This document shows positions 1 to 48,968 of a stretch of DNA of 48,968 nucleotides, one piece after another (within the stretch, counting starts at the first letter, position 1; each line of letters begins with the position of its first letter). A program made the position numbers and the translations under genes. The notes under the pieces are model-generated. The model saw nothing but the letters and a program-made list of their open reading frames with translations, did not search any database and was not told the DNA's origin. Source of the stretch: a virus (Duplodnaviria; Caudoviricetes); the IMG/VR virus record IMGVR_UViG_3300005323_000367, positions 1 through 48,968 of that record; one strand, 5' to 3'.

Positions 1-312
1 TTATACATTGGCCAACATTGAATCATTACGGCTAATTACGGAAGAACCTCCAACAGCTCCGGCATTCGCAAACCATTGAGCAAGCTTAGTTTCGCGGTCA
101 GTTCCCTTCTGGATTGCATCCGAGGAAAAGCCGTTTGCAATAACCGCTAAAACTGGATCGATACGACACTGCATAGCATCACTATCACCAGTATTTTTAA
201 TAGTTATGACTTTCATCGCACTACTGGTACCAGCCTGAACAGTCCCGAAATCTAGCGCGTTTGCCTCAGTAACCTGTTTGCCATCACATTCAAATGTTAT
301 ATTTACAGCCAT
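1..312 (-). CDS. Tail-module protein, Ig-like beta sandwich likely
   Basis: LDFGTVQAGTSSAMKVITIKNTGDS resembles ASH/PapD-type Ig domains; downstream of tail tip gene. Confidence 0.5.
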   Translation of the reverse strand: MAVNITFECDGKQVTEANALDFGTVQAGTSSAMKVITIKNTGDSDAMQCRIDPVLAVIANGFSSDAIQKGTDRETKLAQWFANAGAVGGSSVISRNDSMLANV

Positions 313-687
313 TTAATACACTCTCCTTTGTTTTAGTAATATTTCTGCTCCGCAGGTACAGAGTCTTGGATACAGATTGACCTTAGGACTATTTTCATTG
401 TCATGATGTACATGATATTCAACACAGTGCGCTAATCCTCTGATTTCTTTTACTTTCATGACAATTCGCTGAAGTAATGTCAGTTTTTTTCTACAAGCAA
501 ATTCCGCTTCAAATTCATACGCATACTTGTGATTTTTACCACATTTAGGACAATTACACTGTTGTTCTATACGCTGTCGCAAGGGGATTCCCATCCCCGC
601 AACCTGGTGCGTAAAAGAAAGGCCACACTCACAGTGCAGCCTTGTCTCTATATAATATTGCATCTTCCTTCTCACCTCAATCTTCAA
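313..687 (-). CDS. Cys/His-rich hypothetical protein (zinc-binding), start possibly 663
   Basis: HCEC, CNCPKC, CTCG motifs; abuts neighbours on both sides. Confidence 0.6.
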   Translation of the reverse strand: MKIEVRRKMQYYIETRLHCECGLSFTHQVAGMGIPLRQRIEQQCNCPKCGKNHKYAYEFEAEFACRKKLTLLQRIVMKVKEIRGLAHCVEYHVHHDNENSPKVNLYPRLCTCGAEILLKQRRVY

Positions 688-3568
688 TAGGTTCTACATA
701 ATATCTGTACGCCTTAAAATTCGAATCAATACTTTTACTATGCACAACCAAAAGCTCGTTATCGTTATTTGTATAACATTTTACTTCAATAATACTATTA
801 GGTTCTACAGTAAAACCGCTAACCGTAATGCTATTTGATATAACACCGTCAGATACAGTGTTATTAAAAACCGTACATATTTTCAAATAATAAATTCTGT
901 CAGACACTACATCAATCGTTATCTCTTTATTTACTACCCCATTTAGATACTGCCAAGTTTCTTTTTCGTCATAAGATATGTATACCTGGTAACTATTTGC
1001 GGTTTTACCTCTGGGTAATTGCCAGTTCGCCGTTATGGTATTTACTTCTGTCCCTTTACCTTGAATGACTGATTGTACTCTACATGATAGATTTATTACG
1101 TTAACAGCTACTTCATTAACATAATCACTATAATTTATCACGGGTATCTCAATAACATCCGAATACATTCCTTCAATATATTCAACCCCTGATAGCTTAC
1201 ATTGCTGGTCTTTAGATTTTACAATGTTTATGACCTTAAAGGGCTTAGTGACTTTTTGGGCTTCACCAAATGCAAATACGTCATATCGTTCAGGGATATC
1301 GGTATACTGTGTCGTTAAATCAAGTGTATCTGTGACAGTTTCTTCTGTAACAGCAACCACAGTACGATTTACCCGGATATCTGTTTTAAGCCTGATTTCT
1401 ACTGCATATGTTTTACCTGCCACCATAGTAACTTCTTGATCCAGTGTAACAGTATTTGCAGTTGCTCCTACAATACGTCCACCAGCTGCACCCCATTTAG
1501 GTACATTATGCTGCAGTAATACCACGTCACCTGGCTTACATGCTATTGCATCAATATCCGCTTCCCAATTTTCGGTACGTTTAAGATATTTATTACCTTT
1601 GTACAAAAATACCGCGTCACGATATGCATATTTATATTTTGTTATTCCATACCTGGTAACCTTCGTTGGGTTAGGCACTTGAACTGTAGTATTCCACTCA
1701 TCGCCAAAATACATAGCCAAATCCTGTTTGTAGTCTTTCGCCTCATTAAAAAAATCGACCTCAATACATTGAGATCGATCTTTTACGGATTGAAACTTAC
1801 CTTTCAGGGATTTTTCAGTGATATTTCCCATCGTAAATAGTTGTGATGGAATAGCTGGTTTATCACAAATACAGCTATATTTTGTACCCTTCGGAATTAT
1901 AACGCCACGACCTACTACAGCCATCCTTGCCAAAGCATCTTGAAAACTTATTTCAGTATCTAAAAATAAATTCATCTCAAAACGCGGATCACCGTCTGCG
2001 TCAAGCTCGGCACTATAATTTGCATTTTCTAGAAATGCAAGATAGTCTATACGGTTGATTGGATTGCCTTCTACAACGTACTCATATAGACTCGTATTGA
2101 TATTTTTAAGATACTTGCAATTATGAATTAAGTCATAGCATCCCCAATATGGGTTAGTTGCTGGTTTCTGCTCATATTGCGCTGTATCAGGGTTCCAAAC
2201 ATTTACCTTACTCCTAGTGTTTATCCACCCCACGTCAGGATCAGATCCGCTTAGCTGATCGGTAGCCAGGGCTTTTATGCCCACCAGTACTTTACCTGGC
2301 CTAGCAAAGTCATTGTAAATAACATGGCTTAATTGCGACCAATACACGCGAGTACCGTAACGGGTATTTGTTCCTGATTTGTAATAACACTGACAGCGCA
2401 CCTCGTACTTAGCAGCATCCAAGTTATCAATTCTAAATACCCTGCGTACTGCTGTGTTTTTAGCGGCGGTAATAACACCATCTTTAGTTAGCGCCCAGTC
2501 TATCCATGCTATATCTCCGACCTTGCGGTACTGAGCTTTAACTTTTACTGTCGCATTCGCAAGACTGCCACTATCTTTTGTATAGTAGAGTCCATAAGGC
2601 ATTTCAAATGTTATTTCTAAACCTTTGCCAGCATTCCCTTCAGTCTGCTGTGTAGCCCATTTACTGCCTGCGTACGTCCATACTGCATTGCCATCAGTTA
2701 CAGTACCAGTTGACCATGTAGGTTGAGTTGCGCCAGACTTGCCAGCAACACTACAGCTATATAGCGTATCATTTACCTCAATTTTCTCATCAAGTTTATA
2801 GTTAGTATTCACTTTCCAGTCGCTATATTCTTGCAATTCATAGTTAAGCGTTTGATCCGCAAAAGTATCTCCAAAGTTTTCAATCGGTTCCTGGTCATTG
2901 GTGCCTAAACGAATATCCACTTGCACATCTTTATAATTAGCAATTGGATTACCATCAATCGTTATATCTGCAACAGAATCTATTGGCCCCTCACCACCGC
3001 CATAGAGGATATTAAGGTACTGTTTGTCCCCATCTGTGGTAACGTGACGTGCCAATACAACTGGTGCAGGTTTAACCCTACCAAAGGTTTTACCGATTGG
3101 CGTACCAGTTGCGGCTATGGGTTTTGCCCCACCCCATCCATAGGTAGGCGATACGGTTGAGCTGTTTAAATTTTGCTTTGGAGGCGGTAGTATCGCGTTT
3201 ATAATACGACCACCAACGTACATAACAGCACCTTTGGCAAGAGCATTAATAAACCAACTTTTTCCTAAACTCAATTCGTTAGCGAACCCCATGAGGGCTA
3301 TAGTGGCAATGCTATTAAGTATCTCTCCTAGCTTTTTTCCGACAACAGGCAGTATTACAAGTTGATCTCCATCGGCAGGGCATATTAAAGTAACTTCATA
3401 TTTTTCTAAAGTGTGCCCATTGATGCTGACATGAAATTCGGTATCAGGATAGTAAGACAGATATGGATCTATGTATCTTTTTACAGCGGCACCATCTATG
3501 TAGTCGATCTTATGCGATTCCCTTTTTTCTGTATCGAATGGGTTTTTAATAAAAACAACACTAATCAT
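677..3568 (-). CDS. Tail tip / host specificity protein (lambda gpI-gpJ-like, TipJ)
   Basis: N-terminal ubiquitin-like gpI region, YLNILYGGGEGPI, TNPYWGCYDL, C-terminal FN3-like segment; follows NlpC/P60 gene. Confidence 0.88.
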   Translation of the reverse strand: MISVVFIKNPFDTEKRESHKIDYIDGAAVKRYIDPYLSYYPDTEFHVSINGHTLEKYEVTLICPADGDQLVILPVVGKKLGEILNSIATIALMGFANELSLGKSWFINALAKGAVMYVGGRIINAILPPPKQNLNSSTVSPTYGWGGAKPIAATGTPIGKTFGRVKPAPVVLARHVTTDGDKQYLNILYGGGEGPIDSVADITIDGNPIANYKDVQVDIRLGTNDQEPIENFGDTFADQTLNYELQEYSDWKVNTNYKLDEKIEVNDTLYSCSVAGKSGATQPTWSTGTVTDGNAVWTYAGSKWATQQTEGNAGKGLEITFEMPYGLYYTKDSGSLANATVKVKAQYRKVGDIAWIDWALTKDGVITAAKNTAVRRVFRIDNLDAAKYEVRCQCYYKSGTNTRYGTRVYWSQLSHVIYNDFARPGKVLVGIKALATDQLSGSDPDVGWINTRSKVNVWNPDTAQYEQKPATNPYWGCYDLIHNCKYLKNINTSLYEYVVEGNPINRIDYLAFLENANYSAELDADGDPRFEMNLFLDTEISFQDALARMAVVGRGVIIPKGTKYSCICDKPAIPSQLFTMGNITEKSLKGKFQSVKDRSQCIEVDFFNEAKDYKQDLAMYFGDEWNTTVQVPNPTKVTRYGITKYKYAYRDAVFLYKGNKYLKRTENWEADIDAIACKPGDVVLLQHNVPKWGAAGGRIVGATANTVTLDQEVTMVAGKTYAVEIRLKTDIRVNRTVVAVTEETVTDTLDLTTQYTDIPERYDVFAFGEAQKVTKPFKVINIVKSKDQQCKLSGVEYIEGMYSDVIEIPVINYSDYVNEVAVNVINLSCRVQSVIQGKGTEVNTITANWQLPRGKTANSYQVYISYDEKETWQYLNGVVNKEITIDVVSDRIYYLKICTVFNNTVSDGVISNSITVSGFTVEPNSIIEVKCYTNNDNELLVVHSKSIDSNFKAYRYYVEPIED

Positions 3569-3953
3569 ACAGCCACCCAGGAATATAAATCCCTTCAATC
3601 CGTTTTTTCCATACTACGCTATCCATGTTTTCAATTGCCACACCACTGCGCTCCCTGGCATGTATAAAACGCCCATTGCCAATATATACACCTGTATGAT
3701 TACAAATACCATTTTCCATAAAAACAATGAGTGCAGGGACTGGCATTTCACCAATACACCGCACCCATTTTTTACGTTCAGAAACTATTTGCCCATTAAC
3801 TTCATTTTTTGCTTCACATGATATTTTATAGTCGGGAACTTCAATGCCAAAACGCCTAAATACTTCCGCCGATAATCCCCAGCAATCATATTCATTCGGA
3901 CCACGTCCACCATCCTTAAATTCCTTGCCAATTAAATCAACTATTCGATGCAT
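3561..3953 (-). CDS. NlpC/P60 tail assembly protein (gpK-like)
   Basis: GGRGPNEYDCWGL, HTGVYIGNGRFIHA catalytic Cys/His motifs; start taken at MHRIVDL. Confidence 0.9.
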   Translation of the reverse strand: MHRIVDLIGKEFKDGGRGPNEYDCWGLSAEVFRRFGIEVPDYKISCEAKNEVNGQIVSERKKWVRCIGEMPVPALIVFMENGICNHTGVYIGNGRFIHARERSGVAIENMDSVVWKKRIEGIYIPGWLYD

Positions 3954-4578
3954 AAATACCTCCTGGCAGTGCTGGTTCTCCACCAAACCTAATTGCTGTA
4001 ATTCCTGACACTTGCATACGTTCAAGGCAACCCGTTAGAACGTGTGGGCATGTAGGATACTGAATTAAGCAAATAGCGTTTACTCCGCATTTTATACCAC
4101 CGTATTTAAAATTACACCAGTCCTTTAAATATCGATCAGACAACGCTCGGTAAAAGAACCAAAAGTTAGCACCTAACGCAAATTTTACCCATTCTTCATC
4201 ATAATCAGTTTCCTGAATTTCGAAAGTCTCTTCGATCTCAGGGACTGGGTTATCTAAATGTGCGGCGTGGATCAACCTAATCGTAACAGGACAATCAACC
4301 AGGCCGTCATACTCTTCAAGGTATGATTGCATAATTCCTGCCACATTACTAACTTGCACATTAAGAACTGGTAATGACTTCATATCCTCAGTCTTATCAG
4401 TTGTGTCAAACGGAAATGGTATCCACGTAATGCCGTTCCAATTAATTTCTTCATTATTTCTAACAATATGAATGGCTGTACCATCAGGAAGGTTTAATTC
4501 TAGTAGTAACAACCACGGCTTATCATTCGATAATTTATTTTTTTCAATTAATCCACCTACTGAAAACGGTAATGGCAT
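3937..4578 (-). CDS. Minor tail protein gpL-like (DUF1833-like)
   Basis: IVRNNEEINWNGITWIPFPF; Cys-rich C-terminus ending in RFGGEP as in the gpL Fe-S domain; synteny. Confidence 0.8.
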   Translation of the reverse strand: MPLPFSVGGLIEKNKLSNDKPWLLLLELNLPDGTAIHIVRNNEEINWNGITWIPFPFDTTDKTEDMKSLPVLNVQVSNVAGIMQSYLEEYDGLVDCPVTIRLIHAAHLDNPVPEIEETFEIQETDYDEEWVKFALGANFWFFYRALSDRYLKDWCNFKYGGIKCGVNAICLIQYPTCPHVLTGCLERMQVSGITAIRFGGEPALPGGIYASNS

Positions 4579-4579
4579 A

Positions 4580-4921
4580 TTAAACCTCCTCCACTGTATA
4601 CTGCCCATCCCATCCGTATTCGCCTAAGACAAATGGTGGTTTACCCATAAACCTAACTGTGTGAGTAGTGCCGAATTTTGGATGTGTCCATTGAAACTTT
4701 TCTGCACCACCATATGTTTGATTTCGGTAAAAATTAATTAATGTTTGATAATCAGTATCTGATAACGCTTTATACGGAACTACCCATATGCCAATTGTAC
4801 GAGTGTTGCGGGGACGCGTGGCTTTATAGCCCCCATCGGATTTACTAATAATCGTATTGTCCTGAAAATCCTCATTAAAACCATACGATGGCGTTTTACT
4901 TAATATAGGAAATACAAGCAT
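4580..4921 (-). CDS. Distal tail protein gpM-like
   Basis: 113 aa directly after tape measure; GGAEKFQWTHP motif. Confidence 0.75.
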   Translation of the reverse strand: MLVFPILSKTPSYGFNEDFQDNTIISKSDGGYKATRPRNTRTIGIWVVPYKALSDTDYQTLINFYRNQTYGGAEKFQWTHPKFGTTHTVRFMGKPPFVLGEYGWDGQYTVEEV

Positions 4922-7900
4922 TAACCAGCACCTCCCTGGAAGGCATCTTTCATCCCTCCCACATTACGCTCTAACGCATCGATCACCATAGTAACCACTG
5001 TCATTTGAGTATCACTGTCAAATGTAGCCTTTTTAGATACTTTAACTTTATTATCAGTATTATTTATAACGTTTACGATTACTTGTGGTGATTGATTACC
5101 GCCACCCATTATATTTTTAGTTTGGTTCGCAGTATACACCATACCTGGATTATCAAAGTTAATCAGTTCAGGACCTTCTTCACCGACAAGTGTTAACCCC
5201 TGACCGCGACCGCCTTTAGCTTTACCTGGTATTTTAAATCCGAAATTAGGATCAAGTTGCGTCCCATTACTGAGAGTAAAAGCACTTGTATTGGTTTTTG
5301 TGCTGCTACCAAGTATACCGCTAAACCAATCCTGCAATGGCCCCATAATAGTTTTCTGCATCCACATTTTTATCATCATTTGTTCTACGGCCTTTACCAT
5401 ATCGGAAAAAATCCCTTGAAAACTTTGACTGAAGCTTTCGGTGCGGTTAAGATATCCAGTCAAATGACCTTCAATGCTACTACCAATATCATTGAAGGAT
5501 TGTACCATAACTTCAGCATAATCAAACTGCTGGGCTTTGATTCGGCGCATGGCCTCAGCACCAGCGGTTTCTAGGTTACGACCTGAAATCTGTTGCAAAG
5601 ATTCGATAGCAGACATTTTTTGCTGTTCAAGTTTTATACGATCCTCTTTGGTAGTCGTGGCCTTTTTAATTTCATCATCAAGCATGGTTATTTTAGACTG
5701 TAGAGCTTGCCGATTTAATGCATCAACTTCAGCATAGGTTTTACCTTCAAGCTGTACCAGCATATTATTTTTATCAATTTGCTGGTTTATTTCTTTCAGA
5801 TTTATATCTCTTATGCTGTCAAGATACACTCTGTCGGCAGCGGCATTTTTAGCAGCTCTAGATGCCTCTGCCGCGTCACTATCACCTGTTTGTTTATATT
5901 CATCGTCTCTTGCTTTATTTGCTTCAGTATATGATTTTTGTTTTGTCCATTCAGCCGCCATACGTTCATTATTCGTGGTATTTGCATCCATGATACCAGT
6001 GTTATTTTGCAATTCTTGCTGTGCCCAAAACTGTTCTTTCCCATATTTTCCTAGTGTTCTTTTGTTTTCGTCCTTATCTTCATTACCAAGCATTGTTTCT
6101 CGATAAGCTTTAATTTTAGCCTCTGCTTCTTTAGTATCAACACCTTTTTCTTTCGCTTCTCGTATTTCGATATTCATTTTATCTATTTCTTTGAGTGTTT
6201 TTGCAACGTTGGTCTGAAAATTAGTACCTGTTTCACCTATGATTTTTTCATTTAAACCATCAACCATTAGGCGTAATTTATCTTCATGACGTTCTTGTTG
6301 TTCAGCTAGTTTTAATCCTTGTTTATCAATTTCTGTAGCACCAGGGAATTTGGGCTCTAATCCGCTGATGTCTGGCGGTGGCTTTTGTTCAGTAGATATT
6401 CCATTTTCTAGATCTTCTTTTTCCTTTAAATATTGTAGATGGCGTTCTAGTTCTGCTGGTGATAATTTAACGCGCTCAATATGGTCAACTCCTTGCACCA
6501 TACCGCCCGTACCACTGTTAACCATTTCCCCTTTTACCCACACGTTTTTGGTGTAATACTTATTCCCGTCTGCATCTATACCTTCAAATACTTCTGCTTT
6601 TTGATTATAACTATCTACGCGATTTTTCTTTTTCCAATAGTCGATCATAACCGTAGTAGCCCAAGCAGCAGCAATACCAACGCCTAACCATCCACCAGCA
6701 AGTGCAAGTACAGTTTTGCCTAAGCTTTTGACCGCATTACCTGCCGCACCCGCACCTGTAGTAGCCGCAATCTGAGCTTCCCTCGCAGCAACTGCACTTG
6801 CTAGATGTGCAGCTCGTACCTCTATTAATTGCGTTGCTAATAAAAAATTTCCCTTCCGTGCCATATTCGCAGCTTGCAATTGCATTAAGCCAGCTTCTTC
6901 TGCTGTCATGCCTAATCTCATATATTCGGCAGATAATCCGCGTATTTGAGTCGCTAAAGTAAGATTACCTGCTTCTTCGGCTTTTAAAATTCCTGCTGCA
7001 AGCATAGCCGCCTCTTTTTTAGCAACTGCTTTTGCTTTTTCAGCAGCAATAATTGCAGCAGATGCCCCCTCTACCATCGCCATTTCTTTAGCAATTGCTA
7101 TTTCAGCTACCGCGCCCTGCCTTGAAAATTCGGCAGTAGTTATAGCCACAGCACGACCTAATAAACCATTAGATACTACAGCTCCGCTTGTTACTGCCGC
7201 TATCTTCGTATACATACCAGCTATAGTAGACAATACATACCAAGTAGCAAGTCCTCGTCCTACAGTAACTACATTATCAGCTACAAAGGCTACTGCTGCA
7301 CCTGCTACTTTAAGCGTAGGGACAGCAACTTCCGCAACAGGGAGAAATAGTTCTTGTAGATCATTAGCTACTTTTACTGCTTTTGTTGATATCTGCGTTA
7401 ATTCATTTGTTAAATTTTTACTGATAGTTACCTTTCCGGTCTCATTATTTATATCTACAAATTGTTTGCCAATAGTTTGTAAGTTTTCTTTAATCATATT
7501 GAAAACAGGTAATGTCCCTACTGATCCAATACGTGTAAAACCCTCGATTGCCGTATCGGTCAAACCAGCCATTGTTAGCTGTGTCGCTTGTGCTGAATAT
7601 TTAAAACCTTCCATGCGTCTCATAAGAAAAGCAAATAATCCCTCAGAAGATGCTTTTGCGGCTTTAATATCAGCATCCTTAAGCCCCATTGAAGTTGCAA
7701 GGGTTGACGATGCTGGCGTAATGCCACCTTGCACTAAATCACGCAATTCTTGCAATATCTGTTGTTTAGGTAGGTTGAAACTTTTAACAGCATTAACCCC
7801 AACGCTAGTCAACTCGACAATTTCTTTCATGGTCATTTTAGCGGCAAGCCCTGGTGCTAAAATCCCTCTAAAGGCTCCCACCATTTCCTCGGACGTGGCC

Positions 7901-8274
7901 GCTGTTTTTAAAGCTTCATCATTCAATTGCCGCATAACGTCCTTTGATATACTCATAGCATCTCCCCACTTAAGGGTTTCGCCGTTTAAGGTAGTCATGC
8001 TCATGAGGATACCTGCAATACCTATTTCATTTGTTTCCATGGTTTTACTAAAATTCAAGGTCATATTCATGGCAGCACTAGCGGCTGAAGCTAATGCATT
8101 ATAAGCCATAATACCAGCAGCAACCCCAGCGGCATTATAAACAGCACCAGTCGAATTATTACCCATATTCTGCATTTGCCTAGTTGCTCTCGCGGCTGCG
8201 TCCTCGATCTGCCTAAAAGCAGAACTAGCTTGATCAAATGCTACTATCCTAATCTGTACGTCTCTTGCTCCCAT
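4921..8274 (-). CDS. Tail tape measure protein
   Basis: 1117 aa Ala-rich helical protein; LVGEEGPELI C-terminal motif; follows chaperone genes. Confidence 0.92.
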   Translation of the reverse strand: MGARDVQIRIVAFDQASSAFRQIEDAAARATRQMQNMGNNSTGAVYNAAGVAAGIMAYNALASAASAAMNMTLNFSKTMETNEIGIAGILMSMTTLNGETLKWGDAMSISKDVMRQLNDEALKTAATSEEMVGAFRGILAPGLAAKMTMKEIVELTSVGVNAVKSFNLPKQQILQELRDLVQGGITPASSTLATSMGLKDADIKAAKASSEGLFAFLMRRMEGFKYSAQATQLTMAGLTDTAIEGFTRIGSVGTLPVFNMIKENLQTIGKQFVDINNETGKVTISKNLTNELTQISTKAVKVANDLQELFLPVAEVAVPTLKVAGAAVAFVADNVVTVGRGLATWYVLSTIAGMYTKIAAVTSGAVVSNGLLGRAVAITTAEFSRQGAVAEIAIAKEMAMVEGASAAIIAAEKAKAVAKKEAAMLAAGILKAEEAGNLTLATQIRGLSAEYMRLGMTAEEAGLMQLQAANMARKGNFLLATQLIEVRAAHLASAVAAREAQIAATTGAGAAGNAVKSLGKTVLALAGGWLGVGIAAAWATTVMIDYWKKKNRVDSYNQKAEVFEGIDADGNKYYTKNVWVKGEMVNSGTGGMVQGVDHIERVKLSPAELERHLQYLKEKEDLENGISTEQKPPPDISGLEPKFPGATEIDKQGLKLAEQQERHEDKLRLMVDGLNEKIIGETGTNFQTNVAKTLKEIDKMNIEIREAKEKGVDTKEAEAKIKAYRETMLGNEDKDENKRTLGKYGKEQFWAQQELQNNTGIMDANTTNNERMAAEWTKQKSYTEANKARDDEYKQTGDSDAAEASRAAKNAAADRVYLDSIRDINLKEINQQIDKNNMLVQLEGKTYAEVDALNRQALQSKITMLDDEIKKATTTKEDRIKLEQQKMSAIESLQQISGRNLETAGAEAMRRIKAQQFDYAEVMVQSFNDIGSSIEGHLTGYLNRTESFSQSFQGIFSDMVKAVEQMMIKMWMQKTIMGPLQDWFSGILGSSTKTNTSAFTLSNGTQLDPNFGFKIPGKAKGGRGQGLTLVGEEGPELINFDNPGMVYTANQTKNIMGGGNQSPQVIVNVINNTDNKVKVSKKATFDSDTQMTVVTMVIDALERNVGGMKDAFQGGAG

Positions 8275-8595
8275 TTATTTTTCCTTTCGCGAATTATCAA
8301 TCGTCATGCGTTCCATCAATTTTAATTTCGCAAAATCAGCGGGGTTTAGATCAACATCAAGTAATTCAATAACAAAATTTATAGCGGTATAATCCAAACC
8401 GATTATACCGCCGTCAATAACTCGCCACTGAGTTTGTATGTTGTTCCATAACTTCCATATATTTTTATTTTCAAAAAATATATTAGGACATTTATTTACG
8501 CATTTGGGGCAGTCGGTATCTAATTTAGCCTTTCGGCATGTATTGCAATACTTTGCCGTTTGAAGGTTCCACTCCCAAATGCTTTTTAGTTTTTT
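8275..8595 (-). CDS. Tail assembly chaperone frameshift extension (gpT-like, DUF1799-like)
   Basis: Open -1 frame lacking its own start: LKSIWEWNLQTAKYCNTCRK...TQWRVIDGGIIGLDYTAI...RKEK*, stop directly before the tape measure ATG; slippery A AAA AAC at 8589-8595. Confidence 0.85.
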   Translation of the reverse strand, partial: KKLKSIWEWNLQTAKYCNTCRKAKLDTDCPKCVNKCPNIFFENKNIWKLWNNIQTQWRVIDGGIIGLDYTAINFVIELLDVDLNPADFAKLKLMERMTIDNSRKEK

Positions 8596-8963
8596 ATTGC
8601 TAGATCATCGTTATAGGTCATGTTGTAAGTTCTAAGGGCAATGTAATTTGCTACGTTATTACTCACTTCGTCAAGTTGTCCAGGATAAACGTTATCAATA
8701 ATCCAGTCGTAGGTGTCTTCTATTAAATCTCCAAATTGTCTTTTATCTTCAGCTTTACGCTTTGCAAAATTGACGCCTGCCAAATCCATTGCTTTACGCT
8801 CTGTTCTAGTTAATGCCCGTGGAGCTGGCACACTACCAGCGGCTATCAATTCAAGCAAAATTTCTCTATTTCTAGCTTCCTGAGCCTCGCGTTTTTCTTC
8901 GCGTTCCTTGGCTTCTTTCAATTCCAGTTCTTTTATTTCTTGTTCGGTCATGTTAAATTCCAC
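8586..8963 (-). CDS. Tail assembly chaperone (gpG-like)
   Basis: Lies between tail tube and tape measure; ends IKN* on a slippery heptamer. Confidence 0.85.
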   Translation of the reverse strand: MEFNMTEQEIKELELKEAKEREEKREAQEARNREILLELIAAGSVPAPRALTRTERKAMDLAGVNFAKRKAEDKRQFGDLIEDTYDWIIDNVYPGQLDEVSNNVANYIALRTYNMTYNDDLAIKN

Positions 8964-9100
8964 CTTTATTTTTTATATAATAAATTTTCCTTAACCAGTA
9001 AGGTTGTATTGTCTGACATTTGCATCTAAATTCCTTAAATAAGAAGGAATTTATTGTATATTTGCAGTAATAATATGGATAGTATTATATTTAAGGAGCT

Positions 9101-9622
9101 TTGAATATGAAGAAAATTTTGCTTTTATTTACAGCAATACTCTCAATCCACTCATTTTGTTTTGCGGAAGATATTTATGTTGGTGATAACGATGGAATGA
9201 CTATATATCTCCGCACCGAGTCTATACGTTCAAATTCTAATGTTACTCCTGGCATAGCTAATATGGTAACTACTATAACGTATAAGACGTTAGAAATACC
9301 AAACGAAAAAAAATTAGAAGAAGTAAAAATTCTATGTCTCGATAATGGCATCACGCACAGAGAACGTGATTACAGGGTATCATTTAGTTATGACAGGGTA
9401 AAAAAAGAATATGTTGACCAAATAATCGCTATTTATATAGACAAATCAATGTGGTTAGAAAAAAGCAAAAAATATACATATGATCAACACATAAGTAATA
9501 ACAAAGTGTGTTACTTACATTCTGATGATCCTCAAAATGCTATTTATGTAAATACATTTAAAGAGGTTTCAAAATACTATAACGATCACCCTGAAATTAG
9601 AAAAGTAACTTATAGCGATTGA
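9101..9622 (+). CDS. Secreted hypothetical protein (moron)
   Basis: Signal peptide MKKILLLFTAILSIHSFCFA; RBS AAGGAG; opposite strand inside tail operon; AT-rich. Confidence 0.75.
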   Translation: MNMKKILLLFTAILSIHSFCFAEDIYVGDNDGMTIYLRTESIRSNSNVTPGIANMVTTITYKTLEIPNEKKLEEVKILCLDNGITHRERDYRVSFSYDRVKKEYVDQIIAIYIDKSMWLEKSKKYTYDQHISNNKVCYLHSDDPQNAIYVNTFKEVSKYYNDHPEIRKVTYSD

Positions 9623-9657
9623 AAAGGAAACCACATTTGCGTGGTTTCCTTTTTTTA
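9623..9657. terminator. Bidirectional intrinsic terminator
   Basis: aaaaggaaaccac-atttgc-gtggtttccttttttt. Confidence 0.8.
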
Positions 9658-10602
9658 ATATGTTGCCTGTCCATTTACTAAAGTTACGACAATAACGGCA
9701 TTTTCTACGCTATTACGATAAAACGCCTTATATGACAATTCAACCAATACACCTTTAGGGCCGTCAATCGTGGGAGAATTTCTCTCATACATGACCTCAG
9801 GTAACTTAAATTCAAGAGAGTGCGTACCATTAGTAAGTTTAAGCGTGATTTTAGAAGTTGTGCCTGCCATTGCCTTATTAAGCAGTAATGCATCTGTAAA
9901 CAGTGCTGTAATACTGCCTGACACGCCAATAATGCCCTCGTTTACTGAGCCACGGAAACCATTACTGCCTAATACATAAGTATCACCATCAAGGCCCATA
10001 TCTAAGTTTAGGTCGCACTTTGTAACTACAGCTAGATCAACGCCATTTTCGCTGATCGATGCTTTAAATGGTGCAAATTTAGTTAAAGGAATCGGTGTTA
10101 ATGTGCTATCAAAACTTGTTGCCGAAATAGTTTCCTTCGCGCCCATAATATCAATATTTGCCGCAAGGTCACCATCTCCGCCAAAACTGATGCCAAGTTT
10201 TCCAACCTTACAACCATTGAACAGGAAATATTGATTAATGTCGGGGAATGCTTGTTCCAGCACCAGGGACGGCTGACTTAGCCCTGGCTTAAATACATGC
10301 GTGTATGGATCTGCAGATCCTGTAGTTACTGGATTACCGAAAATTGCTTTAAGCCAGTATCCTATGGCAATTTCATCAACTGGTACTGCAACGGCTCCCG
10401 ATACATCGATAAAGCCCATACTAGGTTGCGCTGGATCACGCCTGCCTGTGATTGTTTTATCTTCAGCAAGATTTTGTTTTGATCTCACTTTACTTGACTG
10501 GATTGGCATTAAAATACCGTTTGGAACAGATGGCGTGGTGTTATAGGTTGTTTCAAAATCTAACCCTAGTAAACCGCGATACCCTTGTGCCTGTTGAGCC
10601 AT
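9655..10602 (-). CDS. Major tail tube protein
   Basis: 315 aa; YTHVFKPG, LFNGCKVGKLGISF, SPTIDGPKGV motifs typical of phage tail tube proteins; synteny. Confidence 0.85.
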   Translation of the reverse strand: MAQQAQGYRGLLGLDFETTYNTTPSVPNGILMPIQSSKVRSKQNLAEDKTITGRRDPAQPSMGFIDVSGAVAVPVDEIAIGYWLKAIFGNPVTTGSADPYTHVFKPGLSQPSLVLEQAFPDINQYFLFNGCKVGKLGISFGGDGDLAANIDIMGAKETISATSFDSTLTPIPLTKFAPFKASISENGVDLAVVTKCDLNLDMGLDGDTYVLGSNGFRGSVNEGIIGVSGSITALFTDALLLNKAMAGTTSKITLKLTNGTHSLEFKLPEVMYERNSPTIDGPKGVLVELSYKAFYRNSVENAVIVVTLVNGQATY

Positions 10603-10620
10603 ATTATCAACTCCTAAAAT

Positions 10621-11100
10621 TTAATACTCTATTTTTGTACCCATTAAAACTGGTATGTTCAAAGTTAAATTCATTCTCCCTGGGTACTGGGGGAAATTAC
10701 TTGATGGGTCTATATCATAATCAATGTCGTTAACCGGATAACTTGGATTCAATTCTGCCACCGCTTCAATTATCAATTGTCCTAATGTGTCGGTTTCTAC
10801 AAGACCAGGAAAACTTATATCATCACCAATAGTCACAGGGGTTTTATTGTAAATACACCAGGCTATTGTTGCCATGTAAGTATTTTCAGGCTTTCCTGCA
10901 CCTTCTAATTTTGAGCCAGGCAGCAACACCACATAAGGGCAATCCGTTGCAACTGGTGGGGTCTTTTCGTCATATCCGTTATAAATTTTCAACGGTTTAT
11001 TATATTTGAGTAAACAAAAATCAGCTATTGCTTGATTAGCACGAATAGCTGATCTCCATTTCTCGGATATGTCAGTGATTTTAATTGTTGGTAAAAACAT
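10621..11100 (-). CDS. Tail terminator-like protein
   Basis: Size and position before tail tube; DCPYVVL motif. Confidence 0.6.
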   Translation of the reverse strand: MFLPTIKITDISEKWRSAIRANQAIADFCLLKYNKPLKIYNGYDEKTPPVATDCPYVVLLPGSKLEGAGKPENTYMATIAWCIYNKTPVTIGDDISFPGLVETDTLGQLIIEAVAELNPSYPVNDIDYDIDPSSNFPQYPGRMNLTLNIPVLMGTKIEY

Positions 11101-11145
11101 TAAACACCTCGCTTTTGGGTAATAAAAAGAACGCTTTCGCGTTCT

Positions 11146-11871
11146 TTATGCTAACTGATTTAGTTTTAAATATTCATCGTGGTACATCCAATGAAGTTTT
11201 TCACCTGTTAATAAATCTTTACCTGCTGATTTTTGTTTACCTGTGCAACAATGGCTAACTGCGTTCTGATTTATATTATAATATTTTTCTGCTTCACGCA
11301 TTGTTTTAAATACAATACCAGTTGTTATACAAATAACCTTTCTCGCTCGGTGACTATTAACTCCTGATTGAGATATACTCATTTTCTTACGCGATTCTTC
11401 AGTAAAAACCCTATCTGCTCTAGCTATACACATTTTCTTACGAGTTTCTTCTGAATGTGTCATTCCCTTTCTAACTATACTCATCTTACTGCGTGTTTCT
11501 TCTGAGCACACTCTTGCTTTTCTTGATACGCTCATCTTTTCACGCGATTCTTTTGAATATTTACGCCCTCTTTCACCACCACTAGTGAGGTTATATCCAA
11601 ATTTACGTTAAATCGATTTGTATTCTAATATTAGCTTTTTCTCTATAACACACGCTTGTTCTACGCTTAAATTATCAAATAATATTTCATGGAGAAAGTT
11701 GTCCCAACCATATTTATTAATCGCCTTAGTAAAACAATCGTTATGCGTATAGCCACTACCATTACTCCATCGTTTTTTAACCTCTATACTTGTTATGCCG
11801 ATATAAACCTTGCCATTTATTTTATTAGTATGTTTATATACTACGTGTTTTTTATCCATGCAAATCATCAA
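11146..11871 (-). pseudogene. GIY-YIG homing endonuclease with NUMOD3 repeats and NUMOD1-like C-terminus, interrupted by in-frame TAA at 11608-11610
   Basis: VVYKHTNKINGKVYIGIT; same frame continues KSI*RKFGYNLTSGG then four SxExRxKMS-type repeats and RKVICITTG. Confidence 0.88.
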
Positions 11872-11886
11872 CTCCTAATATTATTA

Positions 11887-11924
11887 TACAAAAAAGTCCA
11901 AGGACTTGCAAGGACTTTTTTGTA
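11887..11924. promoter_or_regulatory. Inverted repeat / candidate RHH operator between divergent genes
   Basis: tacaaaaaagtcc...ggacttttttgta with internal aaggactt direct repeats; TATAAT nearby. Confidence 0.55.
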
Positions 11925-11953
11925 ATGATATAATATTTTAGAGGTGATAATAA

Positions 11954-12112
11954 ATGGGTAACGATGCACTAAAAACAAGGACACCAATATCAAATGCAGT
12001 AAATACGGAATTATTAATTAAGTTAAAAGAATACTCCAAAGAAACAAGTATTCCTCTTTCAAAATTACTAGACAAATCAATAGAAATGTTTTTAAAGTCT
12101 ACTAACAAATAG
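11954..12112 (+). CDS. Ribbon-helix-helix protein (52 aa, not in ORF track)
   Basis: MGNDALKTRTPISNAVNTELLIKLKEYSKETSIPLSKLLDKSIEMFLKSTNK; RBS GAGGTG. Confidence 0.85.
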   Translation: MGNDALKTRTPISNAVNTELLIKLKEYSKETSIPLSKLLDKSIEMFLKSTNK

Positions 12113-12130
12113 TAGGCTTTTTATATTACA

Positions 12131-12670
12131 TCACATTCCTCTATTCTTATTAATATAATCCCAAATCTTATCCTCGACCATAGGTGCTATTTTAGGTTCT
12201 AATTTATTTTGCATTGGATCAAAAGTTTTACGAGCTGGGATAACCATTGCAGGTTTTGCCGACAATGGAACATTCCTTGATTTAAAATAATCACGCATTT
12301 TCTGCGTGATCGGTCTTACTTGGCCTGATTCAATTTTTTCACCGCGCTTGATCGCTGATCTAGATAACCAACCAACCGAAACTGATAAATTGCTAGGATC
12401 ATATTTCGACCTTACGGCACTTGCCATTTTACCAAGAGTGCTAAATTTCTTTTTCCCTGACTTTTCGAGTTTCGCCCTCATTTCAGCAGGCATGAATTTA
12501 GCGTATCTTACGCCACCAGGAGCACCACTTTTGATACCGTCCTTGATTTCCTTGCGAACAAATAAACCCGTTGATTGCATAGCTTTACGAGTCCATACAG
12601 GTTGATTTTTAATCATATCCTGCAAAAATGGAGTTGCGCCATCAGATATGTCTATTTTTAAGTTTGCCAT
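12131..12670 (-). CDS. Neck / tail completion protein (gpZ or HK97-gp10-like)
   Basis: Basic 179 aa protein, IPARKTFDP motif, synteny. Confidence 0.65.
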   Translation of the reverse strand: MANLKIDISDGATPFLQDMIKNQPVWTRKAMQSTGLFVRKEIKDGIKSGAPGGVRYAKFMPAEMRAKLEKSGKKKFSTLGKMASAVRSKYDPSNLSVSVGWLSRSAIKRGEKIESGQVRPITQKMRDYFKSRNVPLSAKPAMVIPARKTFDPMQNKLEPKIAPMVEDKIWDYINKNRGM

Positions 12671-13023
12671 TACATTACGCTCTCATTTGAGGTGCACTCA
12701 ATACGATAAGTACCAGGAGATTGATCTGTAATGTGGGCATAATTCCAAGTTTTATTTTTATATTGGATAATGTCTCCTGATTGCGGTTTAATGATAACTT
12801 CAAGCACTGATCCATCTGGTTGAACTATTGAGTTTGATTCCTGCACCTCAAAAAATGCCCTATCAGATGAACCTTGCTGACTAAAAGTATTCCCCTTGGC
12901 GTTATCTTCACCAATTTCTACAATAGCTGTAATTTCGGTGCCATTATATGAAATCACTTCGGCGTGTTCGTTAGTATTAAAAAAAAATGATAAATCGGAT
13001 ATTATTTGATCTTTTAGTGCCAT
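12670..13023 (-). CDS. Head-tail joining protein (gpFII-like)
   Basis: LKDQIISDLSFFFNTNEHAE N-terminus; synteny. Confidence 0.65.
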   Translation of the reverse strand: MALKDQIISDLSFFFNTNEHAEVISYNGTEITAIVEIGEDNAKGNTFSQQGSSDRAFFEVQESNSIVQPDGSVLEVIIKPQSGDIIQYKNKTWNYAHITDQSPGTYRIECTSNESVM

Positions 13024-13090
13024 AAAAATACCACCTTAAAAAACTAGAGGGGAAAAATCCCCTCTAAAAACTATCTATTGATTTCACATA

Positions 13091-13438
13091 TTAGCAGTAG
13101 TTTAACGAAATACGACCAACGGTTGTCGCAGAAGCCTTGGCTGCAATAACCATACCCATACGCGCATTACTAGTAGCTGTTTTTGTTCCTTTATTGTTTG
13201 TATCATCCCAATAAATTACATCACCGATTGCCCACGCAACACCAGTTTCAGCTACCACATCACCCTGCCCAGTGGTTGCTAGTGCCCCATCATAACCATT
13301 AGTAATGCTCGTTTTAGCAACCCCTACGGCAGTTGTACCGAAAGGAACAACATCACCAACCGCTATATCGGCCGTAGCTGTATAATCTACGGTGTTACCT
13401 CCAAGTCTTTCCTGAGTAAAAATAAATTGTTTTGACAT
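13091..13438 (-). CDS. DUF2190-family capsid cement/decoration protein
   Basis: IAVGDVV, WAIGDVIYWDDTN motifs; follows capsid gene. Confidence 0.8.
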   Translation of the reverse strand: MSKQFIFTQERLGGNTVDYTATADIAVGDVVPFGTTAVGVAKTSITNGYDGALATTGQGDVVAETGVAWAIGDVIYWDDTNNKGTKTATSNARMGMVIAAKASATTVGRISLNYC

Positions 13439-13482
13439 TTTTATACTCCTCCTATTTCATTAATAATTGAAAAGATGGGCAA

Positions 13483-15462
13483 TTAAGCACCAGCATTTTT
13501 ATATACCCCACGATAATCAAGAGCCTTACAACCAACATCAATACGAACTTTCATTTCAAGACCGTCAACATCAAAACCAATACGTTGTTCTTGGTAAGGA
13601 GTACGCTGACCGTTTAAGAATGCTACCTCCACCGTATCGATTTGACCAGGATCGGCAGCTAAGAACCAAGAAGTTAACGAACTTTCATCAAGCGTAGCAT
13701 CCACGATAGGAGTTAATTCGGTAAACGGATTGTAAGCTACTCCGCTTGCAAGTGCAGGATCAAATGCAGAACGAATCACTTGCATGGCCGCTAATTCAAG
13801 TTGAGCAGGAATAATTAAGAACTTAGGTACGATATTTAGAGTCGCTTTACCTTGTAATGCTTTTTGTTTACGCATTGCGGCGCGCGCCTTGCCTAGACTG
13901 TCGACTGTAATGGCGGCTGCTGTCCCTGCAAGATTATTGTGACCTGTTGCAAATAAAGCTGTCCCATCAGCCATTAACGGATTGCCTGTTAAAATAGCAT
14001 ATACAAGAGCATTTACCTTCCTTGCGGCGGCTGCTCCGAATAATGCAGGGATTCGAGAAATTACACTAAGATCATCATTAATGATCGTTTGGCGGCTCAC
14101 ACAAAACTTTTTACCATAAGTGAGAATCTTGTACTTTTCGCCACTTTCAGCAAATTCAGCAGCTTTATATTCGCCACCTTCATTGATCTGATCAAGATCA
14201 GCAGCTTCTGAAAATTGAGGTCTGGACATTTCTTTGAAATCTACTGCATCAGCGAACTGGCACCATTGTTGGTAAGTAGTAGGTACTTCCGTATATGCTT
14301 TTTGTAGCACCTTATTGGCAACGTTGGCTAAAATAATAGGGAAATCGGAAGTCCCTTGACCACGAAGAGAAATATTCCTTTCTCCTGCACTAAATAATGC
14401 TTTTTCAGCTACTTCGCGCTTATCCTTACCACGGGTTTTTTCGCCAGAACGTTCAAGAGTTGCGCTAGCTAGATCATACAATGAATATCCACGAAGTTCA
14501 TTAGCACCCGGCGACAATTTATCAGGTGATGATCCGCAACGCATCATCAAAGCATCTTCAGCAGCAGCGCGGAATTTTTCAGCATCTTCTAGTCCGACTT
14601 GAATGTCATCACTCGATGGCGTTCTAACGCTTCCTTCTGGTGGTTTTACTTGCAGTTTACGAATAATATCGGCATTAATCATGGCTAAACTTTGATTTGA
14701 CCTGATATATTCGTCAGCATCAAGTTTAAGATCGGGGAAAGAACGGCATAAAGCGTTAATTTCTAAAGCCCTCTCTTGAATTTCTTTTGCGATTACTGCA
14801 CGCTCCAATTCTTTTTCCTGTGCGATTTGTTCAGTTGTTTTCATATTTTCACCACTCCTATTTTCTTCTTCAATAAGTTCCTCGGTTTCATTAATTACTG
14901 GATCGGTAGGGGGCTCTTCATCTTCAGTATCCGATTCGCTTCTACCAACTCCGACACTGGGATCAGCTGCAGTAGGTTCTAGAGATATCTCTAAAATCTC
15001 CCAATCTACAGCAATATCACAAGGGCCAGTAAATCCTCTGACCGTTGCACCGTTTTTTACCTCCATCCAAGCGTTAACTTTATAGCCAATAGATACCCCT
15101 TTAATACTGCCATTCTCAACTTTTGATTTCATAATTTGAGATTTTTCATCAGCATCAAAGGAACATTTTGCTTTAACGCGACGATCACTATCGAGATAAA
15201 TGTCTACAATTGGGCCTAGTGGCATAACGCCATATACAGGATCACGCCCATGGGCAAAAAGAAAAGAACCTACCGCTTTGGCACGTTCCAAATTAACTTC
15301 ACCCGGATTATGTCCTAATATTTCATTGCCCCACCATCGTCTTACTGGCGTTTCAGACGAACAACTTAATTCAATTGTTCCATCTTCATTGGTTTTTCTT
15401 TCAATGAGTTCTAAATAACGATACTCCATTTTACTGTTATCACGTTTTTTCTGCTTCGGCAA
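13483..15462 (-). CDS. Fused prohead protease and major capsid protein
   Basis: N-terminal HK97-type protease (SSETPV, FLFAH, GVSIGY, EISLEPTAADPSVGVGRS) plus gpT-like capsid domain (TSDFPIILANVANK, IINDDLS, DYRGVYKNAG); TTG start with GAGGAGG. Confidence 0.9.
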   Translation of the reverse strand: MPKQKKRDNSKMEYRYLELIERKTNEDGTIELSCSSETPVRRWWGNEILGHNPGEVNLERAKAVGSFLFAHGRDPVYGVMPLGPIVDIYLDSDRRVKAKCSFDADEKSQIMKSKVENGSIKGVSIGYKVNAWMEVKNGATVRGFTGPCDIAVDWEILEISLEPTAADPSVGVGRSESDTEDEEPPTDPVINETEELIEEENRSGENMKTTEQIAQEKELERAVIAKEIQERALEINALCRSFPDLKLDADEYIRSNQSLAMINADIIRKLQVKPPEGSVRTPSSDDIQVGLEDAEKFRAAAEDALMMRCGSSPDKLSPGANELRGYSLYDLASATLERSGEKTRGKDKREVAEKALFSAGERNISLRGQGTSDFPIILANVANKVLQKAYTEVPTTYQQWCQFADAVDFKEMSRPQFSEAADLDQINEGGEYKAAEFAESGEKYKILTYGKKFCVSRQTIINDDLSVISRIPALFGAAAARKVNALVYAILTGNPLMADGTALFATGHNNLAGTAAAITVDSLGKARAAMRKQKALQGKATLNIVPKFLIIPAQLELAAMQVIRSAFDPALASGVAYNPFTELTPIVDATLDESSLTSWFLAADPGQIDTVEVAFLNGQRTPYQEQRIGFDVDGLEMKVRIDVGCKALDYRGVYKNAGA

Positions 15463-16915
15463 TTTTCGGCACCTCCTCTATTATTAAATTATTTTCCTTG
15501 AGATATTTAATTTCCCTGGCCCGTTGTTTAGCAACATCGCGCCAATCCTTGCCCTGCTCTGCACAAATTTCCTCTAGCGTAGCTATATTATTAGCCAGTT
15601 CTTTTTCGCTAGCTGTAGCATCACGCAGAGGATCAATCCATGTCCAACCTGGGGGAATAAACGTGTGATCAAAATACCTATCTTTATCCTGCCAAAAATT
15701 TTTTATAGGTAGTTCCCCAGATAAAACAACGGTTTCTAGCCAACTTTCATATATCTCATTACAGAAATGCTCGATTAGCCAATCCTGTAATGGTTCATAT
15801 GTACGCCTGTCCTCTAGCATTCCTTGCCTAGCGCTAGAATAACTTACTTGCGATACGTCACGGCTGATTTGCTCGTAACTTATGCCTTGCCCACTGCCAA
15901 CTAATCGCTGCTGTTGCTGGACAAATTCCTTTGTATTTGTCGGTATTTTGCCCGGATCAGCAACTACAATTTCTTCACCAGGCGCAAGATATTCAAACAT
16001 TCCAGGCTCAATGGTATCTATTTTTTGACTATTTACGGATTGCAGGGAGTTCATTCTGCCACCAGGCATAGAATTTATTGATGATTTTACAAAAATAGCA
16101 AAGCAAGCGGCAATTCTGGCTTTAACCCTTTCTGCTTCTAGGTATTCTCCAGCGTCTCGAATAGCCCCCATGGAGCTCGCTAAGGGAGAAACACCCCTTA
16201 CCTGAGTAGGTCTATGTCGCGGGTACATATGGATAACATCTTTAGCCGGTATTCGTATTGATTCATAACTGAAATAATAATTATCAGCTAAATCTTTAAA
16301 AAACCAGTACGCTAACGGCTTATTATAATCATCAACTTCAATACCAGACTTAACACGATTACCACTATCTCCAAATTCTCGCGTAGTGTCCAGCTGGTCA
16401 GATTCAAGCAATTGCAACTGCAGAGGCATTGCTAAGGAATAATCATATTTTTTAAGAATAAAAAAATCACCGTCAACAATGTTACGGCGAATAATCATTC
16501 TTAACATCTCTTTAAACGACGCCTGATTAGAAATATCACAGTTTTTAGACTTACACCATTTTTTCCATTTCTTTTCAATCAGTGTATTTAAATCTTCATC
16601 TTCATCACCACTTAAATCCTTAACCCTTGCCTGCAGGTTATATCCTCGACCAACTACATTACGTTCAAATGCAGATATAACCGACTTAGCTATATCATTA
16701 TTACGCTCAAGATCACGCGCCCTAAATAATATCTTACGTCTGTACGGCATATCAGTTTGTTCAGCGGTGCCACTCATTGGGTTCCAGTTTCCTGACAACC
16801 TATCTGATTTTGATGCATCATAGTTGCGGTACTCTTTAAGTGTCTTGCGGTGCACTTCACGCTGTAAAGCTTGCTCGGGATTAATCCACTCAATCAACTT
16901 ATCAATTATATTCAA
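15440..16915 (-). CDS. Lambda-family portal protein
   Basis: RARDLERNN, QVRGVSPLA, SYSSARQG, WIDPLRD motifs. Confidence 0.93.
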   Translation of the reverse strand: MNIIDKLIEWINPEQALQREVHRKTLKEYRNYDASKSDRLSGNWNPMSGTAEQTDMPYRRKILFRARDLERNNDIAKSVISAFERNVVGRGYNLQARVKDLSGDEDEDLNTLIEKKWKKWCKSKNCDISNQASFKEMLRMIIRRNIVDGDFFILKKYDYSLAMPLQLQLLESDQLDTTREFGDSGNRVKSGIEVDDYNKPLAYWFFKDLADNYYFSYESIRIPAKDVIHMYPRHRPTQVRGVSPLASSMGAIRDAGEYLEAERVKARIAACFAIFVKSSINSMPGGRMNSLQSVNSQKIDTIEPGMFEYLAPGEEIVVADPGKIPTNTKEFVQQQQRLVGSGQGISYEQISRDVSQVSYSSARQGMLEDRRTYEPLQDWLIEHFCNEIYESWLETVVLSGELPIKNFWQDKDRYFDHTFIPPGWTWIDPLRDATASEKELANNIATLEEICAEQGKDWRDVAKQRAREIKYLKENNLIIEEVPKIAEAEKT

Positions 16916-16932
16916 ATTTTAATCACCACCTT

Positions 16933-17136
16933 TCACCGTGTTGGCCATCTTGCGTATGCCCTTGTTGACGTGTTATTCTCTTGGCTAACTAAAAATTCAA
17001 GTCGTTGGCGTTCTTTTATTAATGTGTCGAGTTGAGCTTTTTTCGCCATGCGACCACTTACGCTATATTCTTGCGCTCCTGTGAGAATTGCTGATATGGC
17101 AGTGTTTATTTCATCTAGTTGCTGTTGGTATGTCAT
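16933..17136 (-). CDS. Head-tail adaptor gpW-like
   Basis: 67 aa, AISAILTGAQEYSVSGR; directly upstream of portal. Confidence 0.8.
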   Translation of the reverse strand: MTYQQQLDEINTAISAILTGAQEYSVSGRMAKKAQLDTLIKERQRLEFLVSQENNTSTRAYARWPTR

Positions 17137-17704
17137 TTTTCACCAACTCCTTAGTTGTTAATTTCAAAATAGTGAATGGTCCTCTAACTCCTGCACTGAA
17201 ATATTCAGCGGATGATAATGCTTGTTTTACAATATTTTCTGCAACATCATCTGATTTAGATAATAAAAATAACGAACCTAATGCAAATTCTTCTCCACAT
17301 CCACAACTATCGTAATTGTCAACTGTTTCTGCTACTTGGTAATCACCTTGAACGCTAAAGAGCCTGCCCTTAAATCCGACTAAAAAATATCCTCCGCATT
17401 CCTCGCCCTTGTCATTCTGAGCATATCCACCATCCTTGAGGCATTGGCGTAAGGAATCAACAAATTGAGTACACATATACTGAAATACGTCTCCATGCAT
17501 CTCAAAAATATATTTAGGCGGAGTAAATTTATATTGAATTAATTGCCCCATGCGAAACGATGATGTAAACCCTATAATAAATTCACCATTAATAAACACT
17601 TTTTTATCAAGTCTAGTTCTTTGTTTTAAATCACTATTAGTTCCAGCAGAATCTGCCCCTATATAAATACCATCATCCGCAATAAATCCAACAACACACG
17701 TCAT
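17111..17704 (-). CDS. HslV/proteasome-beta-like Ntn hydrolase
   Basis: M-TCVVG N-terminal Thr, IYIGADS, K ~33 residues in, GCGEEFALGSL (GSG-like). Confidence 0.7.
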   Translation of the reverse strand: MTCVVGFIADDGIYIGADSAGTNSDLKQRTRLDKKVFINGEFIIGFTSSFRMGQLIQYKFTPPKYIFEMHGDVFQYMCTQFVDSLRQCLKDGGYAQNDKGEECGGYFLVGFKGRLFSVQGDYQVAETVDNYDSCGCGEEFALGSLFLLSKSDDVAENIVKQALSSAEYFSAGVRGPFTILKLTTKELVKNDIPTATR

Positions 17705-17708
17705 TTTA

Positions 17709-19598
17709 TCAACTCCTTAACCAATTACTAGGTTTTCTTACCCAATTATTTTCTTTTTTAGGTTCTTCTCGCCCTTGTTGCACATATTCACTTTTCTGCA
17801 AATATCTCACTCCGCATAATTCAGCAGCAAGCGCAACATTAACCTCAACGTCAAGCATATGATTTTGCGCATGACTACTAATCTTTTCCCACTTATGAGA
17901 TATTGTTTCTCCCGCTTTATTTTTTTCCTCGACTTTGTGTTCGGCAATTATTTGATCGGCATATTGTTTATCTATATCACTCGGAAGCATCCATGCCCCA
18001 GGATTATTAACGTCTCTCTCAATTCTCCCTGCAATGAAATCTTTAAATTGATTTGGGTCAAAAACATATAGAATAAGATCACGTGCAATATCTTTTTCGA
18101 TTCTCGACTGTATATATCTTGCTCTCAATGCTTTGGATGATCCTTTAGTTGGTACGCAAATATCTTGGTTATACGCACAAAATTTATAAACTTCATCTGT
18201 GTTATATCCAGAATCGATACACGCTTTAGATATATACAGCGTCTCCCCAGTCTCATTATCGGGGTACGCTCTTCGTAATATATTTTCAACTTCATCCCAT
18301 GTTTCAGCTCGTCCATAGTCAACTAACCATGACGTTAAGTCTGGCCCCCATGCGCGAACTCCCCACCAAAAATGATTTAATTGAACGTCTACACCAGCAA
18401 CTAATAATTGAGCATCTTGATGAACTCTGCCGCGTAAATAATTGATACGATTATTCATAATAGTATCAGAGCTGTATTTTTTTGATTTTTGTTCCCATGG
18501 TTCAGCTAACCAGGAGTTTATGAAATTCATCAAATCTGCAGGATTGTCTTTTGAGTCTAAAAATTCTTTAGCTATACGACCAAAACTAACAAATGGACTA
18601 TATATAGAATTTAAGTGATAAGCGACTGTTCTAACGCGACCAACTGGCTTATTCTCTGCTTTCCACTCGCCAAGTCGAAGCATTGTCTGCTTATGCCCAT
18701 CATTAATTTTACCTTTACAGTGAGCACATTCGTACCAAGCGGAATCTTCCGCAAGTTTTGGATTGTCTTTTATTTCTTCTGGCCATTTTACACCGCCAGA
18801 CTCTCCTCTTTTTGTAGGACGAAAAACTAATGGTTGCATCACTTTACAGTGTGGACATGGAACATGGTATTTATAACGAACATCAGCGTTTAAATATGCT
18901 GGCCAGATGTTTTTATTTTTAGTAACAGGAGTTGAAGCATCCACAATTTTTTTATTATGTGGAAACACTTTAGTACGTTCCTCAGTGAGTTTCATTGGAC
19001 TAGCTTCATCACCAGCCCATTTTTCATATTTATCAACTTCATCTCTAATTAGATAGCGTATTGGTCTTGACGCTGTTTGAGATGGAGAATTAGCACTAAC
19101 TAAAGCAATAAACATATCATCAAGATCAAGTTCAAGCATTTTACTTCGCGTATTAAATTTCCTAGCAATTGATTCTGTTGATAATATCATTGGTTGTATA
19201 CGGCGAGTACTAGAAAATTCTGCTGTTTTCTCCTCGGGGTATACAATCATCATTGGACCCGGGTCTTGATCAGTAGCGTAACCGATCATATTGTTAAGAC
19301 ATTCTGTTTTAGCAGCTTGGGAACCCCATACTAATATAATCCGTTCGATTTCTTTATCAGCGAAAGCATTCATTGGTTCACGCGTATATGGAGTAAAACT
19401 AGTTCTCCACTTACCAGGTTTAGAACTAATCAAATCAAGAACTCTATTTTTATCTGCCCATTCACTTACGGTAAGTCGTTCAGGTGGTTTAAGTGCTAAT
19501 CTAAATGCAAGAGGAAATTCGAAATCATTTTTTTGTTTTCTTGTTTTTCTTATAGTGGCTGGTATTAAAGAGTTGTTCAAGGAGATCGTAGACGGCAT
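17709..19598 (-). CDS. Terminase large subunit, gpA family
   Basis: GSQAAKT Walker A variant, LIRDEVD, VPCPHC, AGVDVQ, NHMLDVE. Confidence 0.95.
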   Translation of the reverse strand: MPSTISLNNSLIPATIRKTRKQKNDFEFPLAFRLALKPPERLTVSEWADKNRVLDLISSKPGKWRTSFTPYTREPMNAFADKEIERIILVWGSQAAKTECLNNMIGYATDQDPGPMMIVYPEEKTAEFSSTRRIQPMILSTESIARKFNTRSKMLELDLDDMFIALVSANSPSQTASRPIRYLIRDEVDKYEKWAGDEASPMKLTEERTKVFPHNKKIVDASTPVTKNKNIWPAYLNADVRYKYHVPCPHCKVMQPLVFRPTKRGESGGVKWPEEIKDNPKLAEDSAWYECAHCKGKINDGHKQTMLRLGEWKAENKPVGRVRTVAYHLNSIYSPFVSFGRIAKEFLDSKDNPADLMNFINSWLAEPWEQKSKKYSSDTIMNNRINYLRGRVHQDAQLLVAGVDVQLNHFWWGVRAWGPDLTSWLVDYGRAETWDEVENILRRAYPDNETGETLYISKACIDSGYNTDEVYKFCAYNQDICVPTKGSSKALRARYIQSRIEKDIARDLILYVFDPNQFKDFIAGRIERDVNNPGAWMLPSDIDKQYADQIIAEHKVEEKNKAGETISHKWEKISSHAQNHMLDVEVNVALAAELCGVRYLQKSEYVQQGREEPKKENNWVRKPSNWLRS

Positions 19599-20052
19599 CA
19601 GTCAACACTTTCTCTACTGATCTCATATCGAGATGAGCAAGTTCCGGTGACATTGTTTTTGCCCATAACATTAAGTTGTTCTTTAGTTGATTTCCTACTA
19701 CTGACCATTGCCTGTCCACCTCCTCCTTGCTAATAAATTCGCTTTTTAATACCGCCAATGATATTTCTTCTTTTTCAGCCTTGCGTTCTCGATAATCAGC
19801 ATCAGCTTTTAACTTTCTGGCCTCATCGCTAGGCTTATCTTGATCACCAGCACTTTTCCCTAACCATTCCATAAGTTTTTGCGGGCTCCACCATCCCCGC
19901 GATTCTTTTGGAGCTCCACGTTTAGCCCAGTCAATTAATGTGCGTGGCGTGACATTAAAATGTTTTGCTGTCATTTCCGAATTGAGAAGAAAAGATTCGC
20001 CTTCAATCTTCATCCATGAAGGCACATTACTACTAGTTTTTTTAGTTTTCAT
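19525..20052 (-). CDS. Terminase small subunit (Nu1-like)
   Basis: N-terminal wHTH (AKHFNVTPRTLIDWAKRGAP) plus coiled coil; overlaps large subunit. Confidence 0.85.
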   Translation of the reverse strand: MKTKKTSSNVPSWMKIEGESFLLNSEMTAKHFNVTPRTLIDWAKRGAPKESRGWWSPQKLMEWLGKSAGDQDKPSDEARKLKADADYRERKAEKEEISLAVLKSEFISKEEVDRQWSVVGNQLKNNLMLWAKTMSPELAHLDMRSVEKVLTDAVYDLLEQLFNTSHYKKNKKTKK

Positions 20053-20122
20053 ATATTTAAATCTTACCTCCCTAATATCGGAAAATCGGAAGTGATTTTT
20101 TTACTTTTTACAGAGAGAACTA

Positions 20123-20168
20123 TCGGGGCTTCCCGACCCTCGGGCTTTTTTATTCTCTGGGAGTACCT
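20123..20168 (-). other. Putative cos site (cosQ-like and cosN-like)
   Basis: Minus strand AGGTACT, 17 bp, CCCGA GGGTCGGGAAGC CCCGA upstream of small terminase; same layout as lambda cosQ-I1-cosN. Confidence 0.6.
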
Positions 20169-20202
20169 TTTGCTATTGATAGTGATTGATAATTAGTATT
20201 AA

Positions 20203-20403
20203 TTACCATTCGTTTTTATTTTCCATATTTATTAAATTACCAATTGGCAATTCGCCGATAACTTTCAATAGTGATAATGGTCCATAAGTCAAACGTGCAT
20301 AAGATAACGCCTGACATTCTTCTTCATCCGTTGCAAGAATAAACCCTCGCTCAATCCAACTCGGATTGTTAGGAGTGAAAACAATAATAGCTTTCTTATC
20401 CAT
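20203..20403 (-). CDS. Hypothetical protein
   Basis: 66 aa ORF coupled to upstream gene. Confidence 0.55.
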   Translation of the reverse strand: MDKKAIIVFTPNNPSWIERGFILATDEEECQALSYARLTYGPLSLLKVIGELPIGNLINMENKNEW

Positions 20404-20603
20404 TAGTTACTCACATCCTTCTCGCACCGCTTATAATCAATCGGTGAATTATACCGCATCATCTGCTTATACTCGGGCTCAACCTTATTCCTACCAGCAG
20501 TACAAAAGCGATCTGCAGTATGATCGATAGCAGTAGCTTGGCATCCGTTGGGATTATAAAATTTACATTCGGTATCGCCACAGGTTACGGTCACACTACA
20601 CAC
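20403..20603 (-). CDS. Small Cys-rich protein (DUF1540-like)
   Basis: VTCGDTECKFYNPNGCQATAI. Confidence 0.55.
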   Translation of the reverse strand: MCSVTVTCGDTECKFYNPNGCQATAIDHTADRFCTAGRNKVEPEYKQMMRYNSPIDYKRCEKDVSN

Positions 20604-20659
20604 CTCTCTTATTAGACATAAAGAAAACCGCCCTATTCGGACGGCTTAAATACTTACTA

Positions 20660-20941
20660 TTAAATTGTAATGTTATATGGTTTCTTACCTGCTAATACCC
20701 TTAATTGATCTGTTGTAAATTGCTTTGCTTTACCAGTAAATGTGTAAGATATCTGATGTAATTCATTAGAGGAAATATAAGTATTATTAGCATTTTTTAT
20801 AAAATTAAGTATCTTTTCATCAGACACATTATTGGCACGAAACATAACAATCACACTTCTAAGACTACAAGAATCAAAATTAGTTACCCTACTTAATTCC
20901 TCTGCCCATGCAATTATGTCTTTCACGCACATCCCCCTCAT
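20660..20941 (-). CDS. Hypothetical protein
   Basis: 93 aa ORF overlapping the HTH gene stop; hairpin terminator at about 20625-20648. Confidence 0.55.
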   Translation of the reverse strand: MRGMCVKDIIAWAEELSRVTNFDSCSLRSVIVMFRANNVSDEKILNFIKNANNTYISSNELHQISYTFTGKAKQFTTDQLRVLAGKKPYNITI

Positions 20942-21141
20942 TCGAACGGCTTAACCACATCTGATTTTAAAAACAATTTATCACGTAGCGTCTGCTTAAC
21001 AGGAGTCAACTTGCCCCCCTGCACCATCTTATCTATGTTCTGCCGTGAACATCCCTTTATCTCGGCTACTTCCATAGTTGTAATAACATTTTCAGCAATA
21101 AACTTTTTTAATGCTTCGTCTGATTCAAATTCATACTTCAT
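20938..21141 (-). CDS. HTH_17-like DNA-binding protein
   Basis: VITTMEVAEIKGCSRQNIDKMVQGGKLTPVK. Confidence 0.8.
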   Translation of the reverse strand: MKYEFESDEALKKFIAENVITTMEVAEIKGCSRQNIDKMVQGGKLTPVKQTLRDKLFLKSDVVKPFE

Positions 21142-21144
21142 GTA

Positions 21145-21300
21145 TTAACGCCCCCTGACTGCAAAGAATATTAAATAGGCGATAACCACGCCACCAGAAA
21201 TCCATGACAATGCTGTCATATCTCTAAAATCAACAGACGCCAGCCAAAGGATAAAGATAAACACCATTCCCTTATCTAGATGCTTGATTTTTGTTAGCAT
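21145..21300 (-). CDS. Small two-helix membrane protein (51 aa, not in ORF track)
   Basis: MLTKIKHLDKGMVFIFILWLASVDFRDMTALSWISGGVVIAYLIFFAVRGR. Confidence 0.6.
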   Translation of the reverse strand: MLTKIKHLDKGMVFIFILWLASVDFRDMTALSWISGGVVIAYLIFFAVRGR

Positions 21301-21349
21301 ATATACTACAATGTGATTAATTGGATAGGGAGGTTTCCCTCCCCTCGAA

Positions 21350-21478
21350 TCAACGCTTTTTCTGCCTGCCAGCTTGAGAGCGTTTTTTCTTTTGCCTAGT
21401 GTTTATTCGCTTATACCATTTGTATGTGGTGTATCCGATAATCACTAGGTCTTTTACTATATCCAACCAATCAATCAC
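21350..21478 (-). CDS. 42-aa peptide, hydrophobic N-terminus and basic tail (type I toxin-like; not in ORF track)
   Basis: MIDWLDIVKDLVIIGYTTYKWYKRINTRQKKKRSQAGRQKKR; GTG start, RBS AGGAGGTG. Confidence 0.75.
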   Translation of the reverse strand: MIDWLDIVKDLVIIGYTTYKWYKRINTRQKKKRSQAGRQKKR

Positions 21479-21506
21479 ACCGTACTCACCTCCTTTCTAT
21501 GTCTTT

Positions 21507-21535
21507 ATTATATCACGTTAGTTGCTTTGTGTCAA
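21507..21535 (-). promoter_or_regulatory. Consensus sigma-A promoter
   Basis: TTGACA-17bp-TATAAT; tagttg/caacta inverted repeat over the -35. Confidence 0.85.
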
Positions 21536-21903
21536 CTATTTATTTTAATATATTACCATATTTGTTATATTTTATTAAAAGAAAAGCGCCCCGTGTTGGG
21601 ACGCTGATAATTAAAAATAATATGTTGTTCCATACTAGAACATTAATTTGCTTTTTTTAAACCTTTGCAGGTAAATCCTAACGTAAATAAAATGCTAAAA
21701 GCTCTCATGGTATCGCGAACCCTTTTATGATTATTCTGTAGAAGCAATAGCTCTACGCGCTTAGTATATCCATACTTTATATTATTTAATCATAAAGAAA
21801 GACACTCGCATTTTTGCAAGTGCCTGTTTGTTATTATTACGTTATGTAAACCTCATTGAGTCCGACCCAATTAAATTCAGTTTACCAGATTGTCAAATAA
21901 TCG

Positions 21904-22194
21904 TCAACTATATAATGCGTCATTTAATTTAGATAATGAACTTTTTGTGTTTTTAGGTTTTTTAACACTATTTGATTTACTACCTCCACCTAATTTAACT
22001 GGTCCAGCTGGAAGTACTTCTGTCTGTCTATGAGTACGTGCCATATCTGACATTAACTCTCCAATTTCATCCGTAGGCTTATAAGTATCTTCTGGCCATA
22101 CCTCAGTCTTACATTGTGGACATTTATGATAATCGTCTTGATCGTTATATTTCATTAAAACTCTACATTCTTGGCAAAACCACGGTTTACGCAT
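21904..22194 (-). CDS. Zinc-ribbon protein, possible late regulator
   Basis: CQEC and CPQC; last gene of early region. Confidence 0.55.
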   Translation of the reverse strand: MRKPWFCQECRVLMKYNDQDDYHKCPQCKTEVWPEDTYKPTDEIGELMSDMARTHRQTEVLPAGPVKLGGGSKSNSVKKPKNTKSSLSKLNDALYS

Positions 22195-22239
22195 TAACTC
22201 ACCTCTATTTTAACATTTTCTGTAATATTTCAGCTAATT

Positions 22240-22520
22240 AAGACGGAATTTAGATGAAATAAGACGACCGTAAGACGTAAATTTTGACGGATTTTTTTTT
22301 AAGAATCTAGTATTTATAAGGGTTGCTAGTCTCACAAGACGGAAAAGACGTTTTTTATGATCTACCCCTATATATATACATATATACTATATATTATTAT
22401 TTTTTCCGTAACGTATTAAGTAAAAAAAATCCGTCTTATCCGTCTTAATCCTTATTCTGCAAAGGTTTTGCTCGTCTTATTTTCCGTCTTAGCCCGTCTT
22501 ATTTATTAAAAATCCGTCTT
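22240..22520. repeat. Putative replication origin with inverted iteron arrays
   Basis: AAGACG x5 plus one variant (22240-22350), TA-rich core, CGTCTT x6 (22432-22520); directly downstream of helicase. Confidence 0.8.
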
Positions 22521-22523
22521 ACT

Positions 22524-24113
22524 TTAATACCACTGTTTTTCCGCTAATCCTATGCCTTTCCATCTCCTAGTTGTCCCATTCCTATCTTCAAAAACACTAG
22601 GACATATTTCAATTAACCTAATGTTAAACTTTTGTCTTGTGACCGGATGGAAACTGCCATCAGAACACCATTTTTTATATGCCTCATACAGCTTTGATTT
22701 TTCAGACCATGCCTGCTCTGCTATATTGCAGCACTCCGGCACGAATTGCTTAACAGTATCATTATCTGTTTTATATTTTTCCAATTCATCAATAATGCTA
22801 TCTGGCTGTGAGAATCTTCGATTGGTGCATAAACGGGCAAATCCTTCAAGAGCCATATTTAATAGTCCTGACATTTCTTCAGGCGTGGTTATTTTAGACA
22901 ATAGATTTTCATCCCTGCGTGGATCTCCTTCAGGAAATGATTGTGAGAATTTTATAATGATCCATCTGCGGAAAAATGCGTATGAATTGTCTTTACTCCT
23001 GGGGATCTCATTTGCTGAAAACATTAATCTTGCAGTATTTTTAATCTGGAATGGGTTTTGCCCTTTACGCTCTACTGTGATCCGATCACCAGACACCATA
23101 GCCTTGAATAGTGCTGAATCCTCCATAAATTTACTAGATATATCTGGAAATATGTTAACGAGCTTGCCTGATAGCTCGGCAGCGCGGAATTTATTTTCTG
23201 ATAAATCTTGTAGTGATACTGACGATGTATTTTTAGTACCTATAAAATGCTCTATCATGGCTAAAAGTACAGACTTACCGTTTGAGCCTTGACCAGTAAG
23301 CATGAAGGCTTTTTGAAACCGGCAATCAGGGAAAAGTAAGTGGCCAATGATTTCATAAATTAAATCCTGGCAATCTGCCGGCAGAATATCAATAAGAAAT
23401 TGCTTAATCTTAGGACACTTTGCTGATGGATCATATTTGACTGGTATTCTGATACTAGATAAATACTCAGGGGAATGTTTTTTTAACGTGAGTACCCCTG
23501 TATCGCGCCAATCCTGCATATCGATAATGCCATTATCAAGATTTATAATATTGGGATTCTGGTCTAACATGGATCCCTCCTGATATATTTTAGTTTCTAT
23601 GTATCTGGAAATCTCATTGCCATGCATGTCGCGGTAATGATCCCCTAGTACATCCTGTGTAAGCCTTTTGATAATGGATCGGCCATTAGGTTGATATATA
23701 CCTTCTCTGTGAACAAATATATCTTGCCGATCATATACGATTGGGTATTCTTCTAAAATGCGTTCAGCAAGTGGAGGGGGAATAAACTCCCCTTCATTGC
23801 CAAACCACTCTATTGATACTCGTTGCTTAAACTCTTTGCGGATAACCCTGGCCGATACCCCTAGTAATTTTGCTAGTTTTTTCTCAGCCTGTGCCTGCTT
23901 AATCTCCGATACCTGGCGAAATATTGGAGGAATCATTTTACGGCAATAAGTAAGGCGCTTATCTTCCGGTAAGTTGGCAACCTCTGCCAATAGGTTGTCC
24001 ATTTGTTGATCCTGTTGTAATTCTGCTGATTGCGTCAGTTCTGTGATTTCATCAGCACTAAGAAATTCGGTTGCTGCTCCATCCAATATATCACCTTCTT
24101 TGCACGTCTCCAT
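22524..24113 (-). CDS. P4/D5-family SF3 replicative helicase (primase C-terminal domain)
   Basis: D5_N region, GQGSNGKS, VSGDRITVERKG, LMFSANEIP, C-terminal wHTH. Confidence 0.9.
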   Translation of the reverse strand: METCKEGDILDGAATEFLSADEITELTQSAELQQDQQMDNLLAEVANLPEDKRLTYCRKMIPPIFRQVSEIKQAQAEKKLAKLLGVSARVIRKEFKQRVSIEWFGNEGEFIPPPLAERILEEYPIVYDRQDIFVHREGIYQPNGRSIIKRLTQDVLGDHYRDMHGNEISRYIETKIYQEGSMLDQNPNIINLDNGIIDMQDWRDTGVLTLKKHSPEYLSSIRIPVKYDPSAKCPKIKQFLIDILPADCQDLIYEIIGHLLFPDCRFQKAFMLTGQGSNGKSVLLAMIEHFIGTKNTSSVSLQDLSENKFRAAELSGKLVNIFPDISSKFMEDSALFKAMVSGDRITVERKGQNPFQIKNTARLMFSANEIPRSKDNSYAFFRRWIIIKFSQSFPEGDPRRDENLLSKITTPEEMSGLLNMALEGFARLCTNRRFSQPDSIIDELEKYKTDNDTVKQFVPECCNIAEQAWSEKSKLYEAYKKWCSDGSFHPVTRQKFNIRLIEICPSVFEDRNGTTRRWKGIGLAEKQWY

Positions 24114-24685
24114 CCATCAATCTGTTGATCTTCCGTAGGGCTAAACATATCGTCTAGAACCATATCGATTTTTAACATCCACATAAAGATTTCAGGGTAG
24201 TTTTCACATATTTCATAATTTTTTGAGGAAGAATATAAGTGTCTAGAAATATTTAATAATCTATTTTTAATTAATTCAAAATTAATCTTAAATAAACTTT
24301 TAATTTCATTTTTCTTTTTAATTTCGGAAAGTTTTTTGCGATCATGGTAGTTGTTCTGAGTAGTCATGAGGTTAAAATCTTTAGCTATCGTTATAGCAGC
24401 TGTCTTAAAATCACAGCTCATGGCCTGCATCACCATATCAATAGCTGTACCACCATTACCGCATCCATAGCACCACCATTTGTGCTGGTCTGTATATAGC
24501 TTTAAGGATGGGCTAGAATCCGATCCATGCCATTCGCATCTAGCCCACTTAAAACGTCCTCGGTCATATAATTTACCGCCAACATATGTATTGTACACGT
24601 CCACGATCGAGAGCTGACGGATATCATCAAGGGGTAGTATTTGGGGTTTGCACAAGCCATATTTGATAATAACCCCCCCTATCAA
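24035..24685 (-). CDS. CHC2 zinc-finger protein (primase Zn-binding domain)
   Basis: CEWHGSDSSPSL...WWCYGCGNGG; no TOPRIM domain seen. Confidence 0.8.
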   Translation of the reverse strand: MIGGVIIKYGLCKPQILPLDDIRQLSIVDVYNTYVGGKLYDRGRFKWARCEWHGSDSSPSLKLYTDQHKWWCYGCGNGGTAIDMVMQAMSCDFKTAAITIAKDFNLMTTQNNYHDRKKLSEIKKKNEIKSLFKINFELIKNRLLNISRHLYSSSKNYEICENYPEIFMWMLKIDMVLDDMFSPTEDQQIDGWRRAKKVIYWMEQQPNFLVLMKSQN

Positions 24686-24827
24686 CGGCTTTATACTGCT
24701 TGCTAGTTTTAAGTGTCATATCGTTGGCACGTTTCTCCCATCGTTGCCGTGTTTCGATGGCATTTAGCATACGATAGATATCAGTAACGGCCTTAGTATG
24801 ACTGTGAATAGTATTTTCGCCGATCAT
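24627..24827 (-). CDS. Hypothetical protein
   Basis: Overlapping ORF in early operon. Confidence 0.5.
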   Translation of the reverse strand: MIGENTIHSHTKAVTDIYRMLNAIETRQRWEKRANDMTLKTSKQYKAVDRGGYYQIWLVQTPNTTP

Positions 24828-25164
24828 TCTTTTCCACCACCATTAGTCTATGGATGTATAGAGCTGATTTACTGATCCCTAAAGGACCTTCTAGCATTGT
24901 TTGGCAGCTACTCTGTAGATCAATTAATTCATTTAATAATATTCCAAAATTGGAATCAGTAGGAGATATTTTACAAACAATCCAAGCTACAAATACCTCA
25001 AATAATTCACTGGTGATATGGCAGAGTTGCTTGAATTGGCTATTGCTAAGATATTTAGTTGCTGATCTTATTTCTGATTCCTTACGTTGTTTTAACTCCT
25101 GCAAAGCCCCTTGCAATTCAATATCATGCTCATAACGGTTCATTAGTTTATTTAGATCGTTCAT
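24793..25164 (-). CDS. Hypothetical protein
   Basis: ATGA-coupled ORF in early operon. Confidence 0.55.
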   Translation of the reverse strand: MNDLNKLMNRYEHDIELQGALQELKQRKESEIRSATKYLSNSQFKQLCHITSELFEVFVAWIVCKISPTDSNFGILLNELIDLQSSCQTMLEGPLGISKSALYIHRLMVVEKNDRRKYYSQSY

Positions 25165-25448
25165 ATGTTTAGCACCGCATTATCATGATCCAACTCGCTG
25201 ATCAGAACTATATGCTCAGTCTTAACCCCTATTATTTCGGCCAATAAACTTTTGCCTTTTAGATGGATCTCATCATATTGCTTTTGGGTAAGGTGTTTAT
25301 TACCACCATGCCAGTTAAGGCAAGCATATTGAGCTACTTCCTTTTCTCCCTCGAGATATACGTTATCTGTGATTTTATAGCATAGTCTAGGCATTAGCTT
25401 GTCCCTCCAATTTGAGTGCTTCTCTAGCAAAATTTCGCATAATATCAA
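25161..25448 (-). CDS. Hypothetical protein (start likely near 25394)
   Basis: GGAGG before MPRLCY. Confidence 0.55.
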   Translation of the reverse strand: MILCEILLEKHSNWRDKLMPRLCYKITDNVYLEGEKEVAQYACLNWHGGNKHLTQKQYDEIHLKGKSLLAEIIGVKTEHIVLISELDHDNAVLNI

Positions 25449-26094
25449 TTATTTCAGAGGATGTCTTTACTACACATGTAGGTTCTGTATAATTTAATAT
25501 ATTTTCTAACGCATCCCTCAAGACTCGCTCCTGCTCAGTATGTTTGTGTAAGGCATTACACGCCTGAGCATAAGCCCATGAGGTAGGAGTTTCCCATATA
25601 AAGCCGTTTTCATCGGTATATGTTTCTTGGAGTTTATTAACCTGCCCCCTAGCGAAATTCAGCTTATGCCCGATCTGCTGATTTTGCTGTTGAAGTCCAT
25701 CAATAACAGAATTCTTATTATCAATAATCTCAGTCAACCAATCTACAGGAATATGGACCACCACACCGTGACACAATGTTTTAAGCTGACACGCCCCCTG
25801 TAATGGATCATAAGAATATCTAAAGTCTGTCGTGTCATTGCCATTGTTCGCGGCTCTCAGTGCCATGTTGAGCAGTTTGTTTTTATGCTCTGATGCTTTG
25901 TATCTGTCGGCAACATCATCTAGTTTTTTCTGCGCCTGCTCTAGCGCGACTATTAGATGCTTATGCAGGTTATAGCACTCCACCACATACTCTGACATGA
26001 AAGTACTGCCCTCAATTGTTATATTAAAACGTTCATTTCGTTCGCCAACTTCCTTATATTTGGCTATTAATTCAGCTAAATTAATAGATTTCAT
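25387..26094 (-). CDS. Coiled-coil hypothetical phage protein
   Basis: 235 aa ORF with RBS. Confidence 0.65.
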   Translation of the reverse strand: MKSINLAELIAKYKEVGERNERFNITIEGSTFMSEYVVECYNLHKHLIVALEQAQKKLDDVADRYKASEHKNKLLNMALRAANNGNDTTDFRYSYDPLQGACQLKTLCHGVVVHIPVDWLTEIIDNKNSVIDGLQQQNQQIGHKLNFARGQVNKLQETYTDENGFIWETPTSWAYAQACNALHKHTEQERVLRDALENILNYTEPTCVVKTSSEIIDIMRNFAREALKLEGQANA

Positions 26095-26096
26095 AA

Positions 26097-26264
26097 TTAC
26101 CTCTCCCGTTTCTTATTAGCATCTTCAAGCAAACTGACGTTAGTTAGAACAATGCATAAAGGCCCTAAGAAAATTCCGAATCCCCATTCTTTACCTGTTA
26201 AATCGGTATAGCCTTTACGCCATTTCCAAGTCCATTCTTTTCTGATTGAAATTAATAAATCCAT
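26097..26264 (-). CDS. Small hypothetical protein (55 aa, not in ORF track)
   Basis: MDLLISIRKEWTWKWRKGYTD...; RBS AGGGG; fills the gap. Confidence 0.5.
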   Translation of the reverse strand: MDLLISIRKEWTWKWRKGYTDLTGKEWGFGIFLGPLCIVLTNVSLLEDANKKRER

Positions 26265-26267
26265 CTA

Positions 26268-26549
26268 CTATTCCCCCTTCGGCGGTTTTGGTAGTGGCAT
26301 CCAGTGAGTAATATTGTTATCAATAAAACGTCCATTACGCTTAAAGAAATAAGATATTTCTCGACCAATATTGTTACGTACAATATAATGACCATCTGAA
26401 TTAGGCATACGCTCCGAACACTCAACCCATTGCATCTGTTGACCAATATCAGCAAGTCTTAAAACCTCGTTAATCCCAAGTTTCAATAGCGAGTTGTAGC
26501 GTTCTTCTATGCTAATCACATTCATTTTCATCATCCACACCATAACCAA
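26268..26549 (-). CDS. DUF551-family protein
   Basis: WVECSERMP...ITHWMPLPKPP. Confidence 0.85.
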   Translation of the reverse strand: MVMVWMMKMNVISIEERYNSLLKLGINEVLRLADIGQQMQWVECSERMPNSDGHYIVRNNIGREISYFFKRNGRFIDNNITHWMPLPKPPKGE

Positions 26550-26781
26550 GTTTCGCTAAAATAATATTCATCAGCACGTTTTTAGCATCCTCACTGCTAT
26601 TATCGCCAAGTAATCTATCATCGTCGCAAACAGCCAGTAACGCATCACCGACCATAATGCCAATTTCTTTAACACCAACATTCTCAACTGTCAAAATTAT
26701 ATTTTCGGTGTTTTGTTCTATATGAATAACCCGCTTCATTTCTCCAACTCCTTCACCAAATTTAATAAATTCCGCAATCAT
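26512..26781 (-). CDS. Hypothetical protein (start likely 26739)
   Basis: AAGGAG before MKRVIH. Confidence 0.55.
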   Translation of the reverse strand: MIAEFIKFGEGVGEMKRVIHIEQNTENIILTVENVGVKEIGIMVGDALLAVCDDDRLLGDNSSEDAKNVLMNIILAKLGYGVDDENECD

Positions 26782-26820
26782 ACTTAGTGAAATAATAGAT
26801 AAATCACTAAGTATGATTGC
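26774..26820. terminator. 17-bp perfect inverted repeat, terminator-like
   Basis: gcaatcatacttagtga...tcactaagtatgattgc. Confidence 0.6.
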
Positions 26821-26829
26821 TATTTTTAA

Positions 26830-27895
26830 CTACTCGTCAGCATTGAAGAAAACTTTATAGAAGTACATCCCTTTGTTTTCATCAAATCCACGCTCAATAA
26901 ATTGCATATTTATCCCATCACTAGGATTATTTATCTTAATTTCAAAATCAGTATCCAATTTGATAAGGTTTTTAAACTTTCGCTTCATATCCTTCACTGC
27001 TGGAGTTGAGATACTGAATACCTCTGACGGAGCCACTCCCTGATTAATATCAAAATTTTGTTTGTGTTCCTTAAATTGCTCAATCAGTTCCGGCTCTTTC
27101 ACGACCTCTTGGACAAAATCTTCAAGATCAAAGGCATTGTGCCGATTAAAATAATTTACCGCCTCAGTCATAAAGGCCACTTTATCCTTCCGATCGGCTT
27201 GATATATCTCACCATAAATATTTTCAACGAAGTCCTGGCATACTTTTAAACAATTAGCGGTATGAAAATAACTGTCCTGAACTTCAATAAGCCGTAAGAA
27301 ATCATCTTTCCAGTACAAACCCTCGCTATTGCCTTTTTTCGCATTATCTACAAGAGCCACTCGGAACCCATCAGTAGATTCGATATTGAATATAATGCAA
27401 CCCTTATCCAATTTCTTAATATCAATACATTTCTCACTACCGATAAAAAATTCTTCGGCCTGCCTTGTTATTTTCAAGTAAGTATCTTTTTTCTCGGTTT
27501 TGAAAATGCCGATTGCATCAGTCCTTTGCTCATTGACGATACAATCTGTGAAGTGGGCCATGTAAAACTCGCCACCGCGAATTTGAGGGTGGGCAGACAC
27601 ATTATAAAGGCGGTTTAATATATTAATTGATTCGTTGTGAAACTTGCTAGGATCCACGAAGATATTGCAGAGCGACACATATAGGTCGTTTAGATTGATA
27701 TCAAACTTATAGAACGCCTTGTCCTTGAATGAGAACATAGAAGTATTTCAGCATCAATTCTTCTATGTTGCCGTCTTTAATTTCGTAGGCAGTGGGCGAA
27801 ACCAGAACACCTTCATCCCTTAATTTATTACCGACTTTATGTATAACTAATTTCGATAAATTAACAGTTGAAAAATCAAACATTATTTGCACCAT
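26830..27895 (-). pseudogene. Nucleoid-associated protein (YejK/NdpA, NA37-like), frameshifted near 27739
   Basis: N-part LSKLVIHKVGNK and C-part HPQIRGGEFY, AIGIFKTE, KKLDKGCIIFN, IKLDTDF lie in different frames. Confidence 0.75.
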
Positions 27896-27940
27896 CCTTA
27901 TTTAAAATATATTTTTAATTAATTCTTAATTAATTTAAAA

Positions 27941-28348
27941 TTAACCATCTACTATCTTTAAAGCATCTTCAGCACAACGAGCAACACCAGCACGACCACC
28001 GACCGACCTAATATTTTTTATGAACTTTTCCTGTTCAGGAGATACTATTCCAGTATCAGTTTTATTCTCGATTGCCACAAATACCCCTAACACTTGACCT
28101 ATCATCTGCTCAGTAACGGTTACTGGTGTAACCCCTATTAAGTCAGAAAATCCAACGGGAGCCCCTGTATCAAATGTCCTAGCCCCTCTGACTACTACAT
28201 CACCAGGATATACCGAAACTTTCTTTTCCTTAGTGATCCACTCTTTTTTTCCGGTAACACCGGTACCAACATTGATTCTAAAAAACTTCCCTCGTTTGCC
28301 GGCAGTGAGAGCCTTTCTGATGATGGCTTGAATATCAGACTCTTTCAT
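27941..28348 (-). CDS. VRR-NUC nuclease
   Basis: MKESDIQ, GFSDLIG, FVAIENK, SPEQEKFI. Confidence 0.88.
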   Translation of the reverse strand: MKESDIQAIIRKALTAGKRGKFFRINVGTGVTGKKEWITKEKKVSVYPGDVVVRGARTFDTGAPVGFSDLIGVTPVTVTEQMIGQVLGVFVAIENKTDTGIVSPEQEKFIKNIRSVGGRAGVARCAEDALKIVDG

Positions 28349-28565
28349 TGATAATGCCTTCTACAATTTTTCTTGCTTCGCCCATATCGCAAAGTTTATC
28401 GTTATAATTTATACATCCACGGAAAGTAACGCTTTTAGTGGTTTCAGTTGCTGGATAAACGACTTCTGCTTCAATCCTAGTTCCTTTGCAAATGCGATTT
28501 ACTTCTCCACCATCAGCATTAATTGTGTCATAATCCCAAGTAAGCGAATTAATATGTATTTTCAT
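28335..28565 (-). CDS. Hypothetical protein
   Basis: 76 aa ORF in operon with RBS. Confidence 0.55.
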   Translation of the reverse strand: MKIHINSLTWDYDTINADGGEVNRICKGTRIEAEVVYPATETTKSVTFRGCINYNDKLCDMGEARKIVEGIINERV

Positions 28566-28571
28566 TTATTG

Positions 28572-29885
28572 TCACTCCCTTATATTTTTCATTTTAGCCT
28601 GAATATGTACCCATGATGATTTATAACCTCTATCAGCAGCTATCGCCTTTAACTCATCAATTGTTTTGCATTTACCTACATCCATACGTCTTTCTCTTTT
28701 TTCGATTGCAGTTATTTCTTTTAAATCTCCGTCTGATTCTTCCAGATTCCTAGACTTTACTGGATAAATAAATTTGCACTCCGGACACTGTGGAGCTGGA
28801 TCATGAGCAGCATAACATTCCGGACAGCTTTTGATTCCAACTGATGGATCTTTCTCCTTTTTACTACGCTTTTTACTTTCTAAACTCCATGATCGTTCTT
28901 CATCGGGCAGGCCGTGTCGAAAGACGTTGCCAACAGCATCTATAATAATGGCTGTTTTACCTTCTCCTGGTCTCATGCTCCTCATGCTTTGTTGCACGTG
29001 CAAAACTAATGATTGTGTTGGCCTTAATAAAATTACTACCTCTACACCAGGTAGATTTAAACCTTCTCCAAATAAATCAACATTTGACATTATCCTAAGT
29101 TTTCCTGATTTAAAATCAGCTATGGCCTGTTTTCGTTCTTCATCTGGTGTTTTTCCATCAACATGCTTGGCGTTATAACCATAAGAAATAAAAGAATCTA
29201 CCGTATTAATGCTGTGCTGAATACTGGCGCAATACACAATAGCCTGCTTTCCTTCTGCTAATTGCTTATAATGTTCTATGGCTTGTCCCGTTATATGAGG
29301 TTTATCCATTCTAACGGCTATTTCTTTCTGATCATAATCACCAAGTTTTATTTTTATGTCGGAAAAGTCAACAGGCATTGGTGGTGCAAAATAACGATAA
29401 GGTGCTAAAAACCCTTTACTGATTAACCACTTTACACTCGGGCCAATAATCAATTCATCGCATATCTCGCCAAGTCCGCTTCCATCCGTCCTGGCAGGAG
29501 TCGCTGTAAGTCCTACCAAATACGCATTTTTAAAATAATTAAATATTTTACGCCACGTATTAGCTGTTCCATGATGGAATTCATCACTAATTATTAAATC
29601 AGGAACAGGTATTTTATCTAACTGGCGTACAATTGTCTGAACACTAGCAAGTTGTATTAATTCATGTTTTCTCCCAATATCATCTGCAATCTGCTGAAGT
29701 AATTCTTGTCGATGTATTATAAAAAGAACATTTTTCCCGTTGTCGGCTGCTTTATTTGCCATATATGCAACCATGGTTCCTTTGCCAGCTCCGCAAGGGG
29801 CAATGTATGCCACCCTGCGAACTCCGGAAGAAAATGTTTTTCTTATTTTATTTATTCCATCAGACTGATAATCACGTAATTGCAT
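28572..29885 (-). CDS. SF2 DEAD/DEAH-box helicase with C-terminal zinc ribbon
   Basis: LRDYQ, APCGAGKG, DEFHH, GLTATP, CPEC x2. Confidence 0.93.
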   Translation of the reverse strand: MQLRDYQSDGINKIRKTFSSGVRRVAYIAPCGAGKGTMVAYMANKAADNGKNVLFIIHRQELLQQIADDIGRKHELIQLASVQTIVRQLDKIPVPDLIISDEFHHGTANTWRKIFNYFKNAYLVGLTATPARTDGSGLGEICDELIIGPSVKWLISKGFLAPYRYFAPPMPVDFSDIKIKLGDYDQKEIAVRMDKPHITGQAIEHYKQLAEGKQAIVYCASIQHSINTVDSFISYGYNAKHVDGKTPDEERKQAIADFKSGKLRIMSNVDLFGEGLNLPGVEVVILLRPTQSLVLHVQQSMRSMRPGEGKTAIIIDAVGNVFRHGLPDEERSWSLESKKRSKKEKDPSVGIKSCPECYAAHDPAPQCPECKFIYPVKSRNLEESDGDLKEITAIEKRERRMDVGKCKTIDELKAIAADRGYKSSWVHIQAKMKNIRE

Positions 29886-30435
29886 TAATTTTACTCATTA
29901 GATTATTTTGACGGACAATTGTTGCCCTTCTTGCTTGTTCAGATTGCGTAATGAATTGGCAGTTATCTGGACAATAATTTTTATTGCTGTCTTTTCTATC
30001 AATTGTAAGATTATCTTTATAGCCGTTGCTTAATGCCCAATCTATAAAACTTTGAGGATTTATTAACCATTCATCACACATGGTTATACCTTTACCGCCA
30101 TAATACTTGTAAGATTTGTTTTGTGGCTTATAACATCTGGCTTTCATGTTTTTATAAGTTTGATATAATCTCGTTCCTGTTCTGCCATGAGTTATTTGGT
30201 TTGTTTGTGCTATTCTTAATGCATCGCGACTTCTACTAGATTTACTTTCAAATGACAAACAGCCACAACTTTTTGTATTTCCACTTCTTACTGCATTAGC
30301 TGGTATTGTTATTTCTCCGCCACATTCACAGCGAAAAAGCCATTTAGGTTTATATTGGCGACTACCTTTAATCGCTAAGCAAATTGCTGTTAATCTACCA
30401 TACTTTTGACCTGCAATATCAATAAACTTACCCAT
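29872..30435 (-). CDS. HNH homing endonuclease
   Basis: GQKYGRLT, CECG, TKSCGC, YGGKGI, LTIDRKDSNKNYCPDNC. Confidence 0.88.
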   Translation of the reverse strand: MGKFIDIAGQKYGRLTAICLAIKGSRQYKPKWLFRCECGGEITIPANAVRSGNTKSCGCLSFESKSSRSRDALRIAQTNQITHGRTGTRLYQTYKNMKARCYKPQNKSYKYYGGKGITMCDEWLINPQSFIDWALSNGYKDNLTIDRKDSNKNYCPDNCQFITQSEQARRATIVRQNNLMSKINAIT

Positions 30436-30542
30436 TGAAACCTCCTCATCTTTTTTATGAACGCATGGGATTATACCCTGCTATATGGTTTTTCGCGTAT
30501 TGAGTTAATTTTAAATATATTTAAAATTAATTTTTAATTAAC

Positions 30543-30956
30543 TCAAAATGGAATTTCCTCTTCAGGGAAGACTTCGGTCCCAAAGGAGCTCATATCATAA
30601 CCGCTTTTCGCTGGTGCTGGATTAGTTGTTAATCCGGCTGCAACATCATCTTTTTTACTGTCCATATATTCAAAAGTTTTAACCAGACAATAATCCTTAG
30701 TATGTTTCTGGCCATCTTTTTCCCAACGTTGCTGATCCCATTCACCCTTGACTAGGATTTTTCTACCTTTAGTTAGTGTATTACCAATCGTCTCGGCTGT
30801 TTTTTTCCATGCAGTGCAACGAATGAAGCACGTTTTTTTGTTTTCTCCGAATCCTCGATCGACTGCTAATGTGAATTCGGCAACTGCTTTACCTGTCTGT
30901 GTATATCTGACTTCGGGATTATCCGTTAGCCTACCTGATAGCGTTAGATCATTCAT
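30543..30956 (-). CDS. ssb: Single-stranded DNA-binding protein
   Basis: LSGRLTDNPEVRYT, FTLAVDR, acidic tail EEEIPF. Confidence 0.95.
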   Translation of the reverse strand: MNDLTLSGRLTDNPEVRYTQTGKAVAEFTLAVDRGFGENKKTCFIRCTAWKKTAETIGNTLTKGRKILVKGEWDQQRWEKDGQKHTKDYCLVKTFEYMDSKKDDVAAGLTTNPAPAKSGYDMSSFGTEVFPEEEIPF

Positions 30957-31635
30957 CGTCATCCTCACATTCTTCAAACTGAATATCAACATCGCCATCA
31001 TCTATAATGATCTTGGTACCAGTGGAATAGATTTTAAATAGGGTCTTGTCGAATCCCCATAAACCACCCATAATTACTTTATTATTAAATTCTTTATCAT
31101 TAATTTTTATGGTTGTTATGCTACCATCTTTCTCCGCCCAAATACGATACTGACAGCGATATTCAGATTTATCATCATCTCTATCAAACGAAATATAAAT
31201 TGATCCATATTCACGTTTGACATGAAAAGATATTTCTCTGCCGGAATAGTCGCTATCATCACTTAAAACATCTTCCTTAAATTCCTCAATAAGCTCTGAT
31301 AACTTGTATTCTTTAGGAACCTCACCAAGCAGCTCAGTAAGTGAACATTTAATTTTTTCGATGCCTTGCGTATGCACCAATTTATCTAATTCCTCTTGCA
31401 CAGCATTTAAAACCATGACATTATAACCAGCAATATTAAGTTTTTCTAGGTCAACACTCAGATGAGATTCAACTTCTTTTTTAAGGTTTTTACCAAATTC
31501 GCTATAACTTCTAAACAGATCATCAACAATACTTTCAATAGTTTTTTTTAGTTGCTTCTCAACTGTTACTTGCACAAAACCTTCCTGCTCGATCTTGGCC
31601 AAGCTTTCATTAACCAGTTTATTTAAATCCATCAC
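30949..31635 (-). CDS. Hypothetical acidic phage protein
   Basis: 228 aa ORF with RBS, coupled to ssb. Confidence 0.7.
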   Translation of the reverse strand: MMDLNKLVNESLAKIEQEGFVQVTVEKQLKKTIESIVDDLFRSYSEFGKNLKKEVESHLSVDLEKLNIAGYNVMVLNAVQEELDKLVHTQGIEKIKCSLTELLGEVPKEYKLSELIEEFKEDVLSDDSDYSGREISFHVKREYGSIYISFDRDDDKSEYRCQYRIWAEKDGSITTIKINDKEFNNKVIMGGLWGFDKTLFKIYSTGTKIIIDDGDVDIQFEECEDDDE

Positions 31636-31653
31636 GATTACCCCTCCATAAAT

Positions 31654-31854
31654 TTAATTAGCAACACTCAACCTATTAGCTTTAACAAACTTATTACAAG
31701 CCTTACGGGCTTCTGAAACTACCGTTGCACTCTTCTGCAGTTCATTATTACTTAGCTCATAGCACACTTTAACGCCAGCCCCCCTATAGGCTTCGTGATT
31801 AATATAAAAACAATCTCCACATCTACGCGTGGGAATACTATTTTTACAGGCCAT
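31654..31854 (-). CDS. Small Cys-containing hypothetical protein
   Basis: CGDC motif; RBS GGAGG. Confidence 0.55.
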   Translation of the reverse strand: MACKNSIPTRRCGDCFYINHEAYRGAGVKVCYELSNNELQKSATVVSEARKACNKFVKANRLSVAN

Positions 31855-31886
31855 TAGTCTCAGCCTCCCTGTCTTTTAACAATAAA

Positions 31887-32111
31887 TTAGCAAGTTATCT
31901 TTTGCCTTCTTTCTCTAGCTCGGTCAAGCATTATAGCAAGCTTCACCCTATTTACTGTATCTAATGGCCAACACCGCGGACTATACCTTGAAAGGCTATG
32001 TATCTTAGGTGGCTCTTTCAATACCCCGCGCTTAACCAACTTATTTAGGCGCCATACAGAAAATTTGATTCCGAGCTCTTTTAAGAAGGTTAATAATTCG
32101 TCTGTGGTCAT
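31887..32111 (-). CDS. Small winged-helix DNA-binding protein (excisionase/RDF-like)
   Basis: Basic 74 aa, LNKLVKRGVLKEP...WPLDTV pattern of MerR/Xis-like domains. Confidence 0.5.
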   Translation of the reverse strand: MTTDELLTFLKELGIKFSVWRLNKLVKRGVLKEPPKIHSLSRYSPRCWPLDTVNRVKLAIMLDRARERRQKITC

Positions 32112-32346
32112 GATATTTCACCTACATTTGCACAAGGTTTCAATTTTGAGCATATACCCTGTCGCGCATCAACAGCGTCCAAAATACTATTCATATACTC
32201 GCCTGCCTTTTTGCGCATTGCTCTACGGCAATTAGGACACTCAAAATTACCAAGACTTACTGCATCGCATATATTACAAACTTGATACTTAGAATCGCCG
32301 ATTTCGATAATGCGATAATCAACTTCTATTGTCATGATATTTCACC
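32107..32346. repeat. 16-bp direct repeat at two gene junctions
   Basis: gtcatgatatttcacc at 32107-32122 and 32331-32346. Confidence 0.85.
32108..32335 (-). CDS. Zinc-finger hypothetical protein
   Basis: CNIC and CPNC. Confidence 0.6.
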   Translation of the reverse strand: MTIEVDYRIIEIGDSKYQVCNICDAVSLGNFECPNCRRAMRKKAGEYMNSILDAVDARQGICSKLKPCANVGEIS

Positions 32347-34125
32347 CAAGAACTGACTCGGCAGCGCCTCGATTGGCGATCCATTCCATGCCGACATAAC
32401 CATTGGATGCGTAATATATAACCGATTCTTTGCCCTGGTAAGTGCTACATAAAACAATCTACGCTCTTCCTCAATATCGCCGCGCTTTGAAGGGAATACA
32501 TTCTGATTCATGCCGGCAATGAATACCGTATCAAATTCTAGGCCTTTGGATGCATGGACCGTCATAACCTTAACAGCATCCCGCTCTTCAATGAGTTTTT
32601 CCTGGACATCACGGTACCTAAGGTATTTTAAAAAGCTTTGAACCGTGTAACTCTCGCCTAGATCATGTTTTGATTGCTCCCATATTGCAATTGCATTTTC
32701 AGCTTTTACAGTATCGCTCAGCACCTGCATTTCCAGTACATCTCGAATAACTGTAAAGTGTTCTAGAGGAGTAAATAATTGATCCTCAGCAATCGCAGAA
32801 AGTAATTGATTAATAGAATCAGCTATATCTGTAAGCTCATAATCAGACGCTATTGCTTCATATAATGACAAATCATTACTCTTGGCTTTAAACTCGAGAG
32901 CTACCAACTTCAAAGCGGTTACCTTACCTCGAATAATCTTTTTAGTGGCAATATCATCAGCCATGTTATATAGAAAGTACATCCAGTCAATGATAGGCCT
33001 TACCAGTGGAGCATTATACGAATCGTCTCTTCCAGCAACTCTTTGGGAAGGTACCTGCTTTTGTTCTAAATGCCAGCAAAGGTTGTCCACTCTATCATTG
33101 GTTCTGGCCAACACTGCCATATCTTTGTAAGGCACGTTAAACTCGTTATGGATATACTTAATTTGTTCTGCAATGGTGATTGCTTCCTGGCTTGCGTTAT
33201 CGTAAGAAAAGGTTAAAACATCATCACCGCTCTTATGAGCAATTAGGCTTTTCTCAGTTTGATGTACATTGTGCTTTATCAGACTATTGGCTGCAGCTAC
33301 TACCTGTTTGGTGGATCGATAATTATCTTCAAGCTTAATGATTTCACAACCCGGGTACTGGTTAGGAAAGTTAAGTATGTACTCAACCCTGGCACGCCGC
33401 CAACCGTATATTGCTTGAAAATCATCACCGACCACAAAGAAGTTTTTGGGATTCAATAGCTGCAACATTCTCATTTGGTCATCACTGGTGTCTTGAAATT
33501 CATCAACAAAGACATGAGTGTAGTTTTGGTGGTAGTCTAGCAGAGCTTCCGGACAAATCTCCCACAGTCTGACTACTAAATCAATTAGCCGGTCTAAATC
33601 CACGGCATTGTTCTGTTTACATCGATAGCCGTATTCCATGAGTACCCGACATTCTTCCGGGTGCTTTTTCTGTTCTTCTCGATAATCAACGCAGTTTTCT
33701 TGACGATTTAATACTCTTGTTAAGGTAGTCATGCTGCCGAATTCTACGATGATTTTCTTAAGTATTTCTTCCCGGTCTTCTTGGTCGTAAATAGTGAAGT
33801 TTTGGTCAATGCCTAGTTTATGCCCCCACCGTTTGAGGACTGATACAGAAAAGGCGTGAAAGGTATTGCAGAATAGGTTTTTACCATGTTCTTCACCGAT
33901 TAATTTAATAACACGCTCTTTCATTTCCTTGCCGGCAAGACGTGTAAAGGTAAGGGCTAGCATGTTAGTGGTGCCTATACGTTGTTCGTTGAATAGATTG
34001 GCAATTCTGCGGGTCAGAACAGTAGTTTTACCACTGCCAGCACCTGCTAGGCATAGGATTACTTGGGCGGTAGATGTTACCGCCTGTAGTTGCTTAGGAT
34101 TTAAGCCGTTAAGAAGGTTGCTCAT
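32332..34125 (-). CDS. UvrD/Rep/PcrA-family helicase
   Basis: AGAGSGKT, VDEFQD, VGDDFQAIY, NYRS, TVHASKGLEF, EERRLFYVALTRA. Confidence 0.95.
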   Translation of the reverse strand: MSNLLNGLNPKQLQAVTSTAQVILCLAGAGSGKTTVLTRRIANLFNEQRIGTTNMLALTFTRLAGKEMKERVIKLIGEEHGKNLFCNTFHAFSVSVLKRWGHKLGIDQNFTIYDQEDREEILKKIIVEFGSMTTLTRVLNRQENCVDYREEQKKHPEECRVLMEYGYRCKQNNAVDLDRLIDLVVRLWEICPEALLDYHQNYTHVFVDEFQDTSDDQMRMLQLLNPKNFFVVGDDFQAIYGWRRARVEYILNFPNQYPGCEIIKLEDNYRSTKQVVAAANSLIKHNVHQTEKSLIAHKSGDDVLTFSYDNASQEAITIAEQIKYIHNEFNVPYKDMAVLARTNDRVDNLCWHLEQKQVPSQRVAGRDDSYNAPLVRPIIDWMYFLYNMADDIATKKIIRGKVTALKLVALEFKAKSNDLSLYEAIASDYELTDIADSINQLLSAIAEDQLFTPLEHFTVIRDVLEMQVLSDTVKAENAIAIWEQSKHDLGESYTVQSFLKYLRYRDVQEKLIEERDAVKVMTVHASKGLEFDTVFIAGMNQNVFPSKRGDIEEERRLFYVALTRAKNRLYITHPMVMSAWNGSPIEALPSQFLGEIS

Positions 34126-34490
34126 TATGCATACCCCCTGCCTTGCTTTACTAAATACCACTTATCATCTTCAAGATTTAATTCCCAAGTTTCATCATGT
34201 AAAGGCGTGTTATGAAACAACTCTGCATAATCGCAAACGGATAATTCCATTGCAAATGTCTTCTGAATATCATCAATTGTGATGCCCTCTTCACAACCTT
34301 CATCATCTAAAACACCAAACTTTTCATTCAGATCGTAGACAATATCATCAATCGTTAACGTTAGGCAGTGAATATAACCATAACAATAAAACCGTTTATC
34401 ATTATTCAATACTGTTTGAGGTATCGTTCCACATGTTCCGCAACCACCCATTTTAGGATTTTCAATAGGTATGTTTTTAAGACTACGCAC
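34125..34490 (-). CDS. Hypothetical protein
   Basis: 121 aa, CGTC, H, WYLVKQGRGYA; coupled on both sides. Confidence 0.6.
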   Translation of the reverse strand: MRSLKNIPIENPKMGGCGTCGTIPQTVLNNDKRFYCYGYIHCLTLTIDDIVYDLNEKFGVLDDEGCEEGITIDDIQKTFAMELSVCDYAELFHNTPLHDETWELNLEDDKWYLVKQGRGYA

Positions 34491-36651
34491 TTTCCTTCAC
34501 CCCCGCCTCAGTAACCACAGCATGATCACCATTCTCTAATTCCCAAATAGTCCATTTCGGTGCAGTAAACTCAAAGGCAATCGCACCAGCCAAAATAATA
34601 TTATCCAGCTTATGTTTCACCTTGCTCAGCCCATCAAGTAGCATCTCGAAGTTCTGCCTATCTAGGTGATTCAAATCATCCATGACCAGGATGCGTAGTT
34701 TAGGGTGGGCTCGATCAATGATAGTTACCATCATGGCTGCTAAGAAAATGGTTTGCTGACCAGTAGATAGAGCATCAAAATTAACGCTATGACTTTTTTC
34801 ATTAATCCATCCGAACTGGAAGATTTCTTTACCAGTATCGCTCTCAGTTTGAAAAAACGGTTCATGGTCAAATCCCATAAGTGCAAGGTTCTCGCGAATG
34901 TCTAAACGTATGGGCTCAAGAATCTCTTTCACTAACTCACCTTGTATGCCTTTGGCCCCTAACGACTCACTGATAAGCTTTAAGCAGATGGCATGATATT
35001 CAGCTTTGCGATTTTCTAACATTGATTGCTGCACTAAGAGCAATGTCTGTTTCGCCTGTTCCTTGCCTTCAATTGCTTTTTTCAAAGCTTCAATTTGATG
35101 CCTTAGTCCAGAAGACTGCATACTTAATAATTCAGTTCCTGTTACGGCTTCCATTGGCTCCATAACTAATCTATTTAATTCTTCTTGATACATCTTCAGT
35201 TTATTGTCACGATCAACAGTAGCCTTTAGGCATTCATTCTTTTTCTGAGTAAGCTCAGTGATTGATTTATTGATACTGGTATTACGGGTATTGGCATCCT
35301 GGACTTGTTTCATTAGTCCATTCAGCTTGGTAATCAGCTCAGCATCTTCTGTTTCCAGTGCCTTGATTCGTTTTTCGACTTCTTCCAGCGAAACCTGTAA
35401 TTCAGCTACTGCAGTTGCAGCTTCATCTTTCTTATTAGAAACAAAACCATCAAAGCCCGTAAAATCTTTATCACATTTAATCATGGGATTAACCACACAC
35501 TTACCACCAAGCTCAGCAGTTTTTACTAGGGCTTCTTCTAAGGCGGTAATCGTACTCTGAATGGTTCCGATTTTATCCCTAACCCCTTGCCGATTCATTT
35601 CAAACTGCTGTTTCTGATTTTTAATCTCTGCCCTACGGTTATTTATGGTTACAGTTTCATCCTCGATGTTAGGAACTGGCGAAATCTGCCCATTATGTTC
35701 TGAAATCTGCTTGTCAATATCAGAGGTATTGCTATCTACAGTGATTTTTTGTAAATCTTCAATCAGCCGGCGCAGTTCCTTCATCCGCTCATTGCGCTTC
35801 GCAAGGGCTTTTTTCTTTTCATCATCAGCAGTAATGCTTTTTTCAATTTTAATCAGTTGCTCTTGGAGTTCATCCAATTCCTTTTTGCTGCCTGCAATGT
35901 TACGGTCCGTTTCCTCGAGTTCATTTTTCATCTCGGAAATCTGCCGAACCGCTCCCTGGGCATCCTTCTGTTTTTTATCCCAAATGGATTTTTCAGCAGC
36001 AACCCAATCAAGCATGGCACGAAGTCCCTCTTGAATGCCAAATCCCACAGGGTACTCAGTAACGGCCTTGCTGATAAGTTCATGCATAATTGTAAATTGT
36101 TCAGGGTTATTGGTTTTCAGGCTCAAAGTGAGAAGATTACCTTCAAGATAGCGTTCAATTCGTGCACGATCCCATAGAGTAGAGGTAATCGGACTTAGGC
36201 TATATATAAAATCACGGCGTTTTGTATCGGATAAGCTGAGAAATTCACTAAAATCCATCATTACTGGGAAGTTGCCAAGCTCAGATTGAACACGAATGTT
36301 TTTATCAGCATCAGTACGCTCTCCAGCACCAGGTGATAGGGCAAGACTTTCCTTAATTGAAGTGGTTGATTCGCCTGTTTTTCCATTTCGCTTATCTGTT
36401 TTATTTAAGGACCGTATAACTTGAAGTGTCTCGGTTCGAAGTCCAACACTCATGCTGTCACCAGTAGCCATTTTAAAGATATCCGCTGCTGTCTTTTTTT
36501 GCCCTGGTACATAACCAAGCATTCCATACCCAAGGGCTTGAATACGGGTGGTTTTACCCACCCCATTGCGACCGATAAAGATATCTGTGCCAGTGAGTGA
36601 CTGAGTAGCGCTTTGACCTTTCATATTTTTAAACTCAATTTCCTTTAACAT
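34483..36651 (-). CDS. Rad50/SbcC-like ABC ATPase with long coiled coil
   Basis: GRNGVGKT, coiled coil with central C-x7-C, LSTGQ signature, LVMDDLNHLD Walker B/D-loop. Confidence 0.88.
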   Translation of the reverse strand: MLKEIEFKNMKGQSATQSLTGTDIFIGRNGVGKTTRIQALGYGMLGYVPGQKKTAADIFKMATGDSMSVGLRTETLQVIRSLNKTDKRNGKTGESTTSIKESLALSPGAGERTDADKNIRVQSELGNFPVMMDFSEFLSLSDTKRRDFIYSLSPITSTLWDRARIERYLEGNLLTLSLKTNNPEQFTIMHELISKAVTEYPVGFGIQEGLRAMLDWVAAEKSIWDKKQKDAQGAVRQISEMKNELEETDRNIAGSKKELDELQEQLIKIEKSITADDEKKKALAKRNERMKELRRLIEDLQKITVDSNTSDIDKQISEHNGQISPVPNIEDETVTINNRRAEIKNQKQQFEMNRQGVRDKIGTIQSTITALEEALVKTAELGGKCVVNPMIKCDKDFTGFDGFVSNKKDEAATAVAELQVSLEEVEKRIKALETEDAELITKLNGLMKQVQDANTRNTSINKSITELTQKKNECLKATVDRDNKLKMYQEELNRLVMEPMEAVTGTELLSMQSSGLRHQIEALKKAIEGKEQAKQTLLLVQQSMLENRKAEYHAICLKLISESLGAKGIQGELVKEILEPIRLDIRENLALMGFDHEPFFQTESDTGKEIFQFGWINEKSHSVNFDALSTGQQTIFLAAMMVTIIDRAHPKLRILVMDDLNHLDRQNFEMLLDGLSKVKHKLDNIILAGAIAFEFTAPKWTIWELENGDHAVVTEAGVKESA

Positions 36652-37637
36652 TAGAAGCTTCCACCTCCAAATAAGGAATTTTTAGATTGAGAAGAATCTT
36701 CTACATGAGCAGTAATTACTTTCTCTTCATCATCCACATCAATACTAATATCTTCATGGGAAGCTTCCTCAGTGACATTGACTACATCTATCCGCTGGCC
36801 ATTAATAATGATTTCCTCACCTTGCTCTGCCCTAGCAGCTATATCCATCATGGTTTTAGGATCATCATCCTTGATATAACCAATAACCATTTCCCTTGCT
36901 ACACTCTTCTTTTCAGGCCCTTGGGCATTAACGTATGCAAGATGGGACATAGCAGGATGTTTACCAAGTGCCAGGCGCTCCGCTATGGTTTGGGCATTAC
37001 GCTCAGCAAACTGCTTCTTATTAATGAAAGTATCTATACATTTTAAGATTTCTTTATGGCTTACATTGGCCCATACACCTAGAGAACCATCAATTTTATA
37101 GAAGATACCGGTACGTTTTTCGTCTTCAGTCAACATTTGCTCCATACATATCCGGCCCGAGCCTTGATTGTATTGAACCTTTTTCATAAGGTCCTGGAGA
37201 AAATATGCGTTAATATCATAAAGTAGTGTTGCGCTAGTAATGACTAAATTACCAGTTGGACTATAACCTATAGCTAGTTTTTTTACCCAAACCTTACGCA
37301 AGGTACCACTTTCTTCGTCAATAACAGGGAACGGATTGACTACAACTTGTCCAGTCGGTAAAGTAAGCTTCTCGGGTGTTACGATGCTCAGACCACAAAT
37401 CTGATTAGCCCGGTAAAACCCTTTGCCGGTTGTCATAGCTTTGCCTTGTATTACAGCAATTTCGCCGTTGGCCTCACTTAGTACCACGGCACCTTTAACG
37501 GACTTAATAGCACCATCAGCAGTACGCCGTATAAATACCTGCCCATCACCCAAGGCTGTAATCGATTGTTTTTTTACTAACTCTAATTCCTTAGATACTT
37601 CATCAAGGGTAGCTAACTGTTTTTCAGGCATTGCCAT
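36651..37637 (-). CDS. Hypothetical protein, possible single-strand annealing recombinase
   Basis: 328 aa with acidic tail ending LFGGGSF; position in recombination module; no diagnostic motif recognised. Confidence 0.5.
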   Translation of the reverse strand: MAMPEKQLATLDEVSKELELVKKQSITALGDGQVFIRRTADGAIKSVKGAVVLSEANGEIAVIQGKAMTTGKGFYRANQICGLSIVTPEKLTLPTGQVVVNPFPVIDEESGTLRKVWVKKLAIGYSPTGNLVITSATLLYDINAYFLQDLMKKVQYNQGSGRICMEQMLTEDEKRTGIFYKIDGSLGVWANVSHKEILKCIDTFINKKQFAERNAQTIAERLALGKHPAMSHLAYVNAQGPEKKSVAREMVIGYIKDDDPKTMMDIAARAEQGEEIIINGQRIDVVNVTEEASHEDISIDVDDEEKVITAHVEDSSQSKNSLFGGGSF

Positions 37638-37828
37638 TATTCATCATCCTCCAAAATTTCTTCTATTTGACCAAGACACTTATCACAAAAATTACCGTTG
37701 CATTCAGTTTCATCCTGACTTAGCGGTTCATCACAACAACCACAATATTTTTGTTCAACCACTACTGCCCAATGACGATTAGGGTATGCTGCACTAACAG
37801 CCGGCAGTTCCGACCAATCAGGAATCAT
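37637..37828 (-). CDS. Small zinc-finger protein
   Basis: CGCC and CDKC; coupled. Confidence 0.55.
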   Translation of the reverse strand: MIPDWSELPAVSAAYPNRHWAVVVEQKYCGCCDEPLSQDETECNGNFCDKCLGQIEEILEDDE

Positions 37829-38040
37829 GGTTTTTCCCTCTCTTCTCTATACCATTTTTCATACTGTTCGCGCTTCTTAAACTCGCTATGGTATGCCAAT
37901 GCAAGGCATACGGCCACTTGGATTAAAGCCTTTATTCCAAAATTACGACTCTCCAACCAGTCATTTGCTAAAATTGCTGGACTATCCGAAGTCTTAAGCA
38001 AAGGAATGAGTTGATTGATAATCAGCTTGTTAATTGTCAT
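37825..38040 (-). CDS. Hypothetical protein
   Basis: Coupled early ORF with GAGG RBS. Confidence 0.5.
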   Translation of the reverse strand: MTINKLIINQLIPLLKTSDSPAILANDWLESRNFGIKALIQVAVCLALAYHSEFKKREQYEKWYREEREKP

Positions 38041-38257
38041 ACTGCCTCTCTTTCGGCGGAACATACTCCCACCGCTCTTGAATTAACGACCATAGCCTAT
38101 CTGCCAATCCAGCAAAATAAGAATCACCATGACTAAGCGCATATTTTTTATACCAATCAATTTCATTAATTAAACCTTCCAGTGTATTATGGTTTAAAGG
38201 TAGTTGATTAGCACAACAGGCACCTATCTGATACCTTTCCCCGTCCATATCATCCAC
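38030..38257 (-). CDS. Hypothetical protein
   Basis: Early ORF with GGGGG RBS. Confidence 0.5.
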   Translation of the reverse strand: MDDMDGERYQIGACCANQLPLNHNTLEGLINEIDWYKKYALSHGDSYFAGLADRLWSLIQERWEYVPPKERQYDN

Positions 38258-38446
38258 ACCCCCACTTAAATTTTACTCCATGATTCTTGTCCCACTTTGA
38301 AATACAGAAGCATAAAATACTTGTTGGTCTTGCCTTTTAATCCAAATCTATCAAAATCTTTAGGATTATTTCTAATCATGTTTTAACACCCTTCCGATTT
38401 GACCACCATGTACCAAGCGTGATACAATAATGGTGAAAAAAATTGT

Positions 38447-39022
38447 TTAGCTCGTGAATCGTCTGTGCGTCAACACAGGCGATTTTTCTTGCATATAATC
38501 ATTTACTTTAAGGCCATATTTTACTTCTAATTCCTGCATCAAATTCAATGTCGAATTACTTCTTGCACTAAGTTTTATTACTACTTCCTTAAGAACCAAC
38601 TGTTCTTCTTCTGTTAAATCTGCTCCACAATTTTTATCTAACAACATGAATGGTAAATCACTCATTATTATCATGACTTCTTTATCTTGCTTCTTCAGTC
38701 GGAGAATCATAGATTGAATATGCCGATCTACCTTTTGGTATCCAAACAACCAATCAAATCCTGTACTCTCCATTGCAACCGCAGCGGCCGCAATTAAATT
38801 TTTACTAGAAAATTGTTGTCGTGCTTTTTTAGGTAAACTACGTAAATCCTGCATGGCTCCATATAAGTGGCTGGCAGAGCATTGCAATTCCATGGCAATT
38901 GCTTTTGGTGGTTGATCACAAGCCATTATTGCCAACTGAATCATGTCGCCAACGCTATCAATCATAGGAACATCGATCACTTTCACCCCTCCTTGTGTAA
39001 AAGATATAACCCTTTTATACAA
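38447..39022 (-). CDS. HTH-containing early regulator (start likely near 38986)
   Basis: PPKAIAMELQCSASHLY helix-turn-helix-like segment; AGGAGG at about 38990. Confidence 0.55.
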   Translation of the reverse strand: MYKRVISFTQGGVKVIDVPMIDSVGDMIQLAIMACDQPPKAIAMELQCSASHLYGAMQDLRSLPKKARQQFSSKNLIAAAAVAMESTGFDWLFGYQKVDRHIQSMILRLKKQDKEVMIIMSDLPFMLLDKNCGADLTEEEQLVLKEVVIKLSARSNSTLNLMQELEVKYGLKVNDYMQEKSPVLTHRRFTS

Positions 39023-39240
39023 TAAGTCCTGATATACTTAACATCAGAGGACGCTTCTTAGCTTCTACACCCCCTTTACCGCCTGTCCATTGGACGGGCT
39101 TTCTTTTTTAATTCATTGCCATCCATACTAGTAATAAAAACATCATGATTGCCAAACAATAAGTTTCTATCCTTTGTTTGAATTCTTCACGCTTTTTTGC
39201 TGAAAAGTTAAATCTAACATTTTGCAATTCTCTCACAGTC

Positions 39241-39393
39241 TCACCTCGCTTCCGCTTCTTTAACTGGCGGTCTACTTCTTAGAACAATCCGTAGAGCTTC
39301 TTTACATCGTTCGGGATCGGGTTCATAAATGCGTTCATATGTAATCAACCTACGACCTACCTTGCAAATTTCAATAGAGCTTTTTGTTGCCAT
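39241..39393 (-). CDS. Small basic protein (50 aa, not in ORF track)
   Basis: MATKSSIEICKVGRRLITYERIYEPDPERCKEALRIVL...; RBS AAGGAGGTG. Confidence 0.65.
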   Translation of the reverse strand: MATKSSIEICKVGRRLITYERIYEPDPERCKEALRIVLRSRPPVKEAEAR

Positions 39394-39486
39394 GCTTTCT
39401 CACCTCCTTACGCTGTTCTTTTACAAATTAATACAGGGATATTTTTCTTATTGTCGAATCCATCCTTTGAGGGGATTCGTTTTGCA

Positions 39487-39687
39487 ATGTCAGAACATCC
39501 AAATCGTTTACTTGATAAGGAAGATGAAATAACAACCGATGAAGGAATCACTGAATTAGAAATATCTAAAGAGATGCGCACTATAATTGCCGAAGAGGCT
39601 ATTATTGAAACTGTTGCTGCAATGATTGAACGTAACAATCAAGTCTTGTTACAACATCTAATAAAGCTTGGCGTTGTTCCGGGTTAG
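39487..39687 (+). CDS. Small acidic antisense-oriented protein
   Basis: MSEHPNR...AAMIERNNQVLL; GAGGGG RBS and sigma-H-like promoter upstream. Confidence 0.55.
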   Translation: MSEHPNRLLDKEDEITTDEGITELEISKEMRTIIAEEAIIETVAAMIERNNQVLLQHLIKLGVVPG

Positions 39688-39844
39688 TAGCATTTTCGAT
39701 ATGCTTTTGAATTCTTGATTTTCTCCATTTTGCCAACTGAATAGATTCATTGATTCGTCCTAATGAATGTGGCTGTCCCTCGAGTTGCTGCTTGAGATCA
39801 GCCACTTCCTTTTCAAAATCAACAACACGTTGTTCTAAACTCAA
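39602..39844 (-). CDS. Coiled-coil hypothetical protein after cro
   Basis: TTG start with GGGAGGGTG RBS. Confidence 0.55.
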   Translation of the reverse strand: MSLEQRVVDFEKEVADLKQQLEGQPHSLGRINESIQLAKWRKSRIQKHIENATNPEQRQALLDVVTRLDCYVQSLQQQFQ

Positions 39845-39860
39845 TTTCTCACCCTCCCTT

Positions 39861-40115
39861 CTAACTAGCCTGAGGCTTTGGATTAATACAGCAGGTTTCG
39901 TCTCGAGGGCTATTACCTACTAATAAGTCAATTACAGTTATTCCCAATGCTATTGCTATTTTTTCTAAAGTTTCTATCGTAGGGCTGTTTTGCCCAGATT
40001 CAATATAATGAATTGACGATTGAGAAATATTTGCTTTTTGCGATAATTGTTTTTGTGATATCCCAAGGAAATCGCGCTTTTTCTTTATTTCTTCTCCGAC
40101 TGCCATTTGTTTCAC
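39861..40115 (-). CDS. Cro-like XRE regulator
   Basis: ISQKQLSQKANISQSSIHYIESGQNSPT. Confidence 0.9.
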   Translation of the reverse strand: MKQMAVGEEIKKKRDFLGISQKQLSQKANISQSSIHYIESGQNSPTIETLEKIAIALGITVIDLLVGNSPRDETCCINPKPQAS

Positions 40116-40125
40116 CGCCCTTTAT

Positions 40126-40230
40126 ATCATTATTCTGAATTAATTTCATTATAATGATATAAATATTAAATGTCAATCATTATTTTGATATGACAAATAC
40201 TTTTTTTAGAGTTATAATCAGAATAATGAT
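40126..40230. promoter_or_regulatory. Lysis/lysogeny switch: divergent promoters and four operators
   Basis: ATCA-N6-TGAT-like sites at 40126, 40145, 40176, 40217; leftward TTGACA-17-TATAAT (40176-40148); rightward ATGACA-17-TATAAT (40190-40218). Confidence 0.85.
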
Positions 40231-40244
40231 AGGAAGGTGTTTTT

Positions 40245-40646
40245 ATGAGTTTATCTGACGATATTGGGCTTCGTTTAAAGAAAATACGGCTCGAAAAAGA
40301 TATGAAAATAGCAGAAGTGGCTGAAAAAGCAAATATAGCTCAATCTTCATTAAGCTATATTGAAAATGGCACAAACTCTCCTAGTGTGAAAACCTTTGAG
40401 GCTATATGTAACGCTTTAGGGGTAAAACCATCTAATATATTTACTGACCCCAACGCTGAAGCTGTACAAAAAATAGATGACGCTCTCGAAGATCAAGACC
40501 CAGAACTCCTAGAGTTTTGGCTAGAAACAAAAAAACGCCCTGACCTGCAAATATTTCTAAAGCAGGTTAAGAGCGTATCGCCTAAGGCTATTAGGCAGAT
40601 GATGGCTATTATTAAGGCTATTGAGGATGAGGAGGAAAATGAATAA
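40245..40646 (+). CDS. CI/ImmR-like XRE repressor
   Basis: AEVAEKANIAQSSLSYIENGTNSPS; no S24 autoprotease domain. Confidence 0.9.
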   Translation: MSLSDDIGLRLKKIRLEKDMKIAEVAEKANIAQSSLSYIENGTNSPSVKTFEAICNALGVKPSNIFTDPNAEAVQKIDDALEDQDPELLEFWLETKKRPDLQIFLKQVKSVSPKAIRQMMAIIKAIEDEEENE

Positions 40647-40647
40647 T

Positions 40648-40962
40648 ATGTCAACTGAAACTTTTGAAAAACTGGTATTGGAGCAATTAGCAGAACTATC
40701 AAAAGGACAACGTGAATTACAAAACGATGTATCCAATATTAAAGGTCAACTTGAAGAGACAAATCAAATAACGAGGTCGTTGCTTCACCGCACTGAAGAA
40801 CTTGACGCTAAGTTTGATGGATTATTGCATAATACAGCAAGCAAGGATTCTATAGCTCACCTTGAAAGTAAAATGGAGAGAATGGCGGGAGACATTAATT
40901 TCTTAGTCCGTAAAGCCGCTGAGCATGAAGATGATATTCGCAATTTGAGATTAATCAAATAA
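40648..40962 (+). CDS. Coiled-coil protein 1
   Basis: GAGGAGG RBS, heptad pattern, ends HEDDIRNLRLIK. Confidence 0.7.
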   Translation: MSTETFEKLVLEQLAELSKGQRELQNDVSNIKGQLEETNQITRSLLHRTEELDAKFDGLLHNTASKDSIAHLESKMERMAGDINFLVRKAAEHEDDIRNLRLIK

Positions 40963-40969
40963 CAAGGGC

Positions 40970-41344
40970 GTGATAACAATGGAAGAACTATTAAAACAAC
41001 TGCTTGAAGGCCAGAAACAGATAATAGAAAGTCAAAATAAGTTAGAGCAATCTAACGAAAAACTGTCCACCGACATTCGAAGTGTAAAATTAGATTTTGC
41101 ACGTATGGAACAAGAAGTTGGTAGGAAAACAGGATTATTACTTGATGGTTGGACACAACATCAAGAACGCTTTTCTGTATTAGAAGAAGGAATCGGGGAA
41201 ATTGGAGAAACCCTAGAACGTATTGATTTAACAATGGTAAAAATATCTTCTATTCAAGGAAAACAATCAAATATCCTGGACACGCTCTCAGTCAGATCTG
41301 TTGAGCAAGAAGCTGAAATTAGAAGTTTTAAAATTGTAAAATAA
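40970..41344 (+). CDS. Coiled-coil protein 2 (apparent paralogue)
   Basis: MEELLKQLLEGQKQ..., ends QEAEIRSFKIVK. Confidence 0.7.
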   Translation: MITMEELLKQLLEGQKQIIESQNKLEQSNEKLSTDIRSVKLDFARMEQEVGRKTGLLLDGWTQHQERFSVLEEGIGEIGETLERIDLTMVKISSIQGKQSNILDTLSVRSVEQEAEIRSFKIVK

Positions 41345-41356
41345 AGTAGTTTTTAT

Positions 41357-41378
41357 AACACGGCATGCGCCGTGTTTT
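41357..41378 (+). terminator. Intrinsic terminator-like hairpin
   Basis: aacacggc-atgc-gccgtgtttt. Confidence 0.6.
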
Positions 41379-41405
41379 CGTGTTTTTAGCACCATTCGAC
41401 AGGAA

Positions 41406-41753
41406 GTGATGTTTTATACTATGAATCGTAACAATTCGATAATTTCAGCTATTTTATCACAAGGCAATGTAAATGAAATATTAACTGCTCATGATATTCG
41501 TACCCATGTTGTCATTATGGATGCCAGTATACACGCTTTTGTTTATAAATCACGTAAGGGTAAATATCACGTTATTGGCAATGCCCATCTCTCCCCCACT
41601 GCTTTGAAAAAAGTATTCTTTCATGAATTGAAGCATATTCTTGTGGACATGCCTTCTATGGGGTATTGGGTGGGAATTGACCAACAAAGGCATGAGATTG
41701 AGCAGGAAGCAGACATGTTTTATAGAGTTGTTGGAATGTCTGGCACTAACTAA
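41406..41753 (+). CDS. ImmA/IrrE-family metalloprotease (antirepressor)
   Basis: FFHELKH HExxH and EQEADMF. Confidence 0.82.
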   Translation: MMFYTMNRNNSIISAILSQGNVNEILTAHDIRTHVVIMDASIHAFVYKSRKGKYHVIGNAHLSPTALKKVFFHELKHILVDMPSMGYWVGIDQQRHEIEQEADMFYRVVGMSGTN

Positions 41754-41769
41754 AGAAAGGAGCATATTT

Positions 41770-42927
41770 ATGAATTTTGAAGAAGAAGTTCAAAGACTTT
41801 CGGCCCAAATCCAGCAAAGGAAAAACCATATCAACAATGAGGAAATGACTAAACATTCACTAATAATACCATTCATACAACTGCTCGGATTTGATGTTTT
41901 CAATCCACTAGAGGTTCATCCTGAATACACAGCCGACTTCGGTAAGAAGAAGGGCGAAAAAGTGGATTATGCGGTATTTAAGAATAATAAAATTATCATG
42001 TTCATTGAGGCAAAGCCTGTTGGGAGCAGACTTGATAATCACAATGCTCAATTAAGCCGTTATTTCAACTCTACTCCAGAATTGAAACTGGCCATTATAA
42101 CGGATGGTGTTAAATATAATTTTTTCTCAGATGTTAAGCAACTAAATATAATGGACACTACCCCTTTCTTTGAAATTGATTTTGCCTCTCTTTCCAAGTC
42201 AGATATACAAACGCTATCACAATTCAGAAAAAACAATATTGAAAATAGTGTTATTTCTAAATTAGCAGAAGAGTTATCATCTGTAATTTCAATACAAGAA
42301 GTATTACGAGATTTATTCAATGAACCATCCGATGAGTTTATAAGATTCATTATTAAGCAAACTGGTAAAATAAGATTAACAAATGGTGCTATTGATAGGT
42401 ACCGCCCATTAGTAAAAGAATCTTTATTATCAACGCTATCGGAAATATTTAATGAAATAAGCAAAGAAGTATTGCAGACAAATTCAACAAAATCTACGAG
42501 AAATACCCCTAAACCAACCCACTCTATTGAACCTTCATCATGCCAAGTAATCCAAGAGCAACCGATGAAAGAACCATCCAGAGAAGAAATGTATGAAATA
42601 GAACAGCGTATATTTTCACGGGTAGAAAAAGTATTGCTAAACAATGGGAACGACATCTCTATGCTTAGTTTTGAGTTATCTCCCGATGAACTTATTTTTA
42701 TATTTAATGATTGTAGATTTTTAAGTTTTAAATCGAGCGATCAATGCCAGTTTTTTTCCGATATTGATGCTCCCATGGCTAGTGAACTGTGCCCTTGCTA
42801 TAAGATATCAAACAAAAATGAGTCTAGCGTAGTTACGTTTAATTCCCCTGCTGATATTGGCAATATGAAGCAATTTATTATAGCTAGCTTAGAATATAGC
42901 TTGAAAAATAATTCTTGTTTACAATAA
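41770..42927 (+). CDS. HsdR_N-like PD-(D/E)XK nuclease domain protein
   Basis: NEEMTKHSLIIPFIQLLGFDVFNP, GEKVDYA, FIEAK, QLSRYF; RBS AAGGAG before 41770. Confidence 0.85.
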   Translation: MNFEEEVQRLSAQIQQRKNHINNEEMTKHSLIIPFIQLLGFDVFNPLEVHPEYTADFGKKKGEKVDYAVFKNNKIIMFIEAKPVGSRLDNHNAQLSRYFNSTPELKLAIITDGVKYNFFSDVKQLNIMDTTPFFEIDFASLSKSDIQTLSQFRKNNIENSVISKLAEELSSVISIQEVLRDLFNEPSDEFIRFIIKQTGKIRLTNGAIDRYRPLVKESLLSTLSEIFNEISKEVLQTNSTKSTRNTPKPTHSIEPSSCQVIQEQPMKEPSREEMYEIEQRIFSRVEKVLLNNGNDISMLSFELSPDELIFIFNDCRFLSFKSSDQCQFFSDIDAPMASELCPCYKISNKNESSVVTFNSPADIGNMKQFIIASLEYSLKNNSCLQ

Positions 42928-43062
42928 TATTCCTTAGATAGTTGGAGAATGATAAATGTTTAATTTAAAAATTGGACGAATTTATTTTATGTTGCTTTAA
43001 GCTAGGAAATAATTGTAGAGCTGAGTGGATAGCGGAGGAATTAATAACATGGAGGATTTCTT

Positions 43063-43230
43063 ATGCAACGGCTAATAGGAGTTATTATCGGGGCCATATG
43101 TGGCGGTTTTCTAGGATATCACGAGATTGGTCATATCGGTTTTATCCCTGGGATAATTATAGGAGGTATTGGAGAATATTACACGCCAGAAACAGCTACA
43201 GTTGTATCGAATTTACTCCAGTATCTATAA
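43063..43230 (+). CDS. Glycine-zipper membrane peptide (55 aa, not in ORF track)
   Basis: MQRLIGVIIGAICGGFLGYHEIGHIGFIPGIIIGGIG...; GGAGG RBS. Confidence 0.7.
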   Translation: MQRLIGVIIGAICGGFLGYHEIGHIGFIPGIIIGGIGEYYTPETATVVSNLLQYL

Positions 43231-43367
43231 CAGTTTTCCCATTTTGGAAAATGATTATTATATAAAAAGATCTACCTACATTGTGCTTTTAATGCTCAAT
43301 ATATAGCTTGTAGGGTTTTAAAGACCATAATAAAAATAGAGACTATACAAGAATAAAAAACAGGAGT

Positions 43368-43976
43368 GTGTACACTATGAAAAAAATTTTACTATGCCTA
43401 TTCGCCCTATTATTCATTGCAAATATTTGTTTTGCAGCAGAAACAAACCTAACAAGCGATGAACCAAAAGCAGAGAACAAAAAAACTACTGTGGCCCTTC
43501 TTTATGTTAATAATGCTAAAGCTACGTATGATGATGAACTTAGTAGCAAAATGATGGCGAACTTCAATTCTTTATTAAAAAATTACACTGTAATCCCTGG
43601 TGGGCGTTATATTGAACTCTTAAATAAAACTGGAATAGCAGATATCACTACTGCTGAACGTACTGATATTGTTGAAGTATTCAAAGGTGAAAATATTGAT
43701 TATGTATTATTTGCTGAGCTGCAACCTTTTGTAAGAAAAGAACGGATCACCTTCTTTACTTATGGCATTGACATAACAGCTATAGTGCCAATAAAAATTA
43801 TTGATTTAAAAGGCAATAAATATCTGTACAATGGTAAATTTACCGAATTTGCATCAGACAGTTCAATGATTGGCGGAATTGGCAATAAATCCGTATCCAT
43901 AACTGCATTAGATAAAGTTATCGAAAAAATGAATGCTGTAATTAAGGTTCGCTTACCGATTGCTACAGAAGGATAA
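43368..43976 (+). CDS. Secreted alpha/beta protein, paralogue A (CsgG/TolB-N-like topology inferred)
   Basis: Signal peptide MKKILLCLFALLFIANICFA; VALLYVNNAKATYDDEL. Confidence 0.75.
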   Translation: MYTMKKILLCLFALLFIANICFAAETNLTSDEPKAENKKTTVALLYVNNAKATYDDELSSKMMANFNSLLKNYTVIPGGRYIELLNKTGIADITTAERTDIVEVFKGENIDYVLFAELQPFVRKERITFFTYGIDITAIVPIKIIDLKGNKYLYNGKFTEFASDSSMIGGIGNKSVSITALDKVIEKMNAVIKVRLPIATEG

Positions 43977-44560
43977 TGTTTATGTCTAATGTAAAAAGAA
44001 TTATGCTAGTGATAATATGCTTATTATCACTAGCATTCCCTATAAATCATACCTTTGCACAAGAAAGAACCAAAGCAACCATCTCTATTATCTTTATTAA
44101 TAGTGCCCGAACTACTTACGATGATGAGCTTACCAATAAAATTAACGTTTGGTTCGATGGAAAAGTAAACGGTATATATAATGTCATTCCAAGTAACCAT
44201 CCATTGGCTAAATTGAAGGAACTCGGTTTTGAAGACATTGGAATGGCTGAAAAGAAAGATTTACTGGATGCTTTTTCCGATATCCACACTGATTATATTA
44301 TTTTCGCCCAACTACAACCCTTTATCCGAAAGGAAAGAATCACCTTATTTACTTATGGAAAAGATATGACAGCCAATATGGTTCTTAAAATATTAGACGT
44401 ATCGAATGCTAAATATCTATATAATGGCAAGTTTATTATAAAAGGCTCTGATACTACTACTGATTGGTTTATTGGCAATAAATCTGTAGCATTAAAAGCT
44501 ATTGATAGTGTTTTGGTTGAAATGGGAGAAATTATATCATTTAAGTTACCCCTGCAATAA
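43976..44560 (+). CDS. Secreted alpha/beta protein, paralogue B
   Basis: Signal peptide; shares TYDDEL, LQPFxRKERIT, KYLYNGKF, IGNKSV with paralogue A. Confidence 0.75.
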   Translation: MFMSNVKRIMLVIICLLSLAFPINHTFAQERTKATISIIFINSARTTYDDELTNKINVWFDGKVNGIYNVIPSNHPLAKLKELGFEDIGMAEKKDLLDAFSDIHTDYIIFAQLQPFIRKERITLFTYGKDMTANMVLKILDVSNAKYLYNGKFIIKGSDTTTDWFIGNKSVALKAIDSVLVEMGEIISFKLPLQ

Positions 44561-44621
44561 TAGTATGTCCGTATGGGGCATTTCTATTATAAATAATGAT
44601 AATTACTTTTTGTAAAAGGAC

Positions 44622-44957
44622 ATGATTATTATGAAATCAACAAAAAAAATATACCTACACTTCTTCTTAATTTTATTCTTCGCCGCTAGCCTAATATCCA
44701 TCCCCACCCCTGCCCTCTCCCATCAGCCAATAATAGCAACTCAACTAGCCTACCTCGACGATTGCTCCGGCGACACTCTTAGACCCGCTATTCCTCAATC
44801 AGAAGGTGCTTACGTTGCCAACTCCAATACTGGTAAGTTTCATTATGCTAGTTGCCGTTGGGTAGGTAAGATGTCCGAGAGCCATAAGGTGTTCTATGAT
44901 AGCCGTGAGGAAGCTGCTGGGGATGGGTATGTGGCTTGTAAGGTTTGTAGGCCGTGA
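44622..44957 (+). CDS. Secreted protein with Ada-type metal-binding domain
   Basis: Signal peptide; YVANSNTGKFHYASC...GYVACKVCRP. Confidence 0.8.
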   Translation: MIIMKSTKKIYLHFFLILFFAASLISIPTPALSHQPIIATQLAYLDDCSGDTLRPAIPQSEGAYVANSNTGKFHYASCRWVGKMSESHKVFYDSREEAAGDGYVACKVCRP

Positions 44958-44975
44958 AAATAGAAGGATGATTAT

Positions 44976-45149
44976 ATGACCGAAATTAAATGCCCTAAAT
45001 GTAATGGAACAAATTTTGTAAGTAATCAGAAATATTGGGATGATTATGACTATATGGAACAAACATATCCGTCTGGAGAAATGATAGAAAAACAATTGAA
45101 ACGACGTGGATTAAGCCCCACAGTTCCTTGCCCTAGTTGTAAAAAATAA
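44976..45149 (+). CDS. Small zinc-ribbon protein (57 aa, not in ORF track)
   Basis: MTEIKCPKCNG...PCPSCKK; AAGGA RBS. Confidence 0.6.
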   Translation: MTEIKCPKCNGTNFVSNQKYWDDYDYMEQTYPSGEMIEKQLKRRGLSPTVPCPSCKK

Positions 45150-45163
45150 ATTAAATTTAGGAG

Positions 45164-46162
45164 ATGAAATTAGTGAGTTTAAAAGATATTTTAATTATGG
45201 AAGTTCCTTCTGTAGCAATGAAAGACATTCTAAAGCTTCATAAAGTGAAATCGCAAGGAATATCAGTGGAACAGTATGCCGATGCATTACTCTCCGATAA
45301 CAAAACGGCGATTATCGCACCTGCTCTTGCTGATGAATTTAAATTCGCAGGAAAAACAGTTGTTAATCTATGCCTTCCAACAACTGGAATAGACAAGTTT
45401 TTAATGAATAAAGATGACTTAAAGAGAAAATTAATAGAAATACATGGCAATGATATTTTTAAAAATCGTAAAAGAACAGCGCTTTCCTTAGAACCTGTTC
45501 CCATAAGAGCCTATGATTTAGATAGTAAAATATACATTGAGTATTCTTATCAAGGAAACGAACAACGATTTATCGAAAACTTTGAACTTAAAAAACGCCG
45601 CCCTCAATTAATAAATTATGTTATTGTTCACTTCAATCCATTTATGATTGAAGTTCGGTCAAGTGCAGAAGAACGTACTAAGTTCTTAGCTGCTTTTATT
45701 GAGACGTTGGGCCTTGATCAAACAAATGTTCAATGGATATATGACAGTATTTTAGGTGAAACTGAAATAAACCTTCTTGCTGATAAATTGTCAGCAAGTC
45801 TTAAGGGGGCAAAACATAAAATGACAAATGGGATATATGATACGGTTGAAGTTAAAGCTAACACTCAAGTATCTGATTTAAGCCAAGAAAAACAATATCA
45901 AAATCAATTTAAAGGTATTCCTGCTGAAACAAGAAATTTCCGTTTTATTCATTATCACTCATTAGGTTTTCAGCAAAATGTGAGTTTAACCATTACACGA
46001 AAAGGAGGACTCTGGTTTCGCACCACTATAGGTGAAGAAGTAATTAGCTGTGTTGTAAATGCAATTTCTGAAATTCGAAAACAACTTAAAATACAAAATC
46101 ATTCTCTAGTTATACAGAGTGATGAAAGCACTTCATCTTCTAAAAAAACAGTTAATCTTTAA
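45164..46162 (+). CDS. Hypothetical protein, gene 1 of candidate defence operon
   Basis: 332 aa, AGGAG RBS, AT-rich; no motif recognised. Confidence 0.7.
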   Translation: MKLVSLKDILIMEVPSVAMKDILKLHKVKSQGISVEQYADALLSDNKTAIIAPALADEFKFAGKTVVNLCLPTTGIDKFLMNKDDLKRKLIEIHGNDIFKNRKRTALSLEPVPIRAYDLDSKIYIEYSYQGNEQRFIENFELKKRRPQLINYVIVHFNPFMIEVRSSAEERTKFLAAFIETLGLDQTNVQWIYDSILGETEINLLADKLSASLKGAKHKMTNGIYDTVEVKANTQVSDLSQEKQYQNQFKGIPAETRNFRFIHYHSLGFQQNVSLTITRKGGLWFRTTIGEEVISCVVNAISEIRKQLKIQNHSLVIQSDESTSSSKKTVNL

Positions 46163-46238
46163 ATATTGGAAGGATTTCACTTCATTTTAGCGAAGATTAC
46201 TATATTAATCACGTAATAATGGAAAAGGAGGATCATGT

Positions 46239-46604
46239 ATGAATATTTTTGAAGTTGATGATTTGTTAGAGCAAATGGCCATGCAAAATATCCAACACTT
46301 TTCTCCTTATTATCTATGTCATCAACTCAATATCACTAGCGTTGAAGATATCACTAACTATTTGTTAACACTAGTTAACAAAAAACTGATAGCGTATTAT
46401 GAAATTCAGTGTCCTGAAGGACATAGTGACTATGCAGTTACAGATCCAACCCAAATAATCATTGATGAACGAGAATGCGAATTTTGTGGAAATCAATATA
46501 CGCCAGATCCTAACGATATTTGGATTACATTCGATTTTACTGAATACTACTTAAATCATGTCAAAAAAAATACCAAACTTTCCGATACGTACCTTATCTC
46601 CTAA
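46239..46604 (+). CDS. wHTH plus zinc-ribbon protein, gene 2 of candidate defence operon
   Basis: CPEGH and CEFC; AAGGAGG RBS. Confidence 0.7.
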   Translation: MNIFEVDDLLEQMAMQNIQHFSPYYLCHQLNITSVEDITNYLLTLVNKKLIAYYEIQCPEGHSDYAVTDPTQIIIDERECEFCGNQYTPDPNDIWITFDFTEYYLNHVKKNTKLSDTYLIS

Positions 46605-47256
46605 CGACAAGATAGAAACTGTTAATTATAGTACAGTCAAACAACTACCCAAATTTCGTGAATATGAGGAATTACTAAAAAAATATTGTGCAGATCCAGA
46701 ACAACTAAAAAATCTATTTGCCAAAGTTGAAAGCACTCTAGAACAGTTTAGAATACAGTGCAAATCTACCTGGCCAAAAGGTAAACCTAAAACTATTACA
46801 AGCAAAAATGTCGGCGATACATTAGAATCATTAGCACATTATATTTTTTCTTGTACTAATAATATATTCCTTCCCAAAGGTTCTTGGGCAAATGATATTA
46901 GCCAGTTTGACAATATTTTGTATTTAACTTGCCACGAATGTTTTCTAATTGATTGGAAGACCTATACTATTGTTGAATGCAAAAATTGGAGTCATCCTTT
47001 GGACAAACAAGGGGTAAATGATTTTATTGCCAAAATTAGAGATTCTAAGCATAATATTGGGATTATCTTTTCGCGCGAAGGAATTACAGGAAAAGAAGAT
47101 TATCGTGATGCCCAAGGAAAACTTCTTTTGGCAGCCAATGAAGGTATTATTGTGATAATTATTGATGATAAAGATTTGAACTCTTTAATAAATGGAAAGA
47201 ATGTTTTTGAACTATTAGAACAAAAATATTTTGAAAGACGATTATCCCCAGCTTAA
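46558..47256 (+). CDS. Mrr-like PD-(D/E)XK endonuclease, gene 3 of candidate defence operon
   Basis: GDTLESL, QFD, IVECKNW, GIIFSREGITG. Confidence 0.8.
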   Translation: MSKKIPNFPIRTLSPNDKIETVNYSTVKQLPKFREYEELLKKYCADPEQLKNLFAKVESTLEQFRIQCKSTWPKGKPKTITSKNVGDTLESLAHYIFSCTNNIFLPKGSWANDISQFDNILYLTCHECFLIDWKTYTIVECKNWSHPLDKQGVNDFIAKIRDSKHNIGIIFSREGITGKEDYRDAQGKLLLAANEGIIVIIIDDKDLNSLINGKNVFELLEQKYFERRLSPA

Positions 47257-47275
47257 AGCGGCCTAGCCGCTTTTT
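47255..47275 (+). terminator. Intrinsic terminator
   Basis: aaagcggc-cta-gccgcttttt. Confidence 0.75.
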
Positions 47276-47321
47276 AATTTACTTTTTAAACAGAACATAC
47301 GTACTGGAAGGATTTGATATC

Positions 47322-48968
47322 GTGTTAAACGTAGCAATTTACTGCCGTGTCTCATCAGAAGACCAGCAAGAGCGCGGCACCATAGAAACCCAAATAGAAT
47401 TCGCAACAAAATACTGCGACCTTCACCAACTCAATATAGTCAAGTGGTACAAGGATGACGGAATCTCTGGCACCATCCCCTTCGAATCACGCCCTGAAGC
47501 ATCAATAATGCTCCAAGATGCACAAGAAAAGAAATTTGATACACTCCTATTCTATCGTCTTGATCGCTTCGGCAGGAGTGCTAGAACAATTTTGAATGGT
47601 GTCCACACTTTAGAACAGTATGGAATAAAGATTAAGTCTATGACAGAGCCTTTCGATACAGGAGATCCGGCCGGCAGATTCCTGCTTACTATCCTAGCTG
47701 GCGTAGCCGACCTTGAACGGTCAAACATTCTAGACCGCCTTTGGCATGGAGCCAATCGTGCTGCACGTAATGGTAAATGGCTCGGTGGTATTTGCCCATA
47801 TGGGTACCAAGTTGATGATGAAGGATTCCTTGCTGTTGCTACCACTCCCCTTCCTGGTTTTGAAATGTCAGAATCAGATGTCGTACAATTGATTTATGGG
47901 CTTACAACTGAGCAGCATATGAGTACCATCAAAATAGCTGATTACCTAAATGCCCTAAGCATCCCACCTAAATATGCTATAGAAGGTCGTAAGATAACTA
48001 AAGGCAAACGCAAAGAAAACACGGCTGGCGTATGGACACCTGGCCGTGTAAGAAATATGATTGTACAACCTACCTATAAAGGAATCCATCACTATGGTAA
48101 ACGCTCTAAGAAGGTGCGTGAAATAATTGAACGTGAAGTGCCGGAAATCGTTCCTGAGGATGTTTGGGAAAGTGCTCAATTAGTCTTAAAGGATAATCAA
48201 TTGGAGGCGGTACGTTGCGCTAAACACAAGTACCTACTACGCTCACTTGTTAAATGCTCATTATGCGGCTTAAACTTCTCGGGTACGCCTTACAGAGGTT
48301 CAAAAGGAGAATCTAAGACTTATTATGTATGTAATGGTAAAACCACGTATAGAGGGAAATATATGGGTAAATGCCTAGCTAAAAACATGTCTGCTGATTG
48401 GGTAGATGAAAAGGTTTGGGATGATTGTGTTGACTTTATAAACAACCCTGGTCAGTTATTAGATGGCCTATCGGCAGAAGAAGCAAGTAATCATCTTTCA
48501 ACGGAACATGAGTTACAATTGATAGCCTCCTCCCTATCTCAAAAAGATTCTGAAAAACAATCCATTCTTGATTTATATCGCAAGCAGTTGATAAATAGTA
48601 AAGATGTTGAGGACCAGCTATCCAAAATCATTAATGAAAGAGCTGCCCTTGAAGACCGGCAGAAAGAATTGAAAAACGCCCTCAATACAACTACCAATGA
48701 GGTGAATCGTAAGAAGGACGTTATTATGCTCTTGGATGACTTAAAACAAAAAATCTCAGGTGAAATCACATGGGAAACTAAGCGAAGTATTATTAAGCAG
48801 CTTGTGCGTCAAGTATTCGTTCACACGGTACATTCAGAGGACCGGGATGAACCAGAAGTAAAACTGTCTGTGAAGTTTGTTTTCGCACAGGATGTTCCAC
48901 GCACGGATGTCCGTGTGGATTCCGTGGTGATCAGCGGCAAGAATGTTCTTGTACTCCCAGTGAAGTGA
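47322..48968 (+). CDS. Large serine recombinase (integrase)
   Basis: VAIYCRVSSEDQ, DDGISG, RLDRFGR, recombinase domain, CSLCG and YYVC zinc ribbon, coiled coil. Confidence 0.96.
   Translation: MLNVAIYCRVSSEDQQERGTIETQIEFATKYCDLHQLNIVKWYKDDGISGTIPFESRPEASIMLQDAQEKKFDTLLFYRLDRFGRSARTILNGVHTLEQYGIKIKSMTEPFDTGDPAGRFLLTILAGVADLERSNILDRLWHGANRAARNGKWLGGICPYGYQVDDEGFLAVATTPLPGFEMSESDVVQLIYGLTTEQHMSTIKIADYLNALSIPPKYAIEGRKITKGKRKENTAGVWTPGRVRNMIVQPTYKGIHHYGKRSKKVREIIEREVPEIVPEDVWESAQLVLKDNQLEAVRCAKHKYLLRSLVKCSLCGLNFSGTPYRGSKGESKTYYVCNGKTTYRGKYMGKCLAKNMSADWVDEKVWDDCVDFINNPGQLLDGLSAEEASNHLSTEHELQLIASSLSQKDSEKQSILDLYRKQLINSKDVEDQLSKIINERAALEDRQKELKNALNTTTNEVNRKKDVIMLLDDLKQKISGEITWETKRSIIKQLVRQVFVHTVHSEDRDEPEVKLSVKFVFAQDVPRTDVRVDSVVISGKNVLVLPVK
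48902..48915. other. Putative att junction core
   Basis: CACGGA-TG-TCCGTG dyad exactly where the comM-like frame begins. Confidence 0.7.
48908..48968 (+). pseudogene. comM: 3' portion of interrupted comM/YifB Mg-chelatase-like ATPase gene (continues beyond window)
   Basis: Alternate frame reads CPCGFRGDQRQECSCTPSEV, matching the ComM motif NPCPCGxxGDxxxxCxC. Confidence 0.82.

Follow-up and report, generated by a model that had tools for sequence, protein, structure and literature searches.

A conserved poly-A joint between a gene for a predicted winged-helix adaptor and interchangeable tails, next to a gene for a predicted RdgC-fold protein: an apparently undescribed candidate anti-phage module beside a prophage integrase

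Next to the integrase gene of a tailed-phage prophage lies a real and conserved genetic module that is apparently undescribed and is known from sequence. It consists of a gene for a protein with a predicted RdgC-type fold (A), a gene for a predicted winged-helix/zinc-ribbon adaptor (B) and a run of adenines at the end of B, after which an interchangeable tail follows, usually in another reading frame. In all 33 loci in which we found A and B together, B ends in a run of eight to eleven A at the same Lys-Lys position. We favour the interpretation, with a probability of roughly 0.55, that A acts as a ring-shaped sensor and that a single recoded gene yields both a short form of B and a B::effector fusion, all in the service of anti-phage defence.

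The stretch of DNA analysed, termed the window in the following, is a virus record of 48,968 bases that carries genes for capsid and tail-tube proteins. Its relevant features are:

45164..46162, plus strand: gene A, 332 aa as called, with the likely true start at GTG 45173
46239..46604, plus strand: gene B in its short form, 121 aa, with a strong Shine-Dalgarno sequence (AGGAGG)
46558..47256, plus strand: ORF C, 232 aa, predicted nuclease domain of the PD-(D/E)XK type (Mrr-like), shifted by +1 against the frame of B
46563..46570, plus strand: run of eight A (A8) at the Val-Lys-Lys end of B, the joint between B and the effector
47255..47273, plus strand: intrinsic-terminator-like hairpin with T-run, -11.0 kcal/mol, closing the block
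47322..48968, plus strand: large serine recombinase (integrase) with Resolvase, Recombinase and Zn_ribbon_recom domains, phrog_95; context, outside the module

A sequence-only reading of this DNA had proposed a three-gene system of sensor, adaptor and nuclease, and much of its description was borne out. The three open reading frames of 332, 121 and 232 aa are present, B and C share 47 nt, the block is AT-rich (GC 0.322 versus 0.378 for the window, with the upstream cargo likewise low at 0.34) and the serine recombinase begins at 47322. The terminator proposed for the end of the block was found as a hairpin, by itself a weak sign, with seven such sites found against 3.7 expected. The statement that no methyltransferase is present holds for the 9-13 neighbouring ORFs scanned rather than for the whole prophage: none credible was detected, the sole weak matches being at E 0.042 (on B) and E 0.038 (an Ada-domain match). 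What had been overlooked is the A8 run inside the overlap of B and C. A and B are each preceded by a Shine-Dalgarno sequence, and both the spacing of this sequence and protein P0001 indicate that A probably starts at GTG 45173, giving a protein of 329 aa. Upstream of the C start codon, ATG 46558, no Shine-Dalgarno sequence was found, and C does not contain another ATG.

Behind the repressor region, at 41770-42927 (plus strand), the window encodes a Type I restriction protein with an HSDR_N domain (phrog_4225, 'endonuclease', E 9e-87), a second candidate for a nuclease without a methylase in the same cargo zone. It is followed at 43368-44560 (plus strand) by two tandem paralogous proteins of about 200 aa with signal-peptide-like N-termini and without a family match, then by an Ada-type zinc-binding protein (44622-44957) and by a zinc-ribbon ORF of 57 aa (44976-45149) that abuts gene A. 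On the other side of the module, a second contig (contig 12) of X3, a strain closely related to that of the window, matches the start of the integrase gene (window 47323) and differs in the sequence upstream of it, which suggests that the slot beside the serine integrase carries variable cargo.

Loci related to the module were gathered both via A and via B, and removal of duplicates and false matches left 33 that hold both genes. Dropped were L008 (identical to the window), L016 (A matched weakly, B absent), L017 (the contig breaks off within A) and the duplicates L015, L018-L020, L022, L024-L026, L028-L032, L040, L047, L050, L051 and L057; L043-L046, which we take to encode a metabolic enzyme, were removed as false matches. 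Three loci with a B-like gene that is not accompanied by A (L049, L056 and L060) stand outside the 33 and served as controls. The A-run comprises at least eight residues in all 33 loci and at least nine in 32, the window itself having eight. Relative to B, the frame of the tail after the run is -1 in 29 loci, +1 in three and unshifted in one, counts in which the related loci are not independent of each other. A run of nine with the tail in -1 occurs 22 times and a run of ten with the same offset seven times; the three +1 loci have one run each of eight (window), nine and eleven, and the in-frame locus has ten. A length of ten had been considered as the universal in-frame length and was ruled out by the seven loci in which A10 is out of frame.

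An A8 run by itself is ordinary, as the window contains seven A/T runs of at least eight. Six further runs of eight to nine lie elsewhere in the prophage, at 12979 (A9, among the head-tail genes), 22292 (T9), 9306, 22422, 31542 and 44642. In 26 of the loci, runs of nine or more A were present in only two of 40 other KK[KN] motifs and in two of 249 other long frames, and in the three B-like genes that lack A the run is just four, four and six long. The feature by which slippage genes are recognised, a conserved run of at least 8-9 A at a frame switch, is thus present here.

The tail itself is not conserved as a nuclease. A predicted nuclease domain follows the run in the window only, while a helical domain takes this position in the other 32 loci, so that the anticipated conserved synteny of three genes including a nuclease applies to one locus of 33. 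The reading as "three genes" gives way to a unit of A, B and poly-A joint, with the third ORF as an interchangeable tail. The logic of sensor, adaptor and nuclease still fits the predicted folds; it does not extend to the family as a whole, and the tail is very probably fused to B. The helical tails usually start with an Asn/Gly-rich stretch (GDNxNxQGD-like) that is followed by amphipathic helices, as in L001-L005, L007, L009-L013, L021, L023, L027 and others. None of ten scanned against Pfam scored above the cut-off; the domain could be an oligomerising or membrane-active one. Wherever the tail is out of frame with B (32 loci), the reading frame opening at the run stays uninterrupted for 114-227 codons, and a conserved motif lies directly downstream of the run in the tails. 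Six of 26 tails lack an ATG after the run.

For nuclease-type C, the known cases are a single locus, a near-identical strain and a protein without genomic context (P0032). Residues E90, D118 and E140-C-K142 are invariant in all three sequences, a pattern that we take to be the PD-(D/E)XK site. C matches Mrr_cat below threshold (E 0.004) and phrog_18586, a family of unknown function, with E 3e-8, and the nuclease profile gave no match among PDB sequences. The earlier assignment to the PD-(D/E)XK nucleases therefore stands as a prediction from the motif in three sequences and sub-threshold HMM matches. Neither tblastn with A, P0032 and P0049 nor blastn with a stretch of L052 yielded a match among GenBank phages and PLSDB, and P0032 was without a match in viral contigs. 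Consequently, a second nuclease-type locus was not obtained as DNA with flanks.

In principle, the overlapping arrangement of B and C can be explained in fundamentally different ways: either C is made as a separate protein, or it is made as an extension of B. Three lines of evidence bear on this. First, natural fusions exist. P0032 (347 aa) is a fusion of B and nuclease with 56% identity to B over 117 residues and 54% to C; it may stem from one locus together with P0002, the closest relative of A, as suggested by contigs that are both 4116 long. In L059, an A10 run is read through into a helical tail within one frame of 283 codons. Second, a contig from the near-identical strain X3 (about 98% identity) has A10, two more A than the window, which places B and C in a single frame of 339 aa. 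Note that this contig has a depth of 14, shows 17 other letter differences in about 1,030 and is labelled RNA-Seq although it is probably DNA; X2 and X4 did not cover the A-run, and X1 may be what the window derives from. Third, C differs from its X3 counterpart by nine synonymous changes and one non-synonymous change, and this silent bias argues that the nuclease frame is under selection. Both X3 changes within the overlap are silent in C and alter the tail and the stop of B. We are thus highly confident that the working form of C is the fusion B::C and not a third protein. An arrangement of three separate proteins, with C begun at ATG 46558 by translational coupling and the run merely incidental, would draw on the position of that codon, in frame with C and 46 nt before the stop of B in the window, and on the many relatives whose tail frame offers an ATG, GTG or TTG further downstream. 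We regard it as highly improbable. The ATG lacks a Shine-Dalgarno sequence and is a by-product of His-Val codons, it runs straight into TAA in several relatives and falls out of the C frame in the A10 strain X3, and neither the run in 33 of 33 loci nor the fusions would be explained.

The same data can be read at the level of DNA. The run could be an on/off switch operated by replication slippage, with a defence role retained, in-frame cells making B::effector and the window, at A8, representing an off cell. This phase variation could account for A8 and A10 in two strains of about 98% identity, for the in-frame alleles L059 and P0032, for the range of run lengths from 8 to 11 and for the loss of the B stop in X3. 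Moreover, two of the three alleles of the nuclease lineage (X3 and P0032) are in frame, and the A8 of the window is shorter than usual. Against a pure switch of this kind, only one locus of 33 is in frame, yet all 32 off-frame tails are undecayed. The -1 state is shared by 29 of 33 loci across isolates and metagenomes, and the tails of short B look non-random. For the family, we therefore consider phase variation alone unlikely and a programmed recoding event, as judged from these sequences, reasonably likely. The two are not mutually exclusive, because a DNA switch and polymerase slippage can coexist. For the nuclease lineage in particular, the in-frame alleles and the overlap changes in X3 fit a constitutive fusion of which the window is the off variant. 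With A8 instead of the A9-A10 usual in the family, the window probably makes the nuclease fusion at a low level or has it switched off.

If the fusion is produced by recoding, it could arise during translation or during transcription. Programmed -1 ribosomal frameshifting on A_AAA_AAG or A_AAA_AAA would provide the shift that 29 of the 33 loci need. Both heptamers are known shift sites (PMC3711429), and many relatives carry A_AAA_AAG in phase, with the G correctly placed after the run, so that -1 shifting is possible in these. As the way in which most of the family makes its fusion we find it distinctly unlikely: such a heptamer needs only six to seven A and not the conserved nine to ten, and three loci including the window need +1. 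A downstream hairpin that could stimulate frameshifting was not conserved, with z between -2.0 and +1.1 in 26 loci relative to mononucleotide shuffles. Taken together, the run length held at 9-10, the occurrence of both shift directions and the missing conserved hairpin favour slippage of RNA polymerase over a ribosomal shift. Runs of nine A slip efficiently in vivo under bacterial RNA polymerase (PMC5009743).

Protein A, which the sequence-only reading had listed as an unknown of 332 aa, is a real ORF with a probably later start and an RdgC-like predicted fold. Its AF2 model (pLDDT 91, pTM 0.85) has E. coli RdgC as the best structural match (Foldseek E 4.5e-6). VIA aligned it to RdgC 2owl over 214 residues (Z 11.9, rmsd 4.6), RdgC being the only chain at Z of at least 8 among 48,161. 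Iml3 and CENP-L/N ranked next (Z 7.9 for Iml3 and CENP-L), and RdgC models of phages also matched. The model of A thus shows the two-domain RdgC-type fold of RexA, RdgC, Iml3 and Chl4 and an extra N-terminal helical domain beyond it. Lambda RexA has an RdgC-type fold as well (PMC11077077). From the fold alone, which is associated with ring or horseshoe dimers on DNA, A is predicted to be a DNA sensor that acts as a ring dimer. A word-indexed search gave 27 matches to A, itself included, and a profile search returned 101 protein clusters at E of 0.001 or below. When 80 relatives of A were scanned against Pfam and PADLOC, no relevant match was obtained; 79 were blank in PADLOC and the remaining one matched as a RecG-like helicase. 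P0064 (462 aa) is a natural fusion of A and B (A profile E 1.8e-23, B profile E 8e-7), which suggests that the two proteins bind each other. An A domain also occurs at the C-terminus of a protein of 600 aa (P0113), and the ESM Atlas contains an A-like predicted structure within a cluster of ResIII/DEAD helicases of 1004 aa (TM 0.50). Judging from these three cases, other conflict systems may also make use of the RdgC-like domain.

For B, the proposed winged helix and zinc ribbon agree with the predicted structure (pLDDT 93), which shows a winged helix (three helices plus a sheet) into which a Cys/His ribbon is inserted (C58, H62, C80, C83). The best Foldseek rows were winged helices of the MarR/PadR type, none of them at E of 0.001 or below, and the ESM Atlas offered DUF5939-like models at TM of about 0.7, below the bar for naming. 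B is regarded as a predicted adaptor. In 25 aligned loci its relatives are 21-48% identical to B of the window. The zero-frame tails of short B, available for 32 loci (e.g. L002 6039-6410, L033, L035), are basic, contain hardly any acidic residues and in many cases terminate in an aliphatic string (LALV, LIAI or KVAI, for instance). At least three of the last four residues are aliphatic in 14 of 32 tails compared with 14 of 104 ORF ends (p 5e-4), in a comparison of related loci by a measure picked after the data were seen; by the same measure 40 of 269 shadow-frame ends are aliphatic. This bias hints that short B is made. Such ends presumably resemble protease degrons, and the short-B tails are possibly degrons of this kind.

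The surroundings of the module were inspected in 16 loci with flanks, for which 26 of 47 neighbours were scanned. Ten adjoin a phage-type lysin. One has two DndB genes and an AAA ATPase as neighbours, another is located at rlmH, and a further one has genes for TubZ and Rep3 next to it. In L002 (2612-10445) the two DndB-family genes lie on one side of the module and an AAA_21 ATPase of 723 aa, together with a partner of 329 aa, on the other, surroundings that resemble a defence island. In the viral contig L023 (2019-6548) the module is flanked by a partition gene (TubZ) and an initiator gene (Rep3), and this contig is probably a phage-plasmid. B was matched in 8 of 401, 7 of 269 and 7 of 401 genomes, a patchy spread, and the context of the loci fits defence of the cargo type.

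RdgC is a modulator of RecA, and RexA shifts the balance of the lambda switch. RdgC-fold proteins act in recombination too, which counts against a defence reading, and ring and adaptor might instead work for the prophage itself, in its recombination, its excision or the control of lysogeny. The closest solved fold is RdgC, phage RdgC models match A and the block adjoins the integrase, all of which would suit such housekeeping. The swappable nuclease and helical tails, the patchy spread and the cargo positions beside lysins, DndB and rlmH would not, and we rate this possibility as very unlikely. An anti-phage role, by contrast, appears quite probable from gene content and context.

Our favoured reading can be put together as follows. 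Protein A would form an RdgC-type ring on DNA and would sense intermediates of phage replication or recombination, or damaged DNA, as has been proposed for GAPS4b. Slippage of RNA polymerase on the A-run would set the ratio of short B to B::effector, and one or the other form of B would dock on A, a step with which the natural A-B fusion is in accord. The effector, in the window the nuclease, would then likely cut DNA and kill or stall the cell in an abortive infection, while the low dose of the fusion would limit self-toxicity. A more speculative extension, which we hold to be rather unlikely, treats the slippage site as a standard effector socket: the ring, a sensor of phage DNA, would be loaded mostly with degron-tailed short B and so idle, infection would stop host synthesis, labile B would decay and adaptor::effector (with a nuclease or an Asn-rich helical domain) would take its place, so that recoding would serve both as dose control and as trigger.

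No family was named for A, B or C by PADLOC (2023), Pfam, NCBIfam or PHROGs; in PADLOC 2023, A and C were blank and B reached only E 0.042. The sequence-only reading had called for the exclusion of Azaca, and this could be accomplished. Azaca resembles the present module in having three proteins including a nuclease and in its occurrence in Bacillota. ZacABC comprises a DUF6361 protein, a nuclease of the PLD type and a Walker A-bearing SF2 helicase (10.1101/2025.07.10.664194). None of the three was found here. C has D...ExK in place of the PLD-type HxKxxxxD and gave no PLD match in Pfam, NCBIfam or PADLOC, none of A, B and C is an NTPase with the Walker A/B motifs of an SF2 helicase, A folding as RdgC, and DUF6361 was not matched in Pfam or PADLOC by A, B, C or 80 relatives of A.

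Most alike in its working, as far as A and C can be compared from their sequences, is GAPS4. It has a predicted ring, GAPS4b, with a docked PD-(D/E)xK nuclease, GAPS4a, in a 2:2 complex that is triggered by DNA damage, degrades host DNA and leads to suicide (PMC13748975). A predicted DNA ring combined with a PD-(D/E)xK nuclease on mobile elements, in each case not accompanied by a methylase, is common to both. In GAPS4a the motif is an N-terminal HGxD-SxK and the nuclease gene comes first; here the ring gene leads and C has E90, D118 and E140-x-K142. In addition, the effector of the present module is carried by a winged-helix/zinc-ribbon adaptor, tails are swapped between loci and the joint is a poly-A run, while recoding is not mentioned for GAPS4 in the sections of the paper considered. 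In the ESM Atlas, A lies near a cluster of which 21% carry GAPS4b_N (score 0.93), which is only a lead towards kinship with GAPS4b (PF26110).

RexA/RexB likewise pairs a prophage-borne DNA-binding protein of RdgC fold with an adjacent effector gene (PMC11077077). Neither Pfam nor PHROGs nor PADLOC gave a RexA family match for A. RexB is a separate membrane protein, and RexAB, unlike the present module, has neither an adaptor nor a poly-A joint. The closest described gene design, compared by layout only, is the RdgC-histone operon of Bacillus and Halobacteria, which is always histone-led and of unknown function (PMC11390915). It combines an RdgC-like protein carrying extra terminal domains with a second protein in which an N-terminal winged helix is joined to a different C-terminal domain. 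There, this last domain is a transmembrane one, and a frameshift is not mentioned in the passages considered. In 17 loci, the 200 nt upstream of A held no conserved small ORF that could correspond to the histone leader.

With regard to the joint, the nearest precedents are slippage genes in which a run of 9-11 A gives a short and a long product. In Citrobacter tssM1, an A11 run yields two forms that are both needed, as is their ratio (PMC4256274), and Thermus dnaX and Shigella mxiE/spa13 are further genes with poly-A slippage (PMC5009743). These known cases concern secretion or replication, whereas the present run joins different effector domains. In searches of the open literature, neither the A/B family nor any RdgC-fold system with a conserved poly-A joint to an effector came up, with the proviso that the cluster tables of Antonov et al., a catalogue of conserved poly-A frame transitions (PMC3711429), could include the family. 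Set against defence libraries of the 2023 era, the new element is thus apparently a design in which a DNA-ring sensor is coupled to swappable effectors through a poly-A recoding joint. The family comprises 33 loci across Bacillota and, for A, 101 protein clusters, and it adds to the cases in which the RdgC/RexA fold recurs as a predicted DNA sensor of prophage defence. There is a practical side as well: gene callers split the joint into two or three "genes", and defence pipelines would therefore miss or mis-clone the module. Should slippage prove true, recoding would be a means of dosing a toxic immune effector.
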